Virus record (IMG/VR): IMGVR_UViG_3300011102_000489
Coordinates: 1-33,160 of that record
Length of the DNA: 33,160 nucleotides
Reading direction: 5' to 3' (one strand)
Source: a virus
Taxonomy: Duplodnaviria; Caudoviricetes
The translations under genes were made by a program, and so were the position numbers. Shown here in pieces: positions 1 to 33,160 of the stretch (its first letter is position 1; each line of letters begins with the position of its first letter). The notes under the pieces are model-generated. The model did no database searches and was not told where the DNA came from. It worked only from the letters and a program-made list of their open reading frames with translations.

Positions 1-678
1 CGGGTTGGTCTTGGCCAGCTCCACGCGCTCCTTCTCGGAAAGCTCCTTGAAGGACTTGGTGGCACCGCCACCCTTGCCACCACCGCCGGAACCTCCGCCG
101 TTGGCCTGGCTGCCGCGAATGATCGCAGCGTACTTCTTGTTGGCGCGAAACTCCTCGCGGAGCTCGTCGATCGTCGTCGCGCTGAGCTCGCCGTTGGCGT
201 CCAGCACGCGGGTCTCGCCGTTTTCCGCCTTGAGCCGCTTGCGAATGAGGTCGACCAGCAGCTCCGGCGCGTCGCTCAGCTCGGCGGCCATCGTCTCGGC
301 GACGTTGTCGACCAGCAACTTGCTGATCTGCGCGTCGCGCTCGGCGAGGGCCTGCTGGTGCTTCTGTTCGAGCTTCGCGATCTTGTCCTTGTAGGACTGT
401 TCGAGCGCGGCGATGTCGCCCTTCTTACGGGACTTGTCGTCGTTGTTGTTCTCGACTTCGGCACGGAAGTCTTCGAACTCCTGGCGCAGTTCCTTCAGCT
501 CCTTTTCCGCCTTCTTGCGGGCTTCCTTCTCGTAGTCCTTCGCCCGCTTCAGCGCAGCCGGGTCTTCGTAGCCGTCGAGGTTGAGGTAGAACTTGCCATC
601 CCGCTCCTCGTAGAACCCGTGCAGCGACTCATCGAGGCCGTCCAGGTTGTCCAGTTGCATCTTCAACTTCGTGCTCAT
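1..678 (-). CDS. Capsid scaffolding protein (3' end runs off window)
   Basis: ATG at 678, frame open to base 1: MSTKLKMQLDNLDGLDESLHGFYEERDGKFYLNLDG..., coiled-coil core and Gly-rich GGGSGGGGKGGG near the C-terminus. Lies directly after portal and gp7-like genes. Absent from the ORF track because it has no stop in the window. Confidence 0.8.
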   Translation of the reverse strand, partial: MSTKLKMQLDNLDGLDESLHGFYEERDGKFYLNLDGYEDPAALKRAKDYEKEARKKAEKELKELRQEFEDFRAEVENNNDDKSRKKGDIAALEQSYKDKIAKLEQKHQQALAERDAQISKLLVDNVAETMAAELSDAPELLVDLIRKRLKAENGETRVLDANGELSATTIDELREEFRANKKYAAIIRGSQANGGGSGGGGKGGGATKSFKELSEKERVELAKTNP

Positions 679-698
679 GAGAGACTCTCTCTTTGTGA

Positions 699-857
699 TT
701 ACCGCGACACGCGGCGGGAAGTGATGTCCGGCTCAGGACCGCCGCCGTTGCAACGGGCGGGACCAGGATCTGTGATCACAGGATCGTCCTCGTCGTTGAG
801 ACCAGGGCGCGTGTGAATCACATCGTCCTCGTTCAAGTTTTGTGACTGTGCGTTCAT
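699..857 (-). CDS. Possible 52-aa small protein (or a non-coding leader)
   Basis: Hand translation MNAQSQNLNEDDVIHTRPGLNDEDDPVITDPGPARCNGGGPEPDITSRRVSR*. No SD; the ATG sits right after a predicted -10, so it may be leaderless. Confidence 0.3.
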   Translation of the reverse strand: MNAQSQNLNEDDVIHTRPGLNDEDDPVITDPGPARCNGGGPEPDITSRRVSR

Positions 858-865
858 CGGGCGAG

Positions 866-902
866 ATCCTATACCGGCTAAACCTCTGTGAGAACAGCTG
901 TG
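866..902 (-). promoter_or_regulatory. Putative late promoter upstream of scaffold/capsid genes
   Basis: Minus strand CACAGCTG-TTCTCA-N17-TAGGAT; same architecture as the element upstream of terS. Confidence 0.55.
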
Positions 903-1964
903 TTATTCGTCGTCGATTCCTGCACGCCTGAATGCCAGAGGCTCCAATTTTCGCATCTCATCCAGGCTCAGCGGCTCGAAAGTCGAGTTCAGCTGCAGCT
1001 GGGCGAAGCGCTCGGCAGACAGGCCACCGTCCCGGAAGAGCTTGCCACGGACCGGCCCCAGCACCGTGTCCTGGAACTGTGCAGACTGCGTCTTGAGCCA
1101 CTCGTAGTATGTGAGCGAGCCCTTCACCGGGCCGTCTTGTGATGCACGGGTCAGGATGTCACTGAGGTTCTCCAGGCCTGGGATGATGGCCACAGTTGTG
1201 CTGCGGCAATTCATGTGGATAGGCGGGCGCGGGCCCTTGCCGATGGTGAACACCTGACCGTCGAGGCTGCGACACTGTGACGACGTGCGGCTGTCAAGCG
1301 TCGACACCCAACGGTACTGGGTGATGTCGTTCTCTTCCCACGTCGCCTCGCGGGCCTGGTTCGACACGTGTTGCACCGACGTCCGCACCAGCGTGGCGGT
1401 GTGGCGGCCGAGCGCCTTCATCAGACCGTCGTTGTAGTTCAGCTTCTTGGTGCCACGAATCACGCGCGCAATTTCATCGTTGGTCCAGCCTTCGCTGTAG
1501 CCACGCATGATGACCTTGTTGATCGTGCTCACTTCACGCTTGGTCATCTCGCGGATGAATGGCTCGAGCAAGTCACCGGTGGCGCTGAGTGGCACTGCGG
1601 TCGCGTTCGCCCATGCCGCTTTGGCGGTAGCTGCAGCGATCGTCACGCCACGCGGCGTCTGAGCAGTGAGCGACGTGGCCTCGAACTTCGACTCGTACGC
1701 CGCGATGTTGCGCAAGCGACGCAGCAGCTTGTCCTGGGCCTGGGCCAACGCCGCGTCTTGCGCTGCGCGCAGCTCGCGAAGCAAGCCGTTCAGACGAGCA
1801 CGCGTAAGGCCCTGGACGGGCTCACCAAGCTTGGCCAGCGTCTCTCGCACTTGGCGCTCGAGGATGGGAATCAGCTTGTTGAACTCGCGGGCCTCGGCCG
1901 CCTTGAGCCGCTCCAGCATGATCTGGTGGCGGACTGCCGAGTTGGTCAGGTCGGAGCGCGCCAT
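903..1964 (-). CDS. Head morphogenesis / minor capsid protein (SPP1 gp7, Mu F family)
   Basis: Motifs YRWVSTLDSRTSSQCRSLDG and PPIHMNCRST; follows the portal gene. Confidence 0.9.
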   Translation of the reverse strand: MARSDLTNSAVRHQIMLERLKAAEAREFNKLIPILERQVRETLAKLGEPVQGLTRARLNGLLRELRAAQDAALAQAQDKLLRRLRNIAAYESKFEATSLTAQTPRGVTIAAATAKAAWANATAVPLSATGDLLEPFIREMTKREVSTINKVIMRGYSEGWTNDEIARVIRGTKKLNYNDGLMKALGRHTATLVRTSVQHVSNQAREATWEENDITQYRWVSTLDSRTSSQCRSLDGQVFTIGKGPRPPIHMNCRSTTVAIIPGLENLSDILTRASQDGPVKGSLTYYEWLKTQSAQFQDTVLGPVRGKLFRDGGLSAERFAQLQLNSTFEPLSLDEMRKLEPLAFRRAGIDDE

Positions 1965-1967
1965 GGC

Positions 1968-3506
1968 TTACTCCTCGTCACCGTTGCCACCGTCGTTGTC
2001 TCCGCCACTGAAACCGTTGCCGCCTCCAACGCCGAACATCGCGGCCTGAGTCTCCAGGTCCTTAGCCGTCTGCTGGGCGACCTCCTCCTGGTACTCTTCG
2101 TCCTTCTGCGTGGCGACGCCCGCACGGCGCAGGATGGCGCGGTACTCGGTGGTGGAGATGGCACCGGCTTGCCACTCAGCGAGCAGCTGGCGGCGCTGGT
2201 CAGCGGTCATGCGGCTGATCTCGAAGTCGGTGTTCAGCTCGTACGCGATGTCGTCGGTCACCGGGGCGCCAGCGAACATGGCGGCCCAGCGCAGGCAGCG
2301 GGTATAGCCGGCCGAGACGTTCTTGGCGCAGCTCATCAGCACCGAAGCCTCACTCGCTTCGTCCATCTGTGCCTCGCCCAGAGTGCGCGTCCCGGTCCTC
2401 GGCTCGACGAGCTTTGCGCCAAGTGCCTTCATCTGCTCTTCCTTGTGCTTCATCGCCTCGAAGACCAGCGTGTTGGGGGCTGGTTGCAGCAGCTCAGCAC
2501 TGCCGCCCGGTGGCAGCGGAATGGGGCTGCGCGAACCCATGGCCACGCCGTGCGGGTAGATCTCCTTGTTGCCCCACACCTCTTCGATCCACTCCTTGGT
2601 CATGCCGGCGAAGACGGGCGTGGGCTGGCCGACGATGAACACCGACTCTTCGTGGTCTGCGCTGTTGCGATAGTGCGCGAGGTTCAGGTTGGCCATGTCC
2701 TCGAGTGGCGCGTCGTCGATGCCAGGGTCGTTGTTGTCGCTGCCCACGATGACGAACGGAATCTCGGTGAACGGCCTCGCCTGCGCGTCGACAGGCATGC
2801 TGCTCAGCTCGGGCACAATGATAAACGCGCCAGCCTCGTTCTTGCGGTAGACCTGCACGACGTACCGGCCCTCGTCGTCATCGTTGTCGCGCACGAGCCG
2901 CAGGACTCGCCACTGGTCTGCTTCCTCCTTCTTGAAGCCATCGTCCTTCTTGGTGTACTTCTCGAGCAGCACGACGAGCGTCAGCTTGCGCTGGCCCTTG
3001 ACCATCTCGACACGCCAGTTGATGATCTGCTCGGCGAAGTAGTACTGCACCGACGGCTTGATGCGGCCTTCAAGCAGGTCGGCACGGGTGGGGCGCGTGA
3101 GGCGGCCCTCGATCCGCGGATAGTCGGTCAGCAGGCCGAGGCGACCAACGCTCAACGCGTCGCTGAGGGCCTGGCGACTCTGCTGCTCGATCGAGACCGC
3201 GCCGCCGTCAATGTCGTCCTGCAGCGGCTCGAGCAGCTCCGGCACCGTGAGCACCGGAGGCTTGGCCATCACCTGGCCGATCATTCCCTTCAGCGTGCGC
3301 TTGGTGACACCGTAGAAGACCGCTCGCTGAGCGTAGGCGATGTTGCGGTCGATGTTGACCTGGCTCTTGTCTGACGGCATGATGTACGGCAGGTACTTGC
3401 CACGCCTCTTGATTGCCATTTCGCCGTTGATGACGTCGCGGATGCGCTGCCAGGTCTCGAGCGCCTCGGTGACCTCGGGCAGGACGTAGTCGATGTTCTC
3501 GGCCAT
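1968..3506 (-). CDS. Portal protein (DUF4055-type)
   Basis: 512 aa between terL and the gp7-like gene; PLEDMANLNLAHYRNSADHEE and IPFVIVG motifs typical of this portal family. Confidence 0.88.
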   Translation of the reverse strand: MAENIDYVLPEVTEALETWQRIRDVINGEMAIKRRGKYLPYIMPSDKSQVNIDRNIAYAQRAVFYGVTKRTLKGMIGQVMAKPPVLTVPELLEPLQDDIDGGAVSIEQQSRQALSDALSVGRLGLLTDYPRIEGRLTRPTRADLLEGRIKPSVQYYFAEQIINWRVEMVKGQRKLTLVVLLEKYTKKDDGFKKEEADQWRVLRLVRDNDDDEGRYVVQVYRKNEAGAFIIVPELSSMPVDAQARPFTEIPFVIVGSDNNDPGIDDAPLEDMANLNLAHYRNSADHEESVFIVGQPTPVFAGMTKEWIEEVWGNKEIYPHGVAMGSRSPIPLPPGGSAELLQPAPNTLVFEAMKHKEEQMKALGAKLVEPRTGTRTLGEAQMDEASEASVLMSCAKNVSAGYTRCLRWAAMFAGAPVTDDIAYELNTDFEISRMTADQRRQLLAEWQAGAISTTEYRAILRRAGVATQKDEEYQEEVAQQTAKDLETQAAMFGVGGGNGFSGGDNDGGNGDEE

Positions 3507-3521
3507 GGTACTGGTTCCTCG

Positions 3522-5084
3522 TTAGTAGGGCTTCAGGGAGCGAATGTCGGTGGCGAAGTCAGAGTCGACATCGAGCACCATGTAGCGAATGTCATCGTAG
3601 AAGTGGTCTTCGGCGTCCGTGTCCACGTCATCCATGTTGTTTTCATCGCGGGGCAGCGTTGGCAGACCGGCAATCGAGATGCGGCAGTTGTCCATGAAGT
3701 AGATGCCGCGGCCCTCGCCCTCAATCGATGCTTCCAGGCGATCGCGCAGCAGCTGCAGGCCGATGGCGCGCGAGCCGACGGACTTGTCGCTCTCCTTCCA
3801 AGTCACGCCTTCCTCGTTGAACTTCTTCTCGATGCTGGGCACGTCGCTCTCGCGTACATCGCGGATCTGGTTGTCAGCGGGGCCAGGCTCGACCTTGCGT
3901 CCAATCCAACCTTCCTTCAGCAGGTGGCGCTCGATGACCTTGATACCAGTGGCGATGTCCTTCGTGCTGAACTTCACGCCTTGGTTGAAGCCCAGCTCGC
4001 CGCTCTTCGGGACGAGGCCGCCGACGGACTTGGTTGCGCCCTTGCTGCCGTACCACTCATAGATGCGGATGAGCGACTTCGGCGCGAAGCGACGCGTGGT
4101 GCCATCTGGCATGCGCACCTCTTCGCCATTGCTCTCCGCCCACCAGCCCACGCTGAACGGGTGCGTGGAGCCCCAGTCGAACGAGCGGCGGATCCTCCAG
4201 CTCGGCGGCACCTTGAAGCGGGGCAGCACATGGACATCGCGCCTCCAGACGTCGTCCAACGCACCGCCGGCCACGATGTCCCAGTCGCCATGCAGCCACG
4301 CACGACGCTTGTTCTCGTCCGTGATGGACTCCAGCTCGGCGATGTACTCCGGCGGGAGGTAGATGTTCTCCTTGTAACTGCCGAAGATGCGGACCTGGTA
4401 CTTGCGAATGGTCTCGCGCTGCTGCGTGCGTGGGTTGAAGACGTTGATCTCGCGCACGACGGGCACGCCGGGCTCGGCCGGGTCGATGAACATGCGCTTG
4501 ACCCACATGTGCCCGACGCCGTAGGGGTTCGTAGTGGCGAAGACCTCAAGCGGAATGGGCGGCAGTATGCGCATCTCGCCGGTCTCCATATCGATGGGCG
4601 AGTGCAGCGCCGGCACAAAGGAGGTACGGTTCGTCGACATCATCGCTTCGAAGAGGTCGCCGTTCATGTACTTCGTGAGCTCGTTCCAACCGATGAAGGG
4701 GAACTCGTGGCCGTGGTAGTTCCAGTAGTCACTAGGCTTCTTCACCACGCGGAACAGCAGCTCTTCGCCCGTCGGCCACACCCACTTGTAATCGGCCTTG
4801 GACGACATGAACTTGGCGCCGTCGTTGAACTGCGGGAACCAGCGCATCGACTTTTGCACGAGGTCGTCGAGGTTCTTGTACTCGCGGTCCATGATGATGC
4901 CGCGCCAGAAGCGGCCGTACCCCTTGCCCACGAGGCGGCGAAAGCGCATCAGCTGTGCGTCGGTCTTGCCTGGCCCGCGAGTGCCCTCGTACAGAATCAC
5001 GTGCGCGGGGCACGCAATAGCGAGGGCCTGGCTGCCGGGCAGCGGGCGCCAGATGACGTTGGGTCCATTGCCGTCAGCCGTCAC
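3522..5084 (-). CDS. terL: Terminase large subunit
   Basis: Walker A GTRGPGKT, Walker B IGWNELT, TTNPYGVGH coupling motif, RNase H-like FDWGS...EDHFYDDIRY. Start trimmed to GTG 5084, which has SD AGAGGT and a GTGA overlap with the terS stop (520 aa). Confidence 0.95.
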   Translation of the reverse strand: MTADGNGPNVIWRPLPGSQALAIACPAHVILYEGTRGPGKTDAQLMRFRRLVGKGYGRFWRGIIMDREYKNLDDLVQKSMRWFPQFNDGAKFMSSKADYKWVWPTGEELLFRVVKKPSDYWNYHGHEFPFIGWNELTKYMNGDLFEAMMSTNRTSFVPALHSPIDMETGEMRILPPIPLEVFATTNPYGVGHMWVKRMFIDPAEPGVPVVREINVFNPRTQQRETIRKYQVRIFGSYKENIYLPPEYIAELESITDENKRRAWLHGDWDIVAGGALDDVWRRDVHVLPRFKVPPSWRIRRSFDWGSTHPFSVGWWAESNGEEVRMPDGTTRRFAPKSLIRIYEWYGSKGATKSVGGLVPKSGELGFNQGVKFSTKDIATGIKVIERHLLKEGWIGRKVEPGPADNQIRDVRESDVPSIEKKFNEEGVTWKESDKSVGSRAIGLQLLRDRLEASIEGEGRGIYFMDNCRISIAGLPTLPRDENNMDDVDTDAEDHFYDDIRYMVLDVDSDFATDIRSLKPY

Positions 5085-5683
5085 TTGGTCACCTCTTTCT
5101 TGAGCAGCTGCTGCGACTGCTGTGCGATCTCGGCCCACTTCTCCATGCTCTGTGCGAGCGGGACCTCCATGACGCCAGGCTGCTTGCTCGGGTCGTTGTG
5201 GCCAGTACCCGGGGCGCGCTTCTCCGGCTGCAGCTTGCTCGCGAAGTACGGGGCGGCAGACTTGGCGGCCTCCATGCGGTCGGCGAACGTGGGCAGCACG
5301 ATGACTTCGATGATCTCCTGGGTCTCGCTGTCGTAGGCGAAGTGGTTGATCTGCTCGCCTCGCATCACAGCCAGCAGCCACTCGTGGGGCAGCATGCCAC
5401 TGGCACGGGCCTCTTCAACAGTCTGCGCGCTGATTCGTTCGCGTCGGTTGCGGAGCTTGGCGGTCTCCTTGCTCATGCCCTCCAAGGTGTTGGGATCTTC
5501 ACCACGCGGGCGCCGACCATTCGGCTGCTTCGGCTGTGCCCTGCGGGGAGGAGTCTTCCGGATCTTCGGTTGACGAGGGCGCTCGTTGGCCACGTACGAC
5601 GCTTCAACGGGCTTCGACACCTTGGCTCCGGGCTTTTGCGTGCGCACTGCGCTCGGCTTTGAGGTGGCGGGCTTATGTGACAT
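5081..5683 (-). CDS. terS: Terminase small subunit (putative)
   Basis: Translationally coupled directly upstream of terL; basic N-terminus and RMEAAKSAAPY helix of the type seen in small terminases. Start chosen at ATG 5683. Confidence 0.7.
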   Translation of the reverse strand: MSHKPATSKPSAVRTQKPGAKVSKPVEASYVANERPRQPKIRKTPPRRAQPKQPNGRRPRGEDPNTLEGMSKETAKLRNRRERISAQTVEEARASGMLPHEWLLAVMRGEQINHFAYDSETQEIIEVIVLPTFADRMEAAKSAAPYFASKLQPEKRAPGTGHNDPSKQPGVMEVPLAQSMEKWAEIAQQSQQLLKKEVTK

Positions 5684-5719
5684 GCGACTCGCTCTGTGCA
5701 CAGTTGTAGACGTGCGTGG

Positions 5720-5770
5720 ACTCTAAGGCGCATGAGACCCTATGAGAACAGGCCTGTGAATGTGATCACA
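5720..5770 (-). promoter_or_regulatory. Putative late promoter of the packaging operon, with upstream TGTGA-N6-TCACA dyad
   Basis: Minus strand CACAGGCCTG-TTCTCA-N17-TAGAGT; TGTGA(5755-5759)-N6-TCACA(5766-5770). Confidence 0.55.
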
Positions 5771-5886
5771 AAGTGAACGTCCCTGATGGCGAGGGTGATT
5801 CATTTTCTCGCGCGCGCGTCTTTCTGTGGGGCCGGTGACAATCATCAGGCCGAAGCTGCAAAGCTGCCGAAGGCAGTGAGCTGTGC

Positions 5887-6018
5887 TGTAGCAGTAACAG
5901 AAAAAGGGTAGCCCTATCTATTTACTATCTATCCTCTTCTTACTACTATTTCTTCTATTGAGAAGTAGGGGGCTAAAGAAGAAAAGAGAGGATGGTTCTT
6001 TTTCTGTATTCTGCTACA
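5887..6018. repeat. AT-rich imperfect inverted repeat at the strand switch (candidate ori or packaging site)
   Basis: TGTAGCAGTAACAGAAAAAG (5887-5906) vs CTTTTTCTGTATTCTGCTACA (5998-6018); the interior is pyrimidine-rich then purine-rich and much more AT-rich than the flanks. Confidence 0.6.
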
Positions 6019-6044
6019 TCACATTCTGCCTGAGGAGGTACGTC

Positions 6045-6554
6045 GTGAGCAATGAAATTGTGGAAGCGCTGGAGCGGATTTCCCGCGAGCTGATGGGCTC
6101 GAAGCGTCGCAAGCTCGAGCCTGAGTTCAAGCTGCTGAGTGACGCGCTTGGCCTAGATCCTTCGCTGACCAAGCATCTGAGTTGGCCACTGCCGTCGTGG
6201 CCGAAGCGCGGAGAGGCGGCGAGTTCGAAGGACGACGAGCTGCGTTACTTGGTGGACTTCGGTTACGGCGACCAGCCTGACCACCGCAACTACCTCGCCT
6301 CGTTCGAGGAGGTTCGACAGCTGCTGCGCTACACCAGGGACTCTTGCAAGGTCGCCTTTGGCATCGGTCGCGGCAAGGTCGATCGCACGCAGCGGCCTAC
6401 CCGCCTCGGCCCTTGCGTCATCCACCGTCTGCCGATGGCCGTCGACATTGAGAAGTACCCGGGCGCGTTGCGGCTGAGTGACCGCGAGCTGGAGCTCTTC
6501 CCGCCGGCCCGTCCGGACGGTCGCAAGACCTACGTCCGCGGCAACAAGTACTAA
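6045..6554 (+). CDS. Hypothetical protein (169 aa)
   Basis: GTG after strong SD CTGAGGAGGT; phage-like codon usage; ends in GNKY. Confidence 0.75.
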   Translation: MSNEIVEALERISRELMGSKRRKLEPEFKLLSDALGLDPSLTKHLSWPLPSWPKRGEAASSKDDELRYLVDFGYGDQPDHRNYLASFEEVRQLLRYTRDSCKVAFGIGRGKVDRTQRPTRLGPCVIHRLPMAVDIEKYPGALRLSDRELELFPPARPDGRKTYVRGNKY

Positions 6555-6596
6555 TTTCGCATGCCCTGAGAGGCTCTGGTCATGTTTTCGTTCAGG

Positions 6597-6626
6597 TTTA
6601 CGGCGAGACGTCGAACGCGCTAAATT
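6597..6626 (+). promoter_or_regulatory. Sigma70-like promoter
   Basis: TTTACG-N18-TAAATT, matching the TTTACR -35 class used elsewhere in the window. Confidence 0.45.
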
Positions 6627-6632
6627 AGCCTT

Positions 6633-6755
6633 CGTCGCCGCCCCGCCGCGTCGTTCCGCCTGCCGTCGTCCGAGCCGCTCCCCCGGCCGCGATGCCTGCA
6701 AAGCGATCACGCACCTCCTCAGCAAAGGCCGCGCGGGGCGGCGACTCCTTCTTTT
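6633..6755 (+). ncRNA. Candidate structured small RNA or leader with an anti-SD segment
   Basis: Perfect 13-bp closing stem GTCGCCGCCCCGC (6634-6646) / GCGGGGCGGCGAC (6733-6745) followed by TCCTTCTTTT; internal ACCTCCTCAGCAAA; begins just after a predicted -10. Confidence 0.5.
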
Positions 6756-6865
6756 GGACCCCGCAGCTGAGTGCGAGGTTCGAAGCCCGTGGTGACCCCA
6801 ACGCTGAGGAGCGGGCAGTGTAATTGCGCCGGTGTCACCAGGCGGCGCGCAGGTGGACGACAACT

Positions 6866-8974
6866 ATGGCAACCAAGCGGAAGCGCAAGAGCAAGAGCAA
6901 GAGCGCAAGTGCAGCTGTTGACCCACGCGCCTACGAGCTGGGTCTCGCGAAGCTCGAATCCTCCGGTCTGACTGAGGAGGACGCGAAAGAGCTGGGGATC
7001 GAATTCCTCTCACGCGAAGAGACGGCGGCGCTTGTCAAGACGAACGGCCCGCTCTGCGCGTTGAAGATCAACTACTTCAACCCGGTCGATGGGTCACCCC
7101 TCGAGGATTGGCCGAAGGCGCCGCCGTACTGGCGGTTGCGCTACCTCGAGCAGGGCCACGAATTCACTGACCAAGCGGACAAGAAGCCGCTGCGCTACGT
7201 GCAGCCGTTTGACACCGCGCCGGTCGCTTACTACCCGCGCAACCAAGACTGGTCCGAGCTGCTGGCCGAGCCGGCACCACTCATCATTACTGAGGGCGAG
7301 CTGAAGGCCGCCAAGGCGTGCAAGGAGGGCTTTCCCACCATCGGTCTCGGCGGCGTGGACTCCTTCGCAGCCAAGCGCATGGGCATCGTGTGGCTGAAGA
7401 GCCTCGACTTTCCCAACTGGGTGGGCAGGCACGTCTACATCTGCTTCGACTCGGACATGCGATCGAACCCCAACGTGCTTGGCGCCCTCGAGCGACTGGC
7501 CGAGGAGCTGGAGCGGCGTGGCGCGCATCCCTACGTGGTCATCTTGCCGGAGCTCGAGGGGCCGGGGACCAAGATCGGCCTCGACGACTTCCTCGTTCAC
7601 GAGCATGGCGGACCCGACGAGTTCGCCGCGTTGCTTTCCGAGGCAGAGCCGCTGGGCTTGTCGCGGGCGTTGTTCCACCTGAACGAGCGCTACGTGTACG
7701 TCGCCGACCCCGGCTTGATCGTCAACGACAAGACGAACGCGAAGCACTCGCCCGGCGCCTTCAAGGAGCACGTGGAGGCGCCAGCGGTGTTCATCGCCCG
7801 CGAGTTCGATCAGCAGGGAAACCTCAGGACGAAGACCACGTCGGCTGCTGCCGCGTGGATCAAGTGGCCGCTGCGCCGCGCCGTCGACAAGCTCACGTAT
7901 GCGCCAGGCAAGGACAAGTTCCTGAACAACGGCGTGACCATGTACAACATGTGGCAGGGCTGGGGCGTCGAGCCGCGCGAGGGCGACTGCTCGTTGTTCC
8001 TCGACCTTGTCGACCACCTGTTCACCGGCGCTGAACCCGGCGCGAAGGAGTGGTTCCTCAAGTGGTGCGCGTACCCGCTGCAGTACCCGGGCGTGAAGCT
8101 CTTCTCAGACGTGCTGATCTACGGCCGCAAGCACGGTACCGGCAAGTCGCTGATCGGCTACACCCTGGGTCGAATCTACGGCAAGAACTTCACGGAAATC
8201 AGGCAGAAGAACCTGCACGAGAACCATAACGAGTGGGCTGAGAACAAGCAGTTCGTCATGGGCGACGACATCACCGGGTCGAACAGGCGCGAGGACAACG
8301 ACCTGCTGAAGAACCTCGTCACGCAGCGTGAAATCCGCTTGAATCCGAAGTATATCCCGTCCTACACCGTGCCGGACGTGATCAACTACTTCTTCACGGC
8401 GAACAACCCCGACACCTTCTTCATGGATGACGACGACCGTCGCCACTTCATCCACGAGGTCAAGGTCGGCCCGCTGCCGGAGGAGTTCTATGTCGAGTAC
8501 GACCTGTGGCTCGACTCGGGCGGCGCGTCCGCGTTGTTCCACTACCTGCTGCATCTCGACACGAGCGACTTCAACCCGGCGGCACGTGCGTTCGAGACGC
8601 AGGCGAAGAAGCGCATGATCAGCGACACGCAGTCCGACCTCGGCGCGTGGGTGCGGCGCCTCATCGAGGATCCTGACTCGGTGCTGCGCGTCGGCAACGT
8701 GAAGCTCAAGAAGGACCTGTACTCGAACCGCGAGCTGCTGGAGCTCTACGACCCCGAGCGGCGAACAGGCACGACGGCGAACGGCCTGGGTCGCGAGCTG
8801 CGACGCGCAGGGATCGACATGGTCAACGAGGGCAAGACGGTTCGGCTGCCTGACGGCAGCGAGCGCCTGTACGCGGTGCGCAACGCAGAGCGTTGGATCC
8901 ACGCGAGCATCGATGAGGTGGTGCAGCATGTCGTGGGCGCGACGAAGCCGAAGGCCAAGGGCGCGAAGTACTAA
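6866..8974 (+). CDS. Primase-helicase (DUF3854/Toprim N-terminus plus SF3/D5-like helicase)
   Basis: Toprim motifs IITEGELKA, ICFDSD, KIGLDDFL; Walker A GRKHGTGKS, Walker B VMGDD, FTANN motif C, DDRR. Start ATG 6866 (702 aa). Confidence 0.9.
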   Translation: MATKRKRKSKSKSASAAVDPRAYELGLAKLESSGLTEEDAKELGIEFLSREETAALVKTNGPLCALKINYFNPVDGSPLEDWPKAPPYWRLRYLEQGHEFTDQADKKPLRYVQPFDTAPVAYYPRNQDWSELLAEPAPLIITEGELKAAKACKEGFPTIGLGGVDSFAAKRMGIVWLKSLDFPNWVGRHVYICFDSDMRSNPNVLGALERLAEELERRGAHPYVVILPELEGPGTKIGLDDFLVHEHGGPDEFAALLSEAEPLGLSRALFHLNERYVYVADPGLIVNDKTNAKHSPGAFKEHVEAPAVFIAREFDQQGNLRTKTTSAAAAWIKWPLRRAVDKLTYAPGKDKFLNNGVTMYNMWQGWGVEPREGDCSLFLDLVDHLFTGAEPGAKEWFLKWCAYPLQYPGVKLFSDVLIYGRKHGTGKSLIGYTLGRIYGKNFTEIRQKNLHENHNEWAENKQFVMGDDITGSNRREDNDLLKNLVTQREIRLNPKYIPSYTVPDVINYFFTANNPDTFFMDDDDRRHFIHEVKVGPLPEEFYVEYDLWLDSGGASALFHYLLHLDTSDFNPAARAFETQAKKRMISDTQSDLGAWVRRLIEDPDSVLRVGNVKLKKDLYSNRELLELYDPERRTGTTANGLGRELRRAGIDMVNEGKTVRLPDGSERLYAVRNAERWIHASIDEVVQHVVGATKPKAKGAKY

Positions 8975-9011
8975 ATTCACTATTTACAACGCTTTCGAGA
9001 AGCTCTCTAAT
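8972..9011 (+). promoter_or_regulatory. Sigma70-like early promoter with operator-like motif
   Basis: TAAATT-cactat-TTACAA; -35 TTTACA-N17-TCTAAT. Confidence 0.6.
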
Positions 9012-9064
9012 GGGCCTCGATTCAACGGAGCCGGCCGAACCGGTATATACTGAGGAGAAGTGTC

Positions 9065-9289
9065 ATGGCGAAGGTGATCACGAAGGAAGACCTGGCGAAC
9101 GCGACCGCGACCGCCAAGGACAAGGGCTACGCCCAGGGCGCGAAGGCCGCCACGAAGAACGCTGTCGACCAGCTGAAGGCCGAGATCGCTCGCGTCAAGC
9201 AGTCCGACCTGAGCAAGGCCGAGCAGAAGGCCGCCATCGCCGCGCTGAAGAACGCCGCGGCCGCGGTCAAGTCGCCGATCGGCGCCTGA
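9065..9289 (+). CDS. Small Ala/Lys-rich hypothetical protein (74 aa)
   Basis: SD CTGAGGAG, own promoter and downstream terminator, strongly biased codons. Confidence 0.8.
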   Translation: MAKVITKEDLANATATAKDKGYAQGAKAATKNAVDQLKAEIARVKQSDLSKAEQKAAIAALKNAAAAVKSPIGA

Positions 9290-9317
9290 TCAGCGGGCCA
9301 GGACTGCACTACCCACG

Positions 9318-9355
9318 AACCCGCTTAGGCACCAGCCCTGGCGGGTTTGTTCTTT
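9318..9355 (+). terminator. Rho-independent terminator (probable)
   Basis: AACCCGC...GCGGGTT stem followed by TGTTCTTT. Confidence 0.55.
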
Positions 9356-9378
9356 CAAGACCAAGCAACGAGGTTAAC

Positions 9379-9678
<300 letters not shown>

Positions 9679-9740
9679 CCTCGGCCTTGAACTGAACTAA
9701 GGGTCGCGTCGCCTAGTGCGGCGCGACCTCGGAGGTAGCC

Positions 9741-9920
9741 ATGAAAGAATCGATGATTCTCGGCACGCTCGTGCGCCTGAAGCAACCGCAGCGCGACGAG
9801 CTGCAGCGGCAGGTAGATGAGTTCCACGCCAAGGGCGGCAAGACGCAATACCTCGAACCCGGTGACGCCAGCGGCACCACGATAATGGTCCACCACAGCC
9901 GACGGAGGAAGAGGAAATGA
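9741..9920 (+). CDS. SutA RNAP-binding-domain-like protein (59 aa)
   Basis: SD GGAGGT; MKESMILGTLVRLKQPQRDELQRQVDEFHAKGGKTQYLEPGDASG...RRRKRK*, resembling the SutA core KQKERDALAKAMEEFLSRGGKVQEIEPN. Below the ORF-track cutoff. Confidence 0.65.
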   Translation: MKESMILGTLVRLKQPQRDELQRQVDEFHAKGGKTQYLEPGDASGTTIMVHHSRRRKRK

Positions 9921-10252
9921 TCACACGGCGACCGGGTCACCTTAGCCAAGCGGACCGCGACGCGTTCAAGGTCCTTGGGCTCGAGGAGGACCCAGATTCC
10001 TACGAGGTCCAGACGGTCGACGCCCGCTGGCGTGAGCTGAGGACTCAGCTGCACCCCGACAAGCCGACTGGAGACGCGGTGAAGTTCGACGAGGCTCGCA
10101 AAGCCTACCAAGCCGCGCGCTTCTACGCTCTCGAGCCGAAGCCCTGCAACGAGTGCAAGGGCAGTGGCAAGGTCGAGAGGACCAACCGCAACCCGCTGCT
10201 GGCGCCGATGCTGGTGAACTGCAGCGCGTGCCGCGGGAGTGGGCTGAGATGA
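9917..10252 (+). CDS. J-domain protein with DnaJ-type Zn-finger repeats
   Basis: FKVLGL...LHPDK...FDEARKAY J-domain with HPD; CNECKGSG and CSACRGSG (CxxCxGxG). Confidence 0.85.
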   Translation: MITRRPGHLSQADRDAFKVLGLEEDPDSYEVQTVDARWRELRTQLHPDKPTGDAVKFDEARKAYQAARFYALEPKPCNECKGSGKVERTNRNPLLAPMLVNCSACRGSGLR

Positions 10253-10371
10253 GCGCGCTCCTCAAGGTCGTCGCGATCGACGTGGCGCTCAGCCTAGCCA
10301 TCGGAGGTTGGTACGCGTGGAGACAGGTCAACCGGCGCAGCCTGATGCGTGAGCTGGAGGACATGAAATGA
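10249..10371 (+). CDS. Small membrane protein (40 aa)
   Basis: ATGA coupling at both ends; one hydrophobic helix. Confidence 0.6.
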   Translation: MSALLKVVAIDVALSLAIGGWYAWRQVNRRSLMRELEDMK

Positions 10372-10511
10372 ACCTCAGTGACAGCAAGGTCCGCAAGATT
10401 GTCAACAAGGCCGCCGAGCGGGCGAGGCGCGAGACGCCAAAACCGCGTATGCTCACGTGGTGTTTGCGTCAAGTGCTCCACCACAACTATGGCTGGCGCC
10501 CGTACTACTGA
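10368..10511 (+). CDS. Small basic hypothetical protein (47 aa)
   Basis: ATGA overlap, SD GGAGG; MNLSDSKVRKIVNKAAERARRETPKPRMLTWCLRQVLHHNYGWRPYY*. Confidence 0.6.
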   Translation: MNLSDSKVRKIVNKAAERARRETPKPRMLTWCLRQVLHHNYGWRPYY

Positions 10512-10543
10512 CTCACCAACCTAACTGCCGAGGAGGGCTCATC

Positions 10544-10837
10544 GTGGATTTTCTGCACGACTTTGGCTGCGGCCTGCTGATGCTGTTCGTCGCTTTCATC
10601 TGCTACGACTGGGCGAGTAGTTGGTGGCACCGCCGTCGCAACGGCCCCTGCGCCGGTCCGGCCGTCTGGCACAAGCCGAAAGGCAAGGTGGCCCCGCCGG
10701 TCTGGCGTGATGCCTACACCGGCTACAAGGTTTGGACCTGGTTCGTGCGCATCCTCGTTTGGTGCATCGCCTTCTGGCATTTGTGCCTCGCGCTGCTCTG
10801 GTTCGTCGAGCTCGCGTTTGCGATCAGCGTTTCATGA
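10544..10837 (+). CDS. Two-TM membrane protein (97 aa)
   Basis: GTG after AGGAGG; two hydrophobic Trp/Cys-rich segments. Confidence 0.65.
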   Translation: MDFLHDFGCGLLMLFVAFICYDWASSWWHRRRNGPCAGPAVWHKPKGKVAPPVWRDAYTGYKVWTWFVRILVWCIAFWHLCLALLWFVELAFAISVS

Positions 10838-10929
10838 ATTCAGCTCTTCTGCCTCGGCACCACGGCGCTGGGTGCGTCGAGGCATCCTCTCTACCTGCGC
10901 CGCGATCAACCACTGGAGCACTACCAACC

Positions 10930-11127
10930 ATGAGCCAAGAACTGAACCAGCTGAAGGCGCAGCGACTGATGCTGGTCGGCGCCCTCAGCGAAGACCCCGA
11001 CGCCAAGGCCCTCGTTGACGCGGCTTACGCCGAGTTGAAGGCGGTGGCCGACAAGCACGAGGACGCAGGCATGCTGGCGGTCACGATCCTCACCCTCGAC
11101 GTCGCCATCAAGAACGCGGAGACCTGA
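10930..11127 (+). CDS. Hypothetical protein (65 aa)
   Basis: ATG after GGAG; MSQELNQLKAQRLMLV..., good codon bias. Confidence 0.7.
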   Translation: MSQELNQLKAQRLMLVGALSEDPDAKALVDAAYAELKAVADKHEDAGMLAVTILTLDVAIKNAET

Positions 11128-11128
11128 C

Positions 11129-11728
11129 ATGATCCCCACTCTCGAAGACATCATCCGCGGCCTGCTCGACGGCACCATCACGCCGGAGCAGGCGAGGCAC
11201 TACCTGAAGTGCCACGAAGACCTGCAGGCTGAGGTCGACTCCGTGAGCAACATGCCGTACGCGCGGGTGCAGTGCCTCGTCGACATCGTCAAGAAGTGCG
11301 AGGAGCAGGACCTGCGTTGGGGGCCGCGCACCTACCCGTCGTTCAACGCCCAGCTGGCCGCCTGCGCCGACACCACGCCGATCGACCTGGCCGGGTACCA
11401 CGAGATCCCGGATCCTCGTCGCGCCCGACTGACGACGGCCGCCCGCGGTGAAGAGCTGTCGTGGCTCGACATCCTCGTGGAGGAGGTGTCGAAGACGACG
11501 GAGCACCTCGACAACGTGGGCAAATTGCGTGACCAGCTGATCGACGTGGCTGGCGTGGCAATCCAGTGGGCGGCGCAGCTGACCCCGGACCCGCAGATCG
11601 ACCTCGAGTTCACCAACAACGCAGACGGGACGGCCTCGGTGACTGCGCACGTCACCGTGGATCCTGACCACGAGGGGCCCAATCGCGGGCCGGTCACGCC
11701 TGACACCGTCGGAGGCGGCGATGTCTGA
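11129..11728 (+). CDS. Protein with degenerate MazG-like helical domain
   Basis: WLDILVEEVSK...LRDQLIDVAGVAIQW resembles phage MazG-like EEVGE...EELxQVAAVA, but acidic ligands are substituted. Confidence 0.55.
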   Translation: MIPTLEDIIRGLLDGTITPEQARHYLKCHEDLQAEVDSVSNMPYARVQCLVDIVKKCEEQDLRWGPRTYPSFNAQLAACADTTPIDLAGYHEIPDPRRARLTTAARGEELSWLDILVEEVSKTTEHLDNVGKLRDQLIDVAGVAIQWAAQLTPDPQIDLEFTNNADGTASVTAHVTVDPDHEGPNRGPVTPDTVGGGDV

Positions 11729-11933
11729 TGACGCTGAGGTCCATGTCGAGAAGCGCGAGGGCGCGAGGTTCCGGGAGGAGGTGATCACGGTCAAGACGAC
11801 GTGGAACTTCACCGGCCAGGTTGAGCAGCTGGTCATGGCGCCGACGGGTGTGATGCAGAAGCGGGTGCTTGACACGATGGAGCGGCAGGCACGCGAAGCC
11901 CTCATCGCGCTGGGTTGGACACCGCCGAAGTAA
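11721..11933 (+). CDS. Hypothetical protein (70 aa)
   Basis: SD GGAGG, overlaps the previous stop, ends LIALGWTPPK. Confidence 0.7.
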   Translation: MSDDAEVHVEKREGARFREEVITVKTTWNFTGQVEQLVMAPTGVMQKRVLDTMERQAREALIALGWTPPK

Positions 11934-11970
11934 TTGCACATTTACAAGACCTGTCGGGCCGGGCTACGAT
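11930..11970 (+). promoter_or_regulatory. Sigma70-like promoter with dyad operator
   Basis: GTAATT-gcacat-TTACAA; TTTACA-N18-TACGAT; downstream RBS TTGCTGAGGAGG. Confidence 0.6.
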
Positions 11971-12003
11971 GCAGCCTGGTCCATCTTGCTGAGGAGGTTC
12001 ACA

Positions 12004-12312
12004 GTGGCTATCATCAAACGCGATGACGACGCGGCTCGTCTCGCTGAAATCAAGCGGCGCAACGCACGGGCGAAGCTGGCTGTGGTCGAGGTCAAATTCC
12101 ATGACCAGCACCAAGACTTCCTATGGTGGAAGCTCGACGCCCAAGGCAACGTCGTTGACTGCGGACCGTTCCAGTACGACATCTGGACACGCGGCCGCGT
12201 TACCAACTTCACCGAACTTCGGGTCGGCGGCCAAGTGGTCTTCGAGTCCGAGACCGTCGGCCGTGAGATGGTGATCAAGTATCCGATCCGTCAGCTGAGG
12301 CAGCTGCGATGA
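12004..12312 (+). CDS. Hypothetical protein (102 aa)
   Basis: GTG after GAGGAGG; FHDQHQDFLWW...DCGPFQ core. Confidence 0.75.
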   Translation: MAIIKRDDDAARLAEIKRRNARAKLAVVEVKFHDQHQDFLWWKLDAQGNVVDCGPFQYDIWTRGRVTNFTELRVGGQVVFESETVGREMVIKYPIRQLRQLR

Positions 12313-12551
12313 CCCGCCGTGGCAAGAAGCTCGCTGAGGAGCGGGCGTTTGGCCGCCGTGATCACGATGGCCACGTCAGGCGCATGGCCGAGAGCCTACG
12401 CATCGAGCGCGTGCGCAAGTGGATCTTCGTCGGCTGGACTGGTCCGTTCAACCTCATCCCGCGGTGGAAGCACGTCATCGTCGGGTATCGCTACTACGAC
12501 CAAAACGGGCGTCGCGTGTTGATGCCACGGAGGATGAAAGATGAAGACTGA
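12309..12551 (+). CDS. Basic hypothetical protein (80 aa)
   Basis: ATGA coupling to the upstream gene; overlaps the downstream start. Confidence 0.65.
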   Translation: MTRRGKKLAEERAFGRRDHDGHVRRMAESLRIERVRKWIFVGWTGPFNLIPRWKHVIVGYRYYDQNGRRVLMPRRMKDED

Positions 12552-13350
12552 GGTCAAGGTCATCGCTGACAGCGTGTCGCTGGACGGCGCCCGCCTGACG
12601 ACGTTGCAGGTCTGCTTTCCGAGGTTCATCCTCGCGGAGGTCAACACGCATCGCATGCTCAGCCGCAACTTCCGTAGCAGCCGCGCGGTGCCGGTGGCAA
12701 AGCTGATCGAGGAGGTGCGCACCTCGCCCTTCTTACCGTCGCAGTTCACGCGCAACCAGGCTGGCATGCAGGGCGGCGAAGCTCTGAGCGGCGACGAGCT
12801 TGCGCGGGCGGAGCAGGCGTGGCGCGAGGCGGCCGAGCTGGCGGCATACTACGCGGAGCTGTTGGTCGACGCCGGCGTGCACAAGCAGTACGCCAACCGC
12901 GTCCTCGAGCCCTACCTGTACGTGCACGGGGTCATTTCCGCCACGGACTGGGGCAACTTCTTCAACCTGCGCTGCCACAAGGACGCGCAGCCGGAGTTCC
13001 AGGAGTTGGCGTTCCTGATCCGCGAGGCGCTGAGTGCGTCGACCCCGAAGCTGGTGGGCTACGGCGAGTGGCACCTGCCTTACGTCTACGACCACGAGCG
13101 GAACACCTTCGATCTCGAGTACCTGAAGAAGATGAGTGCCGCGCGTTGTGCGTGGGTCAGCTACAGGCCATTCAGCGAGTCCGACGAAGCTGATCACCAC
13201 AAGATCAACCGCACCTTCAACAAGCTGGTCGGGGAGCCGATGCACGCGTCGCCGATGGAGCACGTGGCCACGCCTGGCAACACGCACCCGGCGAACTTCG
13301 TCGGTTGGTGCCAGTGGCGCCACTTTCTCGAGGAGGACCGTCGTGGGTAA
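12541..13350 (+). CDS. thyX: Flavin-dependent thymidylate synthase-like protein (ThyX/Thy1, phage type)
   Basis: NTHRMLSRNFRSSRAVP variant of the RHRx7S motif, HKQYANRVLEP, NFFNLRC..AQPEF, HASPMEH. Confidence 0.8.
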   Translation: MKTEVKVIADSVSLDGARLTTLQVCFPRFILAEVNTHRMLSRNFRSSRAVPVAKLIEEVRTSPFLPSQFTRNQAGMQGGEALSGDELARAEQAWREAAELAAYYAELLVDAGVHKQYANRVLEPYLYVHGVISATDWGNFFNLRCHKDAQPEFQELAFLIREALSASTPKLVGYGEWHLPYVYDHERNTFDLEYLKKMSAARCAWVSYRPFSESDEADHHKINRTFNKLVGEPMHASPMEHVATPGNTHPANFVGWCQWRHFLEEDRRG

Positions 13351-13612
13351 GAAGGACCAGAAGCGCAGGCCACAAAGGCCGGTGGTCATGGTCAGCCACA
13401 AGCCGTTGCCGCAGGAGAAGCCATGGTACGAGGTACTCGACATGGCGATCGAGCAACAGTTCCCCAGCGTGCGTGCCAACACTTACCTGTCGACGAAGGG
13501 GTATTGTACGTTCATCGCGATGAAGGACCAAAACGAACGCCTGACACCACGCCAGCGCCGGGTGATCAGCGCTTTCATCGCCGGCTTCATGGCGTGCGAG
13601 AGGAGCTACTAA
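13343..13612 (+). CDS. Hypothetical protein (89 aa)
   Basis: GTG after GAGGAGG, overlapping the thyX stop. Confidence 0.65.
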   Translation: MGKKDQKRRPQRPVVMVSHKPLPQEKPWYEVLDMAIEQQFPSVRANTYLSTKGYCTFIAMKDQNERLTPRQRRVISAFIAGFMACERSY

Positions 13613-13613
13613 G

Positions 13614-13859
13614 ATGGTCAAGAAGACAAAGAAAGTGAAAGTCAGCTTTCGGATCGAGGTCAAGGGCTACGTAGGCGGGACCTTCGAGCTTGACAAAGCG
13701 AAGTATGACGAACTCAGAGAGAAGTTCGAAGACAGCCCGCGCGGCTACGACGCAGAGGTGCTTGCGGAACAGGTCATGGACCTGAGCAAGATCGACCTCA
13801 GGTTCTTGAACGTCGACGACATGGAGTTGGAAGAGTTCGACGAGGAGACCGACAGGTGA
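13614..13859 (+). CDS. Hypothetical protein (81 aa; basic N-terminus, acidic C-terminus)
   Basis: SD AGGAG; coupled to the ligase by GTGA. Confidence 0.7.
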   Translation: MVKKTKKVKVSFRIEVKGYVGGTFELDKAKYDELREKFEDSPRGYDAEVLAEQVMDLSKIDLRFLNVDDMELEEFDEETDR

Positions 13860-14758
13860 ACGACTTCAAGCCTATGTTGGCGGGCAAGGCGCCTGCCCTC
13901 AAGGACCTGCGCTACCCGGTCATGGCGTCACCCAAGCTCGACGGGGTGCGCGCCATCATCCGCTCAGGTCGGGTCCTCAGCCGCAACTTGCTCGAGATTC
14001 CGTGTCCGACCGTGCAGGAGCTCTTCGGTGACCCGCGGTTCGACGGGTTCGACGGCGAGCTGATCGTGGGACACCCCGCGGCGCCTGACGCGTTCCGCCG
14101 CACGAGCAGCATCGTCATGGGTCACGACCCGGTCGACATCCGCCTCACGCCGATCGTGTTCCACGTCTTTGACGACTGGTCGGAGGACGGTCCGTTCGAG
14201 CAGCGGCTCGCGGCGGTCCAGAAGCGGATCCGCAAGGGGTCGAAGATCTTCTCGGTCGTTGCCCACGCACGGCTGACCAACGCGGCCATGGTCGAGGCCT
14301 ATGAGGCGCTCTACGTCGGTGACGGCTACGAGGGCATCATGCTGCGCGACCCGCAGGGCAAGTACAAGTTCGGCCGCAGTACCACGAAGGAAGGTGGCTT
14401 GCTGAAGCTCAAGCGCTTCGACGACATGGAGGCGGAAATCATCGGCTTCAAGGAGCTGAGGCACAACGAGAACGAGGAGCGGACCGGTGGGCTGGCCAAG
14501 CGACGCAGCAGCCGGCAGGCTGGCAAGCGCGGCGGCCAGGTGCTCGGTGCGTTCCAAGTCAGAGGTCTCACCGGCCCATTCCAGGGTGTCGAGTTCGACG
14601 TCGGTACTGGTCTCTCTGCGGCCGACCGCGTCGCGTTCTGGGAGGCGCAGGGGAGACTCCTGGGCAAGATCCTGAAGTGCCGCTACTTCCCGCTGGGGTC
14701 CAAGGACAAGCCGCGTTTTCCGGTGTTCCAAGGCTTCCGCCACAAGGCGGACATGTAA
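13856..14758 (+). CDS. lig: ATP-dependent DNA ligase
   Basis: Motif I SPKLDGVR, III FDGEL, IIIa FHVFD, IV EGIMLR, V LLKLK, OB-domain VGTG and RFPVF. Confidence 0.95.
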   Translation: MNDFKPMLAGKAPALKDLRYPVMASPKLDGVRAIIRSGRVLSRNLLEIPCPTVQELFGDPRFDGFDGELIVGHPAAPDAFRRTSSIVMGHDPVDIRLTPIVFHVFDDWSEDGPFEQRLAAVQKRIRKGSKIFSVVAHARLTNAAMVEAYEALYVGDGYEGIMLRDPQGKYKFGRSTTKEGGLLKLKRFDDMEAEIIGFKELRHNENEERTGGLAKRRSSRQAGKRGGQVLGAFQVRGLTGPFQGVEFDVGTGLSAADRVAFWEAQGRLLGKILKCRYFPLGSKDKPRFPVFQGFRHKADM

Positions 14759-14794
14759 TTGACAGTTTACAAATCCGTGAAGTTGTGGTATAAT
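14754..14794 (+). promoter_or_regulatory. Strong sigma70 promoter with dyad operator
   Basis: TGTAA-N8-TTACA overlapping TTTACA-N17-TATAAT with extended -10 TG. Confidence 0.8.
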
Positions 14795-14849
14795 GCTCCT
14801 GTCGGCCACTGGAGTCGACGACGTTCTATCACAGCTGAGGAGATGCAAC

Positions 14850-15104
14850 GTGAGTGAGTACCACTGGTACGCCTCGACCTTTTGCAACTGGGTCTGTGCG
14901 GACACGAAGGAGGCGGCGATCAAGAAGCTCGCCCGCGTGAGCGGCAGCATGGTTGGCAAGGACGGGATTGACGCGCTGGTCTGCAAGGTACACCTGCCCA
15001 TCACGGCGCACTACCAGATCCGTGAGTACCTGCCATACGACGTGAAGCGCGATCCCGCGACGAAGGTCAGGATCGTGGATTCACGCGGCAAGTTCACCGA
15101 GTAA
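14850..15104 (+). CDS. Hypothetical early protein (84 aa)
   Basis: GTG after GCTGAGGAG; monocistronic between promoter and terminator. Confidence 0.75.
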   Translation: MSEYHWYASTFCNWVCADTKEAAIKKLARVSGSMVGKDGIDALVCKVHLPITAHYQIREYLPYDVKRDPATKVRIVDSRGKFTE

Positions 15105-15108
15105 CAAC

Positions 15109-15144
15109 AGGGCCAGGGTCTTCGGATCCTGGCCCTTTTCTTTG
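15109..15144 (+). terminator. Rho-independent terminator
   Basis: AGGGCCAGGGTC-TTCG-GATCCTGGCCCT with cUUCGg loop, followed by a T tract. Confidence 0.9.
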
Positions 15145-15147
15145 TTC

Positions 15148-15187
15148 GTAAGTCACTATTTTCGAGCTAGCCAGCTCGTAGTAGAGT
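15148..15187 (+). promoter_or_regulatory. Possible promoter of the replication operon
   Basis: GTAAGT-cactat-TTTCGA (degenerate operator); TTTTCG-N17-TAGAGT. Confidence 0.4.
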
Positions 15188-15235
15188 AGGACTGCCCGGC
15201 AATTCCGCTGGGCACATCATGCTGAGGAGAAGCAC

Positions 15236-15286
15236 ATGATCAAGCAGTTGTTGAAGCTGATGCTCGGCCCCATGCAGAGGCGCTGA
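15236..15286 (+). CDS. 16-aa micropeptide or leader peptide
   Basis: Strong RBS TGCTGAGGAG followed by MIKQLLKLMLGPMQRR*. Confidence 0.45.
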   Translation: MIKQLLKLMLGPMQRR

Positions 15287-15291
15287 TCGAC

Positions 15292-15798
15292 ATGGCCACC
15301 ACGAAGACCACCAAGCTCGCTCGCTCCGCCAAGACCGGCAAGATCGTATCGAAAGCGGAGGCCAAGGCAAACCCCGACACGACGGTCGTCGAGACCGTCA
15401 AGAAGAAGCCCGGCAAGTTCAAGCTGCCGAAGACCATGGCCGAGTGCGCCGACCTCGCCTACACGCTGCGTGAGGAGCGTTACGCGATCCAGCGGCAGGC
15501 CAAGGAGATCGCCGAGAAGGAAGCGTTGCTGCGCGAGCACATCATCCAGAACCTGCCGAAGTCGCAGGCCAGCGGCGTGAGCGGCAAGGTCGCCAACGCC
15601 AAGGTCGAGGTCGACACCGTTCCGGTGTTCACTGACAAGGCGAAGTTCCTCGCCTACGTCAAGAAGACCGGCGACTTCGACCTGATGACCACTGGCATGA
15701 ACGTCTCCGCGGTCAAGGCGCGCTGGGAGAACAAGAAGAAGGTGCCGGGCATCGGCGAGACCCAGATCGTCAAGCTGTCGCTGACCAAGGTCAAGTGA
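15292..15798 (+). CDS. Basic hypothetical protein of the replication module (168 aa)
   Basis: Strong codon bias, central coiled coil; precedes the SSB-like and polymerase genes. Confidence 0.8.
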   Translation: MATTKTTKLARSAKTGKIVSKAEAKANPDTTVVETVKKKPGKFKLPKTMAECADLAYTLREERYAIQRQAKEIAEKEALLREHIIQNLPKSQASGVSGKVANAKVEVDTVPVFTDKAKFLAYVKKTGDFDLMTTGMNVSAVKARWENKKKVPGIGETQIVKLSLTKVK

Positions 15799-15865
15799 CC
15801 AACCAGACCCCAACCGCCGTGCGCGGCGACGGATGTTCAACTCCAACCTAGCTAGGAACAACACA

Positions 15866-16765
15866 ATGGCAACCACCAAGAAGTCTGCGACGAAGAAGCC
15901 GGTCGCGAGCGACGCCCCGGTGAAGAAGACCGGCACCGACATCGTCAAGTGGGACGAAGAGCTTGCCAAGTACGCCGACCAGTCCGCGGCTGCTGAGGCC
16001 AATGTGGGCACCGGCCTGCAGTGGTTCAGCCTGCGCGCCGGCGTGCTCAGCATCGACGACAACCCGATGCCGAACAACGAGATGGCCGTGATCGTGCTCG
16101 ACCACATCTTCGAGAACACGTTCTACCTCGAGGAGTACGACCCGGACAACCCGACGCCGCCGTCCGCTTACGCCCTGGGCCGCGACGAAGCCGAGCTGCG
16201 CTGGCACGAGGACTCCATCAAGGAGATGGAGACGCCGGACGGCATCGAGAAGATCGCCGGCGAGCTCTGCAAGGACTCGTGGATCAACCAGTGGGGTTCG
16301 GCCGACAAGGGCCGTGGCAAGGCGTGCCGCAACCTGCGTCGCCTGTTGATGATCCCCGCGGGCACGATCAACAAGAAGACTGGCGAGTTTGAGATGATCG
16401 AGGACGAGGAGCACTACGCGACCGTTCGCCCGGCCTTCATGAAGGTGCCGCCCACCAGCACGACCAACTGGTCGAACTACGTGAAGCAGCTCGCCGGCAC
16501 GCTGCGCAAGCCGCCGTTCGTGGTTGCCACCCGCGTCAAGGTGGTGCCCGACCAGAAGAGCCAGTTCAAGGTCACCTTCGAGGCTCTCGAGGAGATGCCG
16601 GAGAAGCTGTTCCCGATCCTGATGAAGCGCCACAAGGAGGCGGAGCAGCTCATCATGCAGCCGTACGACATGAGCGAGCGTGACGAGCCGCGCGAGAGGC
16701 CGCAGCGTGGCCGCAACGCCAAGCCCGCGAGGAGGGCAGCGAAGCGCGGCGGCAAGAAGTACTGA
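15866..16765 (+). CDS. Putative ssDNA-binding/annealing replication protein (299 aa)
   Basis: ATG after AGGA; NQWGSADKGRGKACRNLRRL motif and position upstream of PolA. The function is inferred from context. Confidence 0.55.
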   Translation: MATTKKSATKKPVASDAPVKKTGTDIVKWDEELAKYADQSAAAEANVGTGLQWFSLRAGVLSIDDNPMPNNEMAVIVLDHIFENTFYLEEYDPDNPTPPSAYALGRDEAELRWHEDSIKEMETPDGIEKIAGELCKDSWINQWGSADKGRGKACRNLRRLLMIPAGTINKKTGEFEMIEDEEHYATVRPAFMKVPPTSTTNWSNYVKQLAGTLRKPPFVVATRVKVVPDQKSQFKVTFEALEEMPEKLFPILMKRHKEAEQLIMQPYDMSERDEPRERPQRGRNAKPARRAAKRGGKKY

Positions 16766-16786
16766 GCCGCTAGCTCATGGAGGTTA

Positions 16787-16827
16787 CGCCGGCCCACCTC
16801 TAGCTTCAAGGGCCGGCGCTTTCATTT
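16787..16827 (+). terminator. Probable terminator or attenuator hairpin
   Basis: CGCCGGCCC / GGGCCGGCG 9-bp stem followed by CTTTCATTT. Confidence 0.55.
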
Positions 16828-16840
16828 CAGGATTCGCGAC

Positions 16841-17056
16841 ATGGCTAAGAGAGCAATCACCAACCCCGCGTTGGCAACCTGGGACGGGCTGAACGAGTTC
16901 GTCATGAGCACTGACGACGAGTCGGTGCTGCAGAAGCTGTTGAAGGAGGAACTCAACGGCCGCAAGCGCGCCCAGTTCGTCAAGCGGATCCACAGCCGCA
17001 TCAACAAGCTTCGCGCTGATCGCGAGCGCGCCGAGCTCAAGGAGAAGCTGCAGTGA
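16841..17056 (+). CDS. Hypothetical protein (71 aa)
   Basis: SD AGGA; GTGA coupling to the polymerase. Confidence 0.75.
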   Translation: MAKRAITNPALATWDGLNEFVMSTDDESVLQKLLKEELNGRKRAQFVKRIHSRINKLRADRERAELKEKLQ

Positions 17057-18978
17057 AGATGCCCAGACCAAACACCGTAGACTTCGAGACTCACGGCATT
17101 GACGCGCGTCCGCACTATCCTCCGGTGCCGGTCGGCGTGTCGATCAAGAAGTGGGGCAAGAAGAGCCGCTACTACGCGTGGGGGCATCTCGAAGGGAACA
17201 ACTGCACGTGGGAAGAGGCGCGCGCGGCGTTGGTCGAGGCCTACGACAACCCGGACGGAGTCCTCTTCCAGAACAGCAAGTTCGACGTCGACGTGGCCGA
17301 GGTCCACATGGGCGTACCGGTGCCGGCGTGGGACAAGATCCACGACACGCAGTTCCTGCTGTTTCTTGACGACCCGCATCAGGTCGAGCTGGGGCTGAAG
17401 TCGTCCGCCGAGCGCTTGCTTGGGATTCCGCCCGAAGAGCAGGATGAGGTGGCCGAGTGGCTGATCGCGAACCAACCGATCCCCGGGGTCAAGATCAGCA
17501 AGAGCAAGCAGTCGGAGCACTACTTCGGCCGTTACATCGCCTACGCACCGGCCCAAATCGTCGGCAAGTACGCCAATGGCGACGTCGACAGGACCGAGGC
17601 GATCTTCCGGTTGCTGTGGCCGCGCATCGCCGAGCAGGATATGCTCAAGGCGTACGACCGCGAGCGCCGCCTGATGCCCATCCTGCTCGACATGGAGCGG
17701 ACTGGCGTCGCCTTCGACGTAGAACGCGCAAGAGCTGACCTAGAGCTCTACGAGGACTGGTCCAAGAAGATCGACGCGTGGATCATCAAGAAGATCAAGG
17801 CGCCCTCTGACATCAACCTGGACAGCCCAGACCAGGTCCTGAAGGCGATGCTGGAGTCCGGCATGGCTGACGAGGACCTGTGCCACCGTACGGCGACCGG
17901 TAAGATCAGCGCCAGCAAGGACTCGCTGCTCGCTGGTGTGCGCGACAAGCAACTCCTCGGTGTGATGCGGTACCGCGCCGGGTTGAAGACCTGCTTGAAC
18001 ACGTTCCTCCGCCCGTGGGTCATCGAAGCCACGCGGAGCGGCGGCACGATCAGTACCAACTGGAACCAAGTCAAGTCGCCGGCTGGTGACAGCGCGGTCG
18101 GGACCCGCACGGGCCGGCTGAGTGCATCGCGCTTCATGAACATGCCCAAGGAGTTCAGCCCGATCTTCAAGCACGAAGACCCGGGCAACAAGAAGCTGCC
18201 TGCCTGCCCGATCAAGGGACTGCCGTCTCTTCCGATGATGCGCAAGTACATCATCCCGTTCAAGGGTGAGGTCCTGATCGACCGCGACTACTCGCAGCAG
18301 GAGCCTCGGATCCTCGCCCACTTCGACGGCGGCGACCTGATGGACGCCTACAACGAGAACCCGTGGATCGACTTCCACGACTACGCGAAGAAAGAGCTGG
18401 AGCAGTTCGGCCTGTTCTACGATCGCAAGCCCGTGAAGAACACCAACCTCGGCCTGATCTATGGCATGGGAGCTCCGAAACTCGCGGTCAAGAACGACAT
18501 GTCCGTGCAGGAAGCCGACACCTTGAAGAAGGCGATCCTCAAGCTGTACCCCGGCCTTGCCGAAATGTACAAGGACATGAAGCGACGCGCCAAGGCGCAT
18601 GAGCCGGTCCGTACGTGGGGCGGCCGTGTCTACTACTGCGAGCCGCCGCGCGTGGTCGACGGTCGCCTCCGCCACTTCGACTACAAGCTCGTCAACGTGC
18701 TGATTCAGGGCAGCGCCGCGGACTGCACTAAGGAGGCGATCATCCGCTTCGACGACCGCAAGCGCGAGCTTGGCAAGACCGACTGGAAGCTGATCCTCAG
18801 TGTCCATGACCAGTTGACCGCCTCCGTACCGAAGCGCGACAAGGACGCCGCCATGGAGCTGCTGCGCGAGTGCATGGAGTCCGTCGAGTTCGACGTGCCG
18901 ATGCTCAGCGAGGGTGCGGTATCCGAGACGAACTGGAACGACCTCATCGACTACGACAAGAAGGGAGTGAAGCTCTAA
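17053..18978 (+). CDS. polA: DNA polymerase family A (3'-5' exonuclease plus polymerase; no 5' nuclease)
   Basis: ExoI VDFET, ExoII QNSKFD, ExoIII YANGD; TGRLS; motif A DYSQQEPR, motif B RKPVKNTNLGLIYG, motif C VHDQ. Confidence 0.97.
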   Translation: MKMPRPNTVDFETHGIDARPHYPPVPVGVSIKKWGKKSRYYAWGHLEGNNCTWEEARAALVEAYDNPDGVLFQNSKFDVDVAEVHMGVPVPAWDKIHDTQFLLFLDDPHQVELGLKSSAERLLGIPPEEQDEVAEWLIANQPIPGVKISKSKQSEHYFGRYIAYAPAQIVGKYANGDVDRTEAIFRLLWPRIAEQDMLKAYDRERRLMPILLDMERTGVAFDVERARADLELYEDWSKKIDAWIIKKIKAPSDINLDSPDQVLKAMLESGMADEDLCHRTATGKISASKDSLLAGVRDKQLLGVMRYRAGLKTCLNTFLRPWVIEATRSGGTISTNWNQVKSPAGDSAVGTRTGRLSASRFMNMPKEFSPIFKHEDPGNKKLPACPIKGLPSLPMMRKYIIPFKGEVLIDRDYSQQEPRILAHFDGGDLMDAYNENPWIDFHDYAKKELEQFGLFYDRKPVKNTNLGLIYGMGAPKLAVKNDMSVQEADTLKKAILKLYPGLAEMYKDMKRRAKAHEPVRTWGGRVYYCEPPRVVDGRLRHFDYKLVNVLIQGSAADCTKEAIIRFDDRKRELGKTDWKLILSVHDQLTASVPKRDKDAAMELLRECMESVEFDVPMLSEGAVSETNWNDLIDYDKKGVKL

Positions 18979-19829
18979 TGGCCACCCGCAAGCCGAATGG
19001 TGTCGGCTTCGCCAGCCTTGCTGGCAAGAAGCCCGCGAAGAAGGCCGCCGTCAAGGGGCAGATCAAATACTGGTCGTTCAGCCTGTACAACACCCACAAG
19101 CAGTGCCCGCTCAAGGCAAAGCTCAACGCTGTCGACAAGATCAAGGAGCCGGGCAACGACGCGACGCAGCGCGGCATCGACGTCCACAAGCTCTGCGAGG
19201 ACTACATCAAGGGCCTGATCACGCTGGCGCAGCTCAAGTCCGGCGCAAAGACCGTCAAGAAGCGGCCGTGGGACCCGACCGATACGCTGCCGGAGTTGAA
19301 CCGCTTGCGCAAGATCTACGCCAACCGCAAGAAGCTGCAGGCCAAGGCGATGCAGCCGGCGGTCGAGGACACGTGGGCCTTCACCAGCTCGTGGGACGAG
19401 ACCGTCTGGAACGACTGGGCGAACTGCTGGGTGCGCATCAAGCTCGACGTCGGCGAGTTCTTCGAGGAGAAGGGCAAGATCATCTACGTCCCCACCGACT
19501 GGAAGACCGGCCAGGTGTACGACGACAAGCAGGAGGAATACATCGAGCAGCTCGAGCTCTACGCGCTGGCGGCGATGCTCATCCACCCGCATGTCGACGA
19601 GGTTCGGCCGCGCCTCGTGTACGTCGATCAAGGCGTGGTGTTTCCGGATCCGGACGAGCCGTTGTCGTTCAAGCGCAGCGATGTCGACTCGCTCAAGAAG
19701 CTCTGGGAGAAGCGGACCCGACCGATGCTCAACGACAAGACGTTCCCGCCGCGGCCTGGCCAGTATTGCCGGTACTGCTTCTACCGGAAGGGCAACGCGG
19801 CCAACGGAGGTGGCCAATGCGAGTACTGA
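18978..19829 (+). CDS. PD-(D/E)XK (RecB/Cas4-like) exonuclease
   Basis: WSFS...QCP, RGIDVH, KLD...TDWKTG, QLELYA, CRYC...C. TAATG coupling with the polymerase. Confidence 0.88.
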   Translation: MATRKPNGVGFASLAGKKPAKKAAVKGQIKYWSFSLYNTHKQCPLKAKLNAVDKIKEPGNDATQRGIDVHKLCEDYIKGLITLAQLKSGAKTVKKRPWDPTDTLPELNRLRKIYANRKKLQAKAMQPAVEDTWAFTSSWDETVWNDWANCWVRIKLDVGEFFEEKGKIIYVPTDWKTGQVYDDKQEEYIEQLELYALAAMLIHPHVDEVRPRLVYVDQGVVFPDPDEPLSFKRSDVDSLKKLWEKRTRPMLNDKTFPPRPGQYCRYCFYRKGNAANGGGQCEY

Positions 19830-20044
19830 AGACCACCGTCAAGTTGCGGCCGCAACAGCATCCAGCCGGGCCGAGCAAGAGTTGGTTCAGCGGCTGGGTG
19901 CACAGCCATGACCACCGCGTCGTCAAGACCTCACCGTCGCTTCAGAGGTTTGAGGGAAGGCAGCTCAGCGAGTTGATCCACTGGGCTCACTGCCGCGGCG
20001 GCGAGAAGGCGGTCAAGAGTGAATTCGTCGATGCGAATCCTTGA
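19817..20044 (+). CDS. Hypothetical protein (75 aa)
   Basis: ATG after GGAGGT; fills the gap between the nuclease genes. Confidence 0.6.
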   Translation: MRVLKTTVKLRPQQHPAGPSKSWFSGWVHSHDHRVVKTSPSLQRFEGRQLSELIHWAHCRGGEKAVKSEFVDANP

Positions 20045-20444
20045 GACCGACATCGAGGAGTGGGTCGTCAAAGAGGCGGAAGCCATCGGCATCCCCTCTT
20101 TAAAGCTCAACCTCAAGGGCAATCGTGGCTGGCCTGACCGGATCTTCTTGATCGCCGGCGGCCGGCCATTGTTCATTGAGTTCAAGCGGCCCGGGGAAGA
20201 GCCACGTAAGCTGCAACTGCAGCGCCACCGCATCCTGAGGAAACTAGGCTATGAGATCCAAGTCCATGACACCCGTGAAGAAGCTCTCGCGGGCCTCAAA
20301 GCAGCCCAAGCACGTGGAGGGCGAGGTGCTGCCTCCGCTGGTCATTCCGCAGAAGTGGAACCCGCACGCCTACATGAAGAAGGCCGTCAAGTTCCTGCTC
20401 GAGCACGCGTGCGCCGCGCTGTTCCTCGATCCAGGACTCGGTAA
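20031..20444 (+). CDS. VRR-NUC domain endonuclease
   Basis: LETDIE...GWPDRIF...FIEFKRPG...LQ motif set. Confidence 0.88.
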   Translation: MRILETDIEEWVVKEAEAIGIPSLKLNLKGNRGWPDRIFLIAGGRPLFIEFKRPGEEPRKLQLQRHRILRKLGYEIQVHDTREEALAGLKAAQARGGRGAASAGHSAEVEPARLHEEGRQVPARARVRRAVPRSRTR

Positions 20445-21804
20445 GACCAGCATCACGCTGGCGGCCCTGTTGATGCTGTTCAAGCGCAAGCTCATCAGCA
20501 AGGTGCTGATCGTCGCGCCGCTCCGCGTGGCGGGCTCGACCTGGCCGCGTGAGATCGAGAAGTGGATCGACTTTCGAGGCCTTCGCTACGTCGTCCTGCA
20601 TGGGCCGAAGAAGGACAAGCTGCTCCACGAGGAAGCAGACATCTACATCATCAACTTCGAAGGCCTTGAGTGGCTGCTCGACGTCACCAAGACGAAGAAC
20701 GCGAAGGGCAAGACTCAGGTCCACGTCGACGTCAAGCGATTCAAGAAGCTGGGGTTCGACGTGCTCGTGGTCGACGAGCTCAGCAAGCTGAAGAACACCC
20801 AGACCGTGCGCTTCAAGGCGCTGAAGCTGGTGCTCCACACGTTCGGCCGGCGCTGGGGCCTGACCGGCTCGCCCGCCGCGAACGGGCTGCTCGACCTGTT
20901 CGGCCAGGCCTACGTGCTGGACATGGGCAACGCGCTCGGCCAGTACATCACGCACTATCGCATGGAGTACTTCGTGCCGAGTCACGACGGGTACAGCTGG
21001 GACCTGGCCGAGGGCAGCGAGGAGCGGATCTACAAGGCCCTGTCGCCACTGGTCCTACGCATGGCGGCGCGCGACTACCTCGACCTGCCTCAGGAGATCC
21101 CCAACAACATCTTCGTCGACCTGCCGCCCGAGGCCCGCAAGGTGTACGACGAGCTGGAGGACGAGCTCATCGCCGCGTTGGAGCAGGGCGAGGTCGTGGC
21201 GGCCAACTCCGCCGTGGCCAGCGGCAAGTGCCGGCAGGTCGCGAGCGGCGGAGTCTACCTCACGCCTGACGTGACCGAGCTCATCAAGAAGAAGTCGAAC
21301 CGCGAGTATGTCCACTTGCACCACGCGAAGACCGATGCGTTGGTCGACCTGATCGAGGAGCTGCAGGGCAGCCCCATCCTCGTGGCCTACGACTTCGCCC
21401 ACGACCTCGAGAGGATCAGGGAGAAGTTGGGCGCAGACGTACCGTACATCGGCGGCGGGGTCTCTCTAAAGCGCTCCAAGGAGCTCGAGCGCCAGTGGAA
21501 CGACGGCAAGCTGCCGTACCTGTTCGCCCACCCCACGTCGATCGCCCACGGGCTGAACCTGCAGGAGGCCGGCCACCACGTGGCGTGGTACACCTTGACG
21601 TGGAACTACGAGGAGTATGACCAGTTCGTCAAGCGGGTGCTGCGGCAGGGCAACAAGAGCAAGCGGGTCTTCGTCCACCATTTCCTGGCCCGCGACACGA
21701 TCGACGAGCATGCGGTCCTGCCAGCCCTGCAGCGGAAGCGGCGTGGCCAGAACGCCTTGTTCGACGGGCTGAAGGAGCTACAGCGTCGTCGGCGTGGTAG
21801 GTAG
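20326..21804 (+). CDS. SNF2-family (SF2) helicase
   Basis: LDPGLGKT, VVDELS, LTGSP, HGLNLQ, QFVKRVLRQG. Start uncertain: GTG 20326 has SD GGAGG; alternatives are 20251 and 20266. Confidence 0.92.
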   Translation: MLPPLVIPQKWNPHAYMKKAVKFLLEHACAALFLDPGLGKTSITLAALLMLFKRKLISKVLIVAPLRVAGSTWPREIEKWIDFRGLRYVVLHGPKKDKLLHEEADIYIINFEGLEWLLDVTKTKNAKGKTQVHVDVKRFKKLGFDVLVVDELSKLKNTQTVRFKALKLVLHTFGRRWGLTGSPAANGLLDLFGQAYVLDMGNALGQYITHYRMEYFVPSHDGYSWDLAEGSEERIYKALSPLVLRMAARDYLDLPQEIPNNIFVDLPPEARKVYDELEDELIAALEQGEVVAANSAVASGKCRQVASGGVYLTPDVTELIKKKSNREYVHLHHAKTDALVDLIEELQGSPILVAYDFAHDLERIREKLGADVPYIGGGVSLKRSKELERQWNDGKLPYLFAHPTSIAHGLNLQEAGHHVAWYTLTWNYEEYDQFVKRVLRQGNKSKRVFVHHFLARDTIDEHAVLPALQRKRRGQNALFDGLKELQRRRRGR

Positions 21805-21859
21805 TCACACCTGAGACTGACCGCTGAAGATTAACGGAAGTTAAACGATCAGTGTGAAG

Positions 21860-21901
21860 TTGTAATTACCTGGTTACAAGTCGGTGCGATCACACTAGAA
21901 T
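21860..21901 (+). promoter_or_regulatory. Sigma70-like promoter with perfect dyad operator
   Basis: TTGTAA-N8-TTACAA; GTTACA-N17-TAGAAT; leader hairpin followed by TGCTGAGGAG. Confidence 0.7.
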
Positions 21902-21944
21902 GGACTCACGGTCGAGCTACGACCGCACTGCTGAGGAGACCGCT

Positions 21945-22208
21945 GTGAAGACCGCCATGATCGAAGACGTGCTCGCGAACGCGTACAACAACTGGCCGGA
22001 GAAGCCGACGAAGACGATCGTCTACCCGCAAGCGACGCTACAGTCGCGCTCGTGGAGCTCGCTCGAGCAGGCTGGGTATACCGTCATCTCGCTCGACTGC
22101 ATCGCGCCGGCGGAGCTGAAGCGGGCGATGGAGTGGTACGAGAAGAACACGGACTGGTCCGCGTTTGAGCGCAAGGATTGGCAAGCTGCTATGGAGTCTC
22201 TGTCGTGA
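21945..22208 (+). CDS. Hypothetical protein (87 aa)
   Basis: GTG after GCTGAGGAG. Confidence 0.7.
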   Translation: MKTAMIEDVLANAYNNWPEKPTKTIVYPQATLQSRSWSSLEQAGYTVISLDCIAPAELKRAMEWYEKNTDWSAFERKDWQAAMESLS

Positions 22209-22303
22209 AAACTGAAGCTCGCCGCAAGCTCACGTACGCGCTCGCCATCGTTGACTTGATCGTCGTAACGTGGGCACTCCACTCGATCGTCAACGCTCTG
22301 TGA
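22205..22303 (+). CDS. 32-aa membrane peptide
   Basis: GTGA overlap, SD GGAG; MKTEARRKLTYALAIVDLIVVTWALHSIVNAL*. Confidence 0.55.
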   Translation: MKTEARRKLTYALAIVDLIVVTWALHSIVNAL

Positions 22304-22317
22304 GTTAAAACCGCACA

Positions 22318-22346
22318 TTTACGCGCGGTACGTCGTGCCGTACTAT
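22318..22346 (+). promoter_or_regulatory. Sigma70-like promoter
   Basis: TTTACG-N17-TACTAT, followed by a leader hairpin and TTTGCTGAGGA RBS. Confidence 0.6.
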
Positions 22347-22415
22347 CAACATAGTACGACGCGTCGTGTCGTGCTATCAACCACGCTGCACAAGACCTTT
22401 GCTGAGGAAACCACT

Positions 22416-23063
22416 ATGAAGACCGTGATCAAGGGCGGTGATGCCGTCAAGACCGTTGCTCGCCGTGACTCCGCCACCGCGATCCTGCGCAAGCTCGGGA
22501 TCAAGTCCAGCGACTACAACTTGTTCATCATGCAGACCGCCGACGGCCGCTACGCGGTGGCCGAGGACAAGGCGCAGGAATACTTGCAGGCACAGCTCCG
22601 CAAGGTCGCCAACGAAGAGGTGCCGCAGAAGCAGCTCAAGGGCCGCACCAAGAAGGAGGCGGACAGCAACCAGATCAAGCGGCCGTCCGTCGCGGGCGTG
22701 ATCCGCAAGCTCATCCTCGACGGCCTCGACAACAAGGCGATCCACGAGATCATGAAGCGCGACTTCGGCCACGACGAGGACAAGGCACACTACCCCGCGT
22801 GGTATCGCTCGCAGATGCGCCGCGAGGGCTTGATCGAGCGTCCGACCAAGGCGGCGAAGTCCGAGCTGAAGAAGCACGTCGCCAACCCCGCCGTCAAGGA
22901 GAAGAAGGCCAAGGTCAAGAAGATCAAGGCCTCGAAGAAGCGCGTCGTCAAGCGCAAGACCGCGCTGGCGCAGCACAACATCAAAGCGACGCTCGCCGCG
23001 TCGCTGAAGACCGGCCACACCGAAGAGGCGGTGGCTCCCTACTCCCACATTCAGGTGAAGTGA
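22416..23063 (+). CDS. Basic putative DNA-binding protein (215 aa)
   Basis: Helical domain VIRKLILDG...DFG...YPAWYRSQMRREG plus Lys-rich tail; paralogous to the C-terminus of 23419-24156. Confidence 0.75.
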   Translation: MKTVIKGGDAVKTVARRDSATAILRKLGIKSSDYNLFIMQTADGRYAVAEDKAQEYLQAQLRKVANEEVPQKQLKGRTKKEADSNQIKRPSVAGVIRKLILDGLDNKAIHEIMKRDFGHDEDKAHYPAWYRSQMRREGLIERPTKAAKSELKKHVANPAVKEKKAKVKKIKASKKRVVKRKTALAQHNIKATLAASLKTGHTEEAVAPYSHIQVK

Positions 23064-23236
23064 TGCTCATCGAAGTCAGCTACAGGAACGGCCACAAGGA
23101 GCGTCGCATCTGCGGCGACCACGACACGCTGGTCTCCGTCGTCGAGAAGTGCGAGGCCGACAACCAGTCGAAGATCCGGACCATCAGGGTGATCAAGCGC
23201 AGTGAGCATTCGCATCGAGGAAACGACGAAGGGTGA
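23063..23236 (+). CDS. Hypothetical protein (57 aa)
   Basis: TGATG coupling; MLIEVSYRNGHKERRICG... Confidence 0.6.
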   Translation: MLIEVSYRNGHKERRICGDHDTLVSVVEKCEADNQSKIRTIRVIKRSEHSHRGNDEG

Positions 23237-23654
23237 CGTCGAGCAGTACACCTTGCACGTGAACGACTTCCCAGCCGCGCACGTGCAGGTGCTGCCCCAC
23301 GGGGTCGTCCTGAACTGGGCCGTGTACGGTCCGCTAAACTGGCCTGAGGCCAAGCTCATGCTCGAGGGTCTTCTTGAGCTCGGGCTGTTGGCCGACAAAC
23401 TGACGCTGAGGAGTCCACATGAAAAAGTCCGCCGCCAAAAAGCCCGCCAAAAAGTCGTCCGCGAAGACGACGAAGATGACGCGCCACACGCTCCCCTCGA
23501 CATCCGCTACGGCCGCCACAACCGCGGCGCCGACCAAGGCCGCCCCGGCGCCGAGGCAGCCCGTAGCTCAGGTGTGCTGCGACCGCAACCGGCGGACGTG
23601 TATCCTGCTGGAAAGAAGCGAGTCGTGCGTAAAGTACGTCGCGCTCGACGTTGA
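23202..23654 (+). CDS. Hypothetical protein (3' part overlaps the next gene)
   Basis: The first ~70 codons have good codon bias and fill an otherwise empty gap; SD is weak. Confidence 0.5.
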   Translation: MSIRIEETTKGDVEQYTLHVNDFPAAHVQVLPHGVVLNWAVYGPLNWPEAKLMLEGLLELGLLADKLTLRSPHEKVRRQKARQKVVREDDEDDAPHAPLDIRYGRHNRGADQGRPGAEAARSSGVLRPQPADVYPAGKKRVVRKVRRARR

Positions 23655-24156
23655 GAACGGGCTCGACGTCACCAGCGCAGACCCCCGAGATTTCGACCGC
23701 GACTATAGGCCGATGGTCGACTACCCTGTCGAGCGAGCCGCCAAGCTGTACGTCGAGTACAGCCGCGGCCTCGGCGCCACCGAGCAGGTCATGCGCATGC
23801 TGGCCAAGCTCACCACCGTCAGCAACGAGGACATTGAAATGGCAACGAAGAAGAAGGCTGCCCGCGCGGCAGCGCCGGTTAAGACCGCCAAGAAGGCGAC
23901 CGCCGAGAAGCCGGCGAAGACGGCCAAGGGCAAGGCCGGCAAGGCGCCGGCCGAGAAGAAGGAGCGCACGCCGCGCGGCCCGACCGCCGCCTCGCGCTTC
24001 CAGGAGCTGATCATGGAGGGCAAGAAGACCGACGACCAGATCTTCGCCATCGTGCAGAAGGAATTCGGCCTGGACGACTCCAAGCGCTCCTACGTCAAGT
24101 GGTACCGCAACTACCTGACCAAGCAGGGCAAGAACCCGCCGGCGCCGAAGGAGTAA
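23419..24156 (+). CDS. Lys/Ala-rich putative DNA-binding protein (245 aa)
   Basis: RBS GCTGAGGAG; histone-like linkers; C-terminal FQELIMEG...EFG...YVKWYRNYLTKQG domain. Confidence 0.8.
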   Translation: MKKSAAKKPAKKSSAKTTKMTRHTLPSTSATAATTAAPTKAAPAPRQPVAQVCCDRNRRTCILLERSESCVKYVALDVENGLDVTSADPRDFDRDYRPMVDYPVERAAKLYVEYSRGLGATEQVMRMLAKLTTVSNEDIEMATKKKAARAAAPVKTAKKATAEKPAKTAKGKAGKAPAEKKERTPRGPTAASRFQELIMEGKKTDDQIFAIVQKEFGLDDSKRSYVKWYRNYLTKQGKNPPAPKE

Positions 24157-24230
24157 GTGCCGGCAGGTCAGCGCTTCCCGGCGGCCTGCGCTCGTAGGCC
24201 GCCTTCAACCCCGAATTCTGGAGAACAGCA

Positions 24231-25103
24231 ATGCCCATCAGCCGCAAGGTCGAGCGCGACACCCGTGACTACGACACCACCCAGCTGCGCGAAGCCGGCC
24301 ACGGCCGCAGCCTGCACCGCGACTACAGTGGCCACTTCTGGCGCTGGAGCTTCGCGCGCAACTTCATCACCGCCAAGGACAACGTGCTCGAGATCGGCTG
24401 CGGCGAGGACCGCCCGCTGAGCAGGATCCTGACCGGCGGCGCGGCGCCCCACGTCAACAAGTACGTCGGCGTCGACCTGAACAAGCTGAAGCAGTCCAAC
24501 AACAAGCGCCTCACGTTCCTCGGTGAGTTCAACTTCGTCGAACGCCACAAGGAGCTGTTCAAGCTCGACCCGGCGTTCAAGGAAGGCTTCGACGTGGTCG
24601 TGCACTACGAGGTCATCGAGCACATGAAGGTCGAGCACGGCCGTAAGCTGCTCAAGGCCGCCTTCGACGCCCTGAAGCCGGGCGGCGTGATGCTCATGTC
24701 GACGCCGTGTTACGACGGCAGGCGGCACGCGGCGAACCACATCCACGAGTACTTCGTGGACGAGCTCCAGAAGGAGACCGAGAAAGCCGGGTTCGTGGTC
24801 GAGCGCCGCTACGGCGTGTTCATGGACATCAAGCACATCGGCAAGCAGAAGCCCGAGAAGGCCGGCACCGAGGCGGGCGAGACGGACCCGAGGCTGCATG
24901 ACGCCATCAAGCTGGTCCGAGCCGGTCTGGCCGAGTACTTCGACAACGACGCGATCAGCTGCATCTTCGCGCCGCTGTACCCCAACCACGCCCGCAACAA
25001 CCTCTGGGTGTGCCGCAAGCCGCTGGCCGCCAAGGCCGCCAAGACGACCGCCAAGACGACCGCGGCCAAGGCCGCCAAGAAGACCACTACCAAGAAGAGC
25101 TGA
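24231..25103 (+). CDS. Class I SAM-dependent methyltransferase (small-molecule/O-methyltransferase type)
   Basis: VLEIGCG, VGVD, FDVVVHYEVIEHM, LKPGGVMLMSTP; no DPPY or PC DNA-MTase motif; Lys/Ala/Thr-rich C-terminal tail. Confidence 0.9.
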   Translation: MPISRKVERDTRDYDTTQLREAGHGRSLHRDYSGHFWRWSFARNFITAKDNVLEIGCGEDRPLSRILTGGAAPHVNKYVGVDLNKLKQSNNKRLTFLGEFNFVERHKELFKLDPAFKEGFDVVVHYEVIEHMKVEHGRKLLKAAFDALKPGGVMLMSTPCYDGRRHAANHIHEYFVDELQKETEKAGFVVERRYGVFMDIKHIGKQKPEKAGTEAGETDPRLHDAIKLVRAGLAEYFDNDAISCIFAPLYPNHARNNLWVCRKPLAAKAAKTTAKTTAAKAAKKTTTKKS

Positions 25104-25114
25104 GGAGAAGGTCG

Positions 25115-25765
25115 ATGAACGACACCCCGACGGTGCCCTGCAAGTGGTGTAGGGCACCGACGTGGCACACCGGGACCGGGTGCTGCGACAACTGCTGGGA
25201 GCTCCAGCGCCGGATCCAGGGCAACCCCGCTCTGGCGGCGAGGATCCTGAACGAGACCCAGAGCCGGACACCGAGCAAGGAGTTCCAAGATGTCCGTGAC
25301 TTCCACCAGAAGTTCGAGCTGCTGTGCTTCGACAAGCCCGCGCGTCTGACCAAGCGCAAGCTCGTCGAGCGCGTTGAGTTCATGCTCGAGGAGCTGCTCG
25401 AGTTCGCGCAGTCGGCCGGCCTCGACGTGCAGGTCGCCCGCGACGAAGATGGCGTGTGGCTACGCCACGTCGAACCGAGCCTGTCCGTGGAGGAGCAGGA
25501 CATGGCCGGTCAGGCCGACGCGTTGGTCGATCTCGTCTACGTGGCCCTCGGCACCGCGGTCATGCTGGGCTTGCCGTGGGACTGGCTGTGGGACGACGTG
25601 CAGCGCGCCAACATGGCGAAGGTGCGCGGCATGACGAAGCGCGGCCACGCGGTCGACGTCACCAAGCCGCCCGGCTGGCAGGGACCGCAGACCCAGCGGA
25701 TCCTCGACCTGGCCGGCTACCGGCCCGACACGGAGGAGCGAGACGATGCGCAGCCCGACCAGTAA
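25115..25765 (+). CDS. MazG-like all-alpha (d)NTP pyrophosphatase (PRA-PH/DR2231 type) with N-terminal Cys-rich Zn ribbon
   Basis: VRDFHQKF, EELLE, DALVDLVYV, VQRANMAK, KPPGW; N-terminal CKWC...CCDNC. Confidence 0.85.
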   Translation: MNDTPTVPCKWCRAPTWHTGTGCCDNCWELQRRIQGNPALAARILNETQSRTPSKEFQDVRDFHQKFELLCFDKPARLTKRKLVERVEFMLEELLEFAQSAGLDVQVARDEDGVWLRHVEPSLSVEEQDMAGQADALVDLVYVALGTAVMLGLPWDWLWDDVQRANMAKVRGMTKRGHAVDVTKPPGWQGPQTQRILDLAGYRPDTEERDDAQPDQ

Positions 25766-26726
25766 GGCCGTCACTATCTTCGAAGGGCCGGACGGCGGCG
25801 GCAAGAGCACGATCGCGCAGGAGTACGCCCGGCTGACCCAGGCACGCTACGTCCACCACGGACCGTACAAGCAGGTGACGGACGGGCTCGCTCGCATGGT
25901 CTATGAGTCTATGCTGCCGGCACTGCTCGGTTACGAGGACGTTGTGCTCGACCGCTGCTGGATCTCGGAACCGATCTACGCCGACGCTTTCCGCGAAGGT
26001 CGCGATCGTGTGGGGCCGGAGCGGGCGCGCATGATGGACCGCGTGGCGATGCGCTGCGGCGCCGTGGTGGTCAGGTGTCTGCCGCCGTGGGCCTTCGTCA
26101 AGGCGACCTTCAATGGTCGGAAGGATAAGGAGTACCTCGACGACGACCAGCAGCTGCTGCGGGTCTACGGTGACTACCAGCATGACCTCAACACGCATTT
26201 GCACGGGGTCGACTACGACTGGACCCAGCACGTCGACAAGAAGCTCAGCCTCACCGTGATGACGGTCGTGAAACCACTGGTCGAGCTGCAGCGCGCGAAG
26301 AACCCGCCGCACGACATTCGTGCCCTGAGCGCGGGCAACTGGAACGCACCGATCGTAATCGTTGGCGACTCGTTCGCCGAGCACAAAAACAACGACACGA
26401 TGTACCAGCTGCCCTTCGTCTCGATGAGCGGCAGCGGCTGCAGCATGTGGCTGGCTCGACAGTTGGCCGAGGGCGGGATCAGCGAGCAGTCGTTGCTCTG
26501 GATCAACGCCGACGAGCTTGAGCGGGTGCCGGAGTTCTTCGACTGGCACGCCGCCAAGAAGTTCGTCACCCTCGGCGACAAGGCCACGTCGGTCGTCAAG
26601 TCCGTGGGACTCGACCACTCGCCCGTCAGTCATCCTCAGTATTGGAAGCGGTTTCAGAACGGGCAGCCTTACCCGCTGATCAAGGTGTTGAAAGATGCGA
26701 TCGCCGAAGTATACGCGCAATCGTGA
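25746..26726 (+). CDS. dNMP (thymidylate-like) kinase fused to a uracil-DNA-glycosylase-fold domain
   Basis: P-loop EGPDGGGKST and DRCWISE; C-terminal half IVIVGDS...LPFV...WINA...VTLGDKA...HPQY matches the family-4/5 UDG motif order. Confidence 0.8.
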   Translation: MRSPTSKAVTIFEGPDGGGKSTIAQEYARLTQARYVHHGPYKQVTDGLARMVYESMLPALLGYEDVVLDRCWISEPIYADAFREGRDRVGPERARMMDRVAMRCGAVVVRCLPPWAFVKATFNGRKDKEYLDDDQQLLRVYGDYQHDLNTHLHGVDYDWTQHVDKKLSLTVMTVVKPLVELQRAKNPPHDIRALSAGNWNAPIVIVGDSFAEHKNNDTMYQLPFVSMSGSGCSMWLARQLAEGGISEQSLLWINADELERVPEFFDWHAAKKFVTLGDKATSVVKSVGLDHSPVSHPQYWKRFQNGQPYPLIKVLKDAIAEVYAQS

Positions 26727-27027
26727 GTGGGCGAAGGAGAACCCAGAGCGCTTCGAGCGGATCCGTAAGCGTGCGAAGTTGAAGCACACCTACGGCATCT
26801 CGCTCGAGGCGTTTGAGGAGCTACTCGCAAAGCAAGGTGGTTGTTGTGCCATCTGCGGTCGGCAAGATCCGGACGATCGCTACTTTGGCTTGCGTGTCGA
26901 CCACTGCCACGATAGCAACAAGGTCCGTGGACTACTCTGCGGGAAGTGCAACCAAGCGATCGGGCTCTTCGACGAGAACATCGATTCAATGAAGGCCGCG
27001 ATCAAGTATCTCAGGAGACACAAATGA
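26695..27027 (+). CDS. Endonuclease VII-family (His-Me) nuclease, homing-endonuclease-like
   Basis: YGISLE...QGGCCAICG...VDHCH...VRGLLCGKCNQAIG. Confidence 0.9.
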   Translation: MRSPKYTRNREWAKENPERFERIRKRAKLKHTYGISLEAFEELLAKQGGCCAICGRQDPDDRYFGLRVDHCHDSNKVRGLLCGKCNQAIGLFDENIDSMKAAIKYLRRHK

Positions 27028-27845
27028 CGCTTACGCCTACTAACGCCACCCGCGCGTGGCTGGGCGCGATCGAGGAGCTGATCCTGCACGGTGCGAATGT
27101 CGCGCCACGCGGCCAACCTACCCTCGAGCTACCGCAGCACACGATCGCGGTTGACCTGGAGCACCCGGTGGTCGTGGCACCGACGCGCAAGGTCAGCGAG
27201 AAGTTCCTCGGTGCCGAGGCGTTCTGGATGCTGTCGGGCGACGACCGGGTCGAGACCATCGCGCCGTACAACAAGAACATCGCGCAGTTCAGCGACGACG
27301 GCGTGCGCTTCTTCGGCGCCTACGGCCCGAAGATCCTCGACCAGCTCGAGTACGTGGTGGGCAAGCTCATCGAGGACGAAGACACCCGGCAGGCTGGGTT
27401 GACTATCTGGCGCGAGAACCCGCCACCCACCAAGGACGTGCCGTGCACGGTGGCGATGTTCTTCAACATCCGTGACGGCCGGCTGAACTCGCACGTCTTC
27501 ATGCGCTCGAGTGACGTCTGGCTCGGGGTGCCCTATGACGTGTTCAACTTCAGCATGGTCGCGATGCTGGTGCTGTGCCGGCTCAACACCAGTCGTGCCA
27601 GCGCCATCTACGGATTGGAGCGGGCACGGGTCATCGAGCCCGGCACGTTGTACCTGACGGCGGCGTCGCGGCACCTGTACGAGCGCAACCAGGCCGCAGC
27701 TCTCGAGGTTCTGCACTCCGACGCGTGGCAGCCGAAGACGGACCCGGTGCCGAGGAGCCTGTGGACCAGCGAGCGCACGCTGATGGAGACGCTGGCTCGG
27801 ATCCGTGATGGCGACGATTCAGCGAAGTGGTGGCTGCGGCGATGA
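27024..27845 (+). CDS. Thymidylate synthase-superfamily enzyme, predicted dCMP (hydroxy)methylase
   Basis: DTRQA, catalytic DVPCT, MRSSDVWLGVPYDVF (Asp at the ThyA Asn177 position), SRHLYE. Start ATG 27024 after AGGAG. Confidence 0.85.
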   Translation: MTLTPTNATRAWLGAIEELILHGANVAPRGQPTLELPQHTIAVDLEHPVVVAPTRKVSEKFLGAEAFWMLSGDDRVETIAPYNKNIAQFSDDGVRFFGAYGPKILDQLEYVVGKLIEDEDTRQAGLTIWRENPPPTKDVPCTVAMFFNIRDGRLNSHVFMRSSDVWLGVPYDVFNFSMVAMLVLCRLNTSRASAIYGLERARVIEPGTLYLTAASRHLYERNQAAALEVLHSDAWQPKTDPVPRSLWTSERTLMETLARIRDGDDSAKWWLRR

Positions 27846-28036
27846 GGCGGCCACCCAGCGACTACCTCAAGCGCCGGTGGGATCGCCAGGCGCGGATCTT
27901 CGAGGAGTTCAAGCGCAGCCCGGAGCAGGACGACGCCCAGAAACAGGTTCGAAGAACGCCGGGACCCGATGACGGCCCGGCAGAGAAGGGAGGCGGAGCT
28001 CCTTCAACTGGAGGAACGGGCGGTGAAGACCTTTGA
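27842..28036 (+). CDS. Hypothetical protein (possibly frameshifted; see findings)
   Basis: ATGA coupling; codon quality drops after about 27945. Confidence 0.4.
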   Translation: MRRPPSDYLKRRWDRQARIFEEFKRSPEQDDAQKQVRRTPGPDDGPAEKGGGAPSTGGTGGEDL

Positions 28037-28080
28037 CGACCTCGCCGCCGTAGTCGTCGACCCACTGAGGAGGTTGCATC

Positions 28081-28608
28081 ATGAGAATCACAAGGGATGA
28101 GTGGGCGATCCAGCTCGCCCTGATCACGGCGCAGCGAAGCACCTGCTGTCGTCGCATGGTCGGGGCCGTGCTGCTCAACCATGCGGGCCACGTGCTGGCC
28201 ACCGGTTACAACGGCGTGGCGGCTGGGTTGCCGCACTGCAACGAGCTGGGAGTCCGTGACACGGGCCGCCAGTTCTTCGGCAGGGAGCAGAAGCTACTCG
28301 AGCTCGACCCGAAGGACCCGCGGTCCTACCCGAACGCGTGCTCAGGCGCGTTCAGCGCCTCAGGCACGAACCTCGACGGGTGTGAAGCGATCCACGCGGA
28401 GCAGAACGCCTTGCTGCAGTGCAAGGACGTCAGGGAGATTCACACCTGCTACTGCACCGCGTCGCCGTGTGTGACCTGCACGAAGCTGCTCCTGAACACC
28501 GGCTGCGCGCGGATCGTGTTCGTGGACGAGTACCCCCACCCGGCGGCCCGCGACCTGTGGACCAGAGCCGGCCGGGAGTGGGTCCAGCTGGTGTTAGAAA
28601 CCCGTTAG
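28081..28608 (+). CDS. dCMP deaminase
   Basis: RSTC..RMVGAV, TGYNG, HAEQNA, SPCVTC Zn motifs; RBS CTGAGGAGGT. Confidence 0.95.
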   Translation: MRITRDEWAIQLALITAQRSTCCRRMVGAVLLNHAGHVLATGYNGVAAGLPHCNELGVRDTGRQFFGREQKLLELDPKDPRSYPNACSGAFSASGTNLDGCEAIHAEQNALLQCKDVREIHTCYCTASPCVTCTKLLLNTGCARIVFVDEYPHPAARDLWTRAGREWVQLVLETR

Positions 28609-28611
28609 ACG

Positions 28612-28642
28612 AAGGGCCCTAGGAGATCCTAGGGCCTCTTTA
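28612..28642. terminator. Hairpin terminator between convergent early and late units
   Basis: GGCCCTAGG-AGAT-CCTAGGGCC flanked by AA and TCTTT. Confidence 0.75.
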
Positions 28643-28709
28643 TGTAGACCTGCCTAGGTCAAGCCAGGGAAGCGCGACTCGCTCAATCCCTGGAGGTTCC
28701 TGCCATGCT

Positions 28710-29072
28710 TCAGGGCTGGTCCAGGGCCTTCTTGCGACGACGGCAGTCCCAGTCGAACAGGCCGCAGGGCTGCCTGGCCTGCCGGAGCCGCTCCAACCCG
28801 TTCCTGAGGGTGTTCCGGGCTCGGTCCTTGTCCCGGTTGGACTGGTAGAGCGCGTCCTCGAGGTCACCCAGGCACGCGTCCTGCTGGTCCTCGGTCTTGG
28901 CCAGCTCGGCGCAGTACTCCTCACCGTTCGGGAGCAACCGCTTCCGAAGATCTTTCCCGACACTCAGCTCCAGCGCATCCAAGTCGCTCGCGGGCGAGTC
29001 GTCTTTCACGGAATGCGCGCAGCCGGCTGTCAGGCACAGGGCGAGCACCACGAGCAGCAGTCTCAGGTTCAT
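28710..29072 (-). CDS. o-spanin (Rz1-like lipoprotein)
   Basis: Signal peptide with lipobox LTAG-C; overlaps the 3' end of the i-spanin gene in another frame. Confidence 0.85.
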   Translation of the reverse strand: MNLRLLLVVLALCLTAGCAHSVKDDSPASDLDALELSVGKDLRKRLLPNGEEYCAELAKTEDQQDACLGDLEDALYQSNRDKDRARNTLRNGLERLRQARQPCGLFDWDCRRRKKALDQP

Positions 29073-29322
29073 TGCGGTTGTCCTCCTCGAGTTGTTGGTT
29101 GAAGCGAGCGCGTGCCTCGAGCAGGCCGACGTCGATCACCAGCCGCTGCGCCTCGTTCTTGCCGTCGTCCTTGATGATACCAGAAGTCGCCTCCATCGTG
29201 CGGCCTCGTCGCTCATTTTCTGCTGCAGCCTCCTTCCAGTCGAAGACGGTCTGCGCCCCGTAAAGGATCGCGCATCCGACGAGGACTGCGCCGATGAGCT
29301 TGACTGTTTCACTGATGGCCAT
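28921..29322 (-). CDS. i-spanin (Rz-like)
   Basis: N-terminal TM helix plus helical periplasmic domain with a C-terminal Cys pair; lysis cassette position. Confidence 0.8.
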   Translation of the reverse strand: MAISETVKLIGAVLVGCAILYGAQTVFDWKEAAAENERRGRTMEATSGIIKDDGKNEAQRLVIDVGLLEARARFNQQLEEDNRNEPETAARGARPVPDSRLRAFRERRLARERLGCAGAECRERSSEAVAPER

Positions 29323-29635
29323 CCTCGTCCTCTCCGAGCTTGTGGTCGTTGCGGGCCACGTACTTCCACCACGGTGGCATGCCCGGGGTCGTCATCCACG
29401 TCAGGCAGAATCCCCACAGCGTCAGCAGCTTGAGGATCAACCACCAGTACTTCGTGGCGGTGGTGAAGTACGAGGCGATGAACATCATCATCGCGGCGGT
29501 GACGAACAACAGCCCGACGCGACGCACCCACCACACTTTGCCGGTCTGGGTCCGCTTGATGTCGTTCAGCCTGGCGACCGCAGTAATCAGGATGAGCACT
29601 GCGGCCAAGACACACAGCATATCGAGTACACTCAT
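29309..29635 (-). CDS. Holin- or antiholin-like membrane protein (3 TM)
   Basis: Three hydrophobic segments and a charged tail; lies between endolysin and spanins. Confidence 0.65.
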   Translation of the reverse strand: MSVLDMLCVLAAVLILITAVARLNDIKRTQTGKVWWVRRVGLLFVTAAMMMFIASYFTTATKYWWLILKLLTLWGFCLTWMTTPGMPPWWKYVARNDHKLGEDEDGHQ

Positions 29636-30066
29636 TTTTCATCACCTCCGTCGGTCTTTGCTTTCGTGAAAGGGATCTTGATTGCCTTGATCAGGTGCTT
29701 GCCGTGCTCGATGGCCGTGGGCAGCCACCAGCGAATGATGGCTGCCATCATCATGGCGAACATCGAGATGTTCTTCGTCGCCCACTCCCACTCCATGGCG
29801 CTTGAGAGCAGCACTGCCAAGCTGGCGCCGAACATCATCGCCGCGACGACCTGGCCAAACAGGGCCTTTCGCGTCGGTACGGGGTCTCCGAAGAACAGCG
29901 ACAACGCAGCCCCCGCTGCGGCGGCGCCGTACACGGTCACCGGCACGTTCCACACCGGCTGGTTGACGTAATACGTGAACAGCTGGAACACCGGCGACGT
30001 GATGGCCCCGGCGCCGCTGGCGGCCCCGACTAGTTTCACCAGCTCGGACAAGCTTTCCCCCTTCAT
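29632..30066 (-). CDS. Holin-like membrane protein (144 aa)
   Basis: ATG 30066 coupled to the endolysin stop (TAATG); 3-4 hydrophobic segments and a charged C-terminus. Confidence 0.65.
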   Translation of the reverse strand: MKGESLSELVKLVGAASGAGAITSPVFQLFTYYVNQPVWNVPVTVYGAAAAGAALSLFFGDPVPTRKALFGQVVAAMMFGASLAVLLSSAMEWEWATKNISMFAMMMAAIIRWWLPTAIEHGKHLIKAIKIPFTKAKTDGGDEK

Positions 30067-30491
30067 TATGACAGTCCCCCGAAGTATGTGGCCTTTCCAT
30101 CGACGACACGCATGGTCAACAGCTGGCGCCGGTTGCGATTGCTGTAGCTGACGTGCACCCACGTGGGCTCGCGGATCAGCTGATCGTAAGGCAGCTGCAG
30201 GTCGCGAATCGTGCGAGCCACCTGGAGCGGGGTCATCCCAGGCACACGGATGTCCGCTGCTTCGCCGCGGCTGTGCTGCGAGTTGGCGACCCCGCCGACG
30301 AGCCTGTTCACCTGCGGTGACCGGTAGGCTGAAGTGACGATGACCGGCTTGCCGAGCGCGTCGCGCAGCGGTTGCAGGATGTTCTCGGCCAGCGCACGTA
30401 GCCGCTCGATCTCGACGGGCGTGGGCTCGTTCGGCGCCTTGACGGAGGTGACTGTCAGCTCAGCCAGGCGGAAGTTCTTGGTCAGTTGCAT
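30066..30491 (-). CDS. Endolysin, peptidase M15A family
   Basis: LTKNFRLAEL, SAYRS..VN..VGG..NSQH..GEAADI, WVHVSY Zn-peptidase motifs. Confidence 0.92.
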   Translation of the reverse strand: MQLTKNFRLAELTVTSVKAPNEPTPVEIERLRALAENILQPLRDALGKPVIVTSAYRSPQVNRLVGGVANSQHSRGEAADIRVPGMTPLQVARTIRDLQLPYDQLIREPTWVHVSYSNRNRRQLLTMRVVDGKATYFGGLS

Positions 30492-30660
30492 GGTGTGCCT
30501 CCAGGTCCTCGATCAGTTGGTTGAGCTGCTGTACCGCATCTTCGAAGCGCTGCCGGTCTTGGCCACACACCCGACAGCTGGCGAGCTGGTTGACCCGGAT
30601 CAGGCACTGAGCCTTAGCGAGTCGGATGGCGGCCAACAGCTCAGGCGTGGGCCGGATCAT
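30460..30660 (-). CDS. Hypothetical protein (66 aa)
   Basis: ATG 30660 right after the upstream stop; MIRPTPELLAAIRLAKAQC...CRVC; its 3' end carries the endolysin SD. Confidence 0.6.
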   Translation of the reverse strand: MIRPTPELLAAIRLAKAQCLIRVNQLASCRVCGQDRQRFEDAVQQLNQLIEDLEAHHATDQELPPG

Positions 30661-30661
30661 G

Positions 30662-31006
30662 TCAGACCGCCGTCCACGTGCCAGGTGCGGTCTGGCGGTA
30701 GTCGGCCGCCGAGTCGAGGTCGTGGGCGTAGTGCCACAGCGGCGCCTCGATGAACCTCCACGTGTTGGCACCGGTGCAGAGCGCGACCTTGCCGTCTTGG
30801 CCGGCCCACGCGCCAGTGGCGCCAGCGGCGACGAGCCAGCGCTTGCCCACGTCACTGGCCAAGGTGCTGGGCGGTGCAGTCAGGTCGATCGCTTGCACCA
30901 CGAGCGGCAGCAGGGCGTCGATCGTCTGGACCGCCTCGTTGTAGGCGACGCTGATGTCGGTCGCGCCGGGCGGGGTGTTGGGCAGCTTCAGGTTCGGGGT
31001 AGCCAT
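30662..31006 (-). CDS. DUF2793-family tail-associated protein
   Basis: TPNLKLP...NEA...ID, WLVAAGATGAWAGQDGKVA...WRF signature. Confidence 0.8.
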   Translation of the reverse strand: MATPNLKLPNTPPGATDISVAYNEAVQTIDALLPLVVQAIDLTAPPSTLASDVGKRWLVAAGATGAWAGQDGKVALCTGANTWRFIEAPLWHYAHDLDSAADYRQTAPGTWTAV

Positions 31007-31014
31007 GGTCGTCC

Positions 31015-33160
31015 TCAGGTGGCAAGTGGAGCAGAGTAGGGGCCCTCTCCGGTGATCTCGTTCAGGGCGCAGACCTGCACAGAGACTCCAACCGGTGCGG
31101 AGTTGTAGGTGGCCGACTGAGCCATCGTGTCGATGACGTGGCCGTTGCTGAACTTCACACGGTAGCCGCGGAAGTACTTGGAGTGGTACGGGGCCGTGTC
31201 GACGCCGAGGCGGGCCGCCCCGACGAAGCTCACGGTGACGTTGTTACTGCCGTCGCGAATTGCCTCGACACGCGAAACGGGGAACTCGGTCTGGCTGAGT
31301 GCCTCGGTGAGCAGGTACGCGGTCGGCGCCGTCTCGTCGGACGTGCGGCCCAGGCTGACGGGCTTATACCACAGGTCGGCGCCGAGGTAGACGCGGTCGA
31401 TCGGCACGAAGATGACCGACGCGTCGAGCAGCACGAACCTCGTGTCCTGCGGCCACGTCTCAGCCGGCGTGTAGAACCGGCCGCGACGGAGCCCGCTCAG
31501 CAGGTAGCGGTACTTGCCACCCACCTGCTCGAGCAGCGTCGCTGTCTGGAACTGCAGGACCTCGTCACCGATGACGCACAGGTTCTTGCGCTGCAGCAGC
31601 TGATCGTAGGACACCGAGTCGAGTGGGAAGTTGACGAGCACCTCGACGGTCTGGTCGCTGGGATACAGGTAACCAGCCGGCTCCTCGAGCAGCGGCGTCA
31701 GTGTGTCACCGATGACCGACGCGTTCTCACTCTGGAACGCTTCAGTGTAAGACGCACCTTCGTCGCTGGAGAAGAGCAGCTGGTAGCCGGCCCACCCCGA
31801 CGACTCGCCGCACGCAGCTACGTACAGGCCCAGCTCATCGTCCTGGCCGCGCTGCACCGGGATGTTGAGGATCTCGAACCGGGTCTCGCCGATGATTCCA
31901 GGCGAGGTCGGGGTCGGTGGCGGCAGCGAGTTGCCTAGGCGCTTCGTGCTGTAGGCGCGGGCCCCAGCATCCTGCTTCGCGGCCCAGTCGATCTCGCCGT
32001 TGTCCTCGTTGCGCTCCTCAATGCGAACACGATGCCACACGCCCTTCGCGTCCTCGACCATGACCACGTCGGCCGGGGTGACGAAGGTGTACTTGATCGA
32101 CGTGGTGAACTCAAACTCGACCTGTTCGTTCCAACGGACCTTGAGCTTCTGCAGCACCGCGCTGGCCGCCTGGTCGGCAGTCAGCACGAGACCAGAGCTG
32201 ATGGTCTCGCTCTTCTCGGCCTTCACCAAGTTGCTGCGTCGGCGTGCGGTCTGCTTGTTCTTGGCGTAGCCGCCGTCCGGGTCGATGTGCTCGATGTGGA
32301 TCTCACGCGGTAGCTTCTGCTCGTTGACCAGATTCTGCTTCAAGGCCTCGTCACGGCTACCAAGCAGGTCCGAGTACGGGATCCAAGCAACAGGTTCTCT
32401 CCCACGCTTAGGCCAGCGGATCTTCCTATCGACGAGCGACTTGTCGAAGTTGAACACCTCACGGAGACGGTCGATGTCGCTGGAGAACCCGTCCGTGCTA
32501 GTGACCTTCATACCGGGGACGATGTCTTCGTACAATTCACGCACGTCCACAGACTCAGGTGGAATCCCTGCACGTACGCACAGATCCTCCACCACGTCAC
32601 CTAGCGTCCACGGTTCTTCGCCGGCGCCGTCCGTCAGGAACTCGAGGCGAAGGTTGCTGTTCATGCTGATGTGCCGCAAGCGGGTGGCAGGTGCAGGAGT
32701 GCCGCCGGGGCCGATGAGCGGTGTGTACTCTACGGTGAAACGGTCGCGCTGACGGCGGTAGCGCACGAATCCGGCACGCACGTACCCGAGAATCACGTCG
32801 GAGTTGGCTCCGTTGAACGCGCGGGCATCGTCCAACGTGATTCTCGGAGAATCGCCATCGACAGGCATGAATACAGGAGCATTCGGCACGGGGTCGAACC
32901 AATACAGGAACGCACCGCCGCCGACCTCCTCCTCGAAGCACACGCAAGGACGCCCGTTCTGGTCAAAGGACAAGCTCACGTTATCCAGACCATTGGCACG
33001 AGTGAACAGCACCTCAGTCGGGCTTCCAGGAGCTGATAGCACTGCGTCGTTGCCAATGACACGCAGCGTCCACAGTTTGACCAGAAGCCCTTGGGACGGG
33101 TCTTGGACCTGCACCGGACCCCAGTGATAGCTGATCTTGCGATCACGCGACCACGGGTTC
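31015..33160 (-). CDS. Tail tip / central fiber (host-specificity, GTA/Phage-tail_3-like) protein, 5' partial
   Basis: Frame stays open to the window edge; LPREIHIEHIDPDGGY, IGDEVLQF..A, LSGLRRG..T motifs of GTA-like tail hub proteins. Confidence 0.8.
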   Translation of the reverse strand, partial: NPWSRDRKISYHWGPVQVQDPSQGLLVKLWTLRVIGNDAVLSAPGSPTEVLFTRANGLDNVSLSFDQNGRPCVCFEEEVGGGAFLYWFDPVPNAPVFMPVDGDSPRITLDDARAFNGANSDVILGYVRAGFVRYRRQRDRFTVEYTPLIGPGGTPAPATRLRHISMNSNLRLEFLTDGAGEEPWTLGDVVEDLCVRAGIPPESVDVRELYEDIVPGMKVTSTDGFSSDIDRLREVFNFDKSLVDRKIRWPKRGREPVAWIPYSDLLGSRDEALKQNLVNEQKLPREIHIEHIDPDGGYAKNKQTARRRSNLVKAEKSETISSGLVLTADQAASAVLQKLKVRWNEQVEFEFTTSIKYTFVTPADVVMVEDAKGVWHRVRIEERNEDNGEIDWAAKQDAGARAYSTKRLGNSLPPPTPTSPGIIGETRFEILNIPVQRGQDDELGLYVAACGESSGWAGYQLLFSSDEGASYTEAFQSENASVIGDTLTPLLEEPAGYLYPSDQTVEVLVNFPLDSVSYDQLLQRKNLCVIGDEVLQFQTATLLEQVGGKYRYLLSGLRRGRFYTPAETWPQDTRFVLLDASVIFVPIDRVYLGADLWYKPVSLGRTSDETAPTAYLLTEALSQTEFPVSRVEAIRDGSNNVTVSFVGAARLGVDTAPYHSKYFRGYRVKFSNGHVIDTMAQSATYNSAPVGVSVQVCALNEITGEGPYSAPLAT

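Follow-up and report, generated by a model that had tools for sequence, protein, structure and literature searches.

A predicted small RNA in front of the primase gene of AXL3-like phages and its complementary tag on early ribosome-binding sites

Genome setting and architecture of the element

The analysed stretch of 33,160 nucleotides (IMG/VR record IMGVR_UViG_3300011102_000489, hereafter the window) comprises most of the genome of a siphophage. Between positions 5900 and 9000 it shares 81–82% identity with Stenotrophomonas phage AXL3 and Pseudoxanthomonas phage PW916, and in sequence the phage is AXL3/PW916-like; primase relatives at 57–60% identity in the genome collections lie on contigs of 34–49 kb. 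The head genes are transcribed leftward, starting at about 5700, the rightward arm with the replication and early genes occupies 6045–28608, and the lysis and tail genes enter from the right side of the window. No tRNA or tmRNA was found in a scan of the whole window. Between the divergent arms, at 5906–6005, there is an A+T-rich pyrimidine tract against a purine tract, with a long imperfect hairpin possible, which is a possible replication origin; long purine runs also occur up to 1.5 kb upstream of the RNA described here in 16 of 61 loci. A GACGAG repeat at 9563–9678 gives an Asp/Glu run in the homolog of AXL3 gp62, a possible DNA mimic.

The RNA element sits between the first early gene and the gene for a DUF3854/DUF5906 primase-helicase. 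Its parts and the adjoining primase leader are as follows.

6597 to 6626, plus strand: sigma70-type promoter of the RNA and primase, TTTACG-18-TAAATT, recognised by pattern
6633 to 6755, plus strand: predicted small RNA of about 120 nt, fold z −3.25, kept in AXL3, PW916 and 70 of 77 IMG/VR loci
6634 to 6646, plus strand: closing stem, 5' arm, perfectly paired, with one compensatory pair in AXL3 and covariation in the family
6713 to 6728, plus strand: pairing segment (seed), invariant core CCTCAGC at 6717–6723, unpaired probability 0.79
6733 to 6745, plus strand: closing stem, 3' arm, perfect reverse complement of 6634–6646
6746 to 6755, plus strand: pyrimidine tail, 7 T in 10, likely a leaky terminator or processing site
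6756 to 6781, plus strand: leader site 1, hairpin with loop GCTGAG at 6766–6771
6803 to 6811, plus strand: leader site 2, GCTGAGGAG, where an extended duplex with the RNA arm starts in relatives
6866 to 8974, plus strand: primase-helicase (DUF3854 + DUF5906), from domain matches

An earlier note on this DNA had described the promoter-like element, the 13-bp perfect closing stem and the U-rich tail, and all three were found as it placed them. About 85 nt lie between the arms of the stem, and the tail is shorter than intrinsic terminators usually have; a consensus promoter/terminator scan of the window missed both the promoter and the terminator of the element. The accessibility of the loop, which the note wished to see checked, was seen in structure prediction, the seed being open in the window fold and in the family (median 0.77; above 0.7 in 43 of 62 sequences). 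The loop had also been called an anti-Shine-Dalgarno. A CCUCC extension of that kind is indeed present, but it is lineage-specific, and the conserved core is CCUCAGC, which is not an anti-Shine-Dalgarno as such; the 16S rRNA tail used in comparing seed and tag is an assumed one.

Tagged ribosome-binding sites in the window

The motif CTGAGGAG occurs 13 times in the window, while 1.6 ± 1.2 copies are expected and none of 100 shuffles reached 13. Twelve copies are on the plus strand, and the single minus-strand copy is the loop of the element itself; the split is alike in AXL3 (11 copies on the early strand, with the loop as the only one in reverse) and PW916 (15 and 1). Three of the 12 plus-strand copies lie away from gene starts, at 6804 in the primase leader and at 6972 and 12334 inside genes. 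Seven sigma70-like promoters were recognised by pattern in the window, all on the plus strand; one precedes the element and each of the other six is followed by CTGAGG after 19–56 nt. The ribosome-binding sites (RBSs) that carry the tag are the following.

6030 to 6039, plus strand: tagged RBS of gene 6045–6554 (AXL3 gp65 homolog), a 14-nt match in AXL3
8983 to 9057, plus strand: early promoter 8983–9011, tagged RBS 9050–9057, gene 9065
11941 to 11998, plus strand: early promoter 11941–11970, tagged RBS 11986–11998, gene 12004
14766 to 14842, plus strand: early promoter 14766–14794, tagged RBS 14834–14842, gene 14850
15159 to 15229, plus strand: early promoter 15159–15187, tagged RBS 15220–15229, 16-codon ORF 15236–15286
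20235 to 20241, plus strand: weaker 7-nt tag at the RBS of SNF2-type helicase gene 20251, kept in AXL3 and PW916
21873 to 21938, plus strand: early promoter 21873–21901, tagged RBS 21929–21938, gene 21945
22318 to 22408, plus strand: early promoter 22318–22346, tagged RBS 22396–22408, gene 22416
23405 to 23413, plus strand: tagged RBS of gene 23419 (Lys/Ala-rich protein)
25099 to 25107, plus strand: tagged RBS of nucleotide pyrophosphohydrolase gene 25115, overlapping the stop codon of the preceding gene
28065 to 28074, plus strand: tagged RBS of dCMP deaminase gene 28081

The runs of complementarity to the loop that the earlier note reported were recovered with 13 nt at 11986, 10 nt at 6030, 15220, 21929 and 28065, 9 nt at 14834, 23405 and 25099, and 8 nt at 9050; the site it gave at 22398 is also real, but the run there is 13 nt long (22396–22408) and not 11. 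The 16-codon ORF at 15236–15286 stands ahead of the genes for DNA polymerase, a Cas4-like nuclease and a helicase. It resembles the start of AXL3 gp45 and precedes a DUF7307-like gene, as if the body of a gene had been deleted and its cassette of promoter and tagged RBS kept. Moreover, the RBS of the AXL3 gp57 homolog (10526–10537) reads TGCCGAGGAGG, one base off the AXL3/PW916 tag there, a possible loss of control in the window phage. The region 22416–24156 encodes two related Lys/Ala-rich proteins, both with a tagged RBS, and the tagged start of AXL3 gp32 lies about 150 nt upstream of the annotated one, which has been set too far downstream.

Conservation of the predicted RNA, its tags and the primase leader

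Single-protein and exact-DNA scans of viral contigs found no relatives, whereas a scan of IMG/VR with a primase alignment did; 80 loci were fetched, and 77 were usable since three had no upstream DNA. CTCAGC inside a closing stem, at most 900 nt upstream of the primase gene, is present in 70 of these 77 loci, so the segment is conserved among viral relatives. One locus (L054) was dropped as doubtful and one with a variant seed (L082) was added. Promoter, tail, read-through fold, leader-site and minus-frame analyses used 61 distinct sequences, including the window, AXL3 and PW916, while target-site, seed-flank and gene-cluster analyses used 62. The loci are not independent: 36 of the 62 fall in one cluster and pooled counts overstate independence, a problem of kinship that tests on cluster representatives address in part. 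Among 47 aligned sequences with a mean identity of 41%, only the seven columns of CCTCAGC and one tail base are invariant. All seven consensus pairs of the stem change on both sides, and 90% of the cells pair against 29–48% in slid controls, a result that is favoured by the choice of the stem ends in a stem search. A similar promoter stands ahead of the stem in 55 of the 61 distinct loci, and in 42 of those 55 the stem starts 7–8 nt after an independent −10 box; at least four T in the 10 nt after the stem are found in 45 of 61.

In a metagenome collection, 78 loci were found, 65 were examined, 63 had enough DNA and 34 had the element, which gave 15 new sequences, one of them doubtful. The element spans a wide primase clade with repeated absences, according to a quick tree of 65 rows that shows clustering only. 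The covariance model used (R1) was weak and missed three loci that have the element (L059, L060 and L067); thus ‘lacking’ means here that the element was not found near the primase gene, its absence not being proven. Two loci (L135 and L151) that were scored as lacking in the metagenome count carry the seed. An unbiased search of 25 loci found no other seed–tag pair in the 18 without the canonical element, and recovered the seed in four loci that have it. One locus (L057:1466-1541) has a stem-closed element before the primase gene in which the loop is a variant one; no site downstream matches it, and the element may be a decayed copy. Taken together, the element appears to be a real, conserved and apparently uncatalogued RNA family, and the comparative evidence for pairing is strong.

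The distribution of the tags follows that of the RNA. With genes in the relatives called by a simple caller of our own, an RBS match of at least 8 nt to the RNA of the same locus was found at 106 of 935 same-strand and 10 of 531 opposite-strand genes, and GCT precedes an RBS-placed GAGG at 90/377 on the same strand and 5/107 on the other. The tag lies 5–70 nt behind a promoter in 98 of 119 cases on the same strand and 3 of 36 on the opposite strand (background 4%), and in none of 28 cases in 17 loci where the RNA was not found. Likewise, RBS-placed GCTGAGG was counted at 89/370 in loci with the element against 2/85 in loci without it. In the metagenome collection, 13 of 21 same-strand and 0 of 8 opposite-strand promoters are followed by the tag, with 1 of 25 in loci scored as lacking; this exception is a locus so scored that carries the seed. 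The targets head transcription units: the tag is at 89 of 366 same-strand genes after a gap of at least 40 nt and at 12 of 535 without such a gap (opposite strand, 2 of 115). For the annotated genes of AXL3, it is at 9 of 39 early and 0 of 26 late genes (p 0.009, with one start moved upstream). In one Pseudoxanthomonas genome, CTG stands at 11 of 429 AGGAG-ATG sites, and the possibility that the tag is a host RBS convention was rejected by this rarity. The enrichment at early over late or host RBSs that the earlier note asked about is therefore present.

The tagged genes are varied: the 116 sites fall into 59 protein clusters. A DUF7307-like gene is the most frequent (15 loci), and its homolog in the window (15292) follows the tagged 16-codon ORF that heads the polymerase block. 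Furthermore, the flanks of the seed covary with those of the tags, as the stem pairs covary with each other; in 16 cluster representatives with 59 sites, the RNA of the same locus matched better than permuted ones (p 0.005 on the left and 0.003 on the right). For example, the RNA has GTCCTCAGC and the tags GCTGAGGAC in L060, CTCAGCC and GGCTGAG in L061, and GATCCTCAG and CTGAGGATC in L072. At the first base 3' of the core, the tags mostly have A even where the RNA predicts G (10 vs 6), and the variant seed of L082 has no tagged RBS in about 3 kb downstream. Many early leaders (e.g. L030, L031 and L060) have a small hairpin starting with CACGGTC immediately ahead of the tag, and the −35 box is preceded by an A/T-rich motif; pairing of either to the RNA was not supported. 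A second pairing element on the 5' side of the loop was not significant for early-gene leaders (p 0.13 and 0.07).

The primase leader, which follows the RNA immediately and which the earlier note had missed, is the target that recurs most constantly. Leader site 1 is present in 56 of 61 loci, and in 44 of these 56 it forms a hairpin loop on a stem of at least 5 bp, compared with 89 of 856 control sites elsewhere. Pairing of the leader with the RNA is predicted in two to three separate segments, the duplex at site 2 being continued in separate segments by the RNA arm 5' of the seed. Without the seed, this arm pairs with its own leader at −24.2 kcal/mol against −18.9 kcal/mol for permuted leaders (20 representatives, with G+C content as a confounder), and own-leader pairing exceeds that with the shuffled own leader at z < −2 in 33 of 58 loci. 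In the window, AXL3 and PW916, the extended pairing is not above that of shuffled leaders (z −1.0, −0.6 and −0.8) and only the 9-nt site 2 stands out, while in some relatives (L012, L017, L068 and L081) the predicted duplex covers the RBS or start of the primase gene. In L082, one base of the seed is changed and site 2 is changed alongside. The equilibrium fold of the read-through transcript of the window loses the closing stem and pairs its 5' arm with the primase RBS region; in folds of this kind for 61 loci, which take account of neither pseudoknots nor co-transcriptional order, the seed finds a downstream partner in 36 and the closing stem persists in 21. This makes a cis component in primase control likely, on these models. 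Site 1 could be either a docking site for the free RNA or a cis hold of the seed that keeps the fresh read-through mRNA translatable. In five loci (L005, L031, L040, L044 and L003), an extra gene or stretch of 184–547 nt is inserted between the RNA leader and the primase gene, with both leader sites kept in front.

Proposed mode of action and comparison with known systems

The element is likely a small RNA with a loop complementary to the tag on early RBSs, and we consider it probable that this RNA is made early and represses early translation in trans. We base this on what sequence comparison shows, namely the architecture of the element, the covariation of its stem, the position of the tag after early promoters, the lack of it in loci where no RNA was found, and seed flanks that covary with the tags and the primase leader. 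The host sigma70 polymerase would transcribe the RNA together with the early genes; most transcripts would stop at the tail, some reading through into the primase gene, and a short stable RNA would accumulate. CCUCAGC(AA) may then dock on (UU)GCUGAGG and cover the GAGG of the Shine-Dalgarno sequence, by which the first gene of each early unit would be shut. At the primase leader, the RNA may first kiss the loop of site 1 or bind site 2, and then zip along further leader segments, in many relatives over the RBS or start codon of the primase gene. In this way a phage for which no repressor is known would control its early and replication proteins by a feedback that is delayed and depends on dose. 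The earlier note's idea of one trans-acting RNA for a regulon of early genes is thus supported by the conservation, the stem covariation, the predicted accessibility of the seed, the seed–tag covariation and the enrichment at early genes, but the early-to-late switch it proposed gives way to delayed feedback, since the RNA shares the promoter type of its targets and would be made early, not late.

The RNA might also pair with the tags in trans and act mainly by premature termination or mRNA cleavage, not by occlusion of the ribosome, with the premature termination caused by the P4 CI RNA as a model. Lying 19–56 nt behind promoters, the tags would be reachable on the nascent RNA, and the primase leader has two tandem sites; however, the tags stand at a fixed Shine-Dalgarno distance from start codons and are also found on promoterless internal genes (L060 and L065), and we regard such an output as unlikely. 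A cis-only 5' leader switch of the primase mRNA, with the tags recognised by a protein or multiplied as promoter cassettes were duplicated, would agree with the position of the element, which is always directly before the primase gene or a gene inserted ahead of it, with the likeness of the promoter cassettes within a genome and with the downstream pairing of the seed in 36 of 61 read-through folds. It is quite unlikely in view of tag flanks that track the RNA flanks between lineages, the lack of tags where the RNA was not found, and the tagging of unrelated genes (59 protein clusters, 116 sites).

Activation or stabilisation of early mRNAs, with no repression, is very unlikely: the RNA is predicted to be made together with its targets, which would suit it, but the duplex covers the GAGG of the Shine-Dalgarno sequence in every lineage and the primase RBS or start in many relatives. 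That the loop is merely the RBS of a minus-strand gene, or due to chance, we hold to be extremely improbable. A 185-codon minus-strand frame does follow the reverse motif in the window, but it has 22 codons in AXL3 and PW916, a frame of at least 40 codons follows in only 5 of 61 loci, and the covarying stem, the promoter and the tail would be left unexplained; this candidate was rejected.

Rfam gave no hit in the window region 5400–7200 at E values up to 10 and none at the gathering score in 14 related loci, and neither that region nor these loci matched the covariance model of the C4 antisense RNA (which we take to be RF01695). The CI RNA of satellite phage P4 lies in the leader of an operon holding the primase gene, pairs with the same transcript and acts after a delay; it undergoes processing, terminates transcription of its own operon and is not known to act on other units. 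The RNA described here is likewise encoded in the leader of a primase operon with sites in the same transcript, but no likeness to CI in sequence or in Rfam was found. Bacterial anti-Shine-Dalgarno small RNAs such as Cuckoo/CcsR and RsaE present a single-stranded C-rich seed to many RBS targets. They are host RNAs with a generic anti-Shine-Dalgarno, whereas the core here is mostly outside the Shine-Dalgarno sequence and is matched by a phage-private tag. Of the features of trans-acting small RNAs, both an unpaired conserved seed in a covarying structure and distant covarying targets are present.

The C4 RNA of phages P1 and P7 has three stem-loops with two pairing loops, is cut from a precursor by RNase P, partly occludes RBSs in the transcript downstream and serves temperate-phage immunity (PMC5320573). 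The likeness is clear in a small structured phage RNA with a loop on RBSs, downstream targets and a specificity that changes with the RNA, and the duplex is predicted to reach over the RBS or start of the primase gene in many relatives, although weakly in the window itself. On the other hand, the stem here starts 7–8 nt after the −10 box (42 of 55 loci, with start sites predicted), which leaves no room for the 5' leader of an RNase P precursor; and one seed reaches many separate early units. As to the two pairing loops of C4, the primase leader is predicted to pair in two to three segments, while a second element for the early-gene leaders was not significant. Moreover, C4 belongs to a temperate immunity region with an antirepressor, whereas AXL3 is described as having neither lysogeny genes nor stable lysogens, with pseudolysogeny left as a possibility (PMC7504290). 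The RNA works like C4, but does not share its Rfam model, its precursor or its temperate context. T4 RegB is an endoribonuclease that inactivates early phage mRNAs at GGAG motifs (PMC1702504, PMC3014915). The predicted outcome here is the same, but RegB is a protein nuclease, does not act by base pairing and is not known to use a private tag covarying with an RNA. The phage RNAs sar, OOP, aQ and C4 control one gene or operon, mostly in temperate phages (PMC12197685, PMC5320573), and the cited part of the phage small RNA review covers single-gene antisense RNAs and 24B_1, and nothing class-wide (PMC12197685). No description of this RNA family was found in the literature searched, though closed journals or catalogue supplements could hold one, perhaps as an unnamed entry; the seed was not found in six supplementary files of PMC10690425.

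The tag also recalls the start-associated sequences (SAS) of cluster K mycobacteriophages and cluster EF Microbacterium phages, described as an over-conserved RBS motif of non-structural genes after intergenic gaps, often behind promoters (PMC3203893, PMC7302621, PMC11373665). Like SAS, the tag is an over-conserved one-strand RBS motif at non-structural genes after gaps (89/366 vs 12/535); it does not match the 13-bp cluster K consensus, so that it works like SAS with another sequence, and SAS has no pairing partner known from these sources. Four cluster K phages have a single reverse copy of SAS, which in Anaya (L118:34850-34902) and CrimD (L121:33815-33867) forms the loop of a hairpin, fully open and about 100 nt after a −10 box. 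Among 13 aligned phages, however, the loop is complementary in 2, drifted and CU-rich in 4 and missing from 7, while SAS itself shows no change in any of the five that were checked among those 11 (TM4, Pixie, Ekdilam, Syra333 and LeMond); thus the RNA–tag idea does not account for SAS as a whole. Cluster K mycobacteriophages keep, close to the right end of the genome, a structured non-coding locus that follows a TAGACT −10 box and that most records leave unannotated.

The tag system gives one concrete answer, though not for all cluster K SAS, to the role of over-conserved RBS motifs in phages. Class-wide shut-off of early mRNAs is familiar from proteins such as T4 RegB; in the present family a single predicted RNA corresponds to an entire class of promoters as well as to the primase gene, and over a wide primase clade RNA and tags covary and are missing together. 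With two cultured members, AXL3 and PW916, the proposal is directly testable, and the seed–tag pair, being rare in host RBSs, would make a compact orthogonal translation switch. A slow cycle and pseudolysogeny-like behaviour have been reported for AXL3. With about even chances, in our judgement, this virulent phage family may run its early programme by an RNA repressor instead of a protein repressor, with a private RBS tag after every early promoter and one early-made RNA that reads all the tags and the two-site primase leader, whose build-up would set the timing and dose of replication and possibly also account for the slow cycle and pseudolysogeny-like behaviour of AXL3 and the exclusion of kin with the same seed.

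What the first reader, a model, noticed from the sequence alone, without database searches (positions are those of the whole stretch)
24231..28608. Candidate new cytosine (hyper)modification pathway: dCMP-type ThyA homolog, kinase-UDG fusion, MazG-like enzyme, deaminase and SAM methyltransferase
Seen: six co-oriented, tightly packed enzyme genes; the ThyA-like enzyme reads RSSDVWLGVPYD. Established: T4 makes hmC with a dCMP hydroxymethylase, dNMP kinase, all-alpha dCTPase and dCMP deaminase, then glucosylates it; Xanthomonas phage Xp12 makes 5mC with a ThyA-like dCMP methylase. Inference: this cluster has a counterpart for each pre-replicative T4 step, but no glycosyltransferase is visible in the window. 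It carries a non-DNA-type SAM methyltransferase and a UDG fold instead. That suggests a different end product, such as O-methylated hmC or a methylated 5-hydroxy-C, or plain 5mC/hmC with extra proofreading.
Basis: partly seen in the sequence, partly recalled or inferred. Interest (0 to 1): 0.9.

Follow-up and report, generated by a model that had tools for sequence, protein, structure and literature searches.

The report
Phage methyl-capped hydroxymethylcytosine pathway
This phage gene block is predicted to replace cytosine in the viral DNA with 5-hydroxymethylcytosine, and its tightly linked, unstudied methyltransferase likely caps that base with a methyl group, which would give a DNA base not found in the papers searched and testable in a close relative already in culture.

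Summary
The cluster is real. The window is a close relative of the cultured phages AXL3 and PW916. Its ThyA homolog has Asp143/Cys146/Asp169/Asp177 (E. coli numbering), the published signature of a dCMP hydroxymethylase, not of a dTMP, 5mC or 5-hydroxy-C synthase; all 99 related proteins share it. No DHFR was found, and a separate ThyX is present. Published digests agree: AXL3 DNA resists KpnI, which cuts 5mC DNA but not hmC DNA. The methyltransferase is a phage-restricted class I enzyme with an invariant Hen1/UbiG-like ExxEH motif. It sits beside such a ThyA homolog in 71 of 75 cases (the other 4 contigs end early). Sister phages that lack it often carry other predicted hydroxymethyl-tailoring genes instead. 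Most likely product: 5-methoxymethylcytosine (about 0.5, inferred, no chemistry done); an hmC-derived base of some kind is about 0.9. The UDG fold is confirmed but accessory, and the sixth enzyme gene is an inserted endonuclease VII. The scan noted this cassette before on six other genomes. LC-MS of AXL3 virion DNA would decide it.

The parts
24231..25103 (+). Class I SAM methyltransferase, phage-restricted family; predicted metal-assisted O-methyltransferase that tailors hmC; Lys/Ala-rich tail after residue 265
   Evidence: Pfam; model pLDDT 90.3; ExxEH and NHxxE in 66 of 66 homologs, no DPPY-type motif in any; best PDB profile hits UbiG and Hen1
25115..25765 (+). MazG/PRA-PH all-alpha NTP pyrophosphohydrolase, predicted dCTPase; N-terminal Cys-rich extension
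   Evidence: PF01503 E 4.9e-12, phrog_671; substrate inferred by analogy to T4 gp56
25746..26726 (+). P-loop dNMP kinase (about residues 1-165) fused to a family-4-like UDG-fold domain (about 183-326)
   Evidence: phrog_761; YorR and cytidylate kinases in PDB; UDG fold; Phe, Asn, His-Pro kept in 27, 27, 26 of 27 homologs
26695..27027 (+). Endonuclease VII-type gene, probable homing-endonuclease insertion, not part of the pathway
   Evidence: PF02945 E 2.2e-20; absent from this slot in AXL3 and PW916
27024..27845 (+). ThyA homolog, predicted dCMP 5-hydroxymethylase (D138, C141, D164, D172 = E. coli 143, 146, 169, 177)
   Evidence: Best PDB hit MilA CMP hydroxymethylase, E 7.9e-18; residues read against PMC13326640 and PMC5175136
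27842..28036 (+). 64-aa ORF of unknown function, matched only in AXL3 and PW916
   Evidence: No Pfam or PHROG hit; tblastn
28081..28608 (+). dCMP deaminase, predicted to feed dUMP to dTMP synthesis
   Evidence: PF00383 E 1.5e-18; HAE..PCxxC in 81 of 81 homologs
28614..28637 (+). Terminator-like hairpin closing the cluster
   Evidence: 10-pair stem followed by a T-rich tail; consensus match only
12541..13350 (+). ThyX (flavin-dependent thymidylate synthase), a separate predicted source of dTMP
   Evidence: PF02511 E 4.8e-16; also in AXL3 and PW916, 2 of 5 records searched
23419..24156 (+). Lys/Ala-rich hypothetical gene usually just upstream; follows the phage lineage rather than the methyltransferase
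   Evidence: Absent from 12 methyltransferase+ThyA loci and present in 7 loci without the methyltransferase, Xp12 among them

Best explanation
The cluster is predicted to replace dCTP with 5-hydroxymethyl-dCTP during infection, and its methyltransferase likely then methylates the hydroxyl of hmC to give 5-methoxymethylcytosine, a sugar-free cap that would shield the phage DNA from host nucleases. Steps: (1) the MazG enzyme hydrolyses dCTP to dCMP (inferred from family and T4 analogy); (2) the ThyA homolog makes hm-dCMP (predicted from four diagnostic residues); (3) the phage kinase and host kinases make hm-dCTP, which the phage PolA incorporates (inferred); (4) the deaminase and ThyX keep dTTP supplied (inferred); (5) the methyltransferase uses SAM and a Glu/Glu/His/His metal site to methylate the CH2OH oxygen, more likely on DNA than on the nucleotide (inferred, the weakest step); (6) the UDG-fold domain removes U or deaminated hmC (fold shown, activity inferred, optional).
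For: ThyA homolog: D143/C146/D169/D177 in the window and in 99 of 99 distinct relatives, same as T4 gp42; Xp12 has Asn143. PMC13326640 links L143D/E to hydroxymethylation, N177D to dCMP and D169N to 5-hydroxy-dCMP. Arg and Ser at MilA's K133/A176 positions mark a deoxyribose substrate. DHFR in 0 of 4 complete methyltransferase phages and 0 of 1 window, present in Xp12. AXL3 DNA (ThyA 82%, methyltransferase 91% identical) resisted 35 of 37 enzymes, including KpnI and Eam1105I (13 and 14 sites); KpnI cuts Xp12 5mC DNA but not T4gt hmC DNA, and both enzymes partly cut the Xp12 relative AXL1 in the same laboratory. Linkage: 71 of 75 distinct methyltransferases have a ThyA homolog in the locus, the other 4 have at most 641 bases downstream; in L197-L199 the partner is a distant ThyA homolog that groups with T4 gp42 (support 0.999) and has the same four residues. 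Alternatives in sister phages: 7 of 80 ThyA loci carry a three-gene set with a PLP enzyme and a HMUDK_hel/ADDT-like protein, in L058/L062 in the methyltransferase's own slot; 1 of 80 carries an alpha-glucosyltransferase; neither co-occurs with the methyltransferase in any held locus. The enzyme keeps E127, E130, H131, which align with HENMT1's metal ligands E132, E135, H136, and an invariant H170; its best profile hits are O-methyltransferases. Median pI 8.8 against 5.9 for the ThyA homolog, a weak hint of DNA binding.
Against: No chemical analysis of this DNA or of AXL3 DNA was found; the product is inferred. The AXL3 digest panel cannot separate plain hmC from a capped hmC. The fold does not name a substrate: the VIA top rows span O-, N- and C-methyltransferases at Z 15-19, and the profile search also lists phosphoethanolamine and lysine N-methyltransferases and cyclopropane synthases. 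Hen1's metal binds a vicinal diol, which hmC lacks. The fourth ligand (H170) was not aligned to Hen1's in any call. The hydroxymethylase runs without any recognised tailoring gene nearby in 6 of 80 loci and in HTVC200P, so tailoring is optional. A C5-DNA-methylase-like gene sits beside the methyltransferase in several loci and is not explained. The digest comparison crosses laboratories and incubation times (30 min AXL3, 1 h AXL1), AXL1's base is itself inferred, and I did not see the gel figures.
Confidence: 0.5

Rival explanations
1. The DNA carries plain hmC and the methyltransferase acts on something else needed by hmC phages, such as an RNA end (Hen1-like), a protein, a stray nucleotide or a host defence component.
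For: Hen1 proteins are among the best profile hits and use a diol substrate; plain hmC explains the AXL3 digests; near-complete sister genomes have the hydroxymethylase without the methyltransferase.
Against: The methyltransferase was never seen without a hydroxymethylase-type ThyA where the contig is long enough (71 of 71), including with a distant T4-like one, and it is mutually exclusive with other predicted hmC-tailoring genes. The adjacent Lys-rich protein is not a fixed partner.
Confidence: 0.27
2. The methyltransferase does tailor the base but gives another product: N4-methyl-hmC, a methyl ester of a further oxidised C5 group, or 5-methoxy-C from 5-hydroxy-C.
For: Top structural rows include a tRNA pyrimidine side-chain methyltransferase (8joz CmoM; 4htf, recalled as CmoM) and several N-methyltransferases; an aminophenol-like 5-hydroxy-C would suit a UbiG-type enzyme (inference).
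Against: No amino-methyltransferase DPPY-type motif in 66 of 66 homologs; no oxidase gene in the cluster; Asp169 kept in 99 of 99 relatives, while tested 5-hydroxy-dCMP synthases have Asn169.
Confidence: 0.15
3. The ThyA homolog is an Xp12-type dCMP methylase and the DNA carries plain 5mC.
For: Shares the RSSD...PYD motif, MazG and deaminase neighbours with Xp12.
Against: Asp143 rather than Xp12's Asn143; no DHFR; AXL3 DNA resists KpnI and Eam1105I, which cut Xp12 or AXL1 DNA.
Confidence: 0.05
4. The cluster is an ordinary dTMP supply route (dCMP to dUMP to dTMP to dTDP), as the AXL3 and PW916 papers annotate it.
For: Annotation in PMC7504290 and PMC9414467; deaminase and kinase fit.
Against: Asp177 and Asp143; a separate ThyX; AXL3 DNA is cut only by enzymes with A/T-only sites.
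Confidence: 0.02

Closest known systems
T4 hmC pathway (gp56 dCTPase, gp42 dCMP hydroxymethylase, gp1 kinase, cd deaminase, alpha/beta-glucosyltransferases)
   Same: A predicted counterpart for each pre-replicative step; gp42-type D143/C146/D169/D177.
   Different: MazG/PRA-PH enzyme rather than a gp56 homolog (no hit); no glucosyltransferase found; a methyltransferase and a kinase-UDG fusion instead; small PolA siphophage with ThyX.
Xanthomonas phage Xp12 / Pamexvirus 5mC pathway
   Same: MazG-ThyA-deaminase order, Asp177, related upstream Lys/Ala-rich gene.
   Different: Xp12 has Asn143 and DHFR and no such methyltransferase in the 33.8 kb of its genome examined; its DNA is cut by KpnI.
5-carbamoyloxymethyl-C pathway of Yang et al. 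(PMC8670742; passages read)
   Same: ThyA homolog, PRA-PH and deaminase with one non-sugar tailoring enzyme.
   Different: The tailoring enzyme there is a carbamoyltransferase; 'methyltransferase' has 0 occurrences in that paper's main text as searched.
RB69/DLP3 arabinosyl-5-hydroxycytosine pathway (PMC13326640; three sections read)
   Same: ThyA homolog makes a hydroxyl handle on dCMP, acidic residue at 143, Asp177.
   Different: Asn169 and arabinosyltransferases there; Asp169 and a methyltransferase here.
Hen1 and UbiG O-methyltransferases
   Same: Class I fold, GCG SAM loop, ExxEH motif, STP after strand 5.
   Different: Under about 20% identity in structural alignments; their substrates are RNA 3' diols and catechols; this family is almost only viral.

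Membership tests
dCMP hydroxymethylase (T4 gp42 / MilA type) | Catalytic Cys146 and Asp177 (cytosine substrate) | tested here: met
   C141 and D172
dCMP hydroxymethylase (T4 gp42 / MilA type) | Acidic residue at 143 | tested here: met
   D138; 99 of 99 relatives; rule from PMC13326640
dCMP hydroxymethylase (T4 gp42 / MilA type) | Deoxyribose preference (Ser and Arg at MilA A176 and K133) | tested here: met
   Alignment to MilA; rule from PMC5175136
dCMP hydroxymethylase (T4 gp42 / MilA type) | Makes hm-dCMP from dCMP and methylene-THF | not testable with these tools
   Needs an enzyme assay
5-hydroxy-dCMP synthase (RB69 gp48 type) | Asn at 169 | tested here: not met
   Asp in the window and 99 of 99 relatives
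dCMP methylase (Xp12 type) | Non-acidic residue at 143 and a linked DHFR | tested here: not met
   Asp143; DHFR in 0 of 4 complete relatives, Xp12 positive
Canonical ThyA / dUMP hydroxymethylase | Asn at 177 | tested here: not met
   Asp
DNA base methyltransferases (N4/N6 and C5) | DPPY-type motif IV, or a C5-methylase family match | tested here: not met
   0 of 66 with a DPPY-type motif; no DNA-methylase Pfam hit
Hen1-type metal-dependent O-methyltransferase | Glu-x-x-Glu-His metal ligands | tested here: met
   E127/E130/H131 align with HENMT1 E132/E135/H136; 66 of 66
Hen1-type metal-dependent O-methyltransferase | Fourth His ligand | tested here: inconclusive
   H170 is invariant but lay outside the alignments shown
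Hen1-type metal-dependent O-methyltransferase | Methylates the 2'-OH of an RNA 3' end | not testable with these tools
   Not filed as a member; it may work like one
Family-4 uracil-DNA glycosylase | UDG fold with motif A (G-D/E), Phe, Asn and motif B His-Pro | tested here: met
Family-4 uracil-DNA glycosylase | GE(A/G)PG loop and Fe-S insertion (features recalled) | tested here: not met
   Reads GDSF; the segment after the Asn is about 29 residues shorter than in UdgX
Family-4 uracil-DNA glycosylase | Excision activity | not testable with these tools
   Needs an assay

The most novel reading that the evidence does not exclude
A widespread, old lineage of small phages (sipho- and podoviruses, including the cultured AXL3 and PW916) uses a dedicated Hen1/UbiG-like methyltransferase to convert genomic hmC into 5-methoxymethylcytosine: a new natural DNA base, a new class of DNA-modifying methyltransferase acting on an oxygen, and one of several interchangeable tailoring modules on the same hydroxymethylase.
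Probability: 0.5. Interest if true: 0.85.

Novelty: new variant of a known kind. Interest (0 to 1): 0.72.

Why it matters
It would name the unknown modification reported for the therapy-candidate phage AXL3 and add a new natural DNA base. A methyl cap is the smallest way to hide hmC, and may escape both hmC-dependent and glucosyl-hmC-dependent host defences (inference). An hmC-specific O-methyltransferase could also serve, like T4 beta-glucosyltransferase, as a reagent for labelling or protecting 5hmC. The question is directly testable because two phages with 91-93% identical methyltransferases are in culture.

Tried and rejected
Palindrome avoidance: 4-mer observed/expected ratios in the window and AXL3 show no depletion of A/T-only sites and no useful signal. 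Structure searches of the methyltransferase model gave a flat list of class I enzymes and no substrate; no DNA methyltransferase was among the 50 VIA rows, which does not exclude one. GT1 and GT2 Pfam searches were empty in 5 of 5 records but had no phage positive control. The PLP enzyme's hits in cultured phages and the 334-aa protein's hit in Aeromonas phage 44RR gave no informative neighbourhood; the 380-aa protein had no hit among cultured phages. The upstream Lys-rich protein was considered as the methyltransferase's substrate and rejected. One genome-bin locus (L202) seemed to lack the ThyA gene, but the gene is unreadable there, so it was left out of the counts. Literature: searches for methoxy-cytosine names (5 unrelated papers), for dCMP hydroxymethylase + O-methyl, for methoxymethyl + phage + hydroxymethylcytosine + methyltransferase and for thymidylate synthase homolog + hypermodification + methyltransferase (6 papers, none on this family by title or passages read) found no description. 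The library lacks most subscription journals, and the 2013 Iyer/Aravind computational paper (recalled) could not be read; it may already list this gene pairing.


Full report
Setting. The window is a 33-kb, about 70% complete virus record with terminase, portal, primase, ligase, PolA, SNF2 helicase, endolysin and tail genes. Its closest named relatives are Pseudoxanthomonas phage PW916 and Stenotrophomonas phage AXL3 (ThyA homolog 87% and 82%, methyltransferase 93% and 91% identical), which carry the same cluster.

Observation. An endonuclease VII gene (26695-27027) is inserted between kinase and ThyA homolog and is absent from that slot in AXL3 and PW916. A ThyX lies at 12541-13350.

What the ThyA homolog makes. 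Its best solved relative is the CMP hydroxymethylase MilA (E 7.9e-18). PMC13326640 (sections 4, 24, 28 and passages read) gives three markers in E. coli numbering: N177D for dCMP, L143D/E for hydroxymethylation rather than methylation, D169N for 5-hydroxy-dCMP synthases. The window has D143, C146, D169, D177, as does T4 gp42, and so do 99 of 99 distinct relatives from the fetched loci; Xp12 has Asn at 143. It has Arg and Ser where MilA has the ribose-selecting Lys133 and Ala176 (PMC5175136 passages), so dCMP is the predicted substrate. DHFR, which sits next to the Xp12 methylase cluster, was found in 0 of 4 complete methyltransferase-bearing genomes and not in the window, with Xp12 positive. 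ThyX is present in the window, AXL3 and PW916 but in only 2 of 5 records searched, so it is helpful but not universal.

Published digests. AXL3 DNA was cut by only 2 of 37 enzymes, both with A/T-only sites, and the modification was left unknown (PMC7504290 passages). The resisted enzymes include KpnI and Eam1105I, with 13 and 14 sites in AXL3. In PMC7653180 (part 2 of the text and parts 1-2 of the supplementary workbook) KpnI cuts 100%-5mC Xp12 DNA completely and AhdI, which has the same site as Eam1105I (recalled), cuts it (complete in the text, partial in the table); both fail on T4gt hmC DNA. In the AXL3 laboratory, the Xp12 relative AXL1 was partly cut by KpnI and Eam1105I (PMC9206674 passages). 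This argues against plain 5mC in AXL3. It does not separate hmC from capped hmC. Incubation times differed, AXL1's base is inferred, and I could not see the gel figures in the supplements of the AXL3 and AXL1 papers.

Linkage of the methyltransferase. A protein search gave 578 homologs, the best 120 at 69% identity or more; Atlas clusters are 95-100% viral in nine of ten rows. Among 111 methyltransferase-anchored IMG/VR loci (all 27, the best 80 of 239, all 4) there are 75 distinct proteins; 71 have a ThyA homolog in the locus and the other 4 have at most 641 bases downstream. Of 10 genome-bin loci, 7 show a readable ThyA homolog with the same residues, 2 are short contigs and 1 is unreadable at that gene. 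In L197-L199 the partner is only about 25% identical to the window's enzyme, groups with T4 gp42 in a FastTree tree of 75 thinned sequences rooted on Xp12 (support 0.999) and has the same four residues. In the other direction, of the best 80 of 138 ThyA-anchored loci, 60 have the methyltransferase, 5 are cut short, 7 have a three-gene set, 1 has an alpha-glucosyltransferase plus a C5-methylase-like gene, 1 has only the C5-methylase-like gene and 6 have nothing recognised. These loci include near-duplicates and are not independent events. The three-gene set has a PLP-fold enzyme and a 380-aa protein whose Atlas look-alikes carry HMUDK_hel (11-36% of members) and ADDT (12%), families tied to hydroxymethyl-pyrimidine hypermodification (a lead, not an alignment); in L058 and L062 it fills the methyltransferase's slot. 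Whole-record searches found no methyltransferase in 10 of 10 such records (8 of them 94% complete or complete) nor in 2 incomplete ones, where the two positive controls matched. The methyltransferase-less lineages are scattered inside the methyltransferase-bearing clade (several nodes weakly supported). I read this as an optional tailoring step that is exchanged for other tailoring steps.

What the methyltransferase looks like. The model (pLDDT 90.3) is a class I fold; VIA rows run from Z 18.8 (4htf, rmsd 4.3, 202 aligned) through UbiG (17.0, 3.5, 187) to HEN1 (15.6, 2.8, 177) without a clear winner (Foldseek similar). A family profile ranks UbiG first (E 7.6e-9), then bacterial and human Hen1, with N-methyltransferases and cyclopropane synthases also listed. 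ExxEH and NHxxE are in 66 of 66 homologs and a DPPY-type motif in none. E127, E130 and H131 align with HENMT1's metal ligands (PMC10781085 passages); H170 is my inferred fourth ligand. It is the most conserved gene of the cluster (median 69.5% against 56% for the ThyA homolog in 60 loci; the loci were picked by ThyA similarity) and is basic (median pI 8.8).

Kinase-UDG. The C-terminal domain has the UDG fold and keeps the Phe, Asn and His-Pro positions that align with family-4/UdgX enzymes, but it is recognised in only 26 of 60 methyltransferase loci; 11 have the kinase without a recognisable UDG domain and 23 lack the kinase. It is best read as optional repair of deaminated cytosine derivatives, comparable in spirit to the UDG domains of phage polymerases (PMC13697223 passages).

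Verdict. An hmC-derived base replacing cytosine is about 0.9 likely. O-methylation to 5-methoxymethyl-C is the best single mechanism at about 0.5; plain hmC with another target 0.27; another methylated product 0.15; 5mC 0.05; ordinary dTMP supply 0.02. No description turned up, within a library that lacks most subscription journals; PMC8989533 and PMC8670742 were read only as passages, PMC9414467 likewise, and the Iyer/Aravind 2013 paper not at all. The scan's earlier notes on six other genomes reach the same reading; I had stated it before opening them, and they are not independent evidence. It is a new variant of a known kind, with a likely new base and a direct test in cultured phages.

Noticed in passing
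L009:7606-7989 and equivalents; C-terminal part of Xp12 QNN97215 (L200:16208-16981): A 127-aa domain (phrog_18404 C-terminus, weak DUF1599/Nmad1 match) is mutually exclusive with the P-loop kinase: 61 kinase only, 26 domain only, 0 both, 12 neither of 99 ThyA loci. It may be a non-homologous stand-in for the modified-dCMP kinase step.
   Followed up: partly
L058:3736-6796, L062, L073-L075, L079, L083: A three-gene set (phrog_13881 protein, HMUDK_hel/ADDT-like protein, PLP enzyme) beside an Asp177 hydroxymethylase suggests a cytosine counterpart of the amino-acid-type thymidine hypermodification pathways; the first gene also matches the N-terminus of a 795-aa protein of T4-like Aeromonas phages 44RR, 31 and 25.
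   Followed up: partly
L015:5270-6592, L034, L067, L085, L182, L185, L187, L188, L191, L194: A C5-DNA-methylase-like gene with an intact PPC motif lies in or near the cluster in these loci, odd for phages predicted to replace cytosine with hmC; role unexplained.
   Followed up: partly
L002 (Pelagibacter phage HTVC200P, MH598801) and HTVC119P: A cultured T7-like pelagiphage carries a kinase and a D143/D169/D177 ThyA homolog without the methyltransferase, so it may have hmC DNA; HTVC119P has a similar ThyA homolog, not examined further.
   Followed up: partly
L063, L064, L066, L068, L070, L071: A group of phages (the four searched whole are 53-56 kb) with hydroxymethylase, kinase, degenerate UDG domain and deaminase but no methyltransferase or other tailoring gene nearby; natural plain-hmC controls.
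   Followed up: partly
window 26695-27027; L202:9116-9532: An endonuclease VII gene sits directly upstream of the ThyA homolog in both, suggesting a homing endonuclease that targets this junction.
   Followed up: no
window 22335-23063 and 23419-24156, and the tail of 24231-25103: Several Lys/Ala-rich, histone-like stretches cluster upstream of and within the operon; the 23419 gene ends in a phrog_17205 domain that is also fused to some of the C5-methylase-like proteins.
   Followed up: no
window 25115-25250: The MazG protein has an N-terminal CxxC...CCxxC extension that AXL3 and PW916 appear to lack (their genes are about 30 codons shorter).
   Followed up: no
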